Part shown: piece by piece, positions 1 through 64,000 of the stretch
How positions within the stretch are numbered: the stretch's first letter is position 1
How the letters are laid out: the number at the start of each line of letters is the position of its first letter
DNA from: an uncultured Bacteroidales bacterium
GTDB taxonomy: Bacteria > Bacteroidota > Bacteroidia > Bacteroidales > UBA1402
Reading direction: 5' to 3'
Assembly (NCBI GenBank): GCA_942493385.1
Contig: OW818699.1
Span: 1,981,550-2,045,549 of the forward strand
Length of the DNA: 64,000 bases
Translations under genes and position numbers: made by a program
The notes under the pieces: model-generated
Told to the model about the DNA's origin: nothing
Databases searched by the model: none
The model's input: only the letters and a program-made list of their open reading frames with translations

Positions 1-2
1 GC

Positions 3-1307
3 CAAACTATTTTCAATGCCTGCGATTACGGTGCCGTTTCTGATACGACCGTACTCAGCACTGCTGCCGTCCAGAAAGCCATTGATGCCTGTGCTGCCAA
101 AGGCGGTGGCATCGTCACTTTTTCCAAAGGCAATTATTGCATCGGTTCCATTTTTCTGAAAAGTGGTGTCAACTTCAACATACCGGAAGGTGTTCAGCTT
201 TTCGGCAGCCAGGATTTGAACAATTATCCCATCATTGATACACGCGTTGCTGGTATTGAAATGAAATGGCCGGCAGCGTTGATTTCGACTATTGGGCAGA
301 AAAACGTGGAGATTTCTGGAAAAGGCAAGGTTTGGGGCCAAGGTAAAGTATTTTGGGAAAAATACTGGAGAATGCGTAAGGATTACGACAAACGTGACTT
401 GCGTTGGATCGTGGATTACGATTGCATGCGTCCGCGATTGGTCTTGATTCAGGATTGCCAGGATTTTACCATGACCGAGGCTGGTTTTTTTGAAGCTGGT
501 TTCTGGACCGTTCACATTTTATACAGTCAGTATGTGACCATCGACGGCATCCTTGTTAACAACAACAACGCCGGCAAGGGTCCCAGCACCGACGGCATCG
601 ATATTGATTCCTCCAACCGCATTCTGGTACAAAACTGCGACATCAGTTGCAACGACGACAATTTTTGCCTCAAGGCTGGCCGAGACGCTGATGGCCTGCG
701 TGTGAATCGTCCCACCGAATTCGTGGTTATTCGCAATTGCATTGCTCGTATGGGTGACGGTCTCTTTACCTGCGGAAGCGAAACATCGGGTGGCATCCGC
801 AATATTGTGGCCTATAACATGACCGCTTTAGGCACCAAGGTAGGGATGCGCTTCAAGTCTGCACTCAATCGGGGTGGTGTGGTTGAAAACGTGTACCTCT
901 CCAACTTCCGAATGCAAGACATTCGTGACCCCTTCCAGATCAACCTGAACTGGAATCCAGCCTACAGCTATTCCGAACTACCGAAGGGCTTTGTCTGGGA
1001 CAGCATTCCCGCACATTGGAAAGTCATGCTCACCAAAGTGGAACCCGCTTCGCTGGGCATTCCGATATTTCGCAATATTTGGTTCAACAACATACAAGCC
1101 AAGAACTGCAAAGTGGCCCTCATTTGTGAAGGTGTTGAAAAATCGCCTGTTGAAGGTTTTCACTTGACCAACGTGCACATCACCGGAGAGAATCCTGGTC
1201 GCATGTATTGGGCCAAGGACTGGAAGTTGAAAAATGTCTCCATCTCTGGTGAAAACGGGGAGCGAGTGGATGTAAAAAATACGGTCAACGTGCCGCTTTA
1301 TAAATAA
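3..1307 (+). CDS. Glycoside hydrolase family 28 (polygalacturonase/rhamnogalacturonase-like), 5'-truncated by the window edge
   Basis: The frame is open from position 3 (QTIFNACDYGAVSD...AVQKAIDACAAKGGGIVTFSKGNY), so the ORF track's start at 216 is internal. GH28 motifs STDGID, CNDDNFCLKAG, GSE and RFKS are present. Confidence 0.93.
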   Translation, partial: QTIFNACDYGAVSDTTVLSTAAVQKAIDACAAKGGGIVTFSKGNYCIGSIFLKSGVNFNIPEGVQLFGSQDLNNYPIIDTRVAGIEMKWPAALISTIGQKNVEISGKGKVWGQGKVFWEKYWRMRKDYDKRDLRWIVDYDCMRPRLVLIQDCQDFTMTEAGFFEAGFWTVHILYSQYVTIDGILVNNNNAGKGPSTDGIDIDSSNRILVQNCDISCNDDNFCLKAGRDADGLRVNRPTEFVVIRNCIARMGDGLFTCGSETSGGIRNIVAYNMTALGTKVGMRFKSALNRGGVVENVYLSNFRMQDIRDPFQINLNWNPAYSYSELPKGFVWDSIPAHWKVMLTKVEPASLGIPIFRNIWFNNIQAKNCKVALICEGVEKSPVEGFHLTNVHITGENPGRMYWAKDWKLKNVSISGENGERVDVKNTVNVPLYK

Positions 1308-1311
1308 TAGT

Positions 1312-3465
1312 ATGAAACGAGTACTTTTATTGCTCATTGTAGGCGTTGCTCTTTCGATGACGGTTTCGGCCGGTAAGAAAGCGTTGATAGACAGGCAAGC
1401 GCTGGTCAAAAGGCATACCATTCATATTTCCGCTTTTGACTCACTGGCATCTTTATCGGTGGGCAACGGCAATTTTGCATTTACGGTAGACGCAACCGGC
1501 TTGCAAAGTTTCCCCAACCGCTACAAAGACGGAGTACCTTTGGGTACGCAATCGCAATGGGGTTGGCACAGTTTTCCGAATACGGAGAATTACACACCCG
1601 AAGAAACGCTCAAGAATTACGATTTCCGCGGAAAGTTGGAACCTTATGCCGTACAATTCAATGAACCTGGCCGCCAACAAAGCGCTGCTGATTATTTCAG
1701 AGCAAATCCACATAGGCTGCATTTGGGTATTGTCGGTTTGGAAATGGTTTCACCGACAGGAAAATTGCTTCAACAAGAAAACCTATCCCAGATTTTTCAA
1801 TCGCTTGATATGTGGAACGGTTTGATTACCAGTTCGTTCCGTGCAGGTGAAAACATGGTGGAAGTGGAAACCTCCTGCCATCCATCCAAAGACCGGATTG
1901 CTGCTTCGGTGCGTTCAGCCTTGTTCAATACGGACCGGTTGTCAGTGAAATTCGATTTCCCGTATCCTACTGGAAAACATGCGGATAATGCCTGCGATTG
2001 GACCAAACCTTCCAGTCATTTGACAGAAATTTTTACCCAGGACATCCATTCGGTCGTTCTGAAAAGGACCCTTGACAGCGACACGTATTACGTTTGGATT
2101 CGCTGGAATGGGAAAGCATCGTTCACCGAAAAGGCGCCACATCAGTTTAGACTGACCACTCAGGACAGTGAACTGCGTTTTACTTGCGAATTCCTGCCCG
2201 AATTGCCCACTGTTTGCACGAGTGATCCTGAAAAACCCACGGATTTGGTACTTGAAGACCGAACAGCCAGCCAAAACAACTGGAATTCCTTCTGGAAAAG
2301 GGGAGGAGCCGTCGATTTCTCTGCCTGTACCGATCCACGCGCATTCGAATTGGAACGCCGGGTGGTCCTTTCTCAATACTTGATGGCCATCCAGTGTGCA
2401 GGAATGTATCCGCCGCAGGAATCCGGACTGACCTACAACACTTGGTTCGGCAAATTCCATCTGGAAATGCATTGGTGGCATGCCGCACATTTCGCACTTT
2501 GGGGCAGACCCGATTTGATGGAGCGCAGCTTGAGTTGGTACAAACAGGTGGAACCCAAGGCCGCAGCAATTGCCAAACGACAGGGGTTCAATGGTATACG
2601 ATGGATGAAAATGACTGATCCTTCCGGAACTGAAGCACCTTCCAAGGTCGGTTCCTTCCTCATTTGGCAACAACCGCATTACATTTACTTAGCTGAACTC
2701 TTGTATCGAAGCCACCCGGATACAGCCACTTTGAATGCATATAAAGAACTGGTATTCAAGACGGCAGATTTCATAGCCAGCTTTGCCGATTACGACGGCA
2801 TGGAAGACCGTTACGTGCTGAAAGGTGCCATTCCTGCACAGGAAACGTTGAAGGCTTCAGAAACGGTGAATTCACCCTTTGAATTGCAATACTGGTACTT
2901 TGGATTGAAAACCGCACAGCAATGGCGGACGCGACTGGGTATGCAGAAGAACATGAAGTGGGAAATTATTTTGGACAAGCTTTCGCCTCTGGCTCATCAG
3001 GAAGGAAAATATTTGGCTGCCGAAACCGCAACGGACACCTATTTGGACACCCGTTTCACTTCCGACCACATGGCTGTTTTGGGTGCTTTGGGCATTATGC
3101 CAGCTTCCAGACTGGTTCGTCCGGACATCATGACCAAGACCTTCGACTGGATTTGGACCAATTGGAACTGGGGCAAAACCTGGGGTTGGGACTACCCGAT
3201 GACGGCTATGAGTGCCGCCCGACTGGGACTTGCAGAAAAGGCCGTAGGCGCTTTGCTCATGGACAAACGGACCAATACGTATTTGGTGAACGGTCACAAT
3301 TACCAAGACGAACGACTTCGGATCTATTTGCCTGGAAATGGTGGATTACTCACCGCGGTCGCCATGATGGCTGCTGGTTGGGACGGAAGCAAGGGAGTCA
3401 ATCCGGGTTTTCCTAAAAACGGAAAGTGGAAAGTTCGTTGGGAAGGATTGCAGCCGATGCCCTGA
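1312..3465 (+). CDS. Secreted six-hairpin (alpha/alpha)6 glycosidase-like protein (GH65/GH95-like fold, specificity unknown)
   Basis: Signal peptide; N-terminal IDRQALVKRH...LSVGNGNFAFTVDATGLQ; Trp/His-rich core (WFGKFHLEMHWWH, WGWDYP, YLPGNGGLL). It starts 4 nt after the GH28 stop. Confidence 0.7.
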   Translation: MKRVLLLLIVGVALSMTVSAGKKALIDRQALVKRHTIHISAFDSLASLSVGNGNFAFTVDATGLQSFPNRYKDGVPLGTQSQWGWHSFPNTENYTPEETLKNYDFRGKLEPYAVQFNEPGRQQSAADYFRANPHRLHLGIVGLEMVSPTGKLLQQENLSQIFQSLDMWNGLITSSFRAGENMVEVETSCHPSKDRIAASVRSALFNTDRLSVKFDFPYPTGKHADNACDWTKPSSHLTEIFTQDIHSVVLKRTLDSDTYYVWIRWNGKASFTEKAPHQFRLTTQDSELRFTCEFLPELPTVCTSDPEKPTDLVLEDRTASQNNWNSFWKRGGAVDFSACTDPRAFELERRVVLSQYLMAIQCAGMYPPQESGLTYNTWFGKFHLEMHWWHAAHFALWGRPDLMERSLSWYKQVEPKAAAIAKRQGFNGIRWMKMTDPSGTEAPSKVGSFLIWQQPHYIYLAELLYRSHPDTATLNAYKELVFKTADFIASFADYDGMEDRYVLKGAIPAQETLKASETVNSPFELQYWYFGLKTAQQWRTRLGMQKNMKWEIILDKLSPLAHQEGKYLAAETATDTYLDTRFTSDHMAVLGALGIMPASRLVRPDIMTKTFDWIWTNWNWGKTWGWDYPMTAMSAARLGLAEKAVGALLMDKRTNTYLVNGHNYQDERLRIYLPGNGGLLTAVAMMAAGWDGSKGVNPGFPKNGKWKVRWEGLQPMP

Positions 3466-3486
3466 ACATTTTAAACAATGATTTTG

Positions 3487-3494
3487 TATATTTG
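3487..3494 (+). promoter_or_regulatory. Bacteroidetes sigma-70 -7 element (TATATTTG) upstream of the tandem secreted proteins
   Basis: Matches TAnnTTTG in an AT-rich gap, 27 nt before the ATG at 3522. Confidence 0.6.
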
Positions 3495-3521
3495 ACTTGA
3501 TCTTATTTAATACCTGATTGT

Positions 3522-6119
3522 ATGAAAAAAATTGCCTCAATATTCTTTTTAACCTTGTTGGTCTCCTTATCTTGTTTACAAGCAAAAACTGTTTGGGATT
3601 TTGCTGGTAAGGGATTTAGTGCAGCAACCATTGCGAATCTGACTGCTGACAACACGCGCTGGACGGTAAGCTCTGCCAGTCGCATTGTCAATGCTGTGAC
3701 GATGTCGGGTGAACTAACTGCGAACAGTCAGATCATACCGGAGACTGCAGGGATAAAATTTGCTTCGACAGCAAGTGGTAGAATCAATATTGACCATGTC
3801 TACACGCCTCCCCGTCTAAACTTGTCCAGTGCTGGTGTCACATTCACACTTCAGGGATTGTATTCTGGTCATAAAATTACGATTGTTACCATGACCGCCA
3901 ATACTTCTTCTGCTCGTGGTATCAACTGTTCGACCAACAATGCCACCCGGATTTCCGGAGATGCGACTTCTTTGCTTGAAAATATAAATGTGTTTACAGT
4001 CAATGCCACTGTTATTGAACCAAGCGATGTCTCCTTTATAACCACCGTTGGTGGTGTTCACATCCGTTCCATCACCGTGGAAGGCAATGAAGTCATCAAT
4101 CCGGACGCGGCAGTCAATATTGCCTATCTGTTTGATTCGTCCTATCCTGGAAATACGGTTGTTGGAACTGAAAACGACAACATCCTCCAACAGGGTCTCA
4201 TGCAAAAAAATGTCTATCCGATCGATTTGAAGAATTTTACCAACGACACTGCAAAAGTTTTCATAGACTCCCTGAAAGCGCTTGAAAAATACAATGTAGT
4301 CGTGGTCAGCGAAGCCATTTCCGACACACATCCGTTCGGATTGAAACTTCAGAATTTGGTCAACAGGGTTCCGATGTTGAATCTGAAGGCCTCCTTCTAC
4401 AACAGCAACTCGTGGAATTGGGGTTCTTGTAAGAATCCGAGCGATGTTTCATTGGGACAAAACGGTATACCTAAACTCCAGGTCAATGATGCTTTCATCA
4501 AACACCCAGCGTTCGAAACCTTAGATCTATCGGAAGGTTTGACTTTGTACAACGGCACAGTTTTGAACAAAAACCTGGTTCAGGGTTATACGTTGAACGA
4601 GGGTAGTATTTATGCAGCGGACAGTCTGTTGGCAAACGTCGTAAATGGCACCGATACCATCAAGGCCATCCACAAACACGGAACAACCAATTCTTACATG
4701 TTGATTCCGCTAAGCAGTGATGCTGCGTCAACGATGAATGAAAGTGCTGTTGTGTTGGTTTACAATACAGCCATTCATTTGGCAACGACCAAGACCGAAG
4801 TAGTTCCAGCACTCAAACCTAGCATCTCACAGGAATATTTCGACGGTTATACGCTGGTGTCGTTGACTACGGGTACGCCCGGTGCAGTGATCCATTACAC
4901 CTTGGACGGTACCATACCTACTGCAGCCAGTTCCGTCTATTCGTTTAAGCTCCAAATGGTTGACACGTTGACAGTCAAGGCAATTGCGCTGAAGCAGGGC
5001 TTTGATGATAGTCCAGTCGCCAGTTTGAAGCTGAGCATCAAAACCAAATTGAGCACACCGGTTATTTCGATCGTTTCGGCTGAAACAAGTAAAACTGTTA
5101 CCTTGACTGGTGGTGAAGGCTCGTTGTATTACACAACCAACGGTGGTACACCGACTGCCACTTCCACACTTTACACCACACCTTTTACGGTTAATAGACC
5201 TTGTACCGTCAAGGTTGTTGCCATCTTAGCCAATCGGTTGAATTCAGATATTGCAACGGAAAAGGTGAGCATCAGCGGGTATACTGAACGCAACAAAACC
5301 ATCCTATGGGCCAATTTCAATGACAAGCCTGCTGTCACAGATTCCATTAAATCATGGAGATGGGCAAACACGGACTCGACCTATCTTGTTAGTGGCGATG
5401 TGATTGCCAAATACGCTTACTTGGTTCCTACCGAAGCTGATCCCAACTTGAAACCCATACGTAAGACAGTCACGTTCCAAAACGGATTCGTTGCTGGTTC
5501 ACTTGGACAGCGAATCAACCTGCAGACCACAGGAGTGGCCACATCGGGCAATTACAGCCCTGAAACAGAAGGTGATGCAGGTGCATCCTCTTATGCCATG
5601 TCCTTTTTGACAACCAATGCAGCTGCAGATCCGACTTCGGCCTATATCGTTACCCCTGACAAGCAAGCTGGTCCTTTCGATGTGACCGTATGGTTTACCG
5701 GTGCCAAAGGTGCAGTGACGTATATCGAAAAACTTCAGGTGTCTGTTTCACCGACAAACGATTCGTTGGCAACTTGGACAGTACTAGATACGCTGACCAC
5801 ACTGGGCGACAAGCTGATACGCAAACGTATCGCTTATTACGACAATGCGGCTCCGGTTTATGTAAAACTGGCCAGTGTGACCAACTTGGGCACCAACAGC
5901 AACATGATGATCTTTGATGTCAAGCTGATGGGCGAAGGCGAAGAGCCGGTTGTTGCCCTTACAAAACCAACCGTAACTGAAAAAGTAGTGGTTTCCAGAA
6001 GAATCTATACGTTATCGGGCATGGAAGTGAAAAGTCCTGTCATGGGATTGAACCTGATCAGAACCATCTACTCGGACGGCTCGTCAAAAGTGGAGAAAGT
6101 GATGTACCGTTTTAATTGA
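3522..6119 (+). CDS. Secreted multidomain protein P1: N-terminal beta domain, one ~230-aa alpha/beta module, two Fn3-associated/chitobiase-like domains, a conserved beta-sandwich domain and a putative T9SS C-terminal domain
   Basis: Signal peptide; IHYTLDGTIPTAASSVY and LYYTTNGGTPTATSTLY are Fn3_assoc-type motifs; the tail IYTLSGMEVKSPVMGLNLIRTIYSDGSSKVEKV is CTD-like; clearly paralogous to 6152-8911. Confidence 0.8.
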   Translation: MKKIASIFFLTLLVSLSCLQAKTVWDFAGKGFSAATIANLTADNTRWTVSSASRIVNAVTMSGELTANSQIIPETAGIKFASTASGRINIDHVYTPPRLNLSSAGVTFTLQGLYSGHKITIVTMTANTSSARGINCSTNNATRISGDATSLLENINVFTVNATVIEPSDVSFITTVGGVHIRSITVEGNEVINPDAAVNIAYLFDSSYPGNTVVGTENDNILQQGLMQKNVYPIDLKNFTNDTAKVFIDSLKALEKYNVVVVSEAISDTHPFGLKLQNLVNRVPMLNLKASFYNSNSWNWGSCKNPSDVSLGQNGIPKLQVNDAFIKHPAFETLDLSEGLTLYNGTVLNKNLVQGYTLNEGSIYAADSLLANVVNGTDTIKAIHKHGTTNSYMLIPLSSDAASTMNESAVVLVYNTAIHLATTKTEVVPALKPSISQEYFDGYTLVSLTTGTPGAVIHYTLDGTIPTAASSVYSFKLQMVDTLTVKAIALKQGFDDSPVASLKLSIKTKLSTPVISIVSAETSKTVTLTGGEGSLYYTTNGGTPTATSTLYTTPFTVNRPCTVKVVAILANRLNSDIATEKVSISGYTERNKTILWANFNDKPAVTDSIKSWRWANTDSTYLVSGDVIAKYAYLVPTEADPNLKPIRKTVTFQNGFVAGSLGQRINLQTTGVATSGNYSPETEGDAGASSYAMSFLTTNAAADPTSAYIVTPDKQAGPFDVTVWFTGAKGAVTYIEKLQVSVSPTNDSLATWTVLDTLTTLGDKLIRKRIAYYDNAAPVYVKLASVTNLGTNSNMMIFDVKLMGEGEEPVVALTKPTVTEKVVVSRRIYTLSGMEVKSPVMGLNLIRTIYSDGSSKVEKVMYRFN

Positions 6120-6151
6120 ATTCCTTAAATACCTAATTAATAATTACACCT

Positions 6152-8911
6152 ATGAAAAAAAATGTTCTACTCTTTGCAGTTGCTCTGCTCTGTTCTGTGA
6201 CGTTGTTCGCAGTACCGAAGAAGGTGGCCTTTGTTTATCAGGCAGCTTATAATCCAAGCAGGTATGCCTGGGGTGCTGCTGGTTATGACCCCACATTGGA
6301 TCCCATCCACATCGCGTTGGTTTCGAATACCAATTTTGAGGTGACGGATTTTGTGTATCCCACTTCTACAACCATTCCTGACACCACTTTGTTGAAAACC
6401 TTTGATTTGGTGATCAGTTCAGAAGCGATGTCTGGTGGTGCGGCATTAAGCAATACCATGCAGTACTTGGTAGGGAAAGTGCCCATGCTTAATTTCAAAG
6501 CCTATGCCTATACCAGTGGTCGTTGGAGTTGGGCTGCTCCTACCAATCCTGCCATTAAGAATACTGCCGTTCGGATCAATCCGGGTTTTGAAACACATCC
6601 GATTTTTAAAGATGTGGTTGTTACGAACGATACTGTTCAGATTTTCTCGGGATCGACCATTGCTTCGAATCTTTTGCAAGGTTTTGGGGCGCCATTGGCT
6701 GGAAGTAAGATCGAGGTTGACAACATTATTGCCAACCTTTCCACAGCGGCAACTTCGGCCATCCATGAGATTAAAGGTTTGGATAAGAAATACATGTTGA
6801 TTCCAATGTCCAGTGATTTTTGCAATACCGTTTCGCCTAACGGTGTCAAACTGGTGATAAACGCTTGCAATTACCTGATGGGTGCAACGGGTGGTTTTGA
6901 CCCCGCAGCCGATTTCAAGATCGCTTACCTCTATGATTCAACCTATTCAGGCTATTGCGGTATCGCCAACGACCCCATCTTCAACAATACCGTCATTGCC
7001 GAAAAGATAAGCACAGCCATCAATATTTCAGGCTTTACCACTGCCAGTACCGATACTTTGGCTGCATTGGAAAAATTTGATCTTGTAGTGGTTTCAGAAG
7101 CCATGGGTAGCGGACATGCCTTTGCCAAAATGATGCTGGGCCTTGTCAATCGTGTTCCAATGCTGAACCTCAAATCGTTTTTATATAAAAGTACGGTATG
7201 GAACTGGGGTGCTGGTGTGAATCCAACTACTCCCGCCACTGTCGGTGGTATCGACAAAATCAAAATTGATACGGCATCGTTCGCTCATGACCTGTTCAAA
7301 GATGTTGAAATAGTCGATACATGCATCACTATTTTCAAGAATTCAGTCGGCATAGTTAAGAATCTGGTTCAAGGCTATACGGCAACTGCCGGTGGAATGA
7401 TCGCTGCTGATAAGGTTTTTGCAACTGTTAAGGGTACAACAGCCACTTACAATGCCATCCACGAACATGGTACCAACAACAAATATATGTTGATCCCCAT
7501 TTCCAGTGATGCCATGTATGTAAGTGATGCCATCAATTTGACAGATGGAGCCCTGCAAATGGTCAACAATGCGGTCTATTATCTCATTCAGAGCAAGAGT
7601 TCCGTATTGCCTGCACAAAAACCGACATTCACGTTGATTTACAAGGATGCATTGACCAAGGTTGTCATTAAAACGGTTACTCCTGAGGGCAAAATTTATT
7701 ACACGACCAACGGTGCACTTCCAACGACAGCAAGTACGCTATATGCCGATACACTTTCCCTTACCGCTAGTTGCACCCTTAAAGCGTTGACAGCCAAGCA
7801 AGGTTACAACAACAGCCCTGTTGATTCAGTCGTTGTAGTTGTGAAAACACTGGCTACTACTCCAACCATCGGAGTTGCTGCAGCAGAAGTTGGCAAAACG
7901 GTAACCATTTCTGGTGCTGAAGGATCAACCATTTATTATACCACCACTGGTGCTACACCGGCTGCTGCCACTGCAACACTTTACAGCGGTCCGTTTGTCG
8001 TAAAACGTCCTTGTGTGGTTAAAGCCATGGCCACGATGACCGATAAACTGAACTCTGAAATCGCTTCGCAAAGTGTAACCATCGATGGATATGTCGCTCG
8101 TGAAAAAGTGCTGGCATGGGCTAATTTCAGCACTCAACCCACCACTTGGGTATGGGCAAATACGGATACGACGACCATCAGTAGCGGTGATGTCATTGCC
8201 AAATATGCCTACACACCTCCGACTGAACTTGATCCAACTTTGAAACCTACACACAAGAAAGTGGATTTCAAAAACGGATTCATGGTAGGGACTCTTGGTC
8301 AACGTATCAACCTTCAAACAACGGCTACTGCCACAACAGGCAACTACAGTCCTCTTACAGATGGTGATGCAGGTGCCACCGAGCGTGCCATATCGTTCCT
8401 GACAACCAATAATGCAGCAGATCCTACTACTGCGTATTTGGCCACTACCTCCACCTATGCAGGTCCGTTTGATGTCGTTGTATGGTTCACAGGAGCTAAA
8501 GCTGCAACCTGGACCGAAAAACTGGAAGTCTCTGTTTCACCGACCAACGATTCAACCTCCACTTGGACGGTATTGGATACCTTGGTTTCCATTGGTGACA
8601 AGTATATTCGCAAACGCATTGCTTATTACGACGCTACAACACCGGTTTATGTCAAACTTGCAAGTGCTTCGCAATTGAACACCAACAGCAACATGATGAT
8701 TTTTGACATGAAACTTGTGGGCGAAGGTCCTGCGGTTTCCATCAAGAATACGCTCAATACCAATAAGACCGTCGTTTCGAAACGCATCTATACCCTTTCT
8801 GGTATGGAAGTGAAACGTCCAGTAGTCGGTTTGAACCTTGTTCGGACCATTTATTCGGATGGTTCATCGAAAGTTGAGAAAATAATGCTCAAAGAGAATT
8901 TTGCTTATTGA
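6152..8911 (+). CDS. Secreted multidomain protein P2: two tandem ~230-aa alpha/beta modules, two Fn3-associated domains, a conserved beta-sandwich domain and a putative T9SS CTD
   Basis: Signal peptide; internal repeat (FDLVISSEAM..LVGKVPMLNFK..YMLIPMSSD versus FDLVVVSEAM..LVNRVPMLNLK..YMLIPISSD); the C-terminal half aligns residue by residue with P1. Confidence 0.8.
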   Translation: MKKNVLLFAVALLCSVTLFAVPKKVAFVYQAAYNPSRYAWGAAGYDPTLDPIHIALVSNTNFEVTDFVYPTSTTIPDTTLLKTFDLVISSEAMSGGAALSNTMQYLVGKVPMLNFKAYAYTSGRWSWAAPTNPAIKNTAVRINPGFETHPIFKDVVVTNDTVQIFSGSTIASNLLQGFGAPLAGSKIEVDNIIANLSTAATSAIHEIKGLDKKYMLIPMSSDFCNTVSPNGVKLVINACNYLMGATGGFDPAADFKIAYLYDSTYSGYCGIANDPIFNNTVIAEKISTAINISGFTTASTDTLAALEKFDLVVVSEAMGSGHAFAKMMLGLVNRVPMLNLKSFLYKSTVWNWGAGVNPTTPATVGGIDKIKIDTASFAHDLFKDVEIVDTCITIFKNSVGIVKNLVQGYTATAGGMIAADKVFATVKGTTATYNAIHEHGTNNKYMLIPISSDAMYVSDAINLTDGALQMVNNAVYYLIQSKSSVLPAQKPTFTLIYKDALTKVVIKTVTPEGKIYYTTNGALPTTASTLYADTLSLTASCTLKALTAKQGYNNSPVDSVVVVVKTLATTPTIGVAAAEVGKTVTISGAEGSTIYYTTTGATPAAATATLYSGPFVVKRPCVVKAMATMTDKLNSEIASQSVTIDGYVAREKVLAWANFSTQPTTWVWANTDTTTISSGDVIAKYAYTPPTELDPTLKPTHKKVDFKNGFMVGTLGQRINLQTTATATTGNYSPLTDGDAGATERAISFLTTNNAADPTTAYLATTSTYAGPFDVVVWFTGAKAATWTEKLEVSVSPTNDSTSTWTVLDTLVSIGDKYIRKRIAYYDATTPVYVKLASASQLNTNSNMMIFDMKLVGEGPAVSIKNTLNTNKTVVSKRIYTLSGMEVKRPVVGLNLVRTIYSDGSSKVEKIMLKENFAY

Positions 8912-8921
8912 TTTATTTTAA

Positions 8922-8966
8922 ATAGATGCACTCGATTGCTTTTGTAAAGTGATTGAGTGCATCTAT
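8922..8966 (+). terminator. Intra-operon stem-loop (partial terminator or RNA stability/processing element)
   Basis: ATAGATGCACTC (8922-8933) and GAGTGCATCTAT (8955-8966) form a perfect 12-bp stem that extends inward with G-U pairs; the U-tail is weak. Confidence 0.6.
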
Positions 8967-9008
8967 ATTCTGTTGAAAGACAATTCGAAATTTAATATAC
9001 AGATGATT

Positions 9009-11273
9009 ATGAAAAAATCCAGGCTCATTCATTGGATGATCGGAATTTTGACGTTACCCTTGCTGATCACTTCCTGCAACAACATGCAGGATCATTACAG
9101 CATTCCAGATTGGTTGAAGGGCAGCGCATTTGAAGTTCTCGAATCCAGGGGCAATTACTCGATTTTTCTGGAAGGTGTTAAAAAAGCCGGCTATGAGTCC
9201 ATAGTCGACGGAAAAAGCATTCTGACGGTGATGGCTCCGAACGATTCTGCGTTTACGGTCTATCTCCAGAAAAAAGGGCTCAACTCCATTTCCGAAATGA
9301 ATGAAACGGAATTGAAAAAATTAATCGGTTTTCATTTGGTTTATTATGCGTTCGACTGGAACAAACTGGTCAACTTCAGACCCACGGAGGGAGACGGTGC
9401 CACCGAAGAGCAAAAAGCCGTCATGGCCGGTTATTATTACAAATTCAGAACCAAAAGCAGTGACGCCATCAGTAGGGAGTACAATCCCCTTTTAAGTGAC
9501 ACTGTTTCGGTGTATCATCTGGAACGCTTTTTGCCTGTTTTTTCCTATAAATTGTTTGAAACCAAGGGCATCGATGCCCAAACCAATTACGAATATTTTT
9601 ATCCCGACTCCAAATGGACGGGAGGGACCACCGGTTTCAACATCTCCAATGCCAGTGTTCAGAATACTTCCAACGTCATTTCAGACAACGGCTATGTCTT
9701 TCTGGTGAATCAAGTGCTTGATCCGCTCGAAACCATTTATACGGAACTTAAAAACCGCTATGCGGATTACTCCTTGTTTTTCGACCTGTACAATTCCTAT
9801 TCATCGTATACGCTGGACGCCGAATTGACCAAGAATTTTGGCAACGGTCAAAACCTTTACCTGCACAGTCACAAATCACTGCCTCCCATCGCGTATGAGT
9901 GGCCTACCTCCAGTTACTTGAACATTAAGGACTTATCCAGTAGCTGCTACAATGTTTTCGCACCGACCAATGCTGCCATGGACTTGTTCTTCAACGATTT
10001 CTGGAAAGTGGGAGGGTATGCTTCCTTGTCCGATCTGGATCCGTTGGTGCTCGAATATTTCTTGCTTCAATCGTTTTCAAGTGCCAGCAATCTGGTGTTT
10101 CCGGAAGAAATCACCAACGGAACGGTGCTGACCTCCTTTAACACCCCGATCACCGTCAATCCAAGCGATGTTTCGCTTCGCAAGGTTTGCGCCAACGGTT
10201 CACTTTATGGTATGGATCGGATGACGGCACCTGCCATTTTCTCCTCGGTAGCCGGTCCAGCTTTCAAATATCTGAAGTATCGGAATTTCCTGTATGCGCT
10301 CGACGGCTCCGACTTGTTGCTTGCATTGGCTTCCAAAGAGTCCAGATTCATTACCCTGATGCCCGATACCGCTCAATTCAATACGGAAATCATGCGTCTT
10401 GCCAAACTGACCACCGGTAGCGTACTGCAGAAATTCTCGGACGAAACCGGAACGTATGTCGATATGAGTAAAAGTGAAATGACCAATCTGGTCAATATCC
10501 ATCTTTGCAATGGTGCAGCTGAACTTTCAGCCACCGAAACCCAGGTGCTCGAAACCAATGTGGCTTTCAATTATTGGTATGTTCACGACGGCAAGATCAC
10601 GACCAACCGTTTGTTCAATCAATATTTGAATCCTGATTTCACAGGCGATCCTTTTGTAACGTTTACAGAAATCAATAATGGAACCGATTCCTGGACCAAT
10701 GGAAAATCGTATTCGTACAACCACACGGGTTTGTTCAAAGCCGATGAAAGCGATGGTTTGGAATATGCGCTGGCCATCTGCAACGATGCCCGTTATCCGT
10801 ATTACCTGTTTACACAACTTTTGCTAAAAGCAGGATTGATAACCGATACCAATCTGAACAATTTGATGGAAGGTTCCCGGTTTATCGCCTTTATTCCAAC
10901 CAACGCCGTCATCAAGGCCAAATTGGCCAGCATCCCAGGAAGCTCCGGTTTAACCGTTGCTGCAAATGGATCGTTGTCCGGCACCTTGGTTACTGCCAAC
11001 AAAACCAAATTGGCCAACTACCTGAGATCCTTGTTCATTACTTCCGACCTCAATACCTTTACAGGTTATCCGTATCCAGGTTCAGGCATTCAGGGTACGT
11101 ACGACACGTATGGCAACTACAAGATCATGTTGCTCGACAATGGTGTCAACCAGCCCTTATCCGTTAAATTCACTACCAGTGTGGCACCGGTCAAAGTGGT
11201 TCCCACCTATTTCTCCTTACCGTTCGCTTATAAGGATGGATGTTTCCACCTGATCGAAGATATTGTATTGTAA
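9009..11273 (+). CDS. Fasciclin (FAS1) repeat lipoprotein, about 4 repeats
   Basis: The ATG at 9009 gives a lipoprotein signal (LLITSC). FAS1-like motifs: TVMAPNDSAF, NGYVFLVNQVL, NVFAPTNAAM, IAFIPTNAVI, DGCFHLIEDIV. Confidence 0.85.
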   Translation: MKKSRLIHWMIGILTLPLLITSCNNMQDHYSIPDWLKGSAFEVLESRGNYSIFLEGVKKAGYESIVDGKSILTVMAPNDSAFTVYLQKKGLNSISEMNETELKKLIGFHLVYYAFDWNKLVNFRPTEGDGATEEQKAVMAGYYYKFRTKSSDAISREYNPLLSDTVSVYHLERFLPVFSYKLFETKGIDAQTNYEYFYPDSKWTGGTTGFNISNASVQNTSNVISDNGYVFLVNQVLDPLETIYTELKNRYADYSLFFDLYNSYSSYTLDAELTKNFGNGQNLYLHSHKSLPPIAYEWPTSSYLNIKDLSSSCYNVFAPTNAAMDLFFNDFWKVGGYASLSDLDPLVLEYFLLQSFSSASNLVFPEEITNGTVLTSFNTPITVNPSDVSLRKVCANGSLYGMDRMTAPAIFSSVAGPAFKYLKYRNFLYALDGSDLLLALASKESRFITLMPDTAQFNTEIMRLAKLTTGSVLQKFSDETGTYVDMSKSEMTNLVNIHLCNGAAELSATETQVLETNVAFNYWYVHDGKITTNRLFNQYLNPDFTGDPFVTFTEINNGTDSWTNGKSYSYNHTGLFKADESDGLEYALAICNDARYPYYLFTQLLLKAGLITDTNLNNLMEGSRFIAFIPTNAVIKAKLASIPGSSGLTVAANGSLSGTLVTANKTKLANYLRSLFITSDLNTFTGYPYPGSGIQGTYDTYGNYKIMLLDNGVNQPLSVKFTTSVAPVKVVPTYFSLPFAYKDGCFHLIEDIVL

Positions 11274-11293
11274 ACGTATAACGAATACCACTT

Positions 11294-14200
11294 ATGAGAA
11301 GGATAAAATACATATTAGTTGCGGTAATTCTGACGTTTGCAGGAGAAGCTTTTGCACAAAGCATCATTTTGTCGGGTCGGGTAACCGAAGTTACAGGCGG
11401 CAGGCAGATACCGATTGAAAGCGCCAATATTTTCGTCGTTACCCGTCAAAGCCGTTATTTGAGCGGTGTCATCGCCGATGCGGACGGAAACTATCACATC
11501 TCAGTCCCGTCCAATGAGACTGGTCTTAGCATTCGCGTTTCGTATATTGGGATGAAGACCAAGACGATCACGTATACGGGCCAGAAACTATTGAATGTGG
11601 TTCTGGAATCGGATGCCAATACGCTGACCGATGTCGTTATTTCCACCAAACGCATTGAACGCGATGGAATGGGTACATCCAGACGAGAACAAACCTCTGC
11701 GACCCAGAAAATCAACATGGATGAAATCATCAATTCCATACCAGTTTCCTCCGTCGAAGAAGCCCTTCAGGGTCAAATGAGTGGTGTTGACGTAGTGTTG
11801 GGTGGTGATCCTGGTGCACGCAGTTCCATCCGAATCCGCGGAACCAATTCGTTGAGCGCCTCTTCCGAACCCTTGATCGTCATCGACGGTATCCCATACT
11901 CCACACAAATCAGTTCCGATTTCTCGTTCGCAACGGCCAATGAAGAAGACTTCGGCGCCTTGCTCAACATTGCTCCTTCGGACATCGAAGCCATCGAAGT
12001 GCTCAAGGATGCCTCAGCAACCGCCATTTATGGTACCAAGGGTTCGAACGGGGTATTGCTCATCACGACGAAAAAAGGATCGAAAGGCAGAACGAATTTT
12101 ACGCTTTCCTCCAAATACACAGGCAAGTACGAGCCAGCATCCATTCCATTGCTGAATGGTGGTCAGTATGTGGCGATGATTCAGGATGCCATCTGGAATA
12201 CTGCCAACGCCAAGGGTCTGGGTTCGGCAACCAATGAATTGGAACTTTTATACAACACGTACGAAATCAATTTTGATCCGACCTTCCAGTACTTTGACGA
12301 ATACAATGTCAATACCAATTGGTTGAACGAGGTTCGTTCGAACGCCACTACGCTGGACAACAGCTTTTCGCTATCCGGTGGTGGGGATAAGGCAACCTAT
12401 CGGTTCTCCCTAGGTTATCTGGACGAACAGGGAACGACGATTGGTACTTCGTTGACGCGTTTGTCCACCAAGCTGAACATCAATTATGATTTTTCCAACC
12501 GCTTGCGCGTGACGGCTGATTTCTCCTATACGCAAAGTGACAAGAACGCCAACTATGCGAATGTACGCAGCGAAGCGTTGACCAAAATGCCCAATAAGAG
12601 CCCTTATTACATCGACAATGTGACAAAGGCTAGGACCTCTCAGTATTTTTCTCGACAGCAGGACGATTTTCAGGGAGCATTCGACGGTGGCTCGAACTAC
12701 AATCCGGTAGCCATGGCGCTGGAAAGTTACAACAACAACGTGCAACGGGAGGAAAAAATTTCGTTCAATGCCCAGTACAAATTCCCGTTCGATCTGATTT
12801 ATCAGGGGTATGTGTCCATGAACATGCGTACTTCCAGGAACAACAAATTTCTCCCGCAAGAAGCTACCGGTGTGCTTTGGACCAGCAATTATGCCAATTT
12901 GAGCACCGATGCGCTTTCCGATAACTTTTCACTTCAAACGGAAAACAAACTCTTGTTCAACAAAACCTGGAATGAAATCCATTCCTTGATAGCCACAGGC
13001 GTCGTTCGCACGTCTCAGTCACAAAGTTTCAGTTACAGCAGTTCGACTTCCGGAAATGCATCCCCGCATCTGGCCGATCCTGTAGTAGGAAGTGTCGTAT
13101 CCGGCATTGGTTCAGGTATGTCTGAAACCCGCAGCATATCCGGTATCGGACAAGCAATTTATACCTTTGACGATCGGTATGTCTTCAAGGGCACCGTCAA
13201 TTATGAAGGAAACTCCGCGATGGGTAAATCCAGACGATTTGGTGCATTTCCTTCGTTCGGACTAGCTTGGAACATGGAAAAAGAATCGTGGTTGGCCGAT
13301 CAGGATTGGTTGCTGGAAGCCAAACTCAGGGTCAGCTTGGGCTGGAGTGGTAATGCTCCCAGTGGTTCTGCCCTATATTTGGGAGCATATCAGTCATTAG
13401 GAACCTATATGAACATGCCGGCCATTTATCCTGTCCGCATTCAGTTGGACAAACTGAAATGGGAAACCTCCAGAGAATGGAACTATGGATTGGATGTGGC
13501 TTTGTGGGAAGGAAAAGTAAACATGACCTTTGATTATTACAACAAATACACCTACGATCTACTGCTTTCAGGCGTAAATATACCTGCCACAACTGGTTAC
13601 GATAATATCAGATATTTCAATTCCGGTGAGATGAGCAATAAAGGCTGGGAATTCCGAACGGATTATGAATTGTACAAGAGTAAGGATTGGAGAGTAGCCT
13701 TGAATTTCAATGTCAGCCAGAACATCAACAAAGTGGAAGCACTACCGGACAATCTGACGGCAGAAAACTATTCCTTCGGCAATGGAAACTATGCCATCCG
13801 TATCGTGGAAGGTGACCCCATCGGTTCCTTCTATGGGTACCGTTACAAAGGCGTTTATCAGAATACGGAAGAAACGTACGCACTGGATAAGGATGGAAAT
13901 GTCATGAAGAATTACAAAGGGCAGACCATCGGTATGAAAAACGGCAAACTGCCGGTTTATCCTGGTGATGCCAAATATGAGGACATCAACAACGACGGTG
14001 TGATCAATGAATACGACATTGTTTACCTGGGTAATTCAAATCCGCTGATGTTAGGTGGGGGAGGTTTCTCCACCAAATACAAGCAATTGACGCTGACTGC
14101 ATTCTTCTATGGCCGTTATGGTCAGAAAGTAATCAATTCAGCCCGTATGTCACTCGAAAACATGTACGACACCAATAACCAAAGCACGGCGGTATTGAAA

Positions 14201-14536
14201 CGCTGGAGAAGCGAGGGTGACGCAACCGATATCCCGAGAGCATTGTACGGAATGGGTTACAACTACCTGGGTTCCGACCGTTTTGTGGAAGATGCCTCGT
14301 TTGTTCGTCTCAAAACCTTGTCCCTGACATATTCTTTTTCAAGAGAACTTTGCAAGCGTTTTGGTGTGAACAATCTGAATGTTTTTTGTACGGCATACGA
14401 CTTGTTTACCTGGACGAACTATACCGGGCAGGATCCCGAAGTCTCACTGCCCTCCTCTGCCACCAGTTTGGTTAAAGATGGAGCTACAACGCCTTGTTCC
14501 AAGAGATTGTCACTCGGCTTTAATCTTAACTTCTAA
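11294..14536 (+). CDS. susC: SusC/RagA-family TonB-dependent transporter (1)
   Basis: Plug motifs IRIRGTNS..EPLIVIDGIP and DIEAIEVLKDASATAIYGTKGSNGVLLITTKKG; ends in the barrel signature LGFNLNF. Confidence 0.95.
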   Translation: MRRIKYILVAVILTFAGEAFAQSIILSGRVTEVTGGRQIPIESANIFVVTRQSRYLSGVIADADGNYHISVPSNETGLSIRVSYIGMKTKTITYTGQKLLNVVLESDANTLTDVVISTKRIERDGMGTSRREQTSATQKINMDEIINSIPVSSVEEALQGQMSGVDVVLGGDPGARSSIRIRGTNSLSASSEPLIVIDGIPYSTQISSDFSFATANEEDFGALLNIAPSDIEAIEVLKDASATAIYGTKGSNGVLLITTKKGSKGRTNFTLSSKYTGKYEPASIPLLNGGQYVAMIQDAIWNTANAKGLGSATNELELLYNTYEINFDPTFQYFDEYNVNTNWLNEVRSNATTLDNSFSLSGGGDKATYRFSLGYLDEQGTTIGTSLTRLSTKLNINYDFSNRLRVTADFSYTQSDKNANYANVRSEALTKMPNKSPYYIDNVTKARTSQYFSRQQDDFQGAFDGGSNYNPVAMALESYNNNVQREEKISFNAQYKFPFDLIYQGYVSMNMRTSRNNKFLPQEATGVLWTSNYANLSTDALSDNFSLQTENKLLFNKTWNEIHSLIATGVVRTSQSQSFSYSSSTSGNASPHLADPVVGSVVSGIGSGMSETRSISGIGQAIYTFDDRYVFKGTVNYEGNSAMGKSRRFGAFPSFGLAWNMEKESWLADQDWLLEAKLRVSLGWSGNAPSGSALYLGAYQSLGTYMNMPAIYPVRIQLDKLKWETSREWNYGLDVALWEGKVNMTFDYYNKYTYDLLLSGVNIPATTGYDNIRYFNSGEMSNKGWEFRTDYELYKSKDWRVALNFNVSQNINKVEALPDNLTAENYSFGNGNYAIRIVEGDPIGSFYGYRYKGVYQNTEETYALDKDGNVMKNYKGQTIGMKNGKLPVYPGDAKYEDINNDGVINEYDIVYLGNSNPLMLGGGGFSTKYKQLTLTAFFYGRYGQKVINSARMSLENMYDTNNQSTAVLKRWRSEGDATDIPRALYGMGYNYLGSDRFVEDASFVRLKTLSLTYSFSRELCKRFGVNNLNVFCTAYDLFTWTNYTGQDPEVSLPSSATSLVKDGATTPCSKRLSLGFNLNF

Positions 14537-14547
14537 TGGAGCTGACT

Positions 14548-16095
14548 ATGAAAAAACTACGCTATATACTGATTTTGTCAGGAATTCTTTCCCTTACTTC
14601 CTGCAACGAGTGGCTCAATATTTTACCTCGAAACGAGCAAGTAACCGACGATTATTGGAAATCGAAAGAAGATGTGGAAGCCGTTCTGGCCTCCGGATAT
14701 TACTACATGCGAAGTTCAGTGCCCGAAATGATTCGTTGGGGTGAGTTGCGCGGTGGAACCCTATACTCCAGCAATGGTGCGGATGCTCCTCTTCAAAACT
14801 TCAACATGACGGCAACTGCTGCCATCTGCAACTACGACAACATCTACAAAACCATCAACATGGCCAACTCGGTGCTGAAATATGCGCCGCTGGTTCGTCT
14901 GGAAGATGACACGTATTACGAGTCGGTGATGAATTCGCATTTGGTGGAAGCCTATTTCATGCGAGCCTTCTGCTATTTCCAATTGGTTAAGAACTACAGG
15001 GATGTGCCCCTGGTCCTGCAGGCTTACGTGAACGATGACGCCTCCTACGAAATGGCCAAATCGTCGGATACCCTGATTATCGCACAGATTAAAAAGGACA
15101 TCACCACCGCTTTGGAAACAGGTGCCGCCAAGGAAAAATACGAGCAGGAATGGCAAACCAAAGGCCGCGTCACCAAATGGGCCTTGTATGCCCTGATGGC
15201 CGATGTTTGCTTGTGGAGCGAAGATTACGACAACTGCATCATTTACTCCAACGAGATTCTGAATGCCACGGCCAGTTTCCGCCCCGTATTCATCAAGGAT
15301 CCCACCAAATGGTTTGATATCTTCTATCCAGGCAACTCCAATGAATCCATCATGGAACTGAATTGGAATTACCAAACCTACAATGAGCGAAATAATTTTG
15401 GTTCCTATTTCACGTTGGATGCCGCATCTCGTTTTAAATTCACCGATGTGGCCATGGAGCTGTTCAAGACCGAAGCAAATGCAGTCAAGGCCAAAGATCC
15501 GACCGTTGACGGTCGCTGGGGCCGTACCTTGCTCGCCACATTCGTGCACAGCGGCTCCATTCTGACCGATTACAAGACAGCCAATCAATTTTATGTTTGG
15601 AAGTACAAAGGCACGGATGTAGCCGATAAGGAAAACGTTCGTACCGCTGAGGATGCCAATTTCATCTTGTACCGAGTAGCCGAAGTCCTGCTGATGAAAG
15701 CCGAGGCTTTGATCATGAAAGGAGAACCGACCTGGGGTGCCGCACTTGGTATCGTCAACCAAATCCGGACTCGCGCCGCATTGGATACGTTGGTAGTGAC
15801 CACTGCCGAAACAAACGAACTCGAAATGCTCAAACTGGTTTTGCACGAACGCGAAATGGAATTTGTAGGCGAAGGCAAACGTTGGTACGACTTGCTTCGT
15901 TTTGGCAAGATGCAAAACTTCAAGTACAAGGAAGAATTCACCACGCTGGTTGTCGAAGCCAATCAAACGATGAACCCGCAGTGGATCCAATCGGTGCTCA
16001 AGAGCAACGACGCACTCTATATGCCTTTGCCACAGAGCGAAATCATAGCCAATCCGCTCTTGGTTCAGAATCCCTATTACGCAACCACCAAATAG
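14548..16095 (+). CDS. susD: SusD/RagB-family lipoprotein (1)
   Basis: Lipobox LSLTSC; EAYFMRAFCYFQLVKNYRDVPL; ILYRVAEVLLMKAEA; ERxMEFVGEGKRWYDLLR. An alternative start at 14536 overlaps the susC stop. Confidence 0.95.
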   Translation: MKKLRYILILSGILSLTSCNEWLNILPRNEQVTDDYWKSKEDVEAVLASGYYYMRSSVPEMIRWGELRGGTLYSSNGADAPLQNFNMTATAAICNYDNIYKTINMANSVLKYAPLVRLEDDTYYESVMNSHLVEAYFMRAFCYFQLVKNYRDVPLVLQAYVNDDASYEMAKSSDTLIIAQIKKDITTALETGAAKEKYEQEWQTKGRVTKWALYALMADVCLWSEDYDNCIIYSNEILNATASFRPVFIKDPTKWFDIFYPGNSNESIMELNWNYQTYNERNNFGSYFTLDAASRFKFTDVAMELFKTEANAVKAKDPTVDGRWGRTLLATFVHSGSILTDYKTANQFYVWKYKGTDVADKENVRTAEDANFILYRVAEVLLMKAEALIMKGEPTWGAALGIVNQIRTRAALDTLVVTTAETNELEMLKLVLHEREMEFVGEGKRWYDLLRFGKMQNFKYKEEFTTLVVEANQTMNPQWIQSVLKSNDALYMPLPQSEIIANPLLVQNPYYATTK

Positions 16096-16103
16096 TATCC
16101 ATC

Positions 16104-17747
16104 ATGAAATTCTATAAACAACTGTTGTTTTCGGTTTCTGTTCTGGCTTTGATAGCCTGCGAAGACCCTTACAAGAACAGTACCTACCAGATTTACAACG
16201 AGAATCCGGTGTCGACGTACCTGGCTTCCAAGGAAGATTTCTCCGAATGGGTCAAGGTTTTGAAATATTCGGACATGTACAATGCCCTGAATCAAGCCGA
16301 TCAGGATTTTACGGCATTCGTTCCCAACAATGAAGCAGTAATAGCCTTTTACCAGAAGATGGGAGTCGCCTCCGTGGAAGAGCTGGGGAAATCGTACGCC
16401 AAAAGCATGGTATTGTATTCGACCGTTTTGGACACCATCAGTGTCAACGACTTTGTCAATATGAAATACACCACCAATCTTTCTGGGGACAAATTGAGTG
16501 TCCAGATTGATTCTACGGTTGCTGGTGAAGCTATTATGGATGGTAACGCCAAAGTCCTGGAAATGTGCATCTCTGTTTCCAATGGAGTCATCTATGTGTT
16601 GGGCGATGTGATGAAACCCTTGGTGGAAACGGTTTATGACCGTTTGGCACAGAACGGAACCTACGGTATTCTGTGCCAAGCCATACAGGAAACTGGTTTG
16701 GATTCTCAACTGAATCGTATGGCAGACACGGTGATCACGGCTGGAAGTCCGCAAATCACCCAACGATTCTACACGGTTCTTGCTGTTTCGGACGCCACGT
16801 TTGCAAAGGATTCCATTTACTCACTGGAAGATTTGAAAACCAAACTGAATGCAACCGGTAATCCGACCAACGATTCGAGCAAATTGTATCAATATGTGGC
16901 ATACCACATCCTTGCCACCAATTCAAGACTGGAAAGTCTAGCCAAATTCACCGCACCCGATACGACGGTGCTTTGGAATACTCAGGCACCCAACAAAGTC
17001 TTGCTGATTACTCTGGATTCGCTTTCGACCGAAAAGTATTTTCTCAATACACTCGATAAGAAAGTGAGTTTTGTTACCGACAAATCCAATGTCCTGGCCA
17101 AAAACGGTTATGTGCACGAAATCAGCGGCTATCTTCCGGTTTGGGAACCTGTTCAGGCCACCGTTGTTTGGGACTTGACGGATTATGCTCAAGTTCGCAG
17201 CATCGTTGGATCCGGTTTTCAACCATCCATCCCAGTTCCCAATGAAACTAAAACGACGCTGAATACGGCTACCTGTTATTCCTTCGAAGCATCGCCTTCC
17301 GGAGTGGGAGGGACCACGTATGCTTATCTGAATTATGTGACCTGCAAAACGAACCTGAAAGCTGCCATCAAGTATGACCGATTGGTTCTGAACCTCGGTT
17401 ATATGGGTAATGTCACGATGAAGACTCCAACACTGGTGCGTGGTAAGTACAAGGTTTCCCTGAAATTCATTTACCTCACCGACCATTCCTTTATGAAGAC
17501 TATGAGTGACGGAAACGGCGGATTGATGAAAATCAGTTTTGATGGAGCCAATTTCAAAAACGTCTCACCATATACGACTGTAACCAGTTCGCTGGCAGGA
17601 GTTTATGACGCAACGCTTTATGAGGAGATTCTCTTTGATGCGACGTCGCCACACGACTTCAAAATCCTTGTCATGGATCCTTCAGCCAGTACCAATTCAA
17701 AGTTCAGCCTACAGCTGGATGCCATCACGTTTACTCCAATACCCTAA
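16104..17747 (+). CDS. Fasciclin-domain lipoprotein with a C-terminal beta-sandwich (DUF5108-like)
   Basis: The ATG at 16104 gives lipobox ALIAC. Motifs TAFVPNNEAV, NGVIYVLGDVM, TVLAVSDATF, NGYVHEISGYL. Confidence 0.85.
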   Translation: MKFYKQLLFSVSVLALIACEDPYKNSTYQIYNENPVSTYLASKEDFSEWVKVLKYSDMYNALNQADQDFTAFVPNNEAVIAFYQKMGVASVEELGKSYAKSMVLYSTVLDTISVNDFVNMKYTTNLSGDKLSVQIDSTVAGEAIMDGNAKVLEMCISVSNGVIYVLGDVMKPLVETVYDRLAQNGTYGILCQAIQETGLDSQLNRMADTVITAGSPQITQRFYTVLAVSDATFAKDSIYSLEDLKTKLNATGNPTNDSSKLYQYVAYHILATNSRLESLAKFTAPDTTVLWNTQAPNKVLLITLDSLSTEKYFLNTLDKKVSFVTDKSNVLAKNGYVHEISGYLPVWEPVQATVVWDLTDYAQVRSIVGSGFQPSIPVPNETKTTLNTATCYSFEASPSGVGGTTYAYLNYVTCKTNLKAAIKYDRLVLNLGYMGNVTMKTPTLVRGKYKVSLKFIYLTDHSFMKTMSDGNGGLMKISFDGANFKNVSPYTTVTSSLAGVYDATLYEEILFDATSPHDFKILVMDPSASTNSKFSLQLDAITFTPIP

Positions 17748-17751
17748 AACT

Positions 17752-19437
17752 ATGAAAGCAACGACTGTTACCAAATACGTTTTGGCGTTGATGATGCCAT
17801 TAATGTTGGTTTCTTGCAGTGATCTGTGGGAAAACCATTACAAGAATTCCAAGACTGAAATATTGAACGATCAAGTGCTTATTGTGGATCAGAGTTCAGA
17901 ACAGTATCTCCAATCGGTGGATTCGCTGTCCGATATGTATACTTTCCTGAAGACGAACGGGATTTTTGATAAACTGAAAGAAAAAGATCAATTGCACACC
18001 CTTTTCATGGTTTACAACGGCGATTATGCTGAGGTCGATGCCGCCAATGCCACCTACATCTCCAATTCGCATGTGACGGATATTTCCATTTCGCCTTCCA
18101 ACCTGTACGATAAGGAACGCATCCTGATGTGGCACGGCAAGTATGTGTCCGTTTCACTGGATTCATTGGCATTGTTGGGCGCCATCGATCACATTGAGGT
18201 CAATGGCATTCCAGTCCGTAAGGTCATCAAGACCAAGGACGGTTACATCTATGTATTGAACCAAATGATCATTACCCCGAAATCGTTGTACGACGTAATC
18301 AATGAATTGAATGATGACTATTCCATCTTCAAAAAATTGGTCATGGAACAGAACGTACTTGTTTTCGACAAGACCAACAGCAAGCCCATCGGTGTGGATA
18401 ATACCGGCAATACCGTCTACGATTCTGTTTTTACCATCACCAATCCGTTTTTTGACAAGAAAAGTTTTGATTTGACTTCAGAATCCTTGACTGCAACAGT
18501 GATGATACCTTCCAATGAAGTGATTCAGAATGCTATGGATGATGCCAAAGCCAAACTGATATCTTGGGAAATGACACGTGACAGTACAATCTTGAAGAAA
18601 TGGATACTAGAAGTGGCCTTCTTCAATACCAAGTATACACCAGCCGATTTGGCAGCCAATGTGGACATCAATTCCATCTACAGCCGTCAGTGGCGAAACA
18701 CGGTCCAACAGGTGGATACCGAGCATCCCATCGCACTTAGCAACGGCATCGCCTATAAAGTCACCTGGATGAAAATCCCCAACAACATCCTGATGTACCG
18801 ACTAAAGGACTATTTCTATTATTACGAAAATTGTACGGAAGCACAAAAAGCCGAATATTTTGTATCCAGCAATTTGGTTTTCAAGGAATGCATTACCGAT
18901 GTGACGGCATGGACGCCGCTGCCAGGTGTTTGGCCAACCATCGAAAACAGAGTGCTGAGCTATGGTTTCGTGGATGTGCTCGTAGATGGCTTTATACTTG
19001 ATTTCACTCCGATCAAACGCGTTTCAAACGGAGAAGGCGGTTACATTGTCAAACCCTGGAAGATCCCACCCGGAGAATACCGGCTCAGCATGGGTTACAA
19101 ACAAAGTCTGAATGTGGATGTGCATATTTCATTGAATGATACTAGTCTGGCAACCATTACATTGGGTTCTGCCACTACTTTCCATTACGACCGTGGAGGT
19201 GTGGGTTATGCCGAAGGTTATCAGGAAGCATTGGATACTCCGGGTTTGATAACCAACAGCAAGAAAGGCAATTACGACCGAGACGGTGGACAGGTAGCTG
19301 CAGCAGTAAGGATAGCAGGCGATGCCAATGGCAATCCGGCTCCCATTAAGATCCGCATTCAGAACACAACGTTTGGGACGGCTACCAAGATGATTTTCCA
19401 CCATTGGTGCCTGAGGCCGACCATCAATAATTATTAA
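17752..19437 (+). CDS. Fasciclin-domain lipoprotein (probable surface glycan-binding protein)
   Basis: The ATG at 17752 gives lipobox MLVSC. Motifs DGYIYVLNQMI, TVMIPSNEVI, NGIAYKV; aromatic-rich C-terminal beta domain. Confidence 0.8.
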   Translation: MKATTVTKYVLALMMPLMLVSCSDLWENHYKNSKTEILNDQVLIVDQSSEQYLQSVDSLSDMYTFLKTNGIFDKLKEKDQLHTLFMVYNGDYAEVDAANATYISNSHVTDISISPSNLYDKERILMWHGKYVSVSLDSLALLGAIDHIEVNGIPVRKVIKTKDGYIYVLNQMIITPKSLYDVINELNDDYSIFKKLVMEQNVLVFDKTNSKPIGVDNTGNTVYDSVFTITNPFFDKKSFDLTSESLTATVMIPSNEVIQNAMDDAKAKLISWEMTRDSTILKKWILEVAFFNTKYTPADLAANVDINSIYSRQWRNTVQQVDTEHPIALSNGIAYKVTWMKIPNNILMYRLKDYFYYYENCTEAQKAEYFVSSNLVFKECITDVTAWTPLPGVWPTIENRVLSYGFVDVLVDGFILDFTPIKRVSNGEGGYIVKPWKIPPGEYRLSMGYKQSLNVDVHISLNDTSLATITLGSATTFHYDRGGVGYAEGYQEALDTPGLITNSKKGNYDRDGGQVAAAVRIAGDANGNPAPIKIRIQNTTFGTATKMIFHHWCLRPTINNY

Positions 19438-19456
19438 TCGGAATAAACAAATACAC

Positions 19457-22400
19457 ATGAAAGAAATGAGGATATTTTGGACGGCGCTGCTGTTGATTTC
19501 AACCCTTTCGGCTTCAGCCGGAACGTTGAAGGGTAAAGTGCTGTCTTCCGACAAAAAGCCTGTGACGGATGCTGTGGTCAGTTTTCCTGGATCAAAAACC
19601 GTACGTACCGCTACGGATGGTTCATTTGTCCTTGAAAATGTTAAAGAGGATGGTGTCATCAACGTCTGGGCTGATGGTTTCTACTCGCAGTCTGTAGCAT
19701 TGATGGGGCAGATGAACACGGTAGTCTATATGATTTCCCTGGACAAATACAAGTACAATCAAACCTTGGTTTTGCCCTTCCGAATGGAAGAAGGATTGTC
19801 GGAAGGATTTTCTTCCAGCAACCTGACCAAAAAGGACTTTGTACCCGGTATGCTTTCCATCGATAAAGCCCTGCAGGGTGAAGTCGCCGGCTTGAAGGTG
19901 ACCAATAAAAGTGGCATGACGGGCGAAGGCGCCTTCTTCAGCCTTCGTGGTTCTCGTTCGCTGGTGGCCGACAACGCTCCGCTCATCGTTTTGAATGGCA
20001 TTCCGTATATGCCCAACAAAAACGAGTCTCAGCTTATCAACGGCTATTCCCGTTCCATTTTTCAGTCGTTCAATCTCAATGATATACAGAACATTACTGT
20101 TTTAAAAGGGGCAGATGCCTCACTTTATGGTTCCTTGGGTTCCAATGGCGTGATTTTGATTGAAACCGATGGTGCCACGTTTGACGATATGAATACCAAG
20201 ATCAGTTATTACGGTCAGTTCGGCGTCAATTGGAACAAGAGCAGGATTCCGTTGTTGAACAATCAGGAATACAAATCCTACCTCTCCGATATCGGGATGA
20301 CGTACTACGACAACATGGAAACCTTTTTCAGCAATTTTCCCTTCCTGACCGATCCGAATAGCAATTATGCCTATCTGTATACGAATAAGACGGATTGGCA
20401 GAACGAGATCTACTCCAACAGCATGGTAACCGATCATCTCTTTCGGGTAGAAGGGGGCGATGCCATTGCCAAATACGACATTTCTCTGGGATATCAACAG
20501 GAAGACGGCACGTTGAAGAACACCGGAACCGATCGGTATCATACGCAGATTAACTCCAACGTATTGGTAAGCAAGCGTTTTGAGATTGCAACAACGGTTG
20601 GTTTGGCCTATTTGAGCGGCAATTACCAAGAGCAAGGCATGCTTTCGGCTACCAATCCCATGTTGGCTGCCTTTCAAAAAGCGCCTTTGTTGAGTCCCTA
20701 CAAATCCGATTTGGATGGGAATAAGCTGAAAACATATTCCAATTACTATTTTGGTACCTCCACCAACATGGATTTCGCATCCAGCAATCCGGTGGCCATG
20801 GTCAATACGCTTTCGGCCGAAAACAGGCAATACGATGTGAATGCCAAAGTCGCGCTCACTTACAAACCCAACAACGACTTGACCTTTAACGCCAACATTG
20901 GCTTGTATTACAATTACGATCAGGAAAGCATGTTCATTCCCGGTATCAACAACAGTGAAATCTTACCCTTGTACGACCAATACGGCATGGCGACCAATAC
21001 CGTTCGTGTCGGTATTGCTGAAACGTTCAACGTATTCTATGGGTTGAACGCTGCTTACCGCAAAACGATAGCCGAAATCCATCGTTTCAACCTGATTACA
21101 GGTATTCAGGTCATGACCACCAGTCAAGAATTCGATGCAGGTTCCGGCCGAAATACGCCCAACGATTTTTACCAGACCTTGGGTGATGTGAATACCATCG
21201 GCCGTTACTTCTTTGGCTACATCGATGCCTGGACATGGATGAATGCCTATGCGCATGCGGATTATACCTACAACAATTTGTTGAAGGCTTCCCTGAATGT
21301 TGCTGTAGACGGTGCGTCCTCCACAGGCCCGGATGCTGCCAGAACTGGTGTGTTCCCTTCTGTCGGCCTTACTTTCATGGCCAAGAACACCCCGATGCTT
21401 TCCGCCTCTTCGATGGTTAGCAAGCTGAACGTGCGGGCTGAGTATGGATTATCAGGAAACAGCCGCTTTTCTTCGAATTATGGCAAATATTATTACACCA
21501 GCAGGCCATATCAGGGCATTTCAGGCATTATCCGTGCCAATGTGCCGAATACCAAACTGAAGTGGGAAGAAGATTTGAATCTGAATCTCGGTGTGGATGC
21601 TTCCTTGTTCCACAATCTGTTGGATGTTTCGGCGGGATATTACAATACACAGGCTTCTGACGTGGTCATGATCAGTCCGACCTCTTCCATTTACGGAACT
21701 GGTGTTTATTACAGCAACGATGCCGCCATCAGTTCGGATGGGTTTGAATTGTCGCTTCAGGTTGCTCCGATCAACATCGGCGGTTTCTCCTGGATTCTGG
21801 GTGGAAACATCGCCACGTTGAACAACAAGGTGACGTCTCTTGGAAGTATTGACGAAACCAAGATTACCTTGTCCGACGGTGCTGAACTCTTAACCCGAGT
21901 AGGTGAGAATCCATATGCCTTCTACGGTTACCAAACCGATGGAGTCTATTCCACCACTTCCGAAGCAACTTCAGCCGGTTTGAAAAACAGGAACGGGCTT
22001 GCTTACCAAGCTGGGGATGTGCGTTACGTCAACCAAAACGGCGATGCATCCATCACCGATGCAGACAAGGTACTTTTGGGTTCGGCCACGCCCGATTATT
22101 ACGGCGGTTTCTACAGCAGATTCGAATACAAGGGTGTCGCCCTCGATTTCAACTTTGCTTATTCGGTGGGCAATGACGCTTACAATGCGGTACGCCGTTC
22201 GTTGGAATCGGTTTCCGATTTTAGCAATCAAAGCAAAGCGGTGGTTCGTCGCTGGACCATGGAAGGTCAGGTAACGGATGTGCCTCGCGCCAAATGGGGC
22301 GATGCCATTGGAAACAACAACTTTTCCGACCGTTGGATCGAAGATGCCTCTTATTTGAAATTGCGCGATGTCACGCTGAGTTATACGTTCAAGAAATCGC

Positions 22401-22582
22401 TCTGGGATTTTTTCCAATCTGGAACCATCTACCTGACCGGACAAAACTTGTTCACCATGACCAAATACCTTGGCTTGAGTCCTGAGTTCTCCTATTCCTA
22501 CAGTGATGCCTTGCAAGGTATTGATTATGCCAAGGTGGCACAACCCAAGACCGTCAAGATGGGTGTTAATTTGAAATTCTGA
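19457..22582 (+). CDS. susC: SusC/RagA-family TonB-dependent transporter (2)
   Basis: Plug motifs LRGSRS..APLIVLNGIP and DIQNITVLKGADASLYGSLGSNGVILIET; C-terminal MGVNLKF. Confidence 0.93.
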   Translation: MKEMRIFWTALLLISTLSASAGTLKGKVLSSDKKPVTDAVVSFPGSKTVRTATDGSFVLENVKEDGVINVWADGFYSQSVALMGQMNTVVYMISLDKYKYNQTLVLPFRMEEGLSEGFSSSNLTKKDFVPGMLSIDKALQGEVAGLKVTNKSGMTGEGAFFSLRGSRSLVADNAPLIVLNGIPYMPNKNESQLINGYSRSIFQSFNLNDIQNITVLKGADASLYGSLGSNGVILIETDGATFDDMNTKISYYGQFGVNWNKSRIPLLNNQEYKSYLSDIGMTYYDNMETFFSNFPFLTDPNSNYAYLYTNKTDWQNEIYSNSMVTDHLFRVEGGDAIAKYDISLGYQQEDGTLKNTGTDRYHTQINSNVLVSKRFEIATTVGLAYLSGNYQEQGMLSATNPMLAAFQKAPLLSPYKSDLDGNKLKTYSNYYFGTSTNMDFASSNPVAMVNTLSAENRQYDVNAKVALTYKPNNDLTFNANIGLYYNYDQESMFIPGINNSEILPLYDQYGMATNTVRVGIAETFNVFYGLNAAYRKTIAEIHRFNLITGIQVMTTSQEFDAGSGRNTPNDFYQTLGDVNTIGRYFFGYIDAWTWMNAYAHADYTYNNLLKASLNVAVDGASSTGPDAARTGVFPSVGLTFMAKNTPMLSASSMVSKLNVRAEYGLSGNSRFSSNYGKYYYTSRPYQGISGIIRANVPNTKLKWEEDLNLNLGVDASLFHNLLDVSAGYYNTQASDVVMISPTSSIYGTGVYYSNDAAISSDGFELSLQVAPINIGGFSWILGGNIATLNNKVTSLGSIDETKITLSDGAELLTRVGENPYAFYGYQTDGVYSTTSEATSAGLKNRNGLAYQAGDVRYVNQNGDASITDADKVLLGSATPDYYGGFYSRFEYKGVALDFNFAYSVGNDAYNAVRRSLESVSDFSNQSKAVVRRWTMEGQVTDVPRAKWGDAIGNNNFSDRWIEDASYLKLRDVTLSYTFKKSLWDFFQSGTIYLTGQNLFTMTKYLGLSPEFSYSYSDALQGIDYAKVAQPKTVKMGVNLKF

Positions 22583-22587
22583 TTGAT

Positions 22588-24237
22588 ATGAAAACGATAC
22601 TGAAAACTTTTCTCCTGGTTCTACTTGTAGCTGGAACCAGCAGTTGTAAAGACTTCTTCAACCCTGAAACGGACGATGTGCTGTTGGGAAAAGATTATAT
22701 TTCCGCACAAACCGAAATGTATACCGGTTACCTGGGTATCATCACCAAGATGCAGGAAGTCGGCGACAAATCCATTTTCCTCACCGATACGCGAGGTGAA
22801 TTATTGGAGCCTACTTCCAACACGCCTTCAGAACTCATCGCCATCTACAATTATTCGGACGACACGACCAGCAACGGTTATGCAGACCCGGCAGGTTATT
22901 ACGATGTGGTCATTGCCTGCAACGACTTTATGTCCAATATGAAACAATACCGTGAGGATTATACCGAATCGGTCAATGAGGAACATTACAGATGCCTTAT
23001 CAGCTCTACGTTGCGCATAAAGACTTGGGCCTATCTCACCATCGGTAAGATTTACGGCAAAGCCCTTTGGTTTGACGACCCAATGATCAAGATTCAGGAT
23101 TTGAAAGACACGGCCAAATTTGAGCTGAGAGATCTGGACGGCATCGTAACTGGTTGCAAGTCCTTGTTGACGGATGGTTTTGACGGAGTGGACGGTACAT
23201 TGACTTTTTCATGGTACCAATGGTTGGATCCGGAAACGGCACTGGCAGACAGCAAATACCGTTTCTGGGATTACATGACGCCGGATTATGCCGGACTCAT
23301 GGCCGAACTCTGTTTGTGGTCGGGCGATTATCAAACAGCTGCTACGTTGATGTTTGCAGCGCTGAACGAAAAGATATCATCCTCCACATCGGATGCGACA
23401 CCTTGGATTCGTAACGTCACGCTGAACGGAAACTATCAAACCATCTGGAATTACTCGAGTCCTTATGCACGTGAGGCGGTGAGCGCCATCATCTACAGTT
23501 ATGCCAACAACCAGACCAACAGCTTGTTGAAGCACTTTGGGACGGCATATCCCAATCAATACCTGTTGCGTCCATCTCAAGTTGGCCGTGACCGTTTCAG
23601 CGACCCTGTTTTCAACCCAAAAGGTTCGGGTGGAGAAACACGAATGGGGGTGACCTTCAAGTTGGATTCTGAAGGAAGGTATTACATCTCGAAATTCCGC
23701 CCGAACAGTTCGGTACGTACGTATCCCTATCAGGACGATGTGCACATTTACATTTACCGTGCATCGGAATATCATTTCATGTTGGCCGAAGCCTTGAACA
23801 ATCTAGGCCGTCTGGAAGAAGCCGCTGCAGTGATCAACGGTGGTGTGGGTGGCCGATTCCCCAACGGTGGTGTCACCTGGGCTGGTTTTACCAACGACTG
23901 GACAGGATCCACGGCACTTGGAACCCGGAAGTATTACAATGTCGGCATCCGTGGTACCTTCCAACTGGCAAACCGTCCCTTTACAACCGCTGCTTCCGTC
24001 GAAGGAATGGCAGCCGCCAAAAAATTCAATGATATGGCGATGATGGATGAAATGCTGCTTGAGTTTCCCTGCGAAGGTAAGATTTACCCTGCTATGATCC
24101 GTGTGGCCAGACGTTGGAACGATTACAACATCATTGCCGATCGGGTATGTCCGAAATATGGCGACAAATCGGAAGAAATTAGAGCCAAAATTTTAAACGG
24201 CGGGTATTTCGTGCCTTGGGATTTGCAGGTAAAATGA
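22588..24237 (+). CDS. susD: SusD/RagB-family lipoprotein (2), divergent
   Basis: Lipobox GTSSC; directly follows susC; IYRASEYHFMLAEALNNLG; degenerate C-terminal motif EMLLEFPCEGKIYPAMIR. Confidence 0.85.
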   Translation: MKTILKTFLLVLLVAGTSSCKDFFNPETDDVLLGKDYISAQTEMYTGYLGIITKMQEVGDKSIFLTDTRGELLEPTSNTPSELIAIYNYSDDTTSNGYADPAGYYDVVIACNDFMSNMKQYREDYTESVNEEHYRCLISSTLRIKTWAYLTIGKIYGKALWFDDPMIKIQDLKDTAKFELRDLDGIVTGCKSLLTDGFDGVDGTLTFSWYQWLDPETALADSKYRFWDYMTPDYAGLMAELCLWSGDYQTAATLMFAALNEKISSSTSDATPWIRNVTLNGNYQTIWNYSSPYAREAVSAIIYSYANNQTNSLLKHFGTAYPNQYLLRPSQVGRDRFSDPVFNPKGSGGETRMGVTFKLDSEGRYYISKFRPNSSVRTYPYQDDVHIYIYRASEYHFMLAEALNNLGRLEEAAAVINGGVGGRFPNGGVTWAGFTNDWTGSTALGTRKYYNVGIRGTFQLANRPFTTAASVEGMAAAKKFNDMAMMDEMLLEFPCEGKIYPAMIRVARRWNDYNIIADRVCPKYGDKSEEIRAKILNGGYFVPWDLQVK

Positions 24238-25391
24238 AACGAGCACTAATTTTCCTTTGCCTTTTTCTAATAGGCTTTCCGCTTTCCGCAACCAAATGGT
24301 CCCAAAAAATGGCCGACTCCGAAATGAAACGATTTCCGGAGCTTTGGCAGTACGATTATGGAAAACGACTGTATTTTGGCTATACCCAAGGATTGGGCGG
24401 TTTGTCGTTCGAGAAAATGTACAATGCTACTGGTGAGCAGAAGTATTGGGATTATGTCTATAAATGGGCAGACACCATCATCGGCAAGGATGGTTCCATC
24501 TGGTTGTACAAGCGCTCGGATTACAACCTGGATTTCATCAATGCAGGGAAAACCTTGTTTCAGCTTTTTTCTAAAACCGGGGAGTTGCGTTTTCGCATGG
24601 CAATGGATACCCTGTTGCAACAGTTTGAGGGGCATCCTAGGACGGCTGACGGTGGTTTCTGGCATAAGAAGATCTACACGCACCAAATGTGGTTGGACGG
24701 CCTTTATATGGCTTCCCCCTTCCTTTCTCAATACGGTTTGATGTTCAATAAGCCCGAATACATCGATCAAGCTGTTTATCAATTGATCACAGTGGCAAAG
24801 CATACCTACGACGCCAAAGCAGGTCTTTACAAGCACGCTTGGGATGAAAGTCGCAGTCAGAAATGGGCGGACCCTGTAACCGGACAATCGCCCAACTTCT
24901 GGGGCCGCAGCATCGGCTGGTACGCGCTTGCATTGGTGGACAACCTGGATTTTATCCCCGTCAATCATCCACAACGTCCTGAAGTACTTGCAATTGTAAA
25001 AACGCTGGCTGATGGAATGAAGCGGTATCAAGATCCAAAAACCGGTCTTTGGTACCAAGTGGTGAATAAGGGCGATATGAAAGGGAACTACTTGGAAGGC
25101 TCTGTTTCCAGCATGATGACGTATTTTTACGCCAAAGCAGTCAACAAAGGGTATTTGCCTTTGAGCTACAAAAAAGTGGCCTTGAAGTCGTTCAATGGCA
25201 TTCTCAAAAACTTGATTAAAAAGAATCCCGACGGAACCATCTCCATCACCCATTGCTGTGCGGTAGCCGGTTTGGGAGGCAATCCCTACCGCGATGGTTC
25301 GTACGAATACTACATTGGGGAAACTGTTCGGGACAACGACGGCAAAGCTACAGGTGTTTTTATACAGGCCTGTTTGGAGTTGAATAAATAG
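24234..25391 (+). CDS. GH105 unsaturated rhamnogalacturonyl/galacturonyl hydrolase (YteR-like)
   Basis: Signal peptide; YNLDFINAGK, GFWHKKIYTHQMWLDGLYM, FWGRSIGW, YLEGSVS, AGLGGNPYRDGSYEYY. The ATG overlaps the susD stop. Confidence 0.93.
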   Translation: MKRALIFLCLFLIGFPLSATKWSQKMADSEMKRFPELWQYDYGKRLYFGYTQGLGGLSFEKMYNATGEQKYWDYVYKWADTIIGKDGSIWLYKRSDYNLDFINAGKTLFQLFSKTGELRFRMAMDTLLQQFEGHPRTADGGFWHKKIYTHQMWLDGLYMASPFLSQYGLMFNKPEYIDQAVYQLITVAKHTYDAKAGLYKHAWDESRSQKWADPVTGQSPNFWGRSIGWYALALVDNLDFIPVNHPQRPEVLAIVKTLADGMKRYQDPKTGLWYQVVNKGDMKGNYLEGSVSSMMTYFYAKAVNKGYLPLSYKKVALKSFNGILKNLIKKNPDGTISITHCCAVAGLGGNPYRDGSYEYYIGETVRDNDGKATGVFIQACLELNK

Positions 25392-25417
25392 TTGATTTGC
25401 ACCGTTATGGTGATACT

Positions 25418-25458
25418 AAAAAACCGTCCTTTCAGATCGTGGGGACGGTTTTGTTTTT
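25418..25458. terminator. Bidirectional intrinsic terminator ending the PUL and the opposing wecA-like transcript
   Basis: AAAAAA-CCGTCCT...GGGGACGG-TTTTGTTTTT, a GC stem flanked by A- and T-runs between convergent genes. Confidence 0.8.
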
Positions 25459-26493
25459 CTTGACAAACAAGTAAACCACGGTTGTTTCAAATGCCGCAGC
25501 CAGCAAAATGACAATGATTGAGCTGTAAATGCCTTTCATGAACCCTGTTAGCAAAGCGACAGCAACCATGGTCAAATTAAAACCGACCAACGTCAGTGTA
25601 ACTGCTTTCTGGCTCAGTCCAAGTCCAAGTAATCGGTGGTGGGTATGCCGTTTGTCGGCATTGAACGGAGAGAGCTTTAGGTATGTGCGTATTCCGATGA
25701 CGGTGATCATGTCCATGATGGGAACGATCAAAAGGGCCAATGCGAGGGTGGTGGGGTTCTTGACTGTAATCAAACCGAGCCTGAGTGGCTCCATATTGCT
25801 GAGTTTGATGGCAAATACGGCGATAAAGACCCCAAGCAACATCGAACCAATGTCACCCATGAATATTTTGGCAGGATTCCAGTTGAAAAGCAAGAAACCA
25901 AGGGTGCTTCCTGCTAACGCCAAGGACATGAAAGCGTAGGAATTTTCTCCGTATTGATAAAAAACGCCACCGAATATCATAAAGATGCAGAAGGCAATGG
26001 AAGCGGCCAATCCATCGATTCCGTCAATGAAATTCATGGCATTTATGATGGCAACGATGAAAACCATCGTAAGGATCATGTTGGCGATTACTGCCCATAT
26101 ACCGTCAGAACCAAAGAACGGAATGTGGTAAAAATAAACCTGACCTACCAGTACGATGATAAAGGCAATGAGAAACTGGAAAAACAGACGCAGTATAGGC
26201 GCAGTGGAAATCAAATCGTCTTTCAGTGCTACGAAGAAAAGCAATACGGAAGCTGCGCAGAGGGCGCTCAGTTCGACAGAGTCGCATAAAACCCTGAACA
26301 TCAAGGTGCTGAAATAGAATCCAAGAAAAATGGCTACACCACCCAGATTCGGTATGCTTTTGGTATGGATTTTCCGTTTTTCGGATGGCTTATCAAACAA
26401 TGATTTCTCGTTGGCTACTTTGATGATACTGGGAACCGACACCAGAGAAACAATGAATGAAGTCAGGAAAACGAGTAGAGGTGTATACTGCAT
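25432..26493 (-). CDS. MraY-family undecaprenyl-phosphate GlcNAc-1-phosphate transferase (WecA/TagO-like)
   Basis: Polytopic membrane protein with IPNLGGVAIF, KDDL, NAMNFIDGIDGLA, FNWNPAKIFMGDIGS and DKRHTHHRL. Confidence 0.9.
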   Translation of the reverse strand: MQYTPLLVFLTSFIVSLVSVPSIIKVANEKSLFDKPSEKRKIHTKSIPNLGGVAIFLGFYFSTLMFRVLCDSVELSALCAASVLLFFVALKDDLISTAPILRLFFQFLIAFIIVLVGQVYFYHIPFFGSDGIWAVIANMILTMVFIVAIINAMNFIDGIDGLAASIAFCIFMIFGGVFYQYGENSYAFMSLALAGSTLGFLLFNWNPAKIFMGDIGSMLLGVFIAVFAIKLSNMEPLRLGLITVKNPTTLALALLIVPIMDMITVIGIRTYLKLSPFNADKRHTHHRLLGLGLSQKAVTLTLVGFNLTMVAVALLTGFMKGIYSSIIVILLAAAFETTVVYLFVKKNKTVPTI

Positions 26494-26564
26494 AGCGTTC
26501 CGTTAAGATTTATAAATAAAACTCAACAGATTGCTATTTATTGTATGGGAGAACGATATTTTTT

Positions 26565-28454
26565 TCAATTGATATCTTCCTTCTCCAGAATGTTGGTGGG
26601 AACAAATTCGAGGAAGTCAATTTGGAACTGTCCACCGCTCAAACCCTTGACCATGATCTGGTGGGTTCCATCTTTTGGGAAGGTGTAGATGCCTAGGATT
26701 TTACGTAGATTGCTGCCGTTGTATCTGGCACTGCTACCGGCGTACCAGGACTCCACCACAGCCTTGAAACTGTTCGGCCCTTTCATGTAGCCACGGTTGC
26801 GCATCATTTTGTCATTCTGGAACCCGAGCATATCGTCAGCGTCCGTTCCTGGAGTGATATAACCGATCTGTGTATTGGATCCCAGCGTATTCAAGTTCAC
26901 CGGCACCCCTGACGGAACCCCGTCCACATAAAATTGAGCGACGCCGCGTCTGCCATTGGATTGGTAACCAAATCGAACTTCGTAGGTTCCGGCGGGTACT
27001 GGGGGTGTCGTGACCGTAAAATCATAGAGTTTGCCGTTTTGTACCACCAGAAAGACTTCATCGCCTTCGTAATTCATCAATTTGTCATGTGCGTTCGAAT
27101 AGCATACGACGGTCTGTTCCGTGCATTGCAATTTGTCAAGATAGCCTTTGGGCAAAGCGTTTCGATACAGCAAAGCGCCATTGTCGCTTGGTCTGCCACG
27201 CATGTTGTTGTTGGTCAGCTCTGGAAAAATGCTGGCGAAATCGAAACGCAACCTCTTGGAACACATTTCTCCGTAAACATCGGCGTTATAGGTCAACATG
27301 TCATCTAGTTCGTGGTAATACCCATTTACCGACTGATTGTCATAATTGCTCGAAACAATACCGATGTATTTGCCTGTCTCACTGTTGGTGTTGAATCGGT
27401 TCCCGGTTTGAGAAATGCGGTCGAATTTTACTTCCAACAACGTGTTCGGACACATGGTTTCGATGTATTCATACAAATCGACCACTTTGGACATGTGAGC
27501 CGTGTAATAATCATTAATAAACTTCGTGTAGCTTATTTGCTTGTCAATGAGGTGATAAGCGATAAAGCGATTCAAACTGTTCGAACGGTTGGTGATGTCC
27601 TCAATGCTTGCATCGGCAGGATAGACCTCGTCATAGATGCTTTTTGCGTATTGTTTCATGCTGTTGAGGTCGGTAATGCCGTGTTCCCTCATGGTCTTGT
27701 CACTTTCCATCAACAGGGTATAGCCATATTTGCGGGAAGTCGGGGCATGGCGTTCACTGGCAATGGTCGTGTTGACTGCTGCCTCCAGCTCAGCAATCTG
27801 ACCAATGGTCAGACTGTAGCTTTCATCAATGGTGCGAAGCAAGGAGTCGACCAGTCCGGTTGCTTCCAATGCCCTGTAAAACAGGCTGAATGTCGAATCT
27901 TTTGAAATCACGGCTACAATTCCGTCGCGTACCGGATCCAGGTTTTTGTCGATGGCGTGTATCACACCGTTGTGCACCAAAATGTCTTTTTGAATGATTT
28001 TGGAATCTTTATTGACGTACGTTCCGGTATCATGAAAGGAGATCAACAAGGAACGATCGCTCATGGAAAGCGCTGGCAGGACACCTTTGCGGAAATCGAC
28101 GGCAAAAAGGGTCGTTCCATTGATGATGTGATCGAAAGCCATTTGTTTCAGGCTGTCGGGTGTAAAATCCTCGAGCGCATTTTTTCCCTTGAATTTGTAA
28201 AACGTACGCATGGCCTTGTTGGTGGGGGCAAAGCAGGTGTAGGAACCATAGGAGTTTACCAAACCCTTGATCTTGGTCATCTCTATCAATTTGGCGAATT
28301 CCGAGAATGTGGTATCCGATTCAAGATACTGCCCCAACAATTTTTCTTTGAAGGTATACAGGTTTCCACCCACATCATCCGAGTTGCAGGAGGTCAACAA
28401 ACCGATGCAAAGCAGGCTAAAAAAGGTGGATTTAAGTACGATTCGTTTTAACAT
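26565..28454 (-). CDS. Orphan fasciclin-domain lipoprotein with a C-terminal beta-sandwich (DUF5108-like)
   Basis: Lipobox LLTSC; TCFAPTNKAM, NGVIHAIDKNL, NGYYHELDDML, LRFDFASIFPELTNN. Confidence 0.85.
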   Translation of the reverse strand: MLKRIVLKSTFFSLLCIGLLTSCNSDDVGGNLYTFKEKLLGQYLESDTTFSEFAKLIEMTKIKGLVNSYGSYTCFAPTNKAMRTFYKFKGKNALEDFTPDSLKQMAFDHIINGTTLFAVDFRKGVLPALSMSDRSLLISFHDTGTYVNKDSKIIQKDILVHNGVIHAIDKNLDPVRDGIVAVISKDSTFSLFYRALEATGLVDSLLRTIDESYSLTIGQIAELEAAVNTTIASERHAPTSRKYGYTLLMESDKTMREHGITDLNSMKQYAKSIYDEVYPADASIEDITNRSNSLNRFIAYHLIDKQISYTKFINDYYTAHMSKVVDLYEYIETMCPNTLLEVKFDRISQTGNRFNTNSETGKYIGIVSSNYDNQSVNGYYHELDDMLTYNADVYGEMCSKRLRFDFASIFPELTNNNMRGRPSDNGALLYRNALPKGYLDKLQCTEQTVVCYSNAHDKLMNYEGDEVFLVVQNGKLYDFTVTTPPVPAGTYEVRFGYQSNGRRGVAQFYVDGVPSGVPVNLNTLGSNTQIGYITPGTDADDMLGFQNDKMMRNRGYMKGPNSFKAVVESWYAGSSARYNGSNLRKILGIYTFPKDGTHQIMVKGLSGGQFQIDFLEFVPTNILEKEDIN

Positions 28455-28458
28455 TCAA

Positions 28459-28466
28459 CAAATGTA
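28459..28466 (-). promoter_or_regulatory. -7 promoter element (TACATTTG) 4 nt upstream of the fasciclin ATG
   Basis: The minus strand reads TACATTTG-TTGA-ATG. Confidence 0.55.
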
Positions 28467-28590
28467 GATAGTTTTGCATGGATTTAGGATTGAATAACAT
28501 TCATTTTGGAAGAATATCTTGTCAAAAAACATACTTTTTTCCTTCATGATACGTTCTATCTATGCCGTTGTTGGCTTTAAATCCTAAATA

Positions 28591-29181
28591 ATGATCGAAT
28601 TTATAAAAGGCGAGGTGGAAACGCTGACGCCGACAAGTGTGATCCTTGAAAACCAAGGGCTGGGTTATTACATCAACATCAGCCTGAATACGTTTGAAAA
28701 CCTTCAATCGCAGACCAGCTGTAAGCTCTTTATCCACGAAGCAATTCGGGAAGATGCCTACATCCTTTTCGGGTTCTCCACCAAGGAGGAACGCGCCACG
28801 TTTCAGCAATTGATCGGCGTATCAGGCGTGGGAGCGAACACCGCCCGCATGATATTGTCATCACTGTCCGTGCCTGAACTGGAAGCCTGCATTCTCGGCG
28901 AACACGTGGATGTGCTCAAAAGTGTCAAGGGCATTGGTTTGAAGACCGCCCAGCGCATCATTGTCGATTTGAAGGATAAAATTGGCAAAAATGCCACTGA
29001 CAATGTGCTATCAAGTTTGCATTCCTCCGCAAACAGCACCGTTCGGGACGAAGCCGTATCCGCACTTCAGATGCTTGGTTTCAATCCGTCTGCATCGGCC
29101 AAGGTAGTGGTTCAAATCCTGAAGGATTCACCTGCACTGCCTGTTGAACAAGTGATCAAGGCTTCTTTGAAAATGTTGTAA
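28591..29181 (+). CDS. ruvA: Holliday junction branch migration protein RuvA
   Basis: MIEFIKGEV..., IREDAYILFGF, LIGVSGVGANTA, VKGIGLKTAQRIIVDLKDK, EAVSALQMLGF. Confidence 0.97.
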   Translation: MIEFIKGEVETLTPTSVILENQGLGYYINISLNTFENLQSQTSCKLFIHEAIREDAYILFGFSTKEERATFQQLIGVSGVGANTARMILSSLSVPELEACILGEHVDVLKSVKGIGLKTAQRIIVDLKDKIGKNATDNVLSSLHSSANSTVRDEAVSALQMLGFNPSASAKVVVQILKDSPALPVEQVIKASLKML

Positions 29182-29186
29182 ACACG

Positions 29187-32100
29187 TTGAAAAGCAGTCG
29201 GTTCATACTTTTTGGATCGCTGATCGCCCTATTGGGGGTGTTCAGCCAGTTTGCCGCGTCTACTCCACAAGCTCCGCAGACTCCACAGTCTTCTAAGGAG
29301 AAGGTGAAGGAGTTGGTTGCAAAGAGGGCTGCTGCGGCTGCAGCAGCAGCCTCCAAACAGCCTGCCCTGACAAAGCCAGCGGATGGGTCCAAACCGACCG
29401 ACGCCACCAAACAGGCAACCCCAAGCAAACCGGCGACTTTTCCGTTAAAAGATTACAAATATCCGGTCAGCGAGATCGTTCCTCAATCGCTGGATCAAGT
29501 TGGTAAACAGACCGCTGTTGAATTGCGGGATCCTGCCAACATCAAAACCGTGGTGGAATACGATCCTGCCACAGGGACTTTTCAGGTTGTCACGAAGTTG
29601 GGAGAAGAAATCATCAGCACACCCATCAGCCTGACGCAGGAAGAATACCTCCAATTTCAGGAACAACAATCGACGGCGGCGTATTGGCGCTCCAAAAACA
29701 AAATTGATTACAGCAAGAAAAAAGATGATTTTTCCCTCACCGACATGCAGTTCGACATCGGGTTGGGCGACAAGATTTTTGGTGAAGGGGGCGTGCGGCT
29801 CAAGACCCAGGGTTCGGTCGAGACAAAATTCGGGCTGAAAACCAACATCGTGGACAATCCGTCCTTGTCGGAAAACGCCAGGAACCGGACGCGGTTCAAT
29901 TTTGACCAGAACATTCAGATGAGTGTCAACGGCAAGGTGGGCGACAAGATTGATGTCAACATGAATTACGATACCGAGGCGACGTTCCAGTACGATGCCA
30001 AATCCATCAAACTTCGTTACGACGGCAAGGAAGATGAAATCATCAAGAGTCTGGAAGCCGGGAATGTGAGCATGCCCATCAACAGTTCCTTGATTACTGG
30101 GGGCTCCACGCTTTTTGGGGTGAAAACGGAGCTCCAGTTCGGCAAATTGAAAATGGCCGGCGTCATTTCCCAACAGCAGTCCCAGACCAAATCGGTGAGT
30201 CTGAGCGGTGGAGTTCAGACGAGTGCGTTTGAAGTGAAGGCCGATGAATACGATGAAAACCGGCATTATTTTCTGTCCCAGTACTTCCGGAGCAATTACG
30301 ACACTTGGATGAGTACGATGCCCTACATTTCATCGGGTATTGTCATCAAAAAGGTGGAAGTTTGGGTGACGAACAAAAGCAGCATGCTGGACAATGCCCG
30401 CAACATCGTGGCTTTTGCTGACATGGCTGAACCGAATACGATTTTTAACAAGTACTGGACTGCCCGTGGTCTGCGAGTGCCTTCCAATGCAAGCAACAGT
30501 CTATATGACACCATCACCACCCAATATGCTGCCGCTCGTTCCTTTAGTGATGCCAATGCCACTTTAGAGCCGTTGGCGACGTTCGGCGTTCAGATGGGGG
30601 AGGATTACGAACGGTTGGAAAGCGCCAGAAGGCTGGATGCGAACGAATTCACTCTGAACAGTTCCCTGGGGTACATTTCTTTGCGGCAATCTTTGAACAG
30701 CGATGAGATTCTTGCCGTTGCCTACGAATTCACCTACAAGGGAAAGAATTATCAAGTGGGCGAATTCTCGACAGATGGTATCCAATCGCCCAACACGCTG
30801 TTTGTGAAACTGTTGAAGGGGACTGACTATTCACCCTATTCGCCGACTTGGGATTTGATGATGAAAAACGTCTATTCCATTGGCGCTTACAACCTGGAAG
30901 CTCAGGATTTCGATCTGCAGATCACGTATCAGAGCGATTCAGTCGGTACGGCCATCACGTATCTCACCGAGGGGAACATCAAGAACCAATTGCTGCTTCG
31001 CGTCATGGGTATGGACCGCCTCAACAGCAAAGAGCAGGCTTACCCTGACGGAGTGTTCGATTACAAGGAAGGATACACGGTTCAGTCTTCCAACGGGCGC
31101 ATCATTTTCCCGGTCTTGGAACCTTTTGGGTCTTATCTGAGGGGAAAAATCAACAACAATGCCGTTGCCGACAAGTACGTGTTTGAGGAACTCTACGATT
31201 CCACCTTGACGGTGGCCCAACAACTCACGGAAAAGAACAAATTTCTGGTGAGTGGTACCTACAAGGCCTCCTCGGGTGCCAGTCTTTCCTTGGGTGCCAC
31301 CAACGTGGCTCAGGGTTCCGTCACAGTGACTGCAGGAGGACAAACCTTGTCCGAAAACGTCGATTACTCGGTGGATTACGCTTCCGGGACCGTGACCATA
31401 CTGAACGAAGCGCTGATTTCGTCTGGTACCGCCATCAACGCCACCTGCGAGGACCAATCCACCTTTAGCATGGTGCGCAAGTCCATGGTGGGTTTGACCG
31501 CCGATTACAAATTCAGTGACAACTTCAATCTGGGTGGAACCGTGATGAAGCTTTCCGAAACGCCCCTTACCACCAAGGTCGATATGGGCTACGAGTCGGT
31601 AAACAATACCATTTGGGGGCTGAACGGTTCCTTCAAGACCGAATCGCAACTCTTGACCAATTTGATTGACAAGCTTCCGTTCCTGAATGCCACAAAACCT
31701 TCGCAACTTACCGTGAACGGGGAAGTGGCACAACTCATCGCCGGTTCGTCCAATGCCCTGAAGGACATGTCCTACATCGATGATTTCGAGGCTGCCAAGA
31801 AGACCATCAACCTGAAGGACATGACGCAATGGTTTCTGGCCAGCACACCGACTAATTTTACGGAATCCACCAGAAACAACGACCTGAGTTACGGATTCAA
31901 CCGTTCATTGCTGGCCTGGTACACCATCGATGGCATTTTTACCCAACTCGGAACATCACAGACACCCAGTCACATCAAGAACGACTACGAACAACTTTCC
32001 AATCATTTCGTGCGAACCGTTCAGGAAAAGGAAATATTCCCGAACAGGCAGAAAATCTACAACCAGACTGGCGTGCTTTCGGTGATGAACCTGGCATTCT

Positions 32101-35100
32101 ATCCCAAAGAAAGAGGTCCTTACAACTTCGACTGGAACGGCATTGGAACCGATGGCTATCTCCAAAACCCTGATAAACGCTGGGGAGGTATCATGCGGCG
32201 CATTGAGTCCGGCTATACCAATTTTGAATCCAACAATGTGGAATACATCGAATTTTGGTTGATGGATCCCTTTGTTTACGATACCGCCGGGGTTTCCACA
32301 GGTGGCGACCTGTATTTCAACCTGGGTGAACTCTCAGAAGATGTGCTCAAGGATGGCAAGCGTTCGTTCGAAAATGGACTCTCGACTTCACCCACCGATT
32401 CGACGCTCATCACCAAAACCGTTTGGGGTAAGGTTTCAGGCAAGACGTCAACCGCTTATGCGTTCGACAATACGCCAGGTGTTCGTGATGTCCAGGATGT
32501 AGGGTTGGACGGATTGAGTACGGATGAGGAAGCTACTTGGCCAACCACAGCAAACTACTTGGACAATGTTCGTAACAAGGTTGCACCTGCTGCCTTGAGC
32601 CGCATGCAGGATGATCCGTACTCACCGCTGAACGACCCTGGTGGCGACAATTATCACTACTTCCGCGGCTCGGACTTCGATGCCCAAAAAGCTGGGATTC
32701 TGCAACGATACAAGCATTTCAACGGGACGGAAGGCAATGCCCAGTCCACCGCCAAGTCGGGTGAAACGTATTCCACGGCTGAAACCACCCTGCCCAATGT
32801 GGAAGACATCAATTTGGACTTCACGCTGAATGAAACGGAACGCTATTACCAGTACCACGTGTCCATTCGTCCGCAGGACATGGTGGTGGGGCAGAATTTC
32901 ATCAACGATAAACGGACATCAACCGTTGTTCTTAAAAACGGTAAGAATACCACCATCAACTGGTATCAATTCAAGGTGCCCATTACGGATTTTGAGAAAA
33001 AAGTAGGAACCATAAGCGGCTTCAACAGCATCCGCTTTATCAGGATGTTCATGACCGGTTTCCAGGACAGTACCATCTTGCGTCTTGCCAGCCTTGATCT
33101 GGTGCGTGGTGACTGGCGGAACTACACCAAGGATCTTTACAATGTCGCTCCGATATCAGATGCCAAAGTGGATGTTGCCACCGTGAGCTTGGAAGAGAAT
33201 TCAGGCCGTACCCCCATCAATTACAAGCTGCCTCCCGGTGTGACCCAGGAATCCGATCCGAGCCAACCCGGCGTCTATCTGGAAGACGAGCAATCGTTGG
33301 CATTCCGCATCACCGACCTTTCACCTGGCGATGCCCGTTCGGTGTACAAGAATACCTCCTACGATTTCAGACAGTACGAACGACTTCAAATGTTTATCCA
33401 TGCGGAGTCCTTCGTAGAAGATTTGAATCCCCCCAAGGATTATGAGATGACTGTGTTCATGCGCCTTGGAACGGATTATCAGAACAATTATTACGAGTAC
33501 GAAATTCCGTTGCAGATTTCGCCGGCCTACGTCAATTCTGCCACTTCCATCTGGCCGGACAACAACTTTTTCGACATTCCGTTTAAGTTGCTGACAGACC
33601 TGAAGACCAAGCGGAACATGACCAGCGGTGCACTTACCAAGGAATTTTCAGAGTACGATGCGGACAAGATTCAGAACAAAGTCAAGATTATGGGTAACCC
33701 CAGCTTGGCCGATGTGAAGACCATCATGGTGGGTGTCCGAAACAAAGGCACGACGGTGAAATCCGTTGAAATCTGGATGAATGAGTTGCGCTTGTCGGGT
33801 TTTCAGGAAAAAGGCGGCTGGGCTGCGTTGGGCAGTGCCGTGTTGGCTTTGTCCGACTTGGGTACCATCAATGCCAGCGGTCGCTTCGTTTCCGACGGTT
33901 TCGGCGGTTTGGAGCAAAGTGTTTCCGAACGCAGCATCACCAATTACGGGCAGTACAACATGGCCCTCAATTTCAACATGGGCCGATTCTTCCCGGATAA
34001 GGCAAAAGTGAATTTTCCGCTTTACTATTCGGTTTCCAACGAAAAATCCACGCCCAAGTACGATCCGCTCAACGAAGATCTTTTGCTCAAAGACGTGTTG
34101 GCAGCAGCGCCGAGCAAGGCCATCCGCGACTCCATCCTGAATTACAGCCAGAAACTCAAAACGTTTAAGAGCCTGAGCCTGACCGGGGTTCGCATCGGAA
34201 TTAAAAGCAAGATTCCTCTGCCCATCGACCCTGACAACTTCACGTTCCGCTATACTTCGACCAATTCATTCGAACGGGATGCGACTACGGAATATGAAAT
34301 CACCAAGCATTTCGAGGGGGGAGCAAGCTATACCTACGCTTCACCGTTCAAGTCCTGGACGCCGTTTGCAAAAAACAAGAAACTGGATTCGCCCTGGTTG
34401 AAAATGATCAAGGAATTCAACCTGAATGTGTTGCCGAATTCCATCACCGCCAATACCAACCTGATTCGGGATTATTTTGAGAAACAGGCCAGGGATTTGG
34501 CTTCGGGTTCGTCCGGCATGGACATTCCGCTCACCGTCAGCAAGAATTTCATGTGGAACACCGACTTGGACTTGAACTGGAACCTGACCAAGAACCTTCG
34601 CATGAAATTCACCACCAACAACCGTTCCGTGGTGGAAGAAACGTTGAATTCGCCGGTCAACAAGGAACTATTCGCCACCGAATATGAGAACTGGAAAGAC
34701 ACGGTAAACCAAAGTCTTCGCAGTTTTGGATCCCCACTGAATTATACGCAGACCACCAACCTAAACTGGCAGATCCCGATGAACCGGATTCCGGTGCTGG
34801 ACTTTCTCACAGCGAGCTCGCAGTACAATGCTGTTTATAACTGGGACCGCAGCGCCATCAGTACTACGCAGACGGATGTGGGAAACATCATTTCCAACGA
34901 TCGGACGTTGACCTTAACGACCACGGCCAACTTGACTAACCTCTACAACAAGTGGGATTTCCTTAAGAACGTCAACAAGAAATTTGATGCGCCACCCAAG
35001 CCAAAGGCTGCTGCTCCGGCAAAGCGGGATCCCAATAAGACGGCAGACCCCAACAATCCGAATGTGCCCGGCAAGGATGGCAAGGTAGATCTAAAGACCC

Positions 35101-36800
35101 CTCAGAATGCCGTTCCGAACCAGAAAACACCAGTTGCACCTCCGGTGAAACAAATTGTCAAGGAACCCAAAAAATTTGAGGTGGAACTCGACATGGTATC
35201 GGATTCGCTTTTTCCGGTCAAGCACAACCTGAAAAACAAAAGGGTCTATGTGGTGGCGGTCGATTCCTCAGGCAGAAATGTGAAGGTACGCATGCGGATT
35301 AAGGATGAAAACATTCTGGTCGTGCTTTCCAAGGATAGTGTTAAAGTGAAATTGACCGTTTATCAGAAACCAGCACTCGACGACGAAGGCTGGTATAAGG
35401 TTGCCTCCGTGGCCGCCAGAGCCTTGATGTCCATGAAGAACATCACGGTGAACTATACACAGAAAGACGGTCTGTCTGTTCCGGGTTTCAAATCGGAATC
35501 CAATTTGTTTGGTGCGACACCGGATTACGGTATGGCACCTGGTTGGGATTTCGCCCTTGGCGTACAACCTTCCAATTATTTGGAACAGGCGAAACGAATG
35601 GGTTGGCTGATTGTTACGGATTCCATCACCACCCCGGCCAGGATGTCTTCCTCGACCGACTTGCGCATCAAGTCTTCGGTTGAACTCATCCGCGGGCTGA
35701 AAATTGATTTGTCGGCAAACCGCAACTGGACATCGAACAACGAAATCGAGTACATGTTCGATGGCATGCCTCAAAACAAGAACGGAACCTTCAGCATGAC
35801 TACGATTGCCATTTCCACAGCATTTGAATCGCCCAAATCGTCCAACGGTTATAAATCGGCTGGTTTCGATCGTTTTCTGAAGAACAGGAACATCATTGCA
35901 TCTCGTTTGCAAAATAAAATGACGGGTAAAACCTATCCGAAAGTGGGTTTCCTCGAAAACCTCCCAGTCGGAACCCCGTACGATGCCAACCTCGGTGTGT
36001 TCGCGCCCAATTCGGCCGATGTGCTCATTCCTGCGTTCCTGGCCGCCTATACCGGAAAAAGTGCCATCCGGTCCGATCTCAGCCTGTTCCCTGCTTTGAA
36101 AGCTTTGTTGCCAAACTGGTCCGTTACCTACGATGGGCTTTCCAACCTGGAAATCGTCAAGAAATTTTTCCGAAACGTCACGCTCAATCATGCCTACAGC
36201 TGTACCTACAACGTTGGTTCCTTCGCTTCCTTCAATTCCTGGATAGACGGTGGAGATGGTCTGGGTTATGTGCAGGACGTGTTGAGCGGAAACCCGACGC
36301 CGTCTTCCATGTACGATGTGGGCTCTGTAACCTTGATGGAATCCTTTAATCCGCTTTTCAGGGTTCAGGCGACACTGAAAAATGGCTGGACGCTTAAAAC
36401 GGAGGTTCGTAAAACGCGCAGCATGAACCTGAGCATCACCGGCGGCCAAGTCATCGAGGCCGATCAGGATCAGTTTGTCGTTGGCACCAATTACAAGATC
36501 AGTGACTTCCATCCTTGGGGCTTTCTGGCCAATTCCAAAATCAAGAACGATTTGAGCCTCACCGGAAACTTGACCTACAAGAACCAGTTCTCCTTGTTGC
36601 GCAAGATTGAGGACAACTATACCCAGGCATCTTCTGGCAATAAGACGTTGGTGGTGGAAATGTTGGGTGATTACGCCATTTCACGGAACATGAACATGAC
36701 GCTGTTTTACAACCTGGAATCAAGCATTCCGTTGGTCTCGTCCTATCCCGTGACTTCCTCCGACTTCGGGTTCAGCCTCCGGTTTACCTTGAATAGGTAA
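29187..36800 (+). CDS. sprA: Type IX secretion system outer-membrane translocon SprA/Sov
   Basis: 2537 aa; GKLKMAGVISQQ, YDENRHYFL, WGGIMR, EYIEFWLMDPF, VEIWMNELRL, C-terminal FGFSLRFTL. It follows ruvA, the conserved order in Bacteroidetes. TTG start. Confidence 0.95.
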   Translation: MKSSRFILFGSLIALLGVFSQFAASTPQAPQTPQSSKEKVKELVAKRAAAAAAAASKQPALTKPADGSKPTDATKQATPSKPATFPLKDYKYPVSEIVPQSLDQVGKQTAVELRDPANIKTVVEYDPATGTFQVVTKLGEEIISTPISLTQEEYLQFQEQQSTAAYWRSKNKIDYSKKKDDFSLTDMQFDIGLGDKIFGEGGVRLKTQGSVETKFGLKTNIVDNPSLSENARNRTRFNFDQNIQMSVNGKVGDKIDVNMNYDTEATFQYDAKSIKLRYDGKEDEIIKSLEAGNVSMPINSSLITGGSTLFGVKTELQFGKLKMAGVISQQQSQTKSVSLSGGVQTSAFEVKADEYDENRHYFLSQYFRSNYDTWMSTMPYISSGIVIKKVEVWVTNKSSMLDNARNIVAFADMAEPNTIFNKYWTARGLRVPSNASNSLYDTITTQYAAARSFSDANATLEPLATFGVQMGEDYERLESARRLDANEFTLNSSLGYISLRQSLNSDEILAVAYEFTYKGKNYQVGEFSTDGIQSPNTLFVKLLKGTDYSPYSPTWDLMMKNVYSIGAYNLEAQDFDLQITYQSDSVGTAITYLTEGNIKNQLLLRVMGMDRLNSKEQAYPDGVFDYKEGYTVQSSNGRIIFPVLEPFGSYLRGKINNNAVADKYVFEELYDSTLTVAQQLTEKNKFLVSGTYKASSGASLSLGATNVAQGSVTVTAGGQTLSENVDYSVDYASGTVTILNEALISSGTAINATCEDQSTFSMVRKSMVGLTADYKFSDNFNLGGTVMKLSETPLTTKVDMGYESVNNTIWGLNGSFKTESQLLTNLIDKLPFLNATKPSQLTVNGEVAQLIAGSSNALKDMSYIDDFEAAKKTINLKDMTQWFLASTPTNFTESTRNNDLSYGFNRSLLAWYTIDGIFTQLGTSQTPSHIKNDYEQLSNHFVRTVQEKEIFPNRQKIYNQTGVLSVMNLAFYPKERGPYNFDWNGIGTDGYLQNPDKRWGGIMRRIESGYTNFESNNVEYIEFWLMDPFVYDTAGVSTGGDLYFNLGELSEDVLKDGKRSFENGLSTSPTDSTLITKTVWGKVSGKTSTAYAFDNTPGVRDVQDVGLDGLSTDEEATWPTTANYLDNVRNKVAPAALSRMQDDPYSPLNDPGGDNYHYFRGSDFDAQKAGILQRYKHFNGTEGNAQSTAKSGETYSTAETTLPNVEDINLDFTLNETERYYQYHVSIRPQDMVVGQNFINDKRTSTVVLKNGKNTTINWYQFKVPITDFEKKVGTISGFNSIRFIRMFMTGFQDSTILRLASLDLVRGDWRNYTKDLYNVAPISDAKVDVATVSLEENSGRTPINYKLPPGVTQESDPSQPGVYLEDEQSLAFRITDLSPGDARSVYKNTSYDFRQYERLQMFIHAESFVEDLNPPKDYEMTVFMRLGTDYQNNYYEYEIPLQISPAYVNSATSIWPDNNFFDIPFKLLTDLKTKRNMTSGALTKEFSEYDADKIQNKVKIMGNPSLADVKTIMVGVRNKGTTVKSVEIWMNELRLSGFQEKGGWAALGSAVLALSDLGTINASGRFVSDGFGGLEQSVSERSITNYGQYNMALNFNMGRFFPDKAKVNFPLYYSVSNEKSTPKYDPLNEDLLLKDVLAAAPSKAIRDSILNYSQKLKTFKSLSLTGVRIGIKSKIPLPIDPDNFTFRYTSTNSFERDATTEYEITKHFEGGASYTYASPFKSWTPFAKNKKLDSPWLKMIKEFNLNVLPNSITANTNLIRDYFEKQARDLASGSSGMDIPLTVSKNFMWNTDLDLNWNLTKNLRMKFTTNNRSVVEETLNSPVNKELFATEYENWKDTVNQSLRSFGSPLNYTQTTNLNWQIPMNRIPVLDFLTASSQYNAVYNWDRSAISTTQTDVGNIISNDRTLTLTTTANLTNLYNKWDFLKNVNKKFDAPPKPKAAAPAKRDPNKTADPNNPNVPGKDGKVDLKTPQNAVPNQKTPVAPPVKQIVKEPKKFEVELDMVSDSLFPVKHNLKNKRVYVVAVDSSGRNVKVRMRIKDENILVVLSKDSVKVKLTVYQKPALDDEGWYKVASVAARALMSMKNITVNYTQKDGLSVPGFKSESNLFGATPDYGMAPGWDFALGVQPSNYLEQAKRMGWLIVTDSITTPARMSSSTDLRIKSSVELIRGLKIDLSANRNWTSNNEIEYMFDGMPQNKNGTFSMTTIAISTAFESPKSSNGYKSAGFDRFLKNRNIIASRLQNKMTGKTYPKVGFLENLPVGTPYDANLGVFAPNSADVLIPAFLAAYTGKSAIRSDLSLFPALKALLPNWSVTYDGLSNLEIVKKFFRNVTLNHAYSCTYNVGSFASFNSWIDGGDGLGYVQDVLSGNPTPSSMYDVGSVTLMESFNPLFRVQATLKNGWTLKTEVRKTRSMNLSITGGQVIEADQDQFVVGTNYKISDFHPWGFLANSKIKNDLSLTGNLTYKNQFSLLRKIEDNYTQASSGNKTLVVEMLGDYAISRNMNMTLFYNLESSIPLVSSYPVTSSDFGFSLRFTLNR

Positions 36801-36806
36801 TTACTA

Positions 36807-37673
36807 CTAATTGCTGGAATCCGAAAGACTGTCGGAAACTTTGTTCTGTTTTCGGTAGATGTAGTCGAGTTTGGCCTGAGCGAGGCGCATTTCGTCGAGC
36901 AGTTTCGTGATGTCGGAAAGGATGGTGGAAAGGTTGGAGGCGGCTTGCATGGCTTGTTTGTCGCCCTTGCCGAGCGTATAGGCTTTTGGCGAACCGCCGA
37001 GTAAATGGATTGTGACCGACTGTTTGTCGTGAAGCAAGATGAAATTGATCACCCCGTTTTCCTTCTTTCGGTTGAAACAAACGTTTTCATACCGAGTGTC
37101 CCCATCGTTGTAGCGGTAGTTCAGGGCACCATCGTACGGTACACTGAGCGTTTCGGCGTAGGTTCCGTCCGGAGCAGAGGCGTGAACCCTGTCGTGGTTG
37201 ATCTTACGACCTCCGCAGTAATAGCTGGTCAACACCAGGTTGCCTTTCTCGTCCACCTTAGTTTGCAAAAAAGTACGCCCAAGATTTCGTTCCTGTATTT
37301 GAGACCGGTACACATAATGCCCCATGGTTTCGTACTCCATGTTTTTTTCGAAGGTGAAATTGCTTTTAGCAGCAGGCAATTCGTTCTGACGAATTTCCAA
37401 CATGCTGTCACAGAAAGCAAGCGTCCGGTTTTGTTCGGCAAAGTTGATTTCACGCATCACGCTCAAACCTTCCCGGATTTTGGCGTATTCTTTGGGGAAA
37501 CGGATTCTCACGCTGTCCACATAAATTTTGGCCAGCTGGTATTGTTGCTTTTGAATCAGTTCCTTTGCGCGTAGCAGGTAATCGTCAGGCCGCACCTCGG
37601 AAACCGAAGAACAGGAAAACATTAAAGCGCCAATGCTGAGTTGTACGAAAGTAAAGAGTAAACGTCCAATCAT
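36807..37673 (-). CDS. Conserved hypothetical lipoprotein with an N-terminal TPR-like/coiled-coil region
   Basis: The ATG at 37673 gives MIGRLLFTFVQLSIGALMFSC (lipobox); a promoter motif lies upstream. Confidence 0.7.
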   Translation of the reverse strand: MIGRLLFTFVQLSIGALMFSCSSVSEVRPDDYLLRAKELIQKQQYQLAKIYVDSVRIRFPKEYAKIREGLSVMREINFAEQNRTLAFCDSMLEIRQNELPAAKSNFTFEKNMEYETMGHYVYRSQIQERNLGRTFLQTKVDEKGNLVLTSYYCGGRKINHDRVHASAPDGTYAETLSVPYDGALNYRYNDGDTRYENVCFNRKKENGVINFILLHDKQSVTIHLLGGSPKAYTLGKGDKQAMQAASNLSTILSDITKLLDEMRLAQAKLDYIYRKQNKVSDSLSDSSN

Positions 37674-37695
37674 GTAAGAGAATCTTGGGATGATG

Positions 37696-37734
37696 CAAAA
37701 GTACAGCATTGAAAGAAAAAAATGGTTACTTTTG
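37696..37734. promoter_or_regulatory. Divergent Bacteroidetes promoter pair (TACTTTTG on each strand)
   Basis: CAAAAGTA at 37696-37703 (minus-strand TACTTTTG) and TACTTTTG at 37727-37734, between the divergent lipoprotein and cca genes. Confidence 0.75.
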
Positions 37735-37756
37735 CAACCTATTTGAAGCTCCAACT

Positions 37757-39178
37757 GTGAATTTAAGTGAAAAAATAAAGGACAAGATTTTCGGTGTCGT
37801 TTCTGAAGCCGCCGATGAACTGCAGGTCGAATCGTACGTGATCGGCGGGTATGTCCGTGATCTTTTTTTAAAGCGTGCCTCCAAGGACATTGATGTTGTG
37901 ACGGTTGGCAGTGGCATCGCCTTGGCTAGGTTAGTTGCGCGCAAGCTCGGAAAGAACGTGCAAGTGACGGTTTTCAAGAATTTCGGTACTGCTCAACTAA
38001 AACATGCTGGTATTGAAGTCGAATTCGTCGGGGCCCGTCGCGAATCGTATCATTTGGATTCTCGCAAGCCTGTTGTGGAGGACGGAACCCTCGAAGACGA
38101 TCAAAAACGCCGCGATTTCACCATCAATGCCCTGGCAATCTGTCTGAATATAGACCGTTTCGGTGAATTGGTCGATCCTTTTTACGGGATGGAGGACCTT
38201 CGCGACATGCTGCTGCGAACTCCTCTCGATCCCGACACCACCTTTAGCGACGATCCTTTGCGCATGATGCGGGCCATCCGTTTCGCCTGCCAGCTCGATT
38301 TCGACATCGTTCCCGAAGCCTTCGAAGCCATTGAACGCAACAAGGAGCGCATCTCCATCATCTCGGGCGAACGCATTGTGGATGAGCTCAATAAAATGAT
38401 GGCTTCTCGCAAACCATCTGTCGGATTCCGACTATTGGACGTTTGCGGCCTACTCGATCTGATTCTGCCTGAAATCGCCGCTCTAAAAGGTGCTGAAACC
38501 AAGGATGGGGTGGGGCATAAGGACAATTTCACGCACACGCTACAAGTACTGGACGGCGTAGCCCTTTCGAGCGACAACATCTGGCTCCGTTGGGCCGCGC
38601 TTTTTCACGATGTGGGCAAACCCGTGACCAAACGCTGGGATGCCAAAGCGGGTTGGACCTTTCACAACCACAACTTTATCGGTGAGAAAATGGTGCCGGA
38701 GATCTTCCGCCGCCTCAAGTTTCCCATGAACGACAAGATGAAGTACGTCAAGAAGATGGTCGGCCTGCACATGCGCCCCATCGTGCTGAGTCAGGAAATC
38801 GTGACGGATTCTGCCGTGCGCCGCCTACTTTTCGATGCCGGAGACGATATCGAGGATTTGATGGCTTTGTGCGAAGCCGACATCACCTCCAAAAATCCCG
38901 AAAAGGTAAAACGCTTTCTGGGTAATTTCCAATTGGTTCGCAGCAAGCTCCGCGAACTCGAAGAAAAGGACCGCATTCGCAACATGCAACCTCCCGTTTC
39001 CGGTGAGGAAATCATGGAAATTTTCGGTTTATCGCCCTGTAAAGAGGTTGGTCTGATCAAAGACGCCATCAAGGATGCGATACTTGACGGTGTCATTCAT
39101 AACGATGCGGAGGCAGCCAAGACTTTCATGCTGGAGCGGGCCAGGAAACTGGGGTTGAAACCGGTGAAAGGGTTATAA
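37757..39178 (+). CDS. cca: CCA-adding tRNA nucleotidyltransferase with HD domain
   Basis: VIGGYVRD, DIDVV, RRDFTINALA, DDPLRMMRAIRF, LFHDVGKP. GTG start at 37757 downstream of the promoter. Confidence 0.92.
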   Translation: MNLSEKIKDKIFGVVSEAADELQVESYVIGGYVRDLFLKRASKDIDVVTVGSGIALARLVARKLGKNVQVTVFKNFGTAQLKHAGIEVEFVGARRESYHLDSRKPVVEDGTLEDDQKRRDFTINALAICLNIDRFGELVDPFYGMEDLRDMLLRTPLDPDTTFSDDPLRMMRAIRFACQLDFDIVPEAFEAIERNKERISIISGERIVDELNKMMASRKPSVGFRLLDVCGLLDLILPEIAALKGAETKDGVGHKDNFTHTLQVLDGVALSSDNIWLRWAALFHDVGKPVTKRWDAKAGWTFHNHNFIGEKMVPEIFRRLKFPMNDKMKYVKKMVGLHMRPIVLSQEIVTDSAVRRLLFDAGDDIEDLMALCEADITSKNPEKVKRFLGNFQLVRSKLRELEEKDRIRNMQPPVSGEEIMEIFGLSPCKEVGLIKDAIKDAILDGVIHNDAEAAKTFMLERARKLGLKPVKGL

Positions 39179-40069
39179 TTCAGTTTTTTCCAGAACAAAA
39201 AACAGGTACTTTTTGTCTTTAACAAAGAGTTCCGGATCGACTGCCGCCCTTTCCTTGGCAATCTTGGAATCGATCTTGGTACGAAGTCGGCCAGTCAGGT
39301 AAAAAAGCCACCCTTTCTTGTAACGCAATTTTTCAAAACCGTAGTGCTTGATCGGTTCCAGAAAGCGTTCTAGATACAGGTTGACAAAACGGATGGTTGG
39401 AAGAACATTGGATGTCATGTCTTTTTCAACCAGAATGTTCCAACCGTGCTGGCTGACGTGTTTTCTGAAATCATCCAATCGATGGGAGCCTCGATTTTTC
39501 TCGCTTTCGTTGGTCCGGAAATAATCGGTAATGATCCAACGCCCATTTGGCAGGATGGACTCATCAACCTTCCGAAAAGCTTCGTCCAACGTGATGTACT
39601 GCAACGATTCGGAATTGATGATGGTGCCATAGCGTTTGCCTGGTAAGAAATGCTCGAACTTGCAGCGGTGGCACTTTAGTTTAGGGTGCCTGCCGCTGAT
39701 GTAGTCAATCTGGTTCTTGTTGGGTGTGAGCACCTCAACATCCATCGATTGTTCCAACATCAATTCGGCCAGACCGCCCATGCCACAGCCCACATCAAGT
39801 ACAGGATTCTTTTTGTCGGCAACTTGAGCCAAAATGTTGTTGGCATAGCGGTGTTGTGCATCACCCACTTGTTTGAGTGAGATCTCATCGGGTTTTACAT
39901 CGGTGTCTTCGAAATATCCCCAATGCAACATATTGTTGTTCAGTATCTTAGAATACAAGTATAATTCCAGGTCGTAAGACGATTTGTCAAACTTGGCATT
40001 TTGTTTGTTGAAACGGTAGGCTCTGACCCACTCCACAGGATTTAAAAAAGGTGTGATCGCACTCATCAA
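39173..40069 (-). CDS. Class I SAM-dependent methyltransferase (sterol/tocopherol/RebM-like LHWGY subgroup)
   Basis: MLHWGYFED, VLDVGCGMGG (SAM motif I), TIINSESLQYI, LPNGRWIITDYF. Confidence 0.85.
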   Translation of the reverse strand: MMSAITPFLNPVEWVRAYRFNKQNAKFDKSSYDLELYLYSKILNNNMLHWGYFEDTDVKPDEISLKQVGDAQHRYANNILAQVADKKNPVLDVGCGMGGLAELMLEQSMDVEVLTPNKNQIDYISGRHPKLKCHRCKFEHFLPGKRYGTIINSESLQYITLDEAFRKVDESILPNGRWIITDYFRTNESEKNRGSHRLDDFRKHVSQHGWNILVEKDMTSNVLPTIRFVNLYLERFLEPIKHYGFEKLRYKKGWLFYLTGRLRTKIDSKIAKERAAVDPELFVKDKKYLFFVLEKTEL

Positions 40070-41796
40070 TTGGAATTTTTTATTGGTATACTATTTTTCT
40101 CATTTTGAACGGTTGGCGTATAGGGCACCGTAAAATAAAAGCTGCTCCCTTTTCCGATTTCGGACTCCAACCAAATTTTACCTTTCAGAAGGTCAATCAA
40201 GCCCTTAACGATGGCAAGTCCCAAGCCAGTACCGCTCATATTATCCGTCTTCTCGATGTTAAGACGTGTGAAATAATCGAATATTTTCAGTTGCTTGTCC
40301 TTTGGTATGCCTTTGCCGGTGTCGGTCACAAAAAACACGATTTCACCCTTGTCATCTTCGAAACAACCAGCGTCGATTTTGCCTTCTTTGGTGAATTTGA
40401 AGGCGTTGGAAAGAAGTTGAACAAAAATTTCCTTCAATTTCCCAAAATCCGTTACGATTGTTATTTGTTTGCTGTCCGTTTTGGTATGAATGTATAAATC
40501 AATGTTTTCCTTACCGGAACGCATTTTGAATTTTTCAAATTGCACACTCAGCTCATCAAATAAAGCATCCAGATCACAGACATTGGATTGTATTTGTATA
40601 CTGCCAGAATTGATTCTTGACATGTCGATCATGCTGTTCACAATATCCAGCAAATCCTGACATCGATGGGAAATGATTTCGGTGCATTCCTTTAGCTGTT
40701 CTTTGTTGTCGAACTGTTCGGGCAAAATCTGTGAGAACCCCATGATGGCATTCATCGGTGTACGCATTTCGTGTGAGATGTTGGCCAGAAAGGCCGATTT
40801 AAGACGGTCCGATTCCTCAGCCCGAATCTTGGCTTTTTCAAGTTCTTCCTGTGTAAGGATTGACTTTTCAATGATTTCGGCTATTTGTACATATTCACCC
40901 CCATATTTTTTAAGCTTCGGAATAAGGATCTTGTTTCCGTTCAGGATGCTGCTAAGATATCGAAGGGGGTTGCCAATAAGGAAATACAAACTCAAAAATA
41001 CAATCAATAAGAACAAAAAGGCAGAAACGGAGTAAATCAGGATGACGTTCCTTGAAAATTCATCGTTCAGTTTCAAGTAGGGTGCAGGCCGGACGATTTT
41101 TAGATACGCCAATGTTTGGCCTGAATAACCGCTCAGTTTCTTATAAAATGTTACTGACTCATCGTTGAAGCCAATGGCTTTGCGCCTAGGAACAACGGTG
41201 AGTTCGGAGCCGCTTATCCGCTCCAACTCCTGCAAGAACTTCGTGTCCCAATATTTTATCATGAAAAAATAACCCTGAGGCTTGGTGAGCCGTTGCTGGT
41301 CGTTGGTCGGATGAATGGTTGCGGCGTACAAAATACCGATACGACCGCTTTCCTTGTCGAAAAAGTAGGCGTTCAGCAATCTTTTTCTGAAAAGGTCTTT
41401 CAGTAGTTGCTTGGCTTGCAGTATCAAAGCTGGAACCTGCTCTTGTTCGTTGGGGTAGGAGTAAATGACGGTTGAATCATCGGGAGCAATCAAAAAAACA
41501 TGATCGACGTCATAACTTCGAATGATGGTAGCCAGGTTTTCATCCGACCAAGCTTGATCACCAGTCTTCACAAAATCACACATGTCGTCCCAGTACGTGT
41601 AGTCGTCCACTTGTTGGGCATATCGGGAAGAACTGTTTTGCAATAAGCTTTCGATGGCCTGACCGTACTGATTGGTAGTGAGTTTCACCAAATCCCTCTG
41701 CTGTGTATTCTCCGTATGAAGCAAGAAAAACAAGGACATTCCCAAAAGGAATATCAATACAAGTACCAGGGACAGTATTTTGTAGGATGTTTTCAA
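40066..41796 (-). CDS. Membrane sensor histidine kinase with a periplasmic CHASE4 domain
   Basis: Two transmembrane segments; CHASE4 DYTYWDDMCDF; H-box FLANISHEMRTPMNAI; N/G boxes QLLSNAFKFT, DTGKGIP, GTGLGLAI, GKGSSF. Confidence 0.9.
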   Translation of the reverse strand: MKTSYKILSLVLVLIFLLGMSLFFLLHTENTQQRDLVKLTTNQYGQAIESLLQNSSSRYAQQVDDYTYWDDMCDFVKTGDQAWSDENLATIIRSYDVDHVFLIAPDDSTVIYSYPNEQEQVPALILQAKQLLKDLFRKRLLNAYFFDKESGRIGILYAATIHPTNDQQRLTKPQGYFFMIKYWDTKFLQELERISGSELTVVPRRKAIGFNDESVTFYKKLSGYSGQTLAYLKIVRPAPYLKLNDEFSRNVILIYSVSAFLFLLIVFLSLYFLIGNPLRYLSSILNGNKILIPKLKKYGGEYVQIAEIIEKSILTQEELEKAKIRAEESDRLKSAFLANISHEMRTPMNAIMGFSQILPEQFDNKEQLKECTEIISHRCQDLLDIVNSMIDMSRINSGSIQIQSNVCDLDALFDELSVQFEKFKMRSGKENIDLYIHTKTDSKQITIVTDFGKLKEIFVQLLSNAFKFTKEGKIDAGCFEDDKGEIVFFVTDTGKGIPKDKQLKIFDYFTRLNIEKTDNMSGTGLGLAIVKGLIDLLKGKIWLESEIGKGSSFYFTVPYTPTVQNEKNSIPIKNSN

Positions 41797-41805
41797 CTGG
41801 ATGGA

Positions 41806-43326
41806 TTATTGATGTTCTGGACGCAGCAAATCGTTGACCGTCTTCACCGGGTTGAAGGTAATAGCGGGCACTTCCACGAATATCGTATTCCAGTTGGACA
41901 TAGCTCCATTCCACAAACCAGGAAGTTCCAGCGCTTTCAGTTCCTTACCACCTTTGGATTTGTAGGAGATGAATGCTGTTTTGGGATCCACAAAATCCGT
42001 CAGTTTGAATTTTTCACCTTGATAATTGCGAAGGGCACAAACCAGATCCACCGGATTGAAGTGGGTGCCTTGTTCGAACATTGCTTTCTTCCGAGAATCG
42101 TTCAGGTCAATTTGTGTGCTCTCCAGTATTTGCAGTGAAATCGTACCGTCCGAATTGTAGGCCCAGAACGGTCCGCCACCGGGTTCGCCCTCGTTGCGAA
42201 CCATGCCGCAGACTCGAATAGGTCGGTTGAGCTTCTTAATCAAATAGATGGCTAGCTCGCTGTCTTCCAGGTTCTTAATTTCTGGGTTGCGGGTGCACAA
42301 ATCGTGTTGGACAAAATGAATGATTTCCAGCAACTGTTCCCTTTCGTAATGTCCGCCTTCCAATAAACGGATGGCTTCGAACACTTTTTTCTGGCGGGAA
42401 ATCAAAATGCCGGCAATTATTTTTTTATAACGCACGGTGGTGTCTTTCAGACGATCCGGTACGATGTTGTCGATGTTCTTGACGAAAACCACGTCACTGT
42501 CCAAATCGTTGAGGTTTTCAATCAAAGCGCCGTGACCTCCAGGGCGGAACAAAATCCGTCCATTCTCGCGGAAAGGGTTGTTATCGCTGTCAGCCGCTAC
42601 GGTGTCGGTGCTTGATTTCTGTTCGGAGAAGCTGATGTTTAGCCGAATGCCGTAGCCTTTTTCCACCGCTGGCGCCGAAGCGTTCACTTCTGCTTCAAAC
42701 AATGCCCTATGTTCCGGTGAGACGGTAAAATGGACATTGACCTGATTGGTGTTGGTTTTGGCATACAAGGCACCTTCCACCAAATGTTCCACCACGGCTT
42801 TGCGTTTTTCGTCACCATAGGCATGAAAACGCAGCAAGCCTTTGGGAAGGGAACCATAATTCAGGCCGCTGGGTAGGAGCAGATTCTGAATCACTGATTT
42901 ATAATCAGAGCCTTCGAACAAAGCATCGATGCCTTTTCCTGAATTCTTCAGACAGGCATCGTCAAGCTCCTTTGCAAATGCGAAGCGATGGATTTCAGCG
43001 AAAAATTTCGTCATGAACGCATTGGAAGGTTGGTCGGATGCTCCTTCCATGAATTCAAACAAGTCTTTGAACATGCGGCTGGCTGCCCCCGAGGCCGGAA
43101 CGAATTTTTGTACATTGTGGTCTTCGCCAAGGTATTGATCCCAAGCCTGTAAGGCATTATTTTCAGCTGTTTTGTCCAATTTGAGGATGCCATTTTCAAT
43201 GGAAGCGGATCCAGCCAGTTCCAGAAACGGGAAACCGGTTTTGAAATCATTCAATTGGTTTATAACCTGTTCTTTAGAGCTGTTTTTGGCTTTAAACTGG
43301 GCGAGGTCTTCAGTAGTGAACATCAT
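41806..43326 (-). CDS. DUF4301 family protein (nucleotidyltransferase-like fold)
   Basis: KFVPASGAASRMFK, RPGGHGALIENLN, FVKNIDN, GEPGGGPFW, THFNPVDLVC, ALELPGLWNGAM, FNPVKTVNDLL. Confidence 0.88.
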   Translation of the reverse strand: MMFTTEDLAQFKAKNSSKEQVINQLNDFKTGFPFLELAGSASIENGILKLDKTAENNALQAWDQYLGEDHNVQKFVPASGAASRMFKDLFEFMEGASDQPSNAFMTKFFAEIHRFAFAKELDDACLKNSGKGIDALFEGSDYKSVIQNLLLPSGLNYGSLPKGLLRFHAYGDEKRKAVVEHLVEGALYAKTNTNQVNVHFTVSPEHRALFEAEVNASAPAVEKGYGIRLNISFSEQKSSTDTVAADSDNNPFRENGRILFRPGGHGALIENLNDLDSDVVFVKNIDNIVPDRLKDTTVRYKKIIAGILISRQKKVFEAIRLLEGGHYEREQLLEIIHFVQHDLCTRNPEIKNLEDSELAIYLIKKLNRPIRVCGMVRNEGEPGGGPFWAYNSDGTISLQILESTQIDLNDSRKKAMFEQGTHFNPVDLVCALRNYQGEKFKLTDFVDPKTAFISYKSKGGKELKALELPGLWNGAMSNWNTIFVEVPAITFNPVKTVNDLLRPEHQ

Positions 43327-43351
43327 GTGGGTTGAGTTGTTGGTTGCCTTA

Positions 43352-43408
43352 CAAAGATAAAAATTCCCACTAAAATCCACTATTTTTCTGCTGAATATCG
43401 TACTTTTA
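43352..43408. promoter_or_regulatory. Divergent promoters for the DUF4301 operon (minus TATCTTTG, 43352-43359) and the RSH gene (plus TACTTTTA variant, 43401-43408)
   Basis: Exact and one-mismatch TAnnTTTG matches in a divergent gap. Confidence 0.6.
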
Positions 43409-43431
43409 CAGGTATCTTAATTGTTACTGAC

Positions 43432-45639
43432 ATGAATTTCTCCGATGAAGAACGGCTTCGATTGTTGAAGTTGTATCGCAAACTACTCCGACTGGTTCTG
43501 GACGAGACCACCCGTGGATTTATAAAAGATCTTCGGGTGCTCATGAAGCGTGCTACCGAAGCAGGTGTCTTTCAGCGGGTTGTGCCACAGATCAATCCTT
43601 TGGTCCGCAATCTTAACACCGCTTATGTTGTGGCCAGTGAAATGGGTTTGCGTCGTTCTTCGGTGATCAGCGCCATGCTTTATGACGTGATCATGTCCGG
43701 ATTTCTCACTGTCGATGAGGCAGAAAAAACATTCGGACCCTCCGTCGGTGGCATTCTTCGTGGCTTGACCAAAGCAAACGAACTTTACGACCGCAACACT
43801 GCGATCGAGACGGAGAACTTCAGGAACCTCTTGCTTTCCTTTGCACAGGACGGCCGTGTCATTCTAATCATGATAGCCGACCGACTCAACACGATGCGGG
43901 TGCTCAAATATTACTCACCCGAACATCAACAAAAAATAGCCCGCGAGGCATCCTACCTGTTCGCACCCTTGGCTCACCGCATGGGCTTGTATGCCATCAA
44001 AACGGAGTTGGAAGACCTTTCCATGAAGTTTACGCAAGCTGCAGTATATCAAGAGATTGCACGGAAACTTGATGAAACCAAGACATCACGTGAAGCGTAC
44101 ATCAAAAATTTTGTCGAACCCATCAAGAAGCGCATCGGTGAATCGACGGAGTTGAAATTCGAGATCAAAGGCCGAACCAAATCCATCAGTTCCATCTGGA
44201 ACAAACTCAAGAAGCAGAAAATTCCGTTCGAAGACATCTACGATTTGTTTGCCATTCGATTGATAATCGATTGCGAAAAGGAGCAGGAAAAATCGGCTTG
44301 TTGGCAGGCATATTCCATCGTCACCGACATGCATACGCCCAACACGTCGCGCCTCAAGGACTGGATTTCCATCCCAAAAAGCAACGGCTACGAATCCTTG
44401 CACATTACTGTGATGGGGCAGGAGGGCAAATGGGTCGAAGTGCAGATCCGTACCCGCCGCATGGACGAAATTGCCGAACGCGGCTTGGCTGCGCACTGGA
44501 AATACAAAGGGATCAAGAGTGAAAACGGACTGGACGAAATGCTGAACCGCATCCGTGAAATCCTCGAATCGGCTGAAACGACTTCTGCAGGACTGATGGA
44601 CGATTTCAAGATGAACCTGTATGAGCACGAGATCTACGTGTTCTCACCCAAAGGGGAACTGTATAAACTGCCAAAAGGAGCTACTGTACTTGATTTTGCC
44701 TACAGCATCCACACGAATCTGGGCAACAAATGCGTCGGTGCGAAAGTGGACGGAAAGAACGTCCCCATCCGTTATGAGCTTAAAAGCGGCGACCAGGTGG
44801 AAATCCAGACCGGTTCCAACCAAACACCCAAGCAAGACTGGATCAATTATGTAGTTACTTCCAAGGCACGAAATAAGATCAAGCAGACCTTGAAGGAGGC
44901 TGAGCTCAAGCAAGCGGAATTCGGCAAGGAAAACCTGAAGCGGCGAATGAAGAACCGCAAGATCGAGTACGATGAGGGTATTTTGATGCGCGTCATCAAA
45001 AAGCTGAAATTCAAGACGGTTACGGAGTTTTATGCTGCGCTGGGAGCAGAACACCTGGAAATGACTCAGGTTCTGGAAATGTTTCTGGAGTTCGAAAAGG
45101 CTGAAAAAACCGTCAACGAGCCATCTGAGGCGCGTTCAGCAGAGACGTACGTGGTAGAAGTGGCGGAAGAAGTTCAGCATTCCAGAGAAGACGTCCTACT
45201 CATTGACCAGCAACTCAAAGGCATCGATTTCAAATTGGCCAAATGTTGCAACCCGATTTATGGGGATGAGGTGTTTGGCTTCGTTTCTGCTGCGGGAGGC
45301 TTCAAGATTCACCGAACCGATTGCCCGAATGCGCCAAGCATGCTTGACCGTTTTGGCTACCGGGTGGTCAAAGCCAAATGGGCAGGCAAGGCTGAAGGCT
45401 CGAATTATCCCACGACGTTGTACGTGGTTGGTCTCGACGACATCGGCATTGTGACCAACATCACGTCCATGATTTCCAAGGAACCGGGTGTAAGCTTGCG
45501 TTCCATCAGCATCGATTCCACGGATGGTTTGTTCCATGGGCAGTTGACTGTCAATGTGAGTGATACGCGCCAGCTGAATGGACTTATAAAGAAAATCCAG
45601 ACTGTTAAGGGGGTCAAACAAGTAAACCGCACAATTTAA
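43432..45639 (+). CDS. relA: Long RelA/SpoT homologue, (p)ppGpp synthetase with a degenerate HD hydrolase motif, plus TGS and ACT domains
   Basis: FAPLAHRMGL, GRTKSISSIWNK, DLFAIR, NGYESLH, EVQIRT, AAHWKYK, TGS (ATVLDFAYSIH), AKCCNP, ACT. Confidence 0.92.
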   Translation: MNFSDEERLRLLKLYRKLLRLVLDETTRGFIKDLRVLMKRATEAGVFQRVVPQINPLVRNLNTAYVVASEMGLRRSSVISAMLYDVIMSGFLTVDEAEKTFGPSVGGILRGLTKANELYDRNTAIETENFRNLLLSFAQDGRVILIMIADRLNTMRVLKYYSPEHQQKIAREASYLFAPLAHRMGLYAIKTELEDLSMKFTQAAVYQEIARKLDETKTSREAYIKNFVEPIKKRIGESTELKFEIKGRTKSISSIWNKLKKQKIPFEDIYDLFAIRLIIDCEKEQEKSACWQAYSIVTDMHTPNTSRLKDWISIPKSNGYESLHITVMGQEGKWVEVQIRTRRMDEIAERGLAAHWKYKGIKSENGLDEMLNRIREILESAETTSAGLMDDFKMNLYEHEIYVFSPKGELYKLPKGATVLDFAYSIHTNLGNKCVGAKVDGKNVPIRYELKSGDQVEIQTGSNQTPKQDWINYVVTSKARNKIKQTLKEAELKQAEFGKENLKRRMKNRKIEYDEGILMRVIKKLKFKTVTEFYAALGAEHLEMTQVLEMFLEFEKAEKTVNEPSEARSAETYVVEVAEEVQHSREDVLLIDQQLKGIDFKLAKCCNPIYGDEVFGFVSAAGGFKIHRTDCPNAPSMLDRFGYRVVKAKWAGKAEGSNYPTTLYVVGLDDIGIVTNITSMISKEPGVSLRSISIDSTDGLFHGQLTVNVSDTRQLNGLIKKIQTVKGVKQVNRTI

Positions 45640-47015
45640 AACTCCGAAATGAGGGGTTTGTTATCAAGCCAGGCGGCCATGTTTAAGACTAATAAATTCC
45701 AGTTTTGGAAGCCTTTGTTGAGGACGGGTTCGCCGTTTTCGGGCAGGTAGTATTCGTGGAGGGCACCGAAACGTTCGTAGTCACGTCCAAGTAGCAAGAT
45801 GGTTTTTTCGGCGAGTTCCTTCGCTTCTGCTTTGTATCCATATTTTATCAATCCTCTGAATACCAAGTAGTTTACATTTATCCAGATGGGTCCGTTCCAG
45901 GAGGAAGGATTACCGCTGGCTCGCAGGTCGTACATTTTTTCCAACGGAGAAAGTGAACGAATGCCGGCAGGTGAATTAAAGGAAGTGGTATCGTGAAATT
46001 GTTTGGCGACGATTTGTGCGGCTTGCTCCGGTGTGGCGATGCCTGACCATAGTGCCATGAAACCGCTCCATACGCTAAAGCGCTGAATCAGGCAATTGTA
46101 GCCGCGGGGCTGACCGGTATGGAAAAAGAATTTTCCGGGTTGCAGGCTGTCCAATTCGGGTTTTTCCACCGGGCGTAAGTTCAAATCAACACTGTAGTAA
46201 AAACCGTCCCGTTGGTCCCAGCAATGTTCACGGACGCTTGCTAAGAGCTTTGAAGCCTCACTTCGGTACTTGGCGGCGATTTCGGGCATTTTTAACTGGA
46301 TGGCCAAGTAATCCATGGCCATTAATTCCTTGTACATGAGCGCATTCAGAAATATGGAACCAGAACTGCCGTCAGGACGGTAAAACGTACTTGGGTCGGT
46401 ATCCACGCCGATGGCCTGGTCGTTTTGCCAATACATCAGACCGGTGGATTGATTTCGGTGAAAATTAAGGTACAGGTTTTCAAATGCTTGCAAGGTATAG
46501 AAATCTTCCCGCAACCATTCGGCGTCGCCGTTCGTGTTTTTTACGATGAAGGCCGCATGTTGAGCTAATGTCGGTTTGTGCATGTTGCTCTTCCAAAGGT
46601 TCTTGCCTTTGAGCATTTCTCCCCTGGATGGTGCGTTGCGTTCGATCCAGATGGGAATCCAACCGTCCATGCCACCGTAACTCAGCGCGTTCAGCACACA
46701 ACCTTGCTCGTATTTCAGCGCTTGTTGGCTGTCTTTTTCCGTGCCTTTTTCAAGCAGGATCTGCCTTAAGGCTATATTGCTTAGCCAGGAATCCCAGTCC
46801 CAGAGCATATCCAAATATTGGCTGCTGCCTGGTGCAAGAAACGGAAATTTCAAAGATCCGCCCGGCTCCCGATACATTCCTTTCATGTCCTTGTAAATCT
46901 GATCCCTACAGATTTTCTTGTATTTATCGACGTTGGCTTGGGTTCGGGCCGGCATTTGTGCGGTCAACGACAGCGCAAAACTCGTCATTACTAAGATGAT
47001 CAGTACTTTTTTCAT
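45636..47015 (-). CDS. Secreted six-hairpin glycosidase, GH63/GH37 (MGH1/trehalase)-like
   Basis: Signal peptide; LWDWDSW, IGVDTDP, SIFLNALMYKEL, WNGPIWINVNYL, LHEYYLPENG. Confidence 0.8.
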   Translation of the reverse strand: MKKVLIILVMTSFALSLTAQMPARTQANVDKYKKICRDQIYKDMKGMYREPGGSLKFPFLAPGSSQYLDMLWDWDSWLSNIALRQILLEKGTEKDSQQALKYEQGCVLNALSYGGMDGWIPIWIERNAPSRGEMLKGKNLWKSNMHKPTLAQHAAFIVKNTNGDAEWLREDFYTLQAFENLYLNFHRNQSTGLMYWQNDQAIGVDTDPSTFYRPDGSSGSIFLNALMYKELMAMDYLAIQLKMPEIAAKYRSEASKLLASVREHCWDQRDGFYYSVDLNLRPVEKPELDSLQPGKFFFHTGQPRGYNCLIQRFSVWSGFMALWSGIATPEQAAQIVAKQFHDTTSFNSPAGIRSLSPLEKMYDLRASGNPSSWNGPIWINVNYLVFRGLIKYGYKAEAKELAEKTILLLGRDYERFGALHEYYLPENGEPVLNKGFQNWNLLVLNMAAWLDNKPLISEF

Positions 47016-47018
47016 GGT

Positions 47019-47729
47019 TTACATTTCTCCTTTCAGAAAGGCTAGTCGTTGATTTTCTGGGTATTTTTCAATGGCATATCGCAACATGGTGCGGGGCATG
47101 GTTTTGTATCGGTCATTTTCGAGTAGGAATTCCGTTTCGACCAAGAAATTTCGTTTGCCCATCTCGCGAAGCATCCAGCCGACGGCCTTGTGAATGAGGT
47201 CGTGCTTGTGGTTGAGCAAGATCTTTGAAATGTTCATGCAATCCTCATAATCGTCTTTCTTTAGAAGCGTATACGTGGAAACGATGGAAATGCGCTGCTC
47301 CCACAAATTGCTGCTTACAGCCAAATCATACAACGGTTTACGGTCCTTGTCCAACAACCAGCCGCCAACGATGTGGTGGCAAGTGACATCCACCAAATCC
47401 CAGTTGTTGAAATGAGGGGCATGGTTTATGTAAAACTCATAAATCGCCTGTTTTTCGGCATTCGAACCCTTTTTGAAAAGGTTGACCAACAAAATACCGG
47501 CAGCCAGTCTCACTTCGTGTACCGGATCGATAAGCAACAACTCGATTTCCTCCAACGGCATTTTCGGAAACTTGGCTGCTATGCTGCGGGTTTCAGGAAC
47601 CGACAATCCCCAAAAAATATCACCTTCACCGTACTGACCGGGCCCAGTCTTGAAAAATCGTTGCAGAAAATAGCCCTTTTCAGGATTTCTTTTGCGCTTC
47701 AGTTCTTCGCGCAGATCGGTAGCTGTCAT
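47019..47729 (-). CDS. alkD: DNA alkylation repair protein, AlkD family
   Basis: FFKTGPGQYGEGDIF, HEVRLAA, NNWDLVD, HDLIHKAVGWMLREMGK, MPRTMLRYAIEK. Confidence 0.9.
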   Translation of the reverse strand: MTATDLREELKRKRNPEKGYFLQRFFKTGPGQYGEGDIFWGLSVPETRSIAAKFPKMPLEEIELLLIDPVHEVRLAAGILLVNLFKKGSNAEKQAIYEFYINHAPHFNNWDLVDVTCHHIVGGWLLDKDRKPLYDLAVSSNLWEQRISIVSTYTLLKKDDYEDCMNISKILLNHKHDLIHKAVGWMLREMGKRNFLVETEFLLENDRYKTMPRTMLRYAIEKYPENQRLAFLKGEM

Positions 47730-48211
47730 GGTATCAGGTGTTTTTCAGTGTTCTCTTCTTTCTTGGACGAATTCGTGAAAAGACCGGTCAGGGTACTCCG
47801 CAGGGATTTGTCCTGCTCCATTTTTTCCATGTCGCTCAAGTAAATGTCCAAGGCGCGGATTGATATTTGAATTTCACGTATGGAAATGCCCAGCGAACAA
47901 ATCAAGAGTACCAATGCCAATCCAAAAATCCATGCGGCAATAGCCTGTAAACCAATATAAATGGCAAACATGGTCACCACGCAAAGCAACAAACTTCCCA
48001 CGCCCAACCATTGCATGTTACGGGTCAATGTGAGGCGTTTCCTAAGGTTGGTTATTTGTGCGGCAGTGAGCGCGTCCGGATTCTCCAAGTATTTGTCTTT
48101 TAACGTCCTAACCAATTGAGCGTAGGAGAGGAAGCGGTTAGTGTACGCCAGCATCAACAAAGAGATGGCAGAAAAAAGAAAAGTTGGTGTTATTAAAGTA
48201 ATTTCCTGCAT
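47726..48211 (-). CDS. DUF2721-family membrane protein
   Basis: TPTFLFSAISLLMLAYTNRF, QITNLRKRL, three hydrophobic segments, EIQISIRAL. Confidence 0.8.
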   Translation of the reverse strand: MQEITLITPTFLFSAISLLMLAYTNRFLSYAQLVRTLKDKYLENPDALTAAQITNLRKRLTLTRNMQWLGVGSLLLCVVTMFAIYIGLQAIAAWIFGLALVLLICSLGISIREIQISIRALDIYLSDMEKMEQDKSLRSTLTGLFTNSSKKEENTEKHLIP

Positions 48212-48238
48212 GGTTGGAAGGTTAAGACAGTTGTTCAG

Positions 48239-48277
48239 CAAAAGTAGCATTAATCTGATTTTTTGACTGTACTTTTG
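48239..48277. promoter_or_regulatory. Divergent promoter pair (DUF2721 operon / menA)
   Basis: CAAAAGTA at 48239-48246 and TACTTTTG at 48270-48277. Confidence 0.75.
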
Positions 48278-48291
48278 CAGAAAAATATCCC

Positions 48292-49179
48292 ATGACCGAC
48301 GTCAAACAAAATTCCGTCAAAGCCTGGCTGCTCGCCGCCCGCCCCAAAACCCTGGCCGCCGGTTCAGTTCCGGTACTGGTGGCTTCCAGTCTGGCTGTGC
48401 ATTTCGGCCGTTTTCAATGGATACCTGCCTTGCTTTGCCTGCTGTTTGCCTTACTGGCTCAAATTGCCTCCAATTTCAGCAACGATTACTTCGATTTTGT
48501 CAAGAAAACTGACAACGAACATCGGTTGGGTCCTGCCCGTGCAGTGGCATCCGGCTGGATAGCACCGCGTCAAATGTTGATTGGCACGCTGATGGTCATC
48601 ACGATGGCCTGTCTGTTCGGCCTCGGGTTGATATATTTCGGTGGTTGGGAAATGATTCTGGTCGGCATTTGCTGCGTATTGGCTTTGCTTGCCTATACAG
48701 CAGGTCCCTGGCCCTTGGCCTACAACGGTTTGGGCGATTTGTTCGTATTGACTTTTTTTGGTTTCGTCGCGGTTGTCTTTTCCTTTTACGTGCAAACGTT
48801 GTCGTTTGAGCCCTTGGTCTTCTTGGCTGGAGCCGTTGTCGGCTTGCCTGCAGTCAACATCTTGGTGCTCAATAACTACCGTGATCGTGATAACGACGCG
48901 GCCTGCAGAAAGCGCACTACAATCGTCCTAATCGGCGAAGCCTTCGGCCGCTATTTTTACCTGCTGAACGGTATCTTGGCAGTTCTTCTGTGCCTATTCT
49001 TTTTGAAGGAAGCACTCTGGGCAGCGGTTTTGCCTTTTCTATACCTGTTTCCTCATTACCAGACCTGGCGTAAAATGTGTCGGATCCGGGAGGGCAAAGC
49101 GTTGAACGCCCTGTTGGGAGAAACCGCCCGCAATCTGTTGGTTTTGGGGCTTTTGTTTTCGATTGGATTACTGATTTAA
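48292..49179 (+). CDS. menA: 1,4-dihydroxy-2-naphthoate polyprenyltransferase
   Basis: WLLAARPKTL, NFSNDYFDF..TD..R.GP, YTAGPWPLAYNGLGD, NNYRDRDND..CRKRT. Confidence 0.95.
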   Translation: MTDVKQNSVKAWLLAARPKTLAAGSVPVLVASSLAVHFGRFQWIPALLCLLFALLAQIASNFSNDYFDFVKKTDNEHRLGPARAVASGWIAPRQMLIGTLMVITMACLFGLGLIYFGGWEMILVGICCVLALLAYTAGPWPLAYNGLGDLFVLTFFGFVAVVFSFYVQTLSFEPLVFLAGAVVGLPAVNILVLNNYRDRDNDAACRKRTTIVLIGEAFGRYFYLLNGILAVLLCLFFLKEALWAAVLPFLYLFPHYQTWRKMCRIREGKALNALLGETARNLLVLGLLFSIGLLI

Positions 49180-49260
49180 TCAGAGGTTTGACCTATGCGA
49201 TTTGGTTTTAATGGACAGCTGGATTCGCATTTCTATAAAAATACACTTCTTGAAAAGTGA

Positions 49261-49329
49261 TTTCAAATTATCGCTACCTGAATAGTATTTAGACTTTCTA
49301 ATTGCTATTCAGGTAGCGATAATTTGAAA
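49261..49329. repeat. Perfect 25-bp inverted repeat (long hairpin) between convergent genes
   Basis: TTTCAAATTATCGCTACCTGAATAG (49261-49285) is the exact reverse complement of 49305-49329; the 19-nt spacer adds a TTAGA/TCTAA mini-stem. Confidence 0.9.
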
Positions 49330-49399
49330 CGTTGTTTTTAACAATGGAAATTACATATTCCTTAGACTCTCAAATACTTCCAGAGACTCCTGCCTCCGC

Positions 49400-50362
49400 T
49401 TACAACCACTCCTCCTTCTTAACCTCCCCCTGCACCGAAACCACGATGACCTTGATGGGAATGTGCCGTTTGGCTTTGTCGCGCGCCGTTTTGGCAATAC
49501 CGACCAAGCCGCTGCAGCATGGCACTTCCATGATCATGACGGTGAGCATGTCAATTTCTGAGTCGTCAATCATGGATTCCAGTTTCTCCAAGTAATGGTC
49601 GATGTTGCTGTCCAATTTGGGACAGGCAATGGCCAATTTCTTACCTTTCAGGAACTTGCTGTGGAAGTTTCCAACTGCGAAAGCGGTGCAGTCGGCGGCC
49701 AGCAAGACGCTGGCACCTTGAAAGTAGGGTGCCTGAGGATTCAGTAAATGAAGTTGGACTGGAAACTGGCGGAGCTCGGAGGCTTGCTCTACCAATGAGG
49801 AAGCTGAAACAGTTTCAGAAGCGGCAGTCGCAAACGCAGGCCGCATGCCCTGCATCGGGCTTTTGGGAGTAACTCCAGCAGGCACCTGACACGCCTCATA
49901 AACTGGTTTTTTCGGTAAGCCGGCTCCAACAGCTGCAGCCGGTTCGCCCCAGGTCTTTTCATGAGAACCGGAACACCCGCAAGCCAACGTTTCCTGCTTG
50001 TGCAATAAGGCGACGTCAAAATCAATGCCGTGTGCTTTGAGCCAAGCGACCCCCTCCTGAACCAATTTCTTTTCACCGTGATCTTTCAGGTGCTTGAGAT
50101 GCGCCAGAATGACCGCTTCCCCTTTGCCGGAGATGCGTTCCATCACGGCGGACTCGCTATAGGGTTCAGCCTCGCGTTCTTCAAGGACGATGGCATTCAC
50201 TGGGCATTCGCCGATGCAGGCACCAAGCCCATCGCAATAAAGTTCGCTTACCATGACAGCCTTGCCGTCAATGAGTTGAAGGGCGCCTTCGTGGCAGCCG
50301 GTTACGCAATTGCCGCAGCCGTTGCATAAGTTTTCGTCGATTTTGATGATGGTCCGTTTCAT
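49400..50362 (-). CDS. 4Fe-4S dicluster ferredoxin-like protein (FrdX-type)
   Basis: CNGCGNCVTGCHEGA, CDGLGACIGECP; C-terminal LRQFPVQL..LAADC..IACPKLD..MEVPCC. The true start is probably MKRTIIKIDE at 50362. Confidence 0.88.
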   Translation of the reverse strand: MKRTIIKIDENLCNGCGNCVTGCHEGALQLIDGKAVMVSELYCDGLGACIGECPVNAIVLEEREAEPYSESAVMERISGKGEAVILAHLKHLKDHGEKKLVQEGVAWLKAHGIDFDVALLHKQETLACGCSGSHEKTWGEPAAAVGAGLPKKPVYEACQVPAGVTPKSPMQGMRPAFATAASETVSASSLVEQASELRQFPVQLHLLNPQAPYFQGASVLLAADCTAFAVGNFHSKFLKGKKLAIACPKLDSNIDHYLEKLESMIDDSEIDMLTVMIMEVPCCSGLVGIAKTARDKAKRHIPIKVIVVSVQGEVKKEEWL

Positions 50363-50366
50363 AGGG

Positions 50367-50374
50367 CAAAAGTA
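50367..50374 (-). promoter_or_regulatory. -7 promoter element of the ferredoxin-like gene, 4 nt from the ATG
   Basis: The minus strand reads TACTTTTG-CCCT-ATG. Confidence 0.7.
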
Positions 50375-50394
50375 CATCAACTAGGCGGCGTTTT

Positions 50395-50414
50395 TTTGTA
50401 ACCAATGTTACAAA
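50395..50414. promoter_or_regulatory. Crp/Fnr-family (HcpR-type) operator palindrome TTTGTAAC-CAAT-GTTACAAA
   Basis: Perfect 8-bp arms with a 4-nt spacer between a Crp/Fnr gene and its divergent neighbour. Confidence 0.75.
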
Positions 50415-50435
50415 TTGCATATCTTTGAAAAAAAA

Positions 50436-51107
50436 ATGTCCAAACTTTTTCAATGTCCCTTGTTTCGTGGCATTCCCACTGAAGAGATTGCGGTTTTGCT
50501 GGCAGACCACTATACGGTGAAAACATTTCGCGCAGGCGAGTTGATTGCCTTGCAGGCCAGTTTGTACGATCATCTGCTCATTGTTTCAGAGGGTTTTGTT
50601 CGGGGTGAAATGACCGATGCCCTGGGCCGAAGCACCTTGATTGAAGAAATTCAAACACCAAGAGCCATCGCACCTGCCTTTTTGTATGCCACCGAAAACA
50701 GGCTTCCAGTTTCCATCATCGCTGCCGTTCCGACTGAAATCACGTCTATTCACCGCACTGTTTTTACTTCCATGATGCAAAAGGATGCCCGATTGCTCAC
50801 CAATTACCTCAACAGCATGGCCGACCGCAGCCGATTCTTGTCAGAAAAACTTCGCATGCAACGCTTCGGCACCATCAAAAGCAAGCTGGCCCGTTACCTG
50901 CTTGAAATCTCCCAACGATTGGCAAACAGTTCCACGCCGCTGACTGAATTCACCATACCCCATACCCAACAACAACTCGCCGATATCTTTGGCGTGACAA
51001 GGCCTGCATTAGCCCGCGCCATCAAACAATTGGAGAATGAAAACATCATTCAAACCAAAACAAAAAACTTCCGAATTCTGAATAGAAAACAGTTGATGGA
51101 TCTTTAG
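50436..51107 (+). CDS. Crp/Fnr-family transcriptional regulator (HcpR-like)
   Basis: cNMP-binding-like domain (LFQCPLFRGI, IVSEGFVRGEM, IAPAFLY) and HTH (HTQQQLADIFGVTRPALARAIKQL). Own TATCTTTG at 50420-50427; ATG at 50436. Confidence 0.9.
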   Translation: MSKLFQCPLFRGIPTEEIAVLLADHYTVKTFRAGELIALQASLYDHLLIVSEGFVRGEMTDALGRSTLIEEIQTPRAIAPAFLYATENRLPVSIIAAVPTEITSIHRTVFTSMMQKDARLLTNYLNSMADRSRFLSEKLRMQRFGTIKSKLARYLLEISQRLANSSTPLTEFTIPHTQQQLADIFGVTRPALARAIKQLENENIIQTKTKNFRILNRKQLMDL

Positions 51108-51111
51108 ACCT

Positions 51112-51489
51112 TTAATTTGTTTTTTGGGTGGGAATGACGAACATCATCACCACAGCACCGAGGAGGGCCGATCCGATAACCAAATATTTAAGCCAGGTTG
51201 CCTCCAAGATGAATACGCAAGAGACGGTCACCATGATGACCATCAGGAAGAGTGAACCCAGCTTGAACCACATCGTCATGCCTTTGCCCGACCGGAAATC
51301 ATCTATGTATTTGCCAAGGTGCTTGTGTTTTATGAGTCTGTTGTAAAGTTTATCGGAACCGCGCAAGTACAACCAGGCTGTAAGCAGCATGAACGGCGTA
51401 GCCGGAAGTCCGGGCACGATGATGCCGATGAGGCCTAGGATTAGGGAAAGCGTTCCGAGAACTATGTAGATTGGCTTGAGAAAAATCAT
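51112..51489 (-). CDS. YbaN/DUF454 family membrane protein
   Basis: LGLIGIIVPGLPATPFMLLTAWLYLRGS.KLY..L..H..LG.YI; upstream TATCTTTG on the minus strand at 51509-51516. Confidence 0.88.
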   Translation of the reverse strand: MIFLKPIYIVLGTLSLILGLIGIIVPGLPATPFMLLTAWLYLRGSDKLYNRLIKHKHLGKYIDDFRSGKGMTMWFKLGSLFLMVIMVTVSCVFILEATWLKYLVIGSALLGAVVMMFVIPTQKTN

Positions 51490-51622
51490 GCACGATTTGA
51501 TTGGGCTGCAAAGATAGAAAATCCGTTTTCAATTCGAATATTAAGGAGTGTTAATCTTGCAATATGGCAGTTTGTGTGTTACATTTGAATAGCCGTTAAT
51601 GCTAGTTGGGGCGTTCAGCCAA

Positions 51623-52507
51623 ATGAAAAACCGAGTCTTGGTTTGGTTGCTGATGCTTTGGGGATTCTACTCCTGCGAGCTGCCCATCGCAAATGAAACG
51701 GACCGGTTTTATTCCGATACGCTTCAGGTAGGGACGTATAATGTCCGAATTTCAACTCCTGTCGATAACGACCACCGTTCCTGGTGTTTCCGTCGCAATT
51801 TCGTGGCATTGCAAGTCTATACGCATGGATTTGACGTGTTTGGAATTCAAGAGCTTGTGGATGGGGATCAGGAAATGGACCTCAAACTATTGCTTCCTGA
51901 CTTTGCCTTTTATGTGAAAGGAAACGGCAATTCGGCCGGAAACTGTGGAATGCGGATTGCTATTGTTTACGACAAACGTCGCTTCGAAGTACAGGATTCC
52001 GGATTCTTTTTCCTGTCTGAAACGCCTGATCGACCATCATTGGGCTGGGATGCCGACTTTGTACACCTCTGTCAGTGGCTCAAATTGCACGATAGGCATA
52101 CCTTGAAAGACTTCTATTATTTCAACACCCACCTCAACTGTACCGGTAAAGAAGCCCGCAAAAATAGTGTTCTGCTGATACTGGATAGAATAAGTCGTTT
52201 ACCAGCGGAAATTCCAGTCATTTTGAGTGGAGACTTTAATGCCGCCCCTTCAGAAACGGATACTTATGGACCACTTTCAAGCCTTCTTTCTGACAGCAGA
52301 GTAACGACTGAAACCGAGCCGGAAGGTTTTTCGGGTACGTTCAACAACTGGGATTGGCTCACATACAAGTTTACGGAAGATCGCAGGATCGACTATGTTT
52401 TTGTTCGTTCTGTCTGTGTACTCAGCTATCAAGCCATCAACGATCAGTATGTAGACGATTGCTGGCCATCCGATCATTTTCCCGTTAAGATTTCTGTGGT
52501 TCTGTAA
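51623..52507 (+). CDS. Endonuclease/exonuclease/phosphatase (EEP) family lipoprotein
   Basis: Lipobox GFYSC; TYNVR, GIQEL, NTHL, LSGDFNA, RIDYVF, SDHFPV; promoter TACATTTG at 51580-51587. Confidence 0.88.
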   Translation: MKNRVLVWLLMLWGFYSCELPIANETDRFYSDTLQVGTYNVRISTPVDNDHRSWCFRRNFVALQVYTHGFDVFGIQELVDGDQEMDLKLLLPDFAFYVKGNGNSAGNCGMRIAIVYDKRRFEVQDSGFFFLSETPDRPSLGWDADFVHLCQWLKLHDRHTLKDFYYFNTHLNCTGKEARKNSVLLILDRISRLPAEIPVILSGDFNAAPSETDTYGPLSSLLSDSRVTTETEPEGFSGTFNNWDWLTYKFTEDRRIDYVFVRSVCVLSYQAINDQYVDDCWPSDHFPVKISVVL

Positions 52508-52556
52508 TCGGTTTTTATATATTTGTACACCGGTTCGGTACAAAACAATTTTTTAA

Positions 52557-53396
52557 ATGGCAAAAACAACCATGATCCGAAAGGTCTCCGGCGATATGGA
52601 ACCTTTCTCCAGGACCAAACTGATGTCCTCGCTCCATCGTTCGGGAGCCGACAATGAAACCGTTCATTCCATCATCGCGGATGTGGAATCTTGGATGTTC
52701 GACGGCATCACCTCCAAAAAGATCTACGACAGAGCTTTTGCACTGTTGCGGAAGAAGCAACTCGGTATCGCTGCAAGGTACAAGTTGAAGAACGCCATGA
52801 TGGAACTCGGACCGACCGGTTATCCGTTCGAATTCTTTGTAGGCCAGGTATTTAAGTTGCAAGGCTATCATGTGGAAGTAGGGCAGGTGCTTCAGGGACA
52901 CTGCGTCACCCACGAGGTGGATGTGATTGCGACCAAGGACATGCATCAGTATTTCGTCGAGTGCAAGTATTACCAAACCACCGGAAAGAATGCCAATGTG
53001 CAAGTGCCCATGTACATTCGTTCGAGGGTGGACGACCTCATCAAATTCCGAAAGGACTTGCCTCAGTACGCCGGATATACGTTTCACGGCGTTGTGGTGA
53101 CCAACACCCGTTTCACCACGGATGCCATCTCCTTTGGGGAATGCACCGGTTTGGAATTGTTGAGTTGGGATTATCCTTCCGGAAAAGGATTGAAGGAATT
53201 CATCGACAAGGAGCATATATTCCCAGTAACCGTATTGACCAAGCTTCTGAATGCGGAGAAGCAGCAGCTGATGGAAAGGGGCATTGTCATTTGCAGTCAG
53301 TTGCTCGAGAATCCTGAAGCCTTGTTGCATATTGGTCTGGATGAACGCCGTCAACAAAAAATCCTGGACGAAGTCCGAATCCTTTGTCCGTTTTGA
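52557..53396 (+). CDS. ATP-cone domain fused to an Mrr-like PD-(D/E)xK restriction endonuclease domain
   Basis: N-terminal IRKVSGDMEPFSRTKLMSSLHRSGA (ATP-cone-like); central PFEFFVGQVF..HEVDVIATK..VECKY..VVVTNTRFTTDA (Mrr_cat-like); short helical tail. Own TATATTTG at 52518-52525. Confidence 0.8.
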   Translation: MAKTTMIRKVSGDMEPFSRTKLMSSLHRSGADNETVHSIIADVESWMFDGITSKKIYDRAFALLRKKQLGIAARYKLKNAMMELGPTGYPFEFFVGQVFKLQGYHVEVGQVLQGHCVTHEVDVIATKDMHQYFVECKYYQTTGKNANVQVPMYIRSRVDDLIKFRKDLPQYAGYTFHGVVVTNTRFTTDAISFGECTGLELLSWDYPSGKGLKEFIDKEHIFPVTVLTKLLNAEKQQLMERGIVICSQLLENPEALLHIGLDERRQQKILDEVRILCPF

Positions 53397-53421
53397 TGAC
53401 TCTCCAAAGTGACATATTGAA

Positions 53422-53904
53422 TTATTCTTGGGTAAATTCTTGAATGAGTTGGGCGAATTTCGGAAATTGTTCAATTAATAGATCGCGTTCAGCCAGTTCA
53501 AAATCTTTAAACTCAAAACCAGGTGCGACAACGCAACTGACAAGTGCAAAGTTCCTTCCATCCGCCACTTTCGCTGCAAACCAGACATTGGCCGGCAAAA
53601 CCACTTGAGGTACTTCCCCATTTGCCAGATCGTTTCCCAGCAAGATGGTTTCTAGTTTACCTTGAGACAATACTTGGACGACTAAAGATGTTCCCTGATG
53701 AAAAAACCAGGCTTCATCAGATTTAAGGCGGTGAAAATGGGATTTGTCCTTTTCTTTGAGCAAGTAATAAATGACCGTGCTCGTTCTTCTCAAGCAGTCT
53801 TCGCCCATAACAATTTCTTGTTCAGACCGAAAAGTTTCCCTGTAATAACCACCCTCCGGATGTTCTTTTAACTGTAATTCCTGTATGAGTGCGCTGGCGT
53901 CCAT
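53422..53904 (-). CDS. Cupin_5 (DUF985) family protein
   Basis: LKEHPEGGYYRETF, TVIYYLL, SHFHRLKSDEAWFFH, LVSCVVAPGFEFKDFEL. Confidence 0.9.
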   Translation of the reverse strand: MDASALIQELQLKEHPEGGYYRETFRSEQEIVMGEDCLRRTSTVIYYLLKEKDKSHFHRLKSDEAWFFHQGTSLVVQVLSQGKLETILLGNDLANGEVPQVVLPANVWFAAKVADGRNFALVSCVVAPGFEFKDFELAERDLLIEQFPKFAQLIQEFTQE

Positions 53905-53918
53905 ATCCTTATTTTTTT

Positions 53919-54009
53919 CAAAAGTAACTGTTTTTTAAATGCTCTATCAATACATAGATAAATTCAATTCAAAAATCATTTCAATAGAGCGGTTAGATGA
54001 TTACTTTTG
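53919..54009. promoter_or_regulatory. Divergent promoters for the cupin (minus, 53919-53926) and peroxiredoxin (plus, 54002-54009) genes
   Basis: CAAAAGTA and TACTTTTG matches in an AT-rich gap. Confidence 0.7.
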
Positions 54010-54060
54010 TTCCAACGAAAAAAATTCAAATCGAATCATAACCCAAAAAAAAATTGTAAC

Positions 54061-54690
54061 ATGTCAGTATTAGTAGGAAAATCCGCCCCCTCATTCAATG
54101 CCAAAGCCGTCATCAACGGAAGTGAAATCATCGAAAACTTCTCCTTGGACCAATTCAAGGGAAAATACATCGTTTTCTTTTTCTACCCCGCTGATTTTAC
54201 CTTTGTATGTCCCACAGAATTGCTCGCTTTTCAGGAAAAAGTGGCTGAATTCGCTGCCAAGAACACTGTTGTCGTGGGTGTTTCCACCGACTCTGAATTC
54301 TCTCATTGGAAATGGCTGAACACACCAACCAAGCAAGGTGGTATCGAAGGCGTCAAATATCCCTTGGTAGCTGACCAAAGCCTTCAGATATCCAAAGCCT
54401 TCGACGTTTTGGCCGGTGAAGAAGTTTGGGACGAAGACGGTAACGAATCGTTTGTTGGCGAACCCAAAGCATACCGTGGCTTGTTCTTGATTGACAAGGC
54501 AGGTGTCGTTCAGCATCAAGTGGTGAATAACATGCCGCTGGGTCGTAGCGTTGACGAAGTGGAACGTGTGTTGGATGCGCTGCAATTCACCGAAGAGTTT
54601 GGCGAAGTTTGCCCGGCCAACTGGAAAAAAGGAGATAAGGCAATGAAGCCTACTCAAGAAGGCGTAAGTGATTATTTGTCAAGCAAATAA
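54061..54690 (+). CDS. ahpC: 2-Cys peroxiredoxin (AhpC/TsaA)
   Basis: FFYPADFTFVCPTE, RGLFLIDK, GRSVDE, GEVCPANW. ATG at 54061. Confidence 0.95.
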   Translation: MSVLVGKSAPSFNAKAVINGSEIIENFSLDQFKGKYIVFFFYPADFTFVCPTELLAFQEKVAEFAAKNTVVVGVSTDSEFSHWKWLNTPTKQGGIEGVKYPLVADQSLQISKAFDVLAGEEVWDEDGNESFVGEPKAYRGLFLIDKAGVVQHQVVNNMPLGRSVDEVERVLDALQFTEEFGEVCPANWKKGDKAMKPTQEGVSDYLSSK

Positions 54691-54710
54691 TTTCCACTAC
54701 AATTTATTAA

Positions 54711-54744
54711 AAAGGCTGTTTCCGAAAGGGAGCAGCTTTTTTTT
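54711..54744 (+). terminator. Intrinsic terminator after ahpC
   Basis: AAGGCTGTTTCC-GAAA-GGGAGCAGCTT followed by a T-run that merges into the next promoter TATCTTTG (54744-54751). Confidence 0.8.
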
Positions 54745-54768
54745 ATCTTTGTAAAAAATAATTATACC

Positions 54769-55407
54769 ATGTCAAAGTACTTTCTCCTTTCTCTTTTCCT
54801 GCTGATTTCAGTCGGTATTCAAGCAGCAGATACCATTCGGGTGGCCTGTATCGGAAACAGCATCACGTATGGATCGGGTATCAAGAACCGTGATACCGAT
54901 AGTTATCCGGCAGTGCTCGGTCAACTTTTGGGTGATAAGTACCAAGTTAGGAACTTTGGTTTGAGCGGCCGAACACTATTGAATAAGGGCGATCGACCCT
55001 ATATGAACGAAAAGACCTTCAAGGTGGCCTTGAACTACCAGCCGAATGTTGTCGTCATCAAACTCGGCACCAACGACACCAAGCCACAAAACTGGAAGTT
55101 TCAGTCCGAATTCAAACAAGACCTCTCCGCTATGGTCGATAGCTTTCAGGCCTTGTCCTCCAAGCCACGAATATTCCTGTGTTACCCTGCCACGGCTTTT
55201 TCCGTGACTTGGGGCATCAACGACAGCATCATCGTGAACGGTGTGATGCCTTACGTAAAAGCAGTTTCAAAAGAAAAGAAGCTGAAAATCATCGATTTGC
55301 ACAAAGTCACCATTGGAAAGTCCGAGCTTTTCCCGGACAAGATCCATCCCAACGCAGAAGGTGCCAGAATTCTGGCAACCACTGTTTTTAAAGCGATTAA
55401 AAAGTAG
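54769..55407 (+). CDS. Secreted SGNH/GDSL-family esterase (carbohydrate acetylesterase-like)
   Basis: Signal peptide; block I GNSITYG, NFGLSG, KLGTND, DKIHP. Confidence 0.9.
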   Translation: MSKYFLLSLFLLISVGIQAADTIRVACIGNSITYGSGIKNRDTDSYPAVLGQLLGDKYQVRNFGLSGRTLLNKGDRPYMNEKTFKVALNYQPNVVVIKLGTNDTKPQNWKFQSEFKQDLSAMVDSFQALSSKPRIFLCYPATAFSVTWGINDSIIVNGVMPYVKAVSKEKKLKIIDLHKVTIGKSELFPDKIHPNAEGARILATTVFKAIKK

Positions 55408-56758
55408 GTTTCAGCAAACCTGCTTTGTCGGGTACGTTCGAAACGTTGCCAACGTAAAGATTTTGACGAAACACCGTGTTGATGTCCTTACTCAGACTGA
55501 TGTTTGCGCTGTCCGTCACATAGAAGGTGTTGCCGGTCAGTGTGGTGTTGGAAGGCCATTTTCCGCCCCAAGTATCCATTTTCACCAGATTGAGGTCCGA
55601 TCCAGCAGGTTTTTTGGGAACTACGAAAACATTGTCGGAAATGATCGTGTTAGTCACCGGCCCGGTGATGAGCATCGCAGGTGAGACACCTTTGTGCTGT
55701 CCGCTCAGGCGGAAACCATCGTTCACGCTCAGGTTGTGTCGTACCACCGAACTGTCATTGCCGATGCTCCAGGGCATTCGCTGATCAGAAGGCGAACAAA
55801 CCAAAAGGAAGCCTCCCTCGTTGTCGTGGCTGTAATTGTACTGAATCACAGTCCCTACGCAATTGTAGTCACAGTCAAAGCCCTGTGCGTCCCAGGGGGC
55901 CTTGTGGTCGGACACTTCGTTGTACTGAATCAGGGTATGGTCAGAGCTCCAAGGCCAGATGCCTGCGGCCGCTTCGCCATCGGGCAACAGGCGGGTGCAG
56001 TTTCGCATGAGGTTGTATTCAATCAGGGCTCCTTCACAACCGATGGGAACGATGCCGTCACCAGGCACTTCTTCCAGCAGGCATTTGCGAACCACCACTC
56101 CGGTGTTTGGAAACCATTTGTCACGCGCCCAATAATCGCAATTGAAAATGATGCCGTTGCGTTCGGTGCGGACGATGTGACAGTTCTCAACCAACAATCC
56201 GTCGAAACACGATTTCGTCACCTTGCCGCCATTGCGGATTTCAATGCCCATGCCACCCCCTTTGTTCTTGACCAAACTGCCGTTCACGTCGTGGATGTAA
56301 AGGTCTGAAACCTTGATCTGATGTAGGATTCCAGCATCAAGTGCCTGAATGAGCAGCCCGGTTTGTTTCGGAATGCGTTCAGCTGCCGTGTTGGTGAGTT
56401 CCAAATCGGAAACTTGTATGTATTCCTGATTTTTCAATACCAAAGCCGCTTGAAACAGGCCGTTGGCATCGATGCGGGGTTTCACCGTCCCTTCGTAACT
56501 CGTAATGACGACAGGTGCTGTGGCTGAACCCGATCCAACCGTTGCCAATTGTCCCGAATAAACCGTTCCGCTTTTTAAAAACAACGTGTCGCCCGGTTTC
56601 AGTTCCGTGGCATTCACCTTGAGCAATGACTGCCAAGGCTTTTTAATCGAAGTTCCTTTGTTCTTATCGTTACCGGTCGCAGCATCCAAATAATAATTGG
56701 TTGCCATCATCGGACCCGCTGCCAACAACAGCAATAACGTGATTTTCAGTGTTTTCAT
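55397..56758 (-). CDS. Secreted right-handed beta-helix protein, GH136-like
   Basis: Signal peptide; YYLDAATGNDKNKGTS.KKPWQSL.KVN..L.PGD; repeated beta-helix strands; DAQGFDCD..IQYNYSHDN resembles GH136 as I recall it. ATG at 56758. Confidence 0.65.
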   Translation of the reverse strand: MKTLKITLLLLLAAGPMMATNYYLDAATGNDKNKGTSIKKPWQSLLKVNATELKPGDTLFLKSGTVYSGQLATVGSGSATAPVVITSYEGTVKPRIDANGLFQAALVLKNQEYIQVSDLELTNTAAERIPKQTGLLIQALDAGILHQIKVSDLYIHDVNGSLVKNKGGGMGIEIRNGGKVTKSCFDGLLVENCHIVRTERNGIIFNCDYWARDKWFPNTGVVVRKCLLEEVPGDGIVPIGCEGALIEYNLMRNCTRLLPDGEAAAGIWPWSSDHTLIQYNEVSDHKAPWDAQGFDCDYNCVGTVIQYNYSHDNEGGFLLVCSPSDQRMPWSIGNDSSVVRHNLSVNDGFRLSGQHKGVSPAMLITGPVTNTIISDNVFVVPKKPAGSDLNLVKMDTWGGKWPSNTTLTGNTFYVTDSANISLSKDINTVFRQNLYVGNVSNVPDKAGLLKPTF

Positions 56759-56776
56759 AAGGGCAGAACGTGATGA

Positions 56777-56901
56777 GAGATGTTTTAAATGGGCGCCAAG
56801 GTCAAGGCGCTGATTATGAGACACCCCGGAGCGTACTTAAGGTACGTGAGGAGTGGTGAGTAAACAGCAACGCAGAGATTGGTGGTCATTTAAGACATCT
56901 C
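56777..56901. mobile_element. ~125-bp MITE/REP-like element with 15-bp terminal inverted repeats
   Basis: GAGATGTTTTAAATG (56777-56791) versus CATTTAAGACATCTC (56887-56901), one mismatch; internal CGTAC-TTAAG-GTACG hairpin (56832-56846). Confidence 0.65.
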
Positions 56902-58642
56902 AAAGACCTAGGGAGCTTAGAACTGCCTTGACCTTGATCTCCGAAGCAGCAACAGCCTTATCATATTCGGAACGCGAAGCCATTTCGCCCCGCACCTCAA
57001 TGTAGAACTTGATCTTGGGCTCCGTGCCCGAAGGCCGGATGGAAACCTTGCTGCCATCTTCCGAAAAATACTGCAATACGTTGGAAGTGGCTGGCATGTC
57101 AAGCTTGTAAGTCTTGCCAGAAATCGGTTCCAATGCAACCAGCTTTTCGAAATCCTTGATAAGAACCACCGGTGAACCAGCGATTTCCTTGGGAGGGTTG
57201 GCTCCGAAAGCTACCATCATCTGCTGAATTTCGTCCGCACCCGATTTGCCTTTTTTCACGACGGAAACGCCTTTCTCGCGTGAGAAACCGTATTCCACAT
57301 AAATGTCGAGCAGGAGTTGGTAGAGCGATTTGCCCTGATCCTTGGCCCAAGCGGCGATTTCAGCCATCAAAGCGCAAGAGGAAACGGCATCCTTGTCACG
57401 AACAAAGGTTTCGGGCAGGAAGCCATAGCTTTCCTCACCACCACCGATGTATTGCTTTTTGCCTTCCAATTCACGCATCACGGCGGCAATCCATTTGAAG
57501 CCAGTGAAACAGTCGTAACATTCCACCCCGTTTCTGTCGGCGATGGCTTTGATGAGTTCAGTCGTCACAATGGTTTTGACAACGTATTCGTTGCCTTTGA
57601 TCATACCCTTTTCTTTCCAGCGGGTTATCAAGTAATAGATAAAGATGAGCGCTGTCTGGTTGCCGTTCACCAAAATCCATTCGCCTGCGTCGTTCTTGAC
57701 GGCCATGCCCATGCGGTCCGCATCCGGGTCTGAAGCCATCACGATGTCGGCGTCGGTTTCCTTCGCTTTGTCAATGGCCATCAACAGGGCGGCCGGTTCT
57801 TCAGGATTCGGAGACACCACCGTTGGGAAGTCACCGCTCACCACATTTTGTTCAGGCACCGGTATCAGGTTGGTGAAACCGAAAGCGCGAAGGCAAGCAG
57901 GAATGATGGTTACACCGGTTCCGTGAATGGGCGTGTAGACAATTTTTAGGTCGTTGTGTCTGGCAATGGCTTCGGGAGAAAGCGAGATTTCCGTAATAGC
58001 CTGGATGAAGGCTTCGTCAATTTCCTTACCGATGATTTCAATAAGAGCCTTGTTGCCATTGAATTTGATGTCGGTGGGTTTCACCAGGTTCACTTCGTCA
58101 ATGATGTTGACGTCGTGAGGGTCAATGATTTGTGAGCCATCGTCCCAATAAGCCTTGTAACCGTTGTATTCCTTGGGGTTGTGCGAGGCCGTCAGGATGA
58201 TGCCGCTCTGGCAACCCAGGCGACGAATGGCAAACGACATTTCAGGAGTGGGACGAAGGTCTTCGAACAAATACACCTTGATGCCGTTGGCAGAAAAGAT
58301 GTCGGCTGAAATCTCGGCAAACTTACGGCTGTTGTTTCGGCAGTCATAACCAATGGCGGCCGAAATCTGTGGAAGGTCGGCGAAGCATTTGTTCAGGTAA
58401 TTGCTAAGCCCTTGTGTGGCAGCACCTACCGTGTAAATGTTCATCCGATTGGTGCCAGCACCCATGATGCCACGTAGTCCACCGGTACCGAATTCCAAGT
58501 CACGGTAGAAGCATTCGATCAGTTCGGTTTTGTCTTCGTTGTCCAACATTGCCTGAACAGCAGCACGGGTTTCAGCATCGAAAGAAGGGGCGAGCCATTC
58601 CTGCGCACGGGCAGTGACGGTCAATATGAGTTGTTCATCCAT
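56900..58642 (-). CDS. pgm: Phosphoglucomutase / phospho-sugar mutase
   Basis: LEFGTGGLRG, TASHNP (catalytic Ser), DPDADR (metal site), GEESYG, RPSGTEPKIK. Confidence 0.95.
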   Translation of the reverse strand: MDEQLILTVTARAQEWLAPSFDAETRAAVQAMLDNEDKTELIECFYRDLEFGTGGLRGIMGAGTNRMNIYTVGAATQGLSNYLNKCFADLPQISAAIGYDCRNNSRKFAEISADIFSANGIKVYLFEDLRPTPEMSFAIRRLGCQSGIILTASHNPKEYNGYKAYWDDGSQIIDPHDVNIIDEVNLVKPTDIKFNGNKALIEIIGKEIDEAFIQAITEISLSPEAIARHNDLKIVYTPIHGTGVTIIPACLRAFGFTNLIPVPEQNVVSGDFPTVVSPNPEEPAALLMAIDKAKETDADIVMASDPDADRMGMAVKNDAGEWILVNGNQTALIFIYYLITRWKEKGMIKGNEYVVKTIVTTELIKAIADRNGVECYDCFTGFKWIAAVMRELEGKKQYIGGGEESYGFLPETFVRDKDAVSSCALMAEIAAWAKDQGKSLYQLLLDIYVEYGFSREKGVSVVKKGKSGADEIQQMMVAFGANPPKEIAGSPVVLIKDFEKLVALEPISGKTYKLDMPATSNVLQYFSEDGSKVSIRPSGTEPKIKFYIEVRGEMASRSEYDKAVAASEIKVKAVLSSLGL

Positions 58643-58660
58643 CGTTAATAATTATTGGTA

Positions 58661-60316
58661 TTAATTTTGGTCGTAAATGGTTTTTGTTTCGCGGAATTTA
58701 TCACCTGTTTCCTTGATGATGTTCCGATAGTATTTTTCGTCGTATCCCGGGAAATTGGGGCTTTCCGGATGTCCATACACATTGCGTTGGAACGCATTGT
58801 TCTTTTCCTTTTTGACGTTTCCGTCCATGTATTTGACCATCAAGTATTCACCCAGTTTTTTCCAGCGTTCGGTGCTTTGTTGAGCCATGGTGTTGGAATA
58901 GTCGGTGATGACGGCCAACGCTCCAGCCGTATCTTTGGCATACAAGGCCGAAGCCTTCAAGTCAATCTGCAGCACTTCCCTGTTGAATTTGTTTTCCAAA
59001 CTGTCCTGAACAGGTCGGATGTCCTTGATCATGAAATCATACTTCGTGTAACCCTGATTGGATACCCAATTGTAGATCCAAAAGGCAGAAGTCCAGGAGA
59101 AATTGATCATGTCGCCGTTGCCGACGCGGAAACATTCGGGTACTTTGTTGCTGCCGCAGTAAATGGGCACATAGACGCTGGTATTGGTATCGTCCACTCC
59201 AAACCAAAGGATACCTCCGATTGGATTCGGCAGCCAGTCCCGCATCTGTGCAACAAAACTGAAGCCAGTCTGTTGAGTGGCAACGGCCCGTTCGTTGATG
59301 TAGGTGAGAGAATCGATGACCCATTCCATCGGGCGCCAGCGATAGGGCGAATGGAAGGGCCCTGAACCGATGTCCTTGGTCAAATCGAACGGTGTGCCTT
59401 CGAAGTGATCCCGCATCGCGTTCTTAAGCATTTGAGCGGAAATCTTGCGTTCCGGTTTGATGTACAGCGGAATGGGATTGTGTATCTTTCCCTGAAGATA
59501 GGGCAGGTAGTTGTCCATATTGCTCTTGAACTTCCGGAAAAAACTCCAAACACGGGCGTCACAAGCACGCAAGGCGCTAAAAGTCAGTGGTGCGTAGGTG
59601 TCGGCAAAACTGAAATCCTTGTTGGTGCCGTTGTAATACCCTTGCTGGCGGGCAAATGAAATCACGTCCGGTGAATAAATGCAATTTTCGGGATCGTCCA
59701 GTGGAAATTGACGAATCCGAGCCTGGTTGGCATGTGCAGAAATGCAATCGTCCGGAATGCGTACGGCTACCCATACAGCGCCTTTGTAGTCTGGGCCTTT
59801 TCCGATCATTTCAAATACCCAGGCTTCGTTCGGGTCTGCAACCGTAAACGATTCGCCCTCGCTGTAATACCCGTAGCGTTCCACCAATTCCGTCATCAGA
59901 CGAATGGCCCCGCGTGCGGTTTTGGAACGCTGCAGCGCAATATAGATGAGGCTTCCGTAATCAATTCTGGCAGTGGTGTCCACCAATTCCTCCCGTCCGC
60001 CAAACGTGGTTTCCCCGATGGTGACCTGATATTCGTTCATGTTGCCGTTTACCTGATAGGTGTGACGAGCTTGCGGAATACGTCCCAGTGGTTTACCGGT
60101 ATCCCATTCGTAGATTTCCAACATGCTGCCTTCTGGCCAGTCGGTGGCAGGCCAATGGTATAATTCGCCGTAAAGAATGTGAGAGTCTGCGGAGTAGGTG
60201 ACCAACACGGAACCATCGACAGACGCTTTACGTCCGACAATGAAATTGGTGCAGCCTTGTCCTGCCTGAATCAGACAAAAAGCAAAAAGTGCAGTTAGTA
60301 CGAAGTATTTTTTCAC
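58661..60316 (-). CDS. Peptidase C69 family dipeptidase (Ntn hydrolase)
   Basis: A GTG start at 60316 gives a signal peptide followed by the nucleophile C-T-N-F-I-V-G..ASVDGS; MNEYQVTIGETTFGG, SAHANQARI. Confidence 0.9.
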   Translation of the reverse strand: MKKYFVLTALFAFCLIQAGQGCTNFIVGRKASVDGSVLVTYSADSHILYGELYHWPATDWPEGSMLEIYEWDTGKPLGRIPQARHTYQVNGNMNEYQVTIGETTFGGREELVDTTARIDYGSLIYIALQRSKTARGAIRLMTELVERYGYYSEGESFTVADPNEAWVFEMIGKGPDYKGAVWVAVRIPDDCISAHANQARIRQFPLDDPENCIYSPDVISFARQQGYYNGTNKDFSFADTYAPLTFSALRACDARVWSFFRKFKSNMDNYLPYLQGKIHNPIPLYIKPERKISAQMLKNAMRDHFEGTPFDLTKDIGSGPFHSPYRWRPMEWVIDSLTYINERAVATQQTGFSFVAQMRDWLPNPIGGILWFGVDDTNTSVYVPIYCGSNKVPECFRVGNGDMINFSWTSAFWIYNWVSNQGYTKYDFMIKDIRPVQDSLENKFNREVLQIDLKASALYAKDTAGALAVITDYSNTMAQQSTERWKKLGEYLMVKYMDGNVKKEKNNAFQRNVYGHPESPNFPGYDEKYYRNIIKETGDKFRETKTIYDQN

Positions 60317-60351
60317 GTGTGAGCTAATTCGTTGATTTTCAATTGTAACAA

Positions 60352-62112
60352 TCACCAGGAAAACGATGATGAAAAATGGTTTTCATTTCCGCAAGCATCT
60401 TTAACTGACAATCTGAGTTCGTGTTCACGGTTGGGAACCACCCGATTCGAATCCAGAACATAGCTCAGCCAGCCGGATTTTCCATCCAATGCAAACAGTG
60501 CCCATTTTCCGTCAATGCTTCCACGCCAGGATTTTATCCCCGTGGCGTTGTCCGCAATTCGGATGCGAATTACGTCATTTTTTGCGATTCTTTCAAGATT
60601 TGGCACACTTATTTTAGGCAGAATGGTGTCCGACAGTACTTTGTATGTTCCGAAATCCTTGAGGTCGGCTTCCATCCATCCGTTAACGTAGTTGCTTGAT
60701 ACGTAGCTGGTCAGTCCGTTTTCAGCAACTTTGGCCAGGTAATAATGTCGTTTGTCTGCCAGTATGTCCTTATGTATGCGAAATCGAGCTTGAATGGTTT
60801 GCTGCAACGGAGTGTACGCGTTGTGTATTTTAAAAACGTCCGAGTAGCCTGTGTCCGGAAGTTGCTTGTATTGGAAATCCAGGGTCCGGTAAAGGGTTCC
60901 GGCTGGGATATCCAATCTAAAATCATTGTTGCTTATGTAGTTGGGTACCCAGAAAATTAGCTTTTTGCCCGTAAATACTTTTTGTGGAATCAACCGTTTC
61001 TGACCCTGCACCGAGAAGCTGAAGGTGGTCGAATTTCCGGCCCTGTCCATCAATTCATAGCGAAATGAGTATTTTTTTTGCTCGTTTATTTGGATGAATC
61101 CCCAGTCCTTCAGCGTCGGATAAACATTCAGCCGATTACCGGGATCCACAAAAGATTTCATGATCCAGGTGCGGTTGCGTTGAACGGTTTCATAATCAAT
61201 CAGCGAGTTCGCATAACGGGTCTGATCAAAGTTGAATCTGGAAAGGTCTTGCTGAAATATCAGTTCATTGTCCAGAAAAAGACGAATACTGCAGACTCCG
61301 TATGGATTGGCGTTTTCTTCCATGTAATCATACGCATTCAAGCCAAGTCCGATTTTTCCCCAAGCGGTAGGGAGTGCACCAGTTGTCCATTCGCCCTTTT
61401 TGTTTTTGAATACCGAAACGATTGATTTCGAATTGCCTGAACCGAGCGCTCCTTCGCCATCGATGGCATATAGGACCAGTTTGTAGGGTTTGGGCGGCAG
61501 ATTGTCCTTTACTCGATTGCAATACCAAAGCAAGGGATCCAGCGTTTCTTCCGTGCGGGTATCCCGTATTTCAAAATGCAGGTGCGGTGCTGCAGAAAGT
61601 CCTGAATTTCCACTGTAAGCAATCAGTTGGCCTTTGATGACGGGTATTCTTCTGACTGCCAGCAAGGTGTCAAGTTCAAAGCTTTCCCGCTTGTATTGCA
61701 TGTTTGAGGCGATGGAAGCGATGGGCTTCGCGTAGCCTTGCAGGTGTCCGTAAACCGTCGTAAACCCGTTGTCATGACCCAGATAGAGTGCATAGCCGAA
61801 ACCGAAACTGCTGATTCGGATGCGCGAGACCCAACCGTCCGCAGGTGCATAAATGGGTATGCCTACCCGCTTTTGTGTCTTGAAATCCACTCCTGAATGC
61901 AGGTGGTTTACCCTTAGCTCGGCAAATCCCCCGGCCAAGTCTGGTTTGATCCGCATGGGCAAATCAAAGGCGTCCGGCGCGAGGCGATTGGATTCCAGAT
62001 AGGATGTAGGGGTTTTCTGACGAACAAAAGATTGGGAGACCGAACTTTGTCCAATCAGTAAAAGTCCGGCCAGTAGGACGGTATGTACGAAACGTGGAGT
62101 AGGAGAAAACAT
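60352..62112 (-). CDS. M23 family metallopeptidase
   Basis: The ATG at 62112 gives a signal peptide; HLHSGVDF (HxxxD), YGHL, SGNSG..PHLHFEIR (HxH). Confidence 0.9.
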   Translation of the reverse strand: MFSPTPRFVHTVLLAGLLLIGQSSVSQSFVRQKTPTSYLESNRLAPDAFDLPMRIKPDLAGGFAELRVNHLHSGVDFKTQKRVGIPIYAPADGWVSRIRISSFGFGYALYLGHDNGFTTVYGHLQGYAKPIASIASNMQYKRESFELDTLLAVRRIPVIKGQLIAYSGNSGLSAAPHLHFEIRDTRTEETLDPLLWYCNRVKDNLPPKPYKLVLYAIDGEGALGSGNSKSIVSVFKNKKGEWTTGALPTAWGKIGLGLNAYDYMEENANPYGVCSIRLFLDNELIFQQDLSRFNFDQTRYANSLIDYETVQRNRTWIMKSFVDPGNRLNVYPTLKDWGFIQINEQKKYSFRYELMDRAGNSTTFSFSVQGQKRLIPQKVFTGKKLIFWVPNYISNNDFRLDIPAGTLYRTLDFQYKQLPDTGYSDVFKIHNAYTPLQQTIQARFRIHKDILADKRHYYLAKVAENGLTSYVSSNYVNGWMEADLKDFGTYKVLSDTILPKISVPNLERIAKNDVIRIRIADNATGIKSWRGSIDGKWALFALDGKSGWLSYVLDSNRVVPNREHELRLSVKDACGNENHFSSSFSW

Positions 62113-62177
62113 AATTAGCGTAAAAATGGAAGACGCCCGCGCATTCGGAAAAGGGCCTCTCCGGTACGCTGGTGTGT

Positions 62178-62528
62178 TCAGACTATTTTGTTGGTTTTGG
62201 AATCTGGAAAAACGATGGCGGGTTGGAAGGTTTTGGCTTCCTCGGCATCCATTTGGGCATATGCCATGATGATGACGATGTCGTCCGGTTGCACCAGTCT
62301 GGCTGCCGCGCCATTCAGGCAAATGGTGCCGGAACCTCGTTCGCCGCGTATGACATAGGTGTCGAAACGCTCACCATTGTTGTTGTTGACGATGTAAACG
62401 CGTTCATTCGAAATAATGTTCGCTGCATCCATCAAGTCTTCATCAATGGTGATGCTACCGATGTAATTCAGATTGGCTTCAGTCACCCGAACACGGTGGA
62501 TTTTGGATTTGACTACTTCTATCAGCAT
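62178..62528 (-). CDS. panD: Aspartate 1-decarboxylase
   Basis: [14 protein letters not shown] (Gly-Ser cleavage site), [16 protein letters not shown]. Confidence 0.97.
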
Positions 62529-63385
62529 GATTTTTTATATACTCTTTTATATACAATGTTGTCAATCAGTCGTACAGGCCCGCAAAAAACAGCCACGCAA
62601 CCTACAATAAAACTGGAATTTTCCCAGTTTTCAACGGCTTGAAGCGTATCTCCGTCAACGATTTCGAAATATTCCAGTCGAAATACCGGGTCATTTGCAA
62701 GCCCCTGAGTCACAAAGGAAATCGTATCCGTAATGCTTTTTACAGAAACAAAGGTAGTGCTTTTAGTCAAAAGTTCGGCAATTAACGGGGCTTTTTCACG
62801 CTCGTCCGACGAAAGTCTCCGATTGCGGCTGCTCATGGCCAATCCATCCTTTTCGCGGACAATGGGGCAGGGCACGATTTCAATCGGATACTGCAAGTCT
62901 TTGGTCATTTTCCGGATGATGGCCAGCTGTTGGAAATCCTTTTCACCGAAATAGGCTCGATCGGGTTGCACGGCATCGAACAGTTTGCTGACAATTTGAG
63001 CTACGCCGTTAAAATGACCGGGGCGGAAACGACCTTCCATCACTGTCTCCAGGTCTCCAAAATCGAAAACTCGGGTGTCGGGCTCGGGATACATTTCTTC
63101 TGCAGAAGGCATGAATACGTACTTGCAACCGGCTCTGCGCAAGAGGTCGGCGTCATGTTCGGGTGTTCGGGGGTAGGTCAACAGGTCATTCTTGTCGTTG
63201 AACTGGGTGGGGTTTACAAAAACGCTCACCACGCAGACTGCGTTCTCCAGAACGCAACGTTCCACCAAACGGATATGACCTTCGTGCAAGGCTCCCATGG
63301 TGGGAACCAATCCGATGGGTTGACCGAGTGTCTTGTACTCGTCCAAGTGTGCTTTGAGTTCAGAAATGGTATGGATAATTTTCAT
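62522..63385 (-). CDS. panC: Pantoate--beta-alanine ligase
   Basis: [52 protein letters not shown]. Confidence 0.97.
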
Positions 63386-63494
63386 AAGATGCCTGCTTTA
63401 ATTGCGAATCATAAGGGGTTGCAAAAAAACTAAATAAATGTCAAACCACGAAACAATCGGCAAATTACTTGCAGATATTCGTTTTTTTTTTTAG

Positions 63495-63502
63495 TATCTT
63501 TG
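63495..63502 (+). promoter_or_regulatory. -7 element (TATCTTTG) for glycogen synthase, preceded by an 11-T tract
   Basis: Exact TAnnTTTG match 28 nt upstream of the ATG at 63531. Confidence 0.7.
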
Positions 63503-63530
63503 TACTCAATTTTCACGAGAATAGCCAATT

Positions 63531-64000
63531 ATGAAACCCACCAAGGTTCTCTTTATCAGTCAAGAAATTTTTCCTTATCTGCCAGAGTCAGAAATTGCCA
63601 CTATTTGTCGTGATCTTCCACAAGGTATTCAGGAAAAAGGCAAGGAAATCCGCACCTTCATGCCGCGTTACGGGAATATTAATGAGCGCAGGAATCAATT
63701 GCATGAGGTTATCAGGCTTTCGGGCATGAATATGATCATCGACGATAACGATTATCCGCTCATCATCAAGGTCGCTTCCATCCAATCCGCCCGCATGCAG
63801 ATCTATTTCATCGACAACGATGATTTTTTTCAACGCAAGAATACGATAGCCGACGACCATGGCGTTGAATTTGAAGACAACGACGATCGAAGTATCTTTT
63901 TTGTACGTGGCGTCATTGAAACAGTTCGGAAGCTGAGATGGGTTCCAGATGTGGTTCATTGCCACGGTTGGATTACCTCACTGGCGCCGCTCTATATAAA
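63531..64000 (+). CDS. glgA: Glycogen/starch synthase catalytic-domain protein (Bacteroidetes type), 3'-truncated by the window edge
   Basis: Missing from the ORF track; my translation reads MKPTKVLFISQEIFPYLPESE..FMPRYGNINERRNQLHEVIRLSG..YFIDNDDFF..PDVVHCHGW. Confidence 0.88.
   Translation, partial: MKPTKVLFISQEIFPYLPESEIATICRDLPQGIQEKGKEIRTFMPRYGNINERRNQLHEVIRLSGMNMIIDDNDYPLIIKVASIQSARMQIYFIDNDDFFQRKNTIADDHGVEFEDNDDRSIFFVRGVIETVRKLRWVPDVVHCHGWITSLAPLYI

What the first reader, a model, noticed from the sequence alone, without database searches (positions are those of the whole stretch)
52557..53396. ATP-cone fused to an Mrr-type nuclease: candidate nucleotide-sensing defence or stress nuclease
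Seen: an N-terminal ATP-cone-like segment, an intact-looking E..D..ExK catalytic set (PFE..EVD..VECK), its own promoter, and no cognate methyltransferase. It lies directly downstream of an EEP-family hydrolase on the same strand. Knowledge: ATP-cones are allosteric ATP/dATP sensors (ribonucleotide reductase, NrdR), Mrr-like nucleases cut modified DNA, and several anti-phage systems respond to nucleotide-pool changes. The architecture exists in other Bacteroidetes annotations, but I know of no functional study. Inference: a one-gene system whose nuclease is gated by NTP/dNTP ratios, for example during phage infection.
Basis: partly seen in the sequence, partly recalled or inferred. Interest (0 to 1): 0.65.

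Follow-up and report, generated by a model that had tools for sequence, protein, structure and literature searches.

The report
ATP-cone-gated nuclease, stress-linked not defence
The gene is real and encodes an uncharacterised, widespread Bacteroidota nuclease carrying an ATP/dATP-sensing domain, but its relatives sit in energy-stress and nucleotide-salvage operons next to an RNase, not in phage-defence islands.

Summary
ORF 52557-53396 (+) encodes a 279-aa protein with three domains: an N-terminal ATP-cone, a PD-(D/E)xK (Pfam Mrr_cat) nuclease with an invariant E92/D122/E135/K137 set, and an AF1548-like C-terminal domain. The model has pLDDT 96, and the solved relative is 1Y88.

The family is large (at least 6,947 clusters at 90% identity) and has a uniform ~280-aa architecture. 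I found no functional study.

The defence reading is not supported:
- No relatives in 50,697 phage records or in IMG/VR, and only 2 of 72,556 plasmids.
- PADLOC matches only the generic nuclease fold.
- The gene keeps its position among housekeeping genes in orthologous Bacteroidales loci and is under strong purifying selection.
- The EEP hydrolase is not a partner (0 of 102 loci).

In other Bacteroidota (35 of 54 loci), and on a Chlamydiota plasmid, the gene is operonic with a beta-CASP ribonuclease. These operons lie inside clusters of universal stress proteins, Hsp20, glycolysis and fermentation enzymes, a thymidine/AMP-phosphorylase-like enzyme, PRPP synthetase, PPK2 and a P-type ATPase.

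Best reading, by inference: an adenylate-gated endonuclease for nucleic-acid turnover under energy or oxygen limitation. In the window's own clade the gene is a lone, monocistronic gene. Biochemistry is untested.

The parts
52518..52525 (+). Candidate Bacteroidetes-type -7 promoter box TATATTTG (consensus TAnnTTTG), 31 nt upstream of the ATG and just after the EEP stop codon (52505-52507).
   Evidence: Read from the sequence. The same box stands at the same distance in orthologous loci L041, L001 and L003, where the upstream gene is a divergent DUF454 gene instead of EEP. The consensus is from established knowledge of Bacteroides promoters. No transcript data were available.
52557..53396 (+). 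CDS of 279 aa: ATP-cone, then PD-(D/E)xK nuclease, then AF1548-like C-terminal domain. The stop is at 53394-53396. A convergent Cupin_5 gene starts 25 bp downstream, so the unit is monocistronic.
52572..52778 (+). ATP-cone domain (residues 6-74). The predicted phosphate-binding lysines are K9 (52581-52583) and K21 (52617-52619). G12, F17 and S53 (T in 92% of relatives) are also conserved.
   Evidence: Pfam hits. Profile alignment to the P. copri NrdD and E. coli NrdR cones. Foldseek rmsd 1.7-2.1 A to NrdR. Conservation.
52806..52832 (+). Junction motif LGPtGYPFE (residues 84-92; family consensus LGPxGFPFE). It joins the last cone helix directly to the first catalytic acid, E92, and is a candidate allosteric coupling element.
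   Evidence: G85 and F91 are invariant; P86, G88, P90 and E92 are >=92% conserved. The coupling role is inference.
52818..53162 (+). PD-(D/E)xK nuclease core (Pfam Mrr_cat, residues 88-202). Catalytic codons: E92 (52830-52832), D122 (52920-52922), E135 (52959-52961), K137 (52965-52967). R157, D160 and N183 are also invariant.
   Evidence: The AF1548 equivalents D38, E51 and K53 were predicted catalytic in PMC1821046.
53220..53378 (+). AF1548-like C-terminal helical domain (residues 222-274), probably a nucleic-acid-binding module.
   Evidence: Pfam PF22357. Aligned to 1Y88 residues ~140-193. That this domain is helix-hairpin-helix-like is my recollection of the 1Y88 classification and a reading of the sequence pattern. 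It was not tested: the single-sequence model was too poor.

Best explanation
The gene encodes a member of a large, uncharacterised, Bacteroidota-centred family of AF1548-type PD-(D/E)xK endonucleases whose activity is probably controlled allosterically by an N-terminal ATP-cone.

Proposed mechanism:
1. The cone binds adenine nucleotides (ATP versus dATP, or di-/monophosphates).
2. As in ribonucleotide reductases and NrdR, this changes conformation or oligomeric state.
3. Through the conserved LGPxGFPFE junction, that change switches the metal-dependent active site (E92/D122/E135/K137) on or off, while the C-terminal helical domain holds the nucleic acid.

Proposed physiological role: controlled nucleic-acid cleavage tied to cellular energy or nucleotide status, not immunity. 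In most non-Bacteroidales relatives the gene is translationally coupled to a beta-CASP ribonuclease. It lies in co-directional clusters resembling hypoxia/dormancy regulons: multiple Usp genes, Hsp20, PFK, FBA, type II GAPDH, D-LDH, a P-type ATPase and a PAS-kinase/RR-Crp regulator. Those clusters also carry nucleotide-salvage enzymes: a thymidine/AMP-phosphorylase-like enzyme, PRPP synthetase and PPK2.

The most economical model is that the endonuclease opens RNA (or DNA), the beta-CASP enzyme digests it to 5'-NMPs, and the salvage and fermentation enzymes recycle them when ATP is scarce. The cone would keep the nuclease off when ATP is plentiful.

In the window's strictly anaerobic Bacteroidales lineage only the nuclease remains. 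It is a lone, vertically inherited, purifying-selected gene with its own promoter.

Shown here: domain architecture, fold, conserved residues, phyletic spread, gene neighbourhoods, absence from phages. Inferred: nucleotide binding, direction of gating, substrate, physiological role.
For: Architecture and fold.

Family size and uniform ~280-aa length: 3,593 hits with the query and 6,947 with the profile among 90%-identity clusters; 1,188 representatives at 50% identity, 433 of them below 1e-30.

Vertical inheritance in the window's clade: the order DUF454, gene, peroxiredoxin, GDSL hydrolase is conserved in L001 (85% identity) and L003 (69%), with neighbours diverging at similar rates. pN is 0.09-0.21 against saturated pS of 0.76-0.94. 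GC content is unremarkable.

Beta-CASP linkage:
- 41 loci carry the partner, at +1 in 30 and +2 in 9, on the same strand.
- 35 of 54 loci below 52% identity with enough downstream flank have it, against 0 of 23 in the Bacteroidales clade.
- The intergenic gap is <=18 bp in 27 of 30 loci.
- The partner is closest to RNase TTHA0252 (E 1.4e-72), Cas14 and aCPSF1.

Cluster content: Usp, Hsp20, RR-cNMP-Crp, type II GAPDH, DeoC/LacD aldolase, the TP/AMP-phosphorylase-like enzyme and PRPP synthetase were confirmed by my scans of cluster representatives. PPK2, AAA_28 and the P-type ATPase rest on precomputed Pfam labels. PFK and D-LDH were named from the sequences by eye.

The same four-gene core (ATP-cone protein, MBL fold, thymidine phosphorylase family, ribose-phosphate pyrophosphokinase) appears in RefSeq-annotated plasmids of Pontibacter and of Criblamydia (Chlamydiota). 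There it is flanked by 2-hydroxyacid dehydrogenase, phosphoketolase, glgP, acetate kinase and a P-type ATPase.

In Fodinibius the same cone subtype (51% identity) is fused to a Glycoamylase-family hydrolase two genes downstream. So this cone is used on another polymer-degrading enzyme in the same cluster.

Published hypoxia loci share Usp, alpha-crystallin, PFK and a cation ATPase: the lxa locus and the DosR regulon (PMC3721108).

ATP-cones are transferable allosteric modules that act by nucleotide-driven oligomerisation and can bind ATP, dATP and dADP (PMC5794259).
Against: - No biochemistry exists for any family member, including AF1548.
- In the window's own clade none of the cluster partners is adjacent (0 of 23 and 0 of 24), and none lies in the 64-kb window. 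The role is therefore transferred from relatives that are only 44-51% identical.
- The substrate (RNA or DNA) is unresolved. The nuclease fold also resembles Hjc, NucS/EndoMS, MspJI and the R2 endonuclease, which act on DNA.
- Fnr-type boxes are not enriched in the clusters, so a hypoxia signal is inferred from gene content alone.
- The loci are not phylogenetically independent, and the genes were called with a crude ORF caller.
- The query's own ATP-cone Pfam score is below the gathering threshold.
Confidence: 0.5

Rival explanations
1. A DNA repair or recombination nuclease (structure-specific, Hjc/NucS-like, or end-processing together with a beta-CASP DNA exonuclease). The cone would restrict its activity to particular dNTP/ATP states, for example non-replicating or dormant cells.
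For: - Members hit the Hjc, UPF0102 and NERD profiles weakly.
- Foldseek finds EndoMS bound to dsDNA, MspJI and AspBHI.
- The C-terminal domain may be a DNA-backbone binder (its fold class is from memory).
- Some beta-CASP enzymes act on DNA. The partner has a weak hit to the ligase-associated DNA-damage exonuclease, TIGR04122, E 9.8e-13.
- The classical ATP-cone ligand pair, ATP and dATP, reports on DNA precursor supply.
Against: - The partner is far closer to RNases: TTHA0252 at 1.4e-72, and it carries the RMMBL 'RNA specificity' domain.
- No ligase, RecA, helicase or other repair gene recurs in 100 neighbourhoods.
- The recurring neighbours are metabolic and stress genes.
Confidence: 0.2
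2. A single-gene anti-phage or abortive-infection system. The cone would sense phage-induced NTP/dNTP shifts and unleash the nuclease.
For: - A nucleotide-sensor-plus-PD-(D/E)xK layout parallels the CARF and SAVED nucleases. Foldseek and PADLOC pick up Cdn1, Can2, Card1 and CARF_PDDEXK at the level of the nuclease domain.
- It is a lone gene with its own promoter in this genome.
- MADS-like hits occur among the neighbours of one or two Bacteroidales-clade loci.
Against: - 0 of 50,697 phage records, 0 relatives in 2.9 million IMG/VR contigs, and 2 of 72,556 plasmids, both inside the metabolic cluster.
- PADLOC E-values are only 1.8e-4 to 2e-2 and cover the nuclease core alone.
- Only 7 weak defence-model hits among 107 neighbour proteins, none in the window.
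- Conserved synteny, housekeeping-like divergence and strong purifying selection.
- Operonic with an RNase and with salvage and fermentation genes in other lineages.
Confidence: 0.08
3. A non-catalytic, NrdR-like nucleotide-sensing DNA-binding regulator. The nuclease fold would serve only as a DNA-binding module.
For: NrdR shows that an ATP-cone joined to a DNA-binding domain makes a nucleotide-sensing repressor. Inactive restriction-endonuclease folds used as binding modules exist: NA-iREase1 is hit weakly in 4 members.
Against: D122, E135 and K137 are invariant and E92 is 99% conserved across 96 sequences of 32-89% identity. That pattern is expected for catalysis, not for mere binding. No conserved operator-like repeat was found upstream.
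Confidence: 0.05
4. A type IV (Mrr-like) modification-dependent restriction enzyme.
For: The Pfam Mrr_cat hit is above threshold. Sources name it 'restriction endonuclease'. No methyltransferase is present.
Against: No Mrr_N, SRA or other modified-base reader domain. The distribution is core-like and syntenic. It is absent from mobile elements. The operon context is metabolic.
Confidence: 0.03

Closest known systems
AF1548 of Archaeoglobus fulgidus (PDB 1Y88; Pfam Mrr_cat + AF1548-like_C)
   Same: The nuclease core and C-terminal domain are homologous. Sequence E 2.5e-22, profile E 3.1e-50, Foldseek E 2.6e-15 with target-normalised TM 0.82. The D-ExK residues are the same (PMC1821046).
   Different: AF1548 lacks the ATP-cone: the match starts at its residue 22. 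It is itself only a structural-genomics 'hypothetical protein' with a predicted function.
ATP-cone regulators: ribonucleotide reductases (NrdA, NrdD, NrdB of Leeuwenhoekiella) and the repressor NrdR
   Same: The same small domain with the same beta-hairpin lysine motif (K9, K21), at rmsd 1.7-2.1 A to NrdR cones. The expected logic is adenine-nucleotide binding that changes oligomeric state and switches the attached module (PMC5794259).
   Different: The output module is a nuclease, not a reductase or a zinc-ribbon DNA binder. No RNR genes are nearby. The ligand and the direction of control are unknown.
CARF/SAVED-type ligand-gated PD-(D/E)xK nucleases (Can1/Can2, Card1, Cdn1, Cap4)
   Same: A nucleotide-binding sensor domain fused to a PD-(D/E)xK nuclease. 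The nuclease cores resemble each other: Foldseek hits Cdn1 and Can2, Pfam Card1_endonuc hits 7 members, and PADLOC hits CARF_PDDEXK weakly.
   Different: The sensor is an ATP-cone, not CARF or SAVED. There is no CRISPR or CBASS context and no cyclase or cOA source. The neighbours are stress and metabolic genes.
E. coli Mrr and other type IV restriction enzymes
   Same: A shared Pfam Mrr_cat catalytic domain.
   Different: No Mrr_N winged-helix reader. The inheritance is core-like and the operon context is metabolic.
Hypoxia/dormancy loci: the Burkholderia cenocepacia lxa locus and the Mycobacterium DosR regulon
   Same: The clusters that hold the gene in other Bacteroidota share the hallmark content: multiple Usp genes, alpha-crystallin/Hsp20, phosphofructokinase, a cation P-type ATPase, fermentative enzymes and a sensor-kinase/Crp-family regulator (PMC3721108).
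   Different: The resemblance is analogy in gene content, not shown homology of the loci. In searching the lxa paper's main text, the terms 'nuclease', 'ATP-cone' and 'metallo-beta-lactamase' did not occur. Induction by low oxygen is untested for the Bacteroidota clusters, and the window itself lacks the cluster.

Membership tests
ATP-cone (Pfam PF03477) | Match to the family HMM at the curated threshold | tested here: inconclusive
   The query scores 22.0 bits against a cut-off of 25.8, E 2.4e-4. Of 96 homologues, 91 match at E<=0.01, best 1.3e-10. The family profile hits NrdR and NrdD cones at E ~1e-3.
ATP-cone (Pfam PF03477) | Four-helix cone with an N-terminal beta-hairpin lid | tested here: met
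   The AF2 model (pLDDT 96) shows E6-8, E14-16, then helices 19-28, 33-46, 53-67 and 69-75. Foldseek gives rmsd 1.7-2.1 A over 81-85 columns to E. coli and S. coelicolor NrdR.
ATP-cone (Pfam PF03477) | Conserved nucleotide-contacting motif V-x-K-x-x-G-x-x-E-x-F-x-x-x-K | tested here: met
   K9 and G12 are invariant; K21 is 99% and F17 is 92% conserved. They align to the same positions in the P. copri NrdD and E. coli NrdR cones. That these lysines contact the phosphates is from the published RNR structures, recalled rather than re-derived.
ATP-cone (Pfam PF03477) | Binds ATP/dATP and transmits an allosteric signal | not testable with these tools
   Needs ITC or DSF and activity assays.
PD-(D/E)xK nuclease, Pfam Mrr_cat (PF04471) | HMM match above threshold and an E...D...ExK catalytic constellation | tested here: met
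   32.2 bits against 21. D122, E135 and K137 are invariant and E92 is 99% conserved.
PD-(D/E)xK nuclease, Pfam Mrr_cat (PF04471) | Metal-dependent phosphodiester cleavage | not testable with these tools
   No biochemical data for any member were found.
Mrr-type type IV restriction enzyme | N-terminal modified-DNA reader (Mrr_N winged helix or equivalent) | tested here: not met
   The N-terminus is an ATP-cone. No Mrr_N, SRA or other reader hit appears in Pfam at E<=0.1.
AF1548-like nucleases (1Y88) | Homology over both the nuclease and the C-terminal domain | tested here: met
   phmmer E 2.5e-22 over residues 94-274; profile E 3.1e-50; Foldseek target TM 0.82.
Known anti-phage defence systems (PADLOC-DB v2) | Full-length match to a defence protein model | tested here: not met
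   The best hits are CARF_PDDEXK at E 1.8e-4 (residues 87-159) and the ZorD nuclease domain at 3.4e-4. These are partial and cover the nuclease core only.
Known anti-phage defence systems (PADLOC-DB v2) | Defence-island or mobile-element context | tested here: not met
   Seven weak hits among 107 neighbour proteins. 0 phage records, 0 IMG/VR relatives, 2 plasmids. A formal genome-wide enrichment score was not computed.
Hypoxia/energy-stress cluster component (lxa/DosR-like content) | Embedded with multiple Usp genes, Hsp20, glycolytic or fermentative enzymes and a P-type ATPase | tested here: inconclusive
   Met in relatives below 52% identity: Usp within three genes upstream in 26 of 51 loci, and beta-CASP downstream in 35 of 54. 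Not met in the window or its clade: 0 of 24 and 0 of 23.
Hypoxia/energy-stress cluster component (lxa/DosR-like content) | Induced by oxygen or energy limitation | not testable with these tools
No transcriptome data were found.

The most novel reading that the evidence does not exclude
The family is the gatekeeper of a previously undescribed, horizontally mobile 'nucleic-acid-to-energy' salvage module. The steps would be:
1. An ATP-cone-gated endonuclease that is released when adenylate charge falls.
2. A translationally coupled beta-CASP exoribonuclease that makes 5'-NMPs.
3. An AMP-phosphorylase-like enzyme, a PRPP-synthetase-like enzyme and PPK2 that feed ribose and phosphate into glycolysis, phosphoketolase and fermentation to regenerate ATP during anoxia or dormancy.

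The same cone subtype would also gate a glycan hydrolase. That would make the ATP-cone a general energy-charge switch for mobilising polymer reserves, beyond its known role with dNTP supply in RNR and NrdR.
Probability: 0.3. Interest if true: 0.75.

Novelty: new variant of a known kind. Interest (0 to 1): 0.58.

Why it matters
Outside ribonucleotide reductases and NrdR, I know of no functional study of an ATP-cone. A nuclease under ATP-cone control would extend this allosteric switch to nucleic-acid degradation.

It would also add a housekeeping or stress counterpart to the ligand-gated PD-(D/E)xK nucleases, which so far are known mainly from immunity (CARF and SAVED effectors).

The family is abundant in Bacteroidota, including gut, sediment and marine lineages. 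The conserved operon with a beta-CASP RNase and nucleotide-salvage enzymes gives a concrete, testable hypothesis for how these bacteria manage RNA or DNA and ATP during oxygen or energy limitation.

It is also a cautionary case. A lone 'restriction endonuclease' with a sensor domain is not necessarily a defence gene.

Tried and rejected
- **EEP hydrolase as a functional partner:** rejected. It is absent from all 102 related loci.
- **Defence annotation:** PADLOC on the protein and on 107 neighbour proteins gave nothing specific.
- **Phage or plasmid carriage:** none in phages or IMG/VR, and 2 plasmids, both carrying the metabolic cluster.
- **Fnr/Crp-type boxes** (TTGA-N6-TCAA, TGA-N6-TCA, TTGAT-N4-ATCAA) in cluster loci: not enriched over shuffles, and the hits are mostly intragenic.
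- **The small palindrome GTAC..GTAC in the 5' leader (52525-52541):** not conserved in orthologues, so not pursued.
- **Sigma-70 promoter and terminator scan:** at chance level.
- **Single-sequence AF2 of the C-terminal domain:** pLDDT 71, and its secondary structure disagrees with the full-length model. It was not used for a fold search.
- **Longer homologues (324-408 aa) as possible intein carriers:** no intein domain, only a variable insertion.
- **Designed helical-repeat PDB hits to the cone profile:** spurious repeat matches.
- **Taxonomy of distant representatives via cluster look-up:** mostly unnamed metagenomic sequences.
- **The genome-contig scan:** A profile query would have been better.
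- **The 319-aa ORF on the opposite strand (52515-53474):** it is nested against the 279-aa gene. I judge it a shadow ORF; it was not tested.
Full report
**1. Observation**

Pfam finds three domains on the query:
- Mrr_cat, residues 88-202, E 1.3e-7, above threshold.
- AF1548-like_C, residues 222-274. It scores 23.7 bits against a cut-off of 23.9 in the full protein, and 27.5 bits when the domain is scanned alone.
- ATP-cone, residues 6-74, 22.0 bits against 25.8.

The cone is sub-threshold for this one sequence but is not in doubt:
- 91 of 96 diverse homologues hit PF03477, best E 1.3e-10.
- The family profile reaches the NrdR and NrdD cones.
- The hairpin motif aligns residue for residue with theirs.
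- An AlphaFold model built on the 96-sequence alignment is very confident (pLDDT 96.3, pTM 0.91). Its N-terminal domain superposes on NrdR cones at 1.7-2.1 A.

D122, E135 and K137 are invariant and E92 is 99% conserved.

The only solved relative is the structural-genomics protein AF1548 (1Y88). Sequence E is 2.5e-22, profile E is 3.1e-50 and target-normalised TM is 0.82. AF1548 lacks the cone and has only a predicted function (PMC1821046).

**2. The family**

The protein belongs to a large and very uniform family:
- 3,593 clusters at 90% identity match the query, and 6,947 match the profile.
- 1,188 representatives at 50% identity match, 433 of them below 1e-30. Nearly all are ~280 aa and align end to end.

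Named members come from these groups:
- Bacteroidales, Muribaculaceae and Saprospiraceae.
- Chitinophagaceae, Cyclobacterium, Pontibacter and Roseihalotalea.
- Balneolaceae/Fodinibius.
- One Chlamydiota plasmid.

Sources call it 'restriction endonuclease', 'ATP cone domain-containing protein', 'ATPase' or 'Holliday junction resolvase-like'.

Full-text searches found no functional study of an ATP-cone nuclease or of AF1548.

**3. Local context in the window**

The neighbours are housekeeping genes:
- UbiA-type prenyltransferase and a 4Fe-4S protein.
- Crp/Fnr-family regulator and a DUF454 protein.
- The EEP hydrolase, then the gene itself.
- A convergent Cupin_5 gene.
- Peroxiredoxin, a GDSL hydrolase and phosphoglucomutase.

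GC content is unremarkable.

In the two closest genome loci with usable flanks (L001 at 85% identity, L003 at 69%) the order is DUF454, gene, peroxiredoxin, GDSL hydrolase. In L001 the wider region is also conserved, and the gene has diverged about as much as its housekeeping neighbours. EEP, Crp and Cupin_5 are missing there, and no EEP homologue lies near the gene in any of 102 loci.

A Bacteroidetes-type -7 box (TAnnTTTG; here TATATTTG, 52518-52525) sits 31 nt before the ATG. It is conserved in L041, L001 and L003 despite a different upstream gene. Together with the convergent downstream gene this makes a monocistronic unit.

Against orthologues, pN is 0.09-0.21 while synonymous sites are saturated. 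The gene is therefore vertically inherited and under strong purifying selection.

**4. Test of the defence idea**

- PADLOC gives only weak, partial matches to the nuclease core of CARF-nuclease and ZorD models.
- tblastn finds no relative in 50,697 phage records.
- A profile-derived scan of IMG/VR finds none.
- Only 2 of 72,556 plasmids carry it.
- Among 107 proteins encoded within three genes of the homologue, in 19 Bacteroidales-clade loci plus the window, only seven weak hits to defence models appear. None is in the window.
- Pfam-annotated contexts of further members show ordinary metabolic, transport and regulatory genes, and no methyltransferase.

**5. What the relatives show**

I collected 100 loci with a homologue, called ORFs, and clustered the neighbours.

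The Bacteroidales clade (>=52% identity to the query) has variable neighbours.

Below 52% identity a striking pattern appears:
- A ~458-aa beta-CASP/MBL/RMMBL gene lies at +1 to +3 on the same strand in 35 of 54 loci with enough flank. The figure in the Bacteroidales clade is 0 of 23.
- The gap to it is <=18 bp in 27 of 30 cases, often an overlap of 4-8 bp.
- Tandem Usp genes lie within three genes upstream in 26 of 51 loci.

Two recurrent co-directional layouts are seen.
- Layout A: PAS kinase, RR-cNMP-Crp regulator, four to six Usp genes, a 136-aa unknown, the gene, beta-CASP, Hsp20, then unknowns.
- Layout B: type II GAPDH, DeoC/LacD aldolase, PFK, MgtC, D-LDH, Usp, the gene, an 84-aa unknown, beta-CASP, a 500-aa thymidine/AMP-phosphorylase-like protein, a PRPP-synthetase-like protein, DUF3108, PPK2, AAA_28 and a P-type ATPase.

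Most of these names rest on my scans of cluster representatives. PPK2, AAA_28 and the P-type ATPase rest on precomputed Pfam labels. PFK, D-LDH and MgtC were named from the sequences by eye.

The beta-CASP partner is closest to the Thermus RNase TTHA0252 (E 1.4e-72), to type VII Cas14 and to aCPSF1.

RefSeq-annotated plasmids show the same four-gene core (ATP-cone protein, MBL fold hydrolase, thymidine phosphorylase family protein, ribose-phosphate pyrophosphokinase):
- In Pontibacter it is preceded by a 2-hydroxyacid dehydrogenase.
- In the chlamydia Criblamydia it is flanked by a P-type ATPase, phosphoketolase, glucan phosphorylase and acetate kinase.

In Fodinibius, a second protein two genes downstream carries the same cone subtype (51% identity) fused to a Glycoamylase-family hydrolase.

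This gene content parallels the low-oxygen lxa locus of Burkholderia and the DosR regulon, which share Usp, alpha-crystallin, PFK and a cation ATPase (PMC3721108). I could not confirm a shared Fnr-type operator.

**6. Mechanism (inference)**

ATP-cones are portable allosteric modules. They bind ATP, dATP and sometimes di- or monophosphates, and they act by changing oligomeric state (PMC5794259; the NrdR structures).

Here the last cone helix runs into the almost invariant LGPxGFPFE segment, whose glutamate is the first catalytic acid. This gives an obvious route for coupling.

I propose that adenylate status gates an endonuclease, and that in most lineages its cuts are extended by the co-translated beta-CASP enzyme. 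From general knowledge, PD-(D/E)xK cleavage leaves 5'-phosphate ends, and beta-CASP RNases of the RNase J/TTHA0252 type degrade 5'-monophosphorylated RNA 5' to 3' into NMPs. Those NMPs would be the substrates of the adjacent phosphorylase, PRPP-synthetase and PPK2 genes.

Two things are not established: whether the primary substrate is RNA or DNA, and whether ATP inhibits or activates. A DNA repair or recombination role is the main rival. The fold resembles Hjc, NucS and MspJI, and the C-terminal domain is probably a DNA-backbone binder.

**7. Comparison and novelty**

The protein is a member of the AF1548-like branch of the Mrr_cat PD-(D/E)xK nucleases and carries a canonical ATP-cone.

It is not an Mrr-type restriction enzyme, because it has no reader domain. 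It does not belong to any PADLOC defence family.

It works like, but is not a member of, the CARF/SAVED-nuclease class of ligand-gated nucleases.

The domain architecture is already visible in public annotation. The functional context described here (the operon with a beta-CASP RNase inside a stress and salvage cluster) was not found in the literature I searched.

I rate it a new variant of a known kind, interest about 0.58.

**8. Caveats**

- The role is transferred to the window gene from relatives that are 44-51% identical.
- The window's clade lacks the cluster.
- The loci are not independent samples.
- Gene calls were crude.
- No expression or biochemical data exist.

Noticed in passing
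L018:7200-8729 (+), Fodinibius sp., two genes downstream of the homologue: A 509-aa protein with an N-terminal ATP-cone of the same subtype (51% identical over 68 aa to the neighbouring nuclease's cone), fused to a Glycoamylase (PF10091) hydrolase. The Criblamydia plasmid has the cone-less version of this hydrolase beside the cluster (L104:13895-15196, -).
   Followed up: partly
L072:3913-4323 (+) and L087:3534-3788 (+): Two small conserved ORFs of unknown function flank the nuclease in relatives. A 136-aa protein lies immediately upstream in 10 loci. An 84-aa protein ending in ...CCGGH lies between the nuclease and the beta-CASP gene in 9 loci. Neither has a Pfam, NCBIfam or PDB sequence match.
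   Followed up: partly
window 52902-52904, 52911-52913, 53142-53144, 53292-53294 (C116, H119, C196, C246): Three cysteines and a histidine are 80-97% conserved across the family. The three cysteines are also present in AF1548. They could form a metal or redox site, which would be interesting in a low-oxygen cluster.
   Followed up: no
window 51599-52507 (+): The EEP-family hydrolase has a hydrophobic N-terminus ending ...LWGFYSC, which by eye looks like a lipoprotein or signal sequence. This suggests an exported enzyme unrelated to the cytoplasmic nuclease. It is absent from the orthologous loci L001 and L003.
   Followed up: partly
window 53422-53904 (-): The Cupin_5 (DUF985) gene is convergent with the nuclease gene and has lower GC (0.39-0.40 against ~0.46-0.50). 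It is absent from the orthologous position in L001 and L003, so it is possibly a recent insertion.
   Followed up: no
window 49400-51107: A 4Fe-4S protein (-) lies next to a Crp/Fnr-family regulator (+; cNMP_binding + HTH_Crp_2). The regulator is absent from L001. No Fnr-type box was seen in front of the nuclease gene.
   Followed up: partly
window 52515-53474 (-): A 319-aa ORF on the opposite strand covers the whole gene. I judge it a shadow ORF; it was not tested and has no supporting evidence of its own.
   Followed up: no
Neighbours of Bacteroidales-clade loci (alignment A3): A few hits to MADS-system models (mad2 twice, mad3, mad8) turned up among the 107 neighbour proteins, probably from one or two loci. 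I did not determine which loci.
   Followed up: no
P0121, P0122, P0138, P0172, P0187 (homologues of 324-408 aa): Some homologues carry a 45-130-aa insertion after about query residue 161-167. On the query this is the poorly conserved segment between the helix carrying R157/D160 and the strand carrying T182/N183. No intein or other domain was detected in it.
   Followed up: partly
L103 (Pontibacter plasmid) and L104 (Criblamydia plasmid): The stress and salvage cluster lies next to an IS5 transposase and a site-specific integrase respectively. It also occurs in a different phylum. This suggests that the whole cluster, not the nuclease alone, moves horizontally.
   Followed up: no
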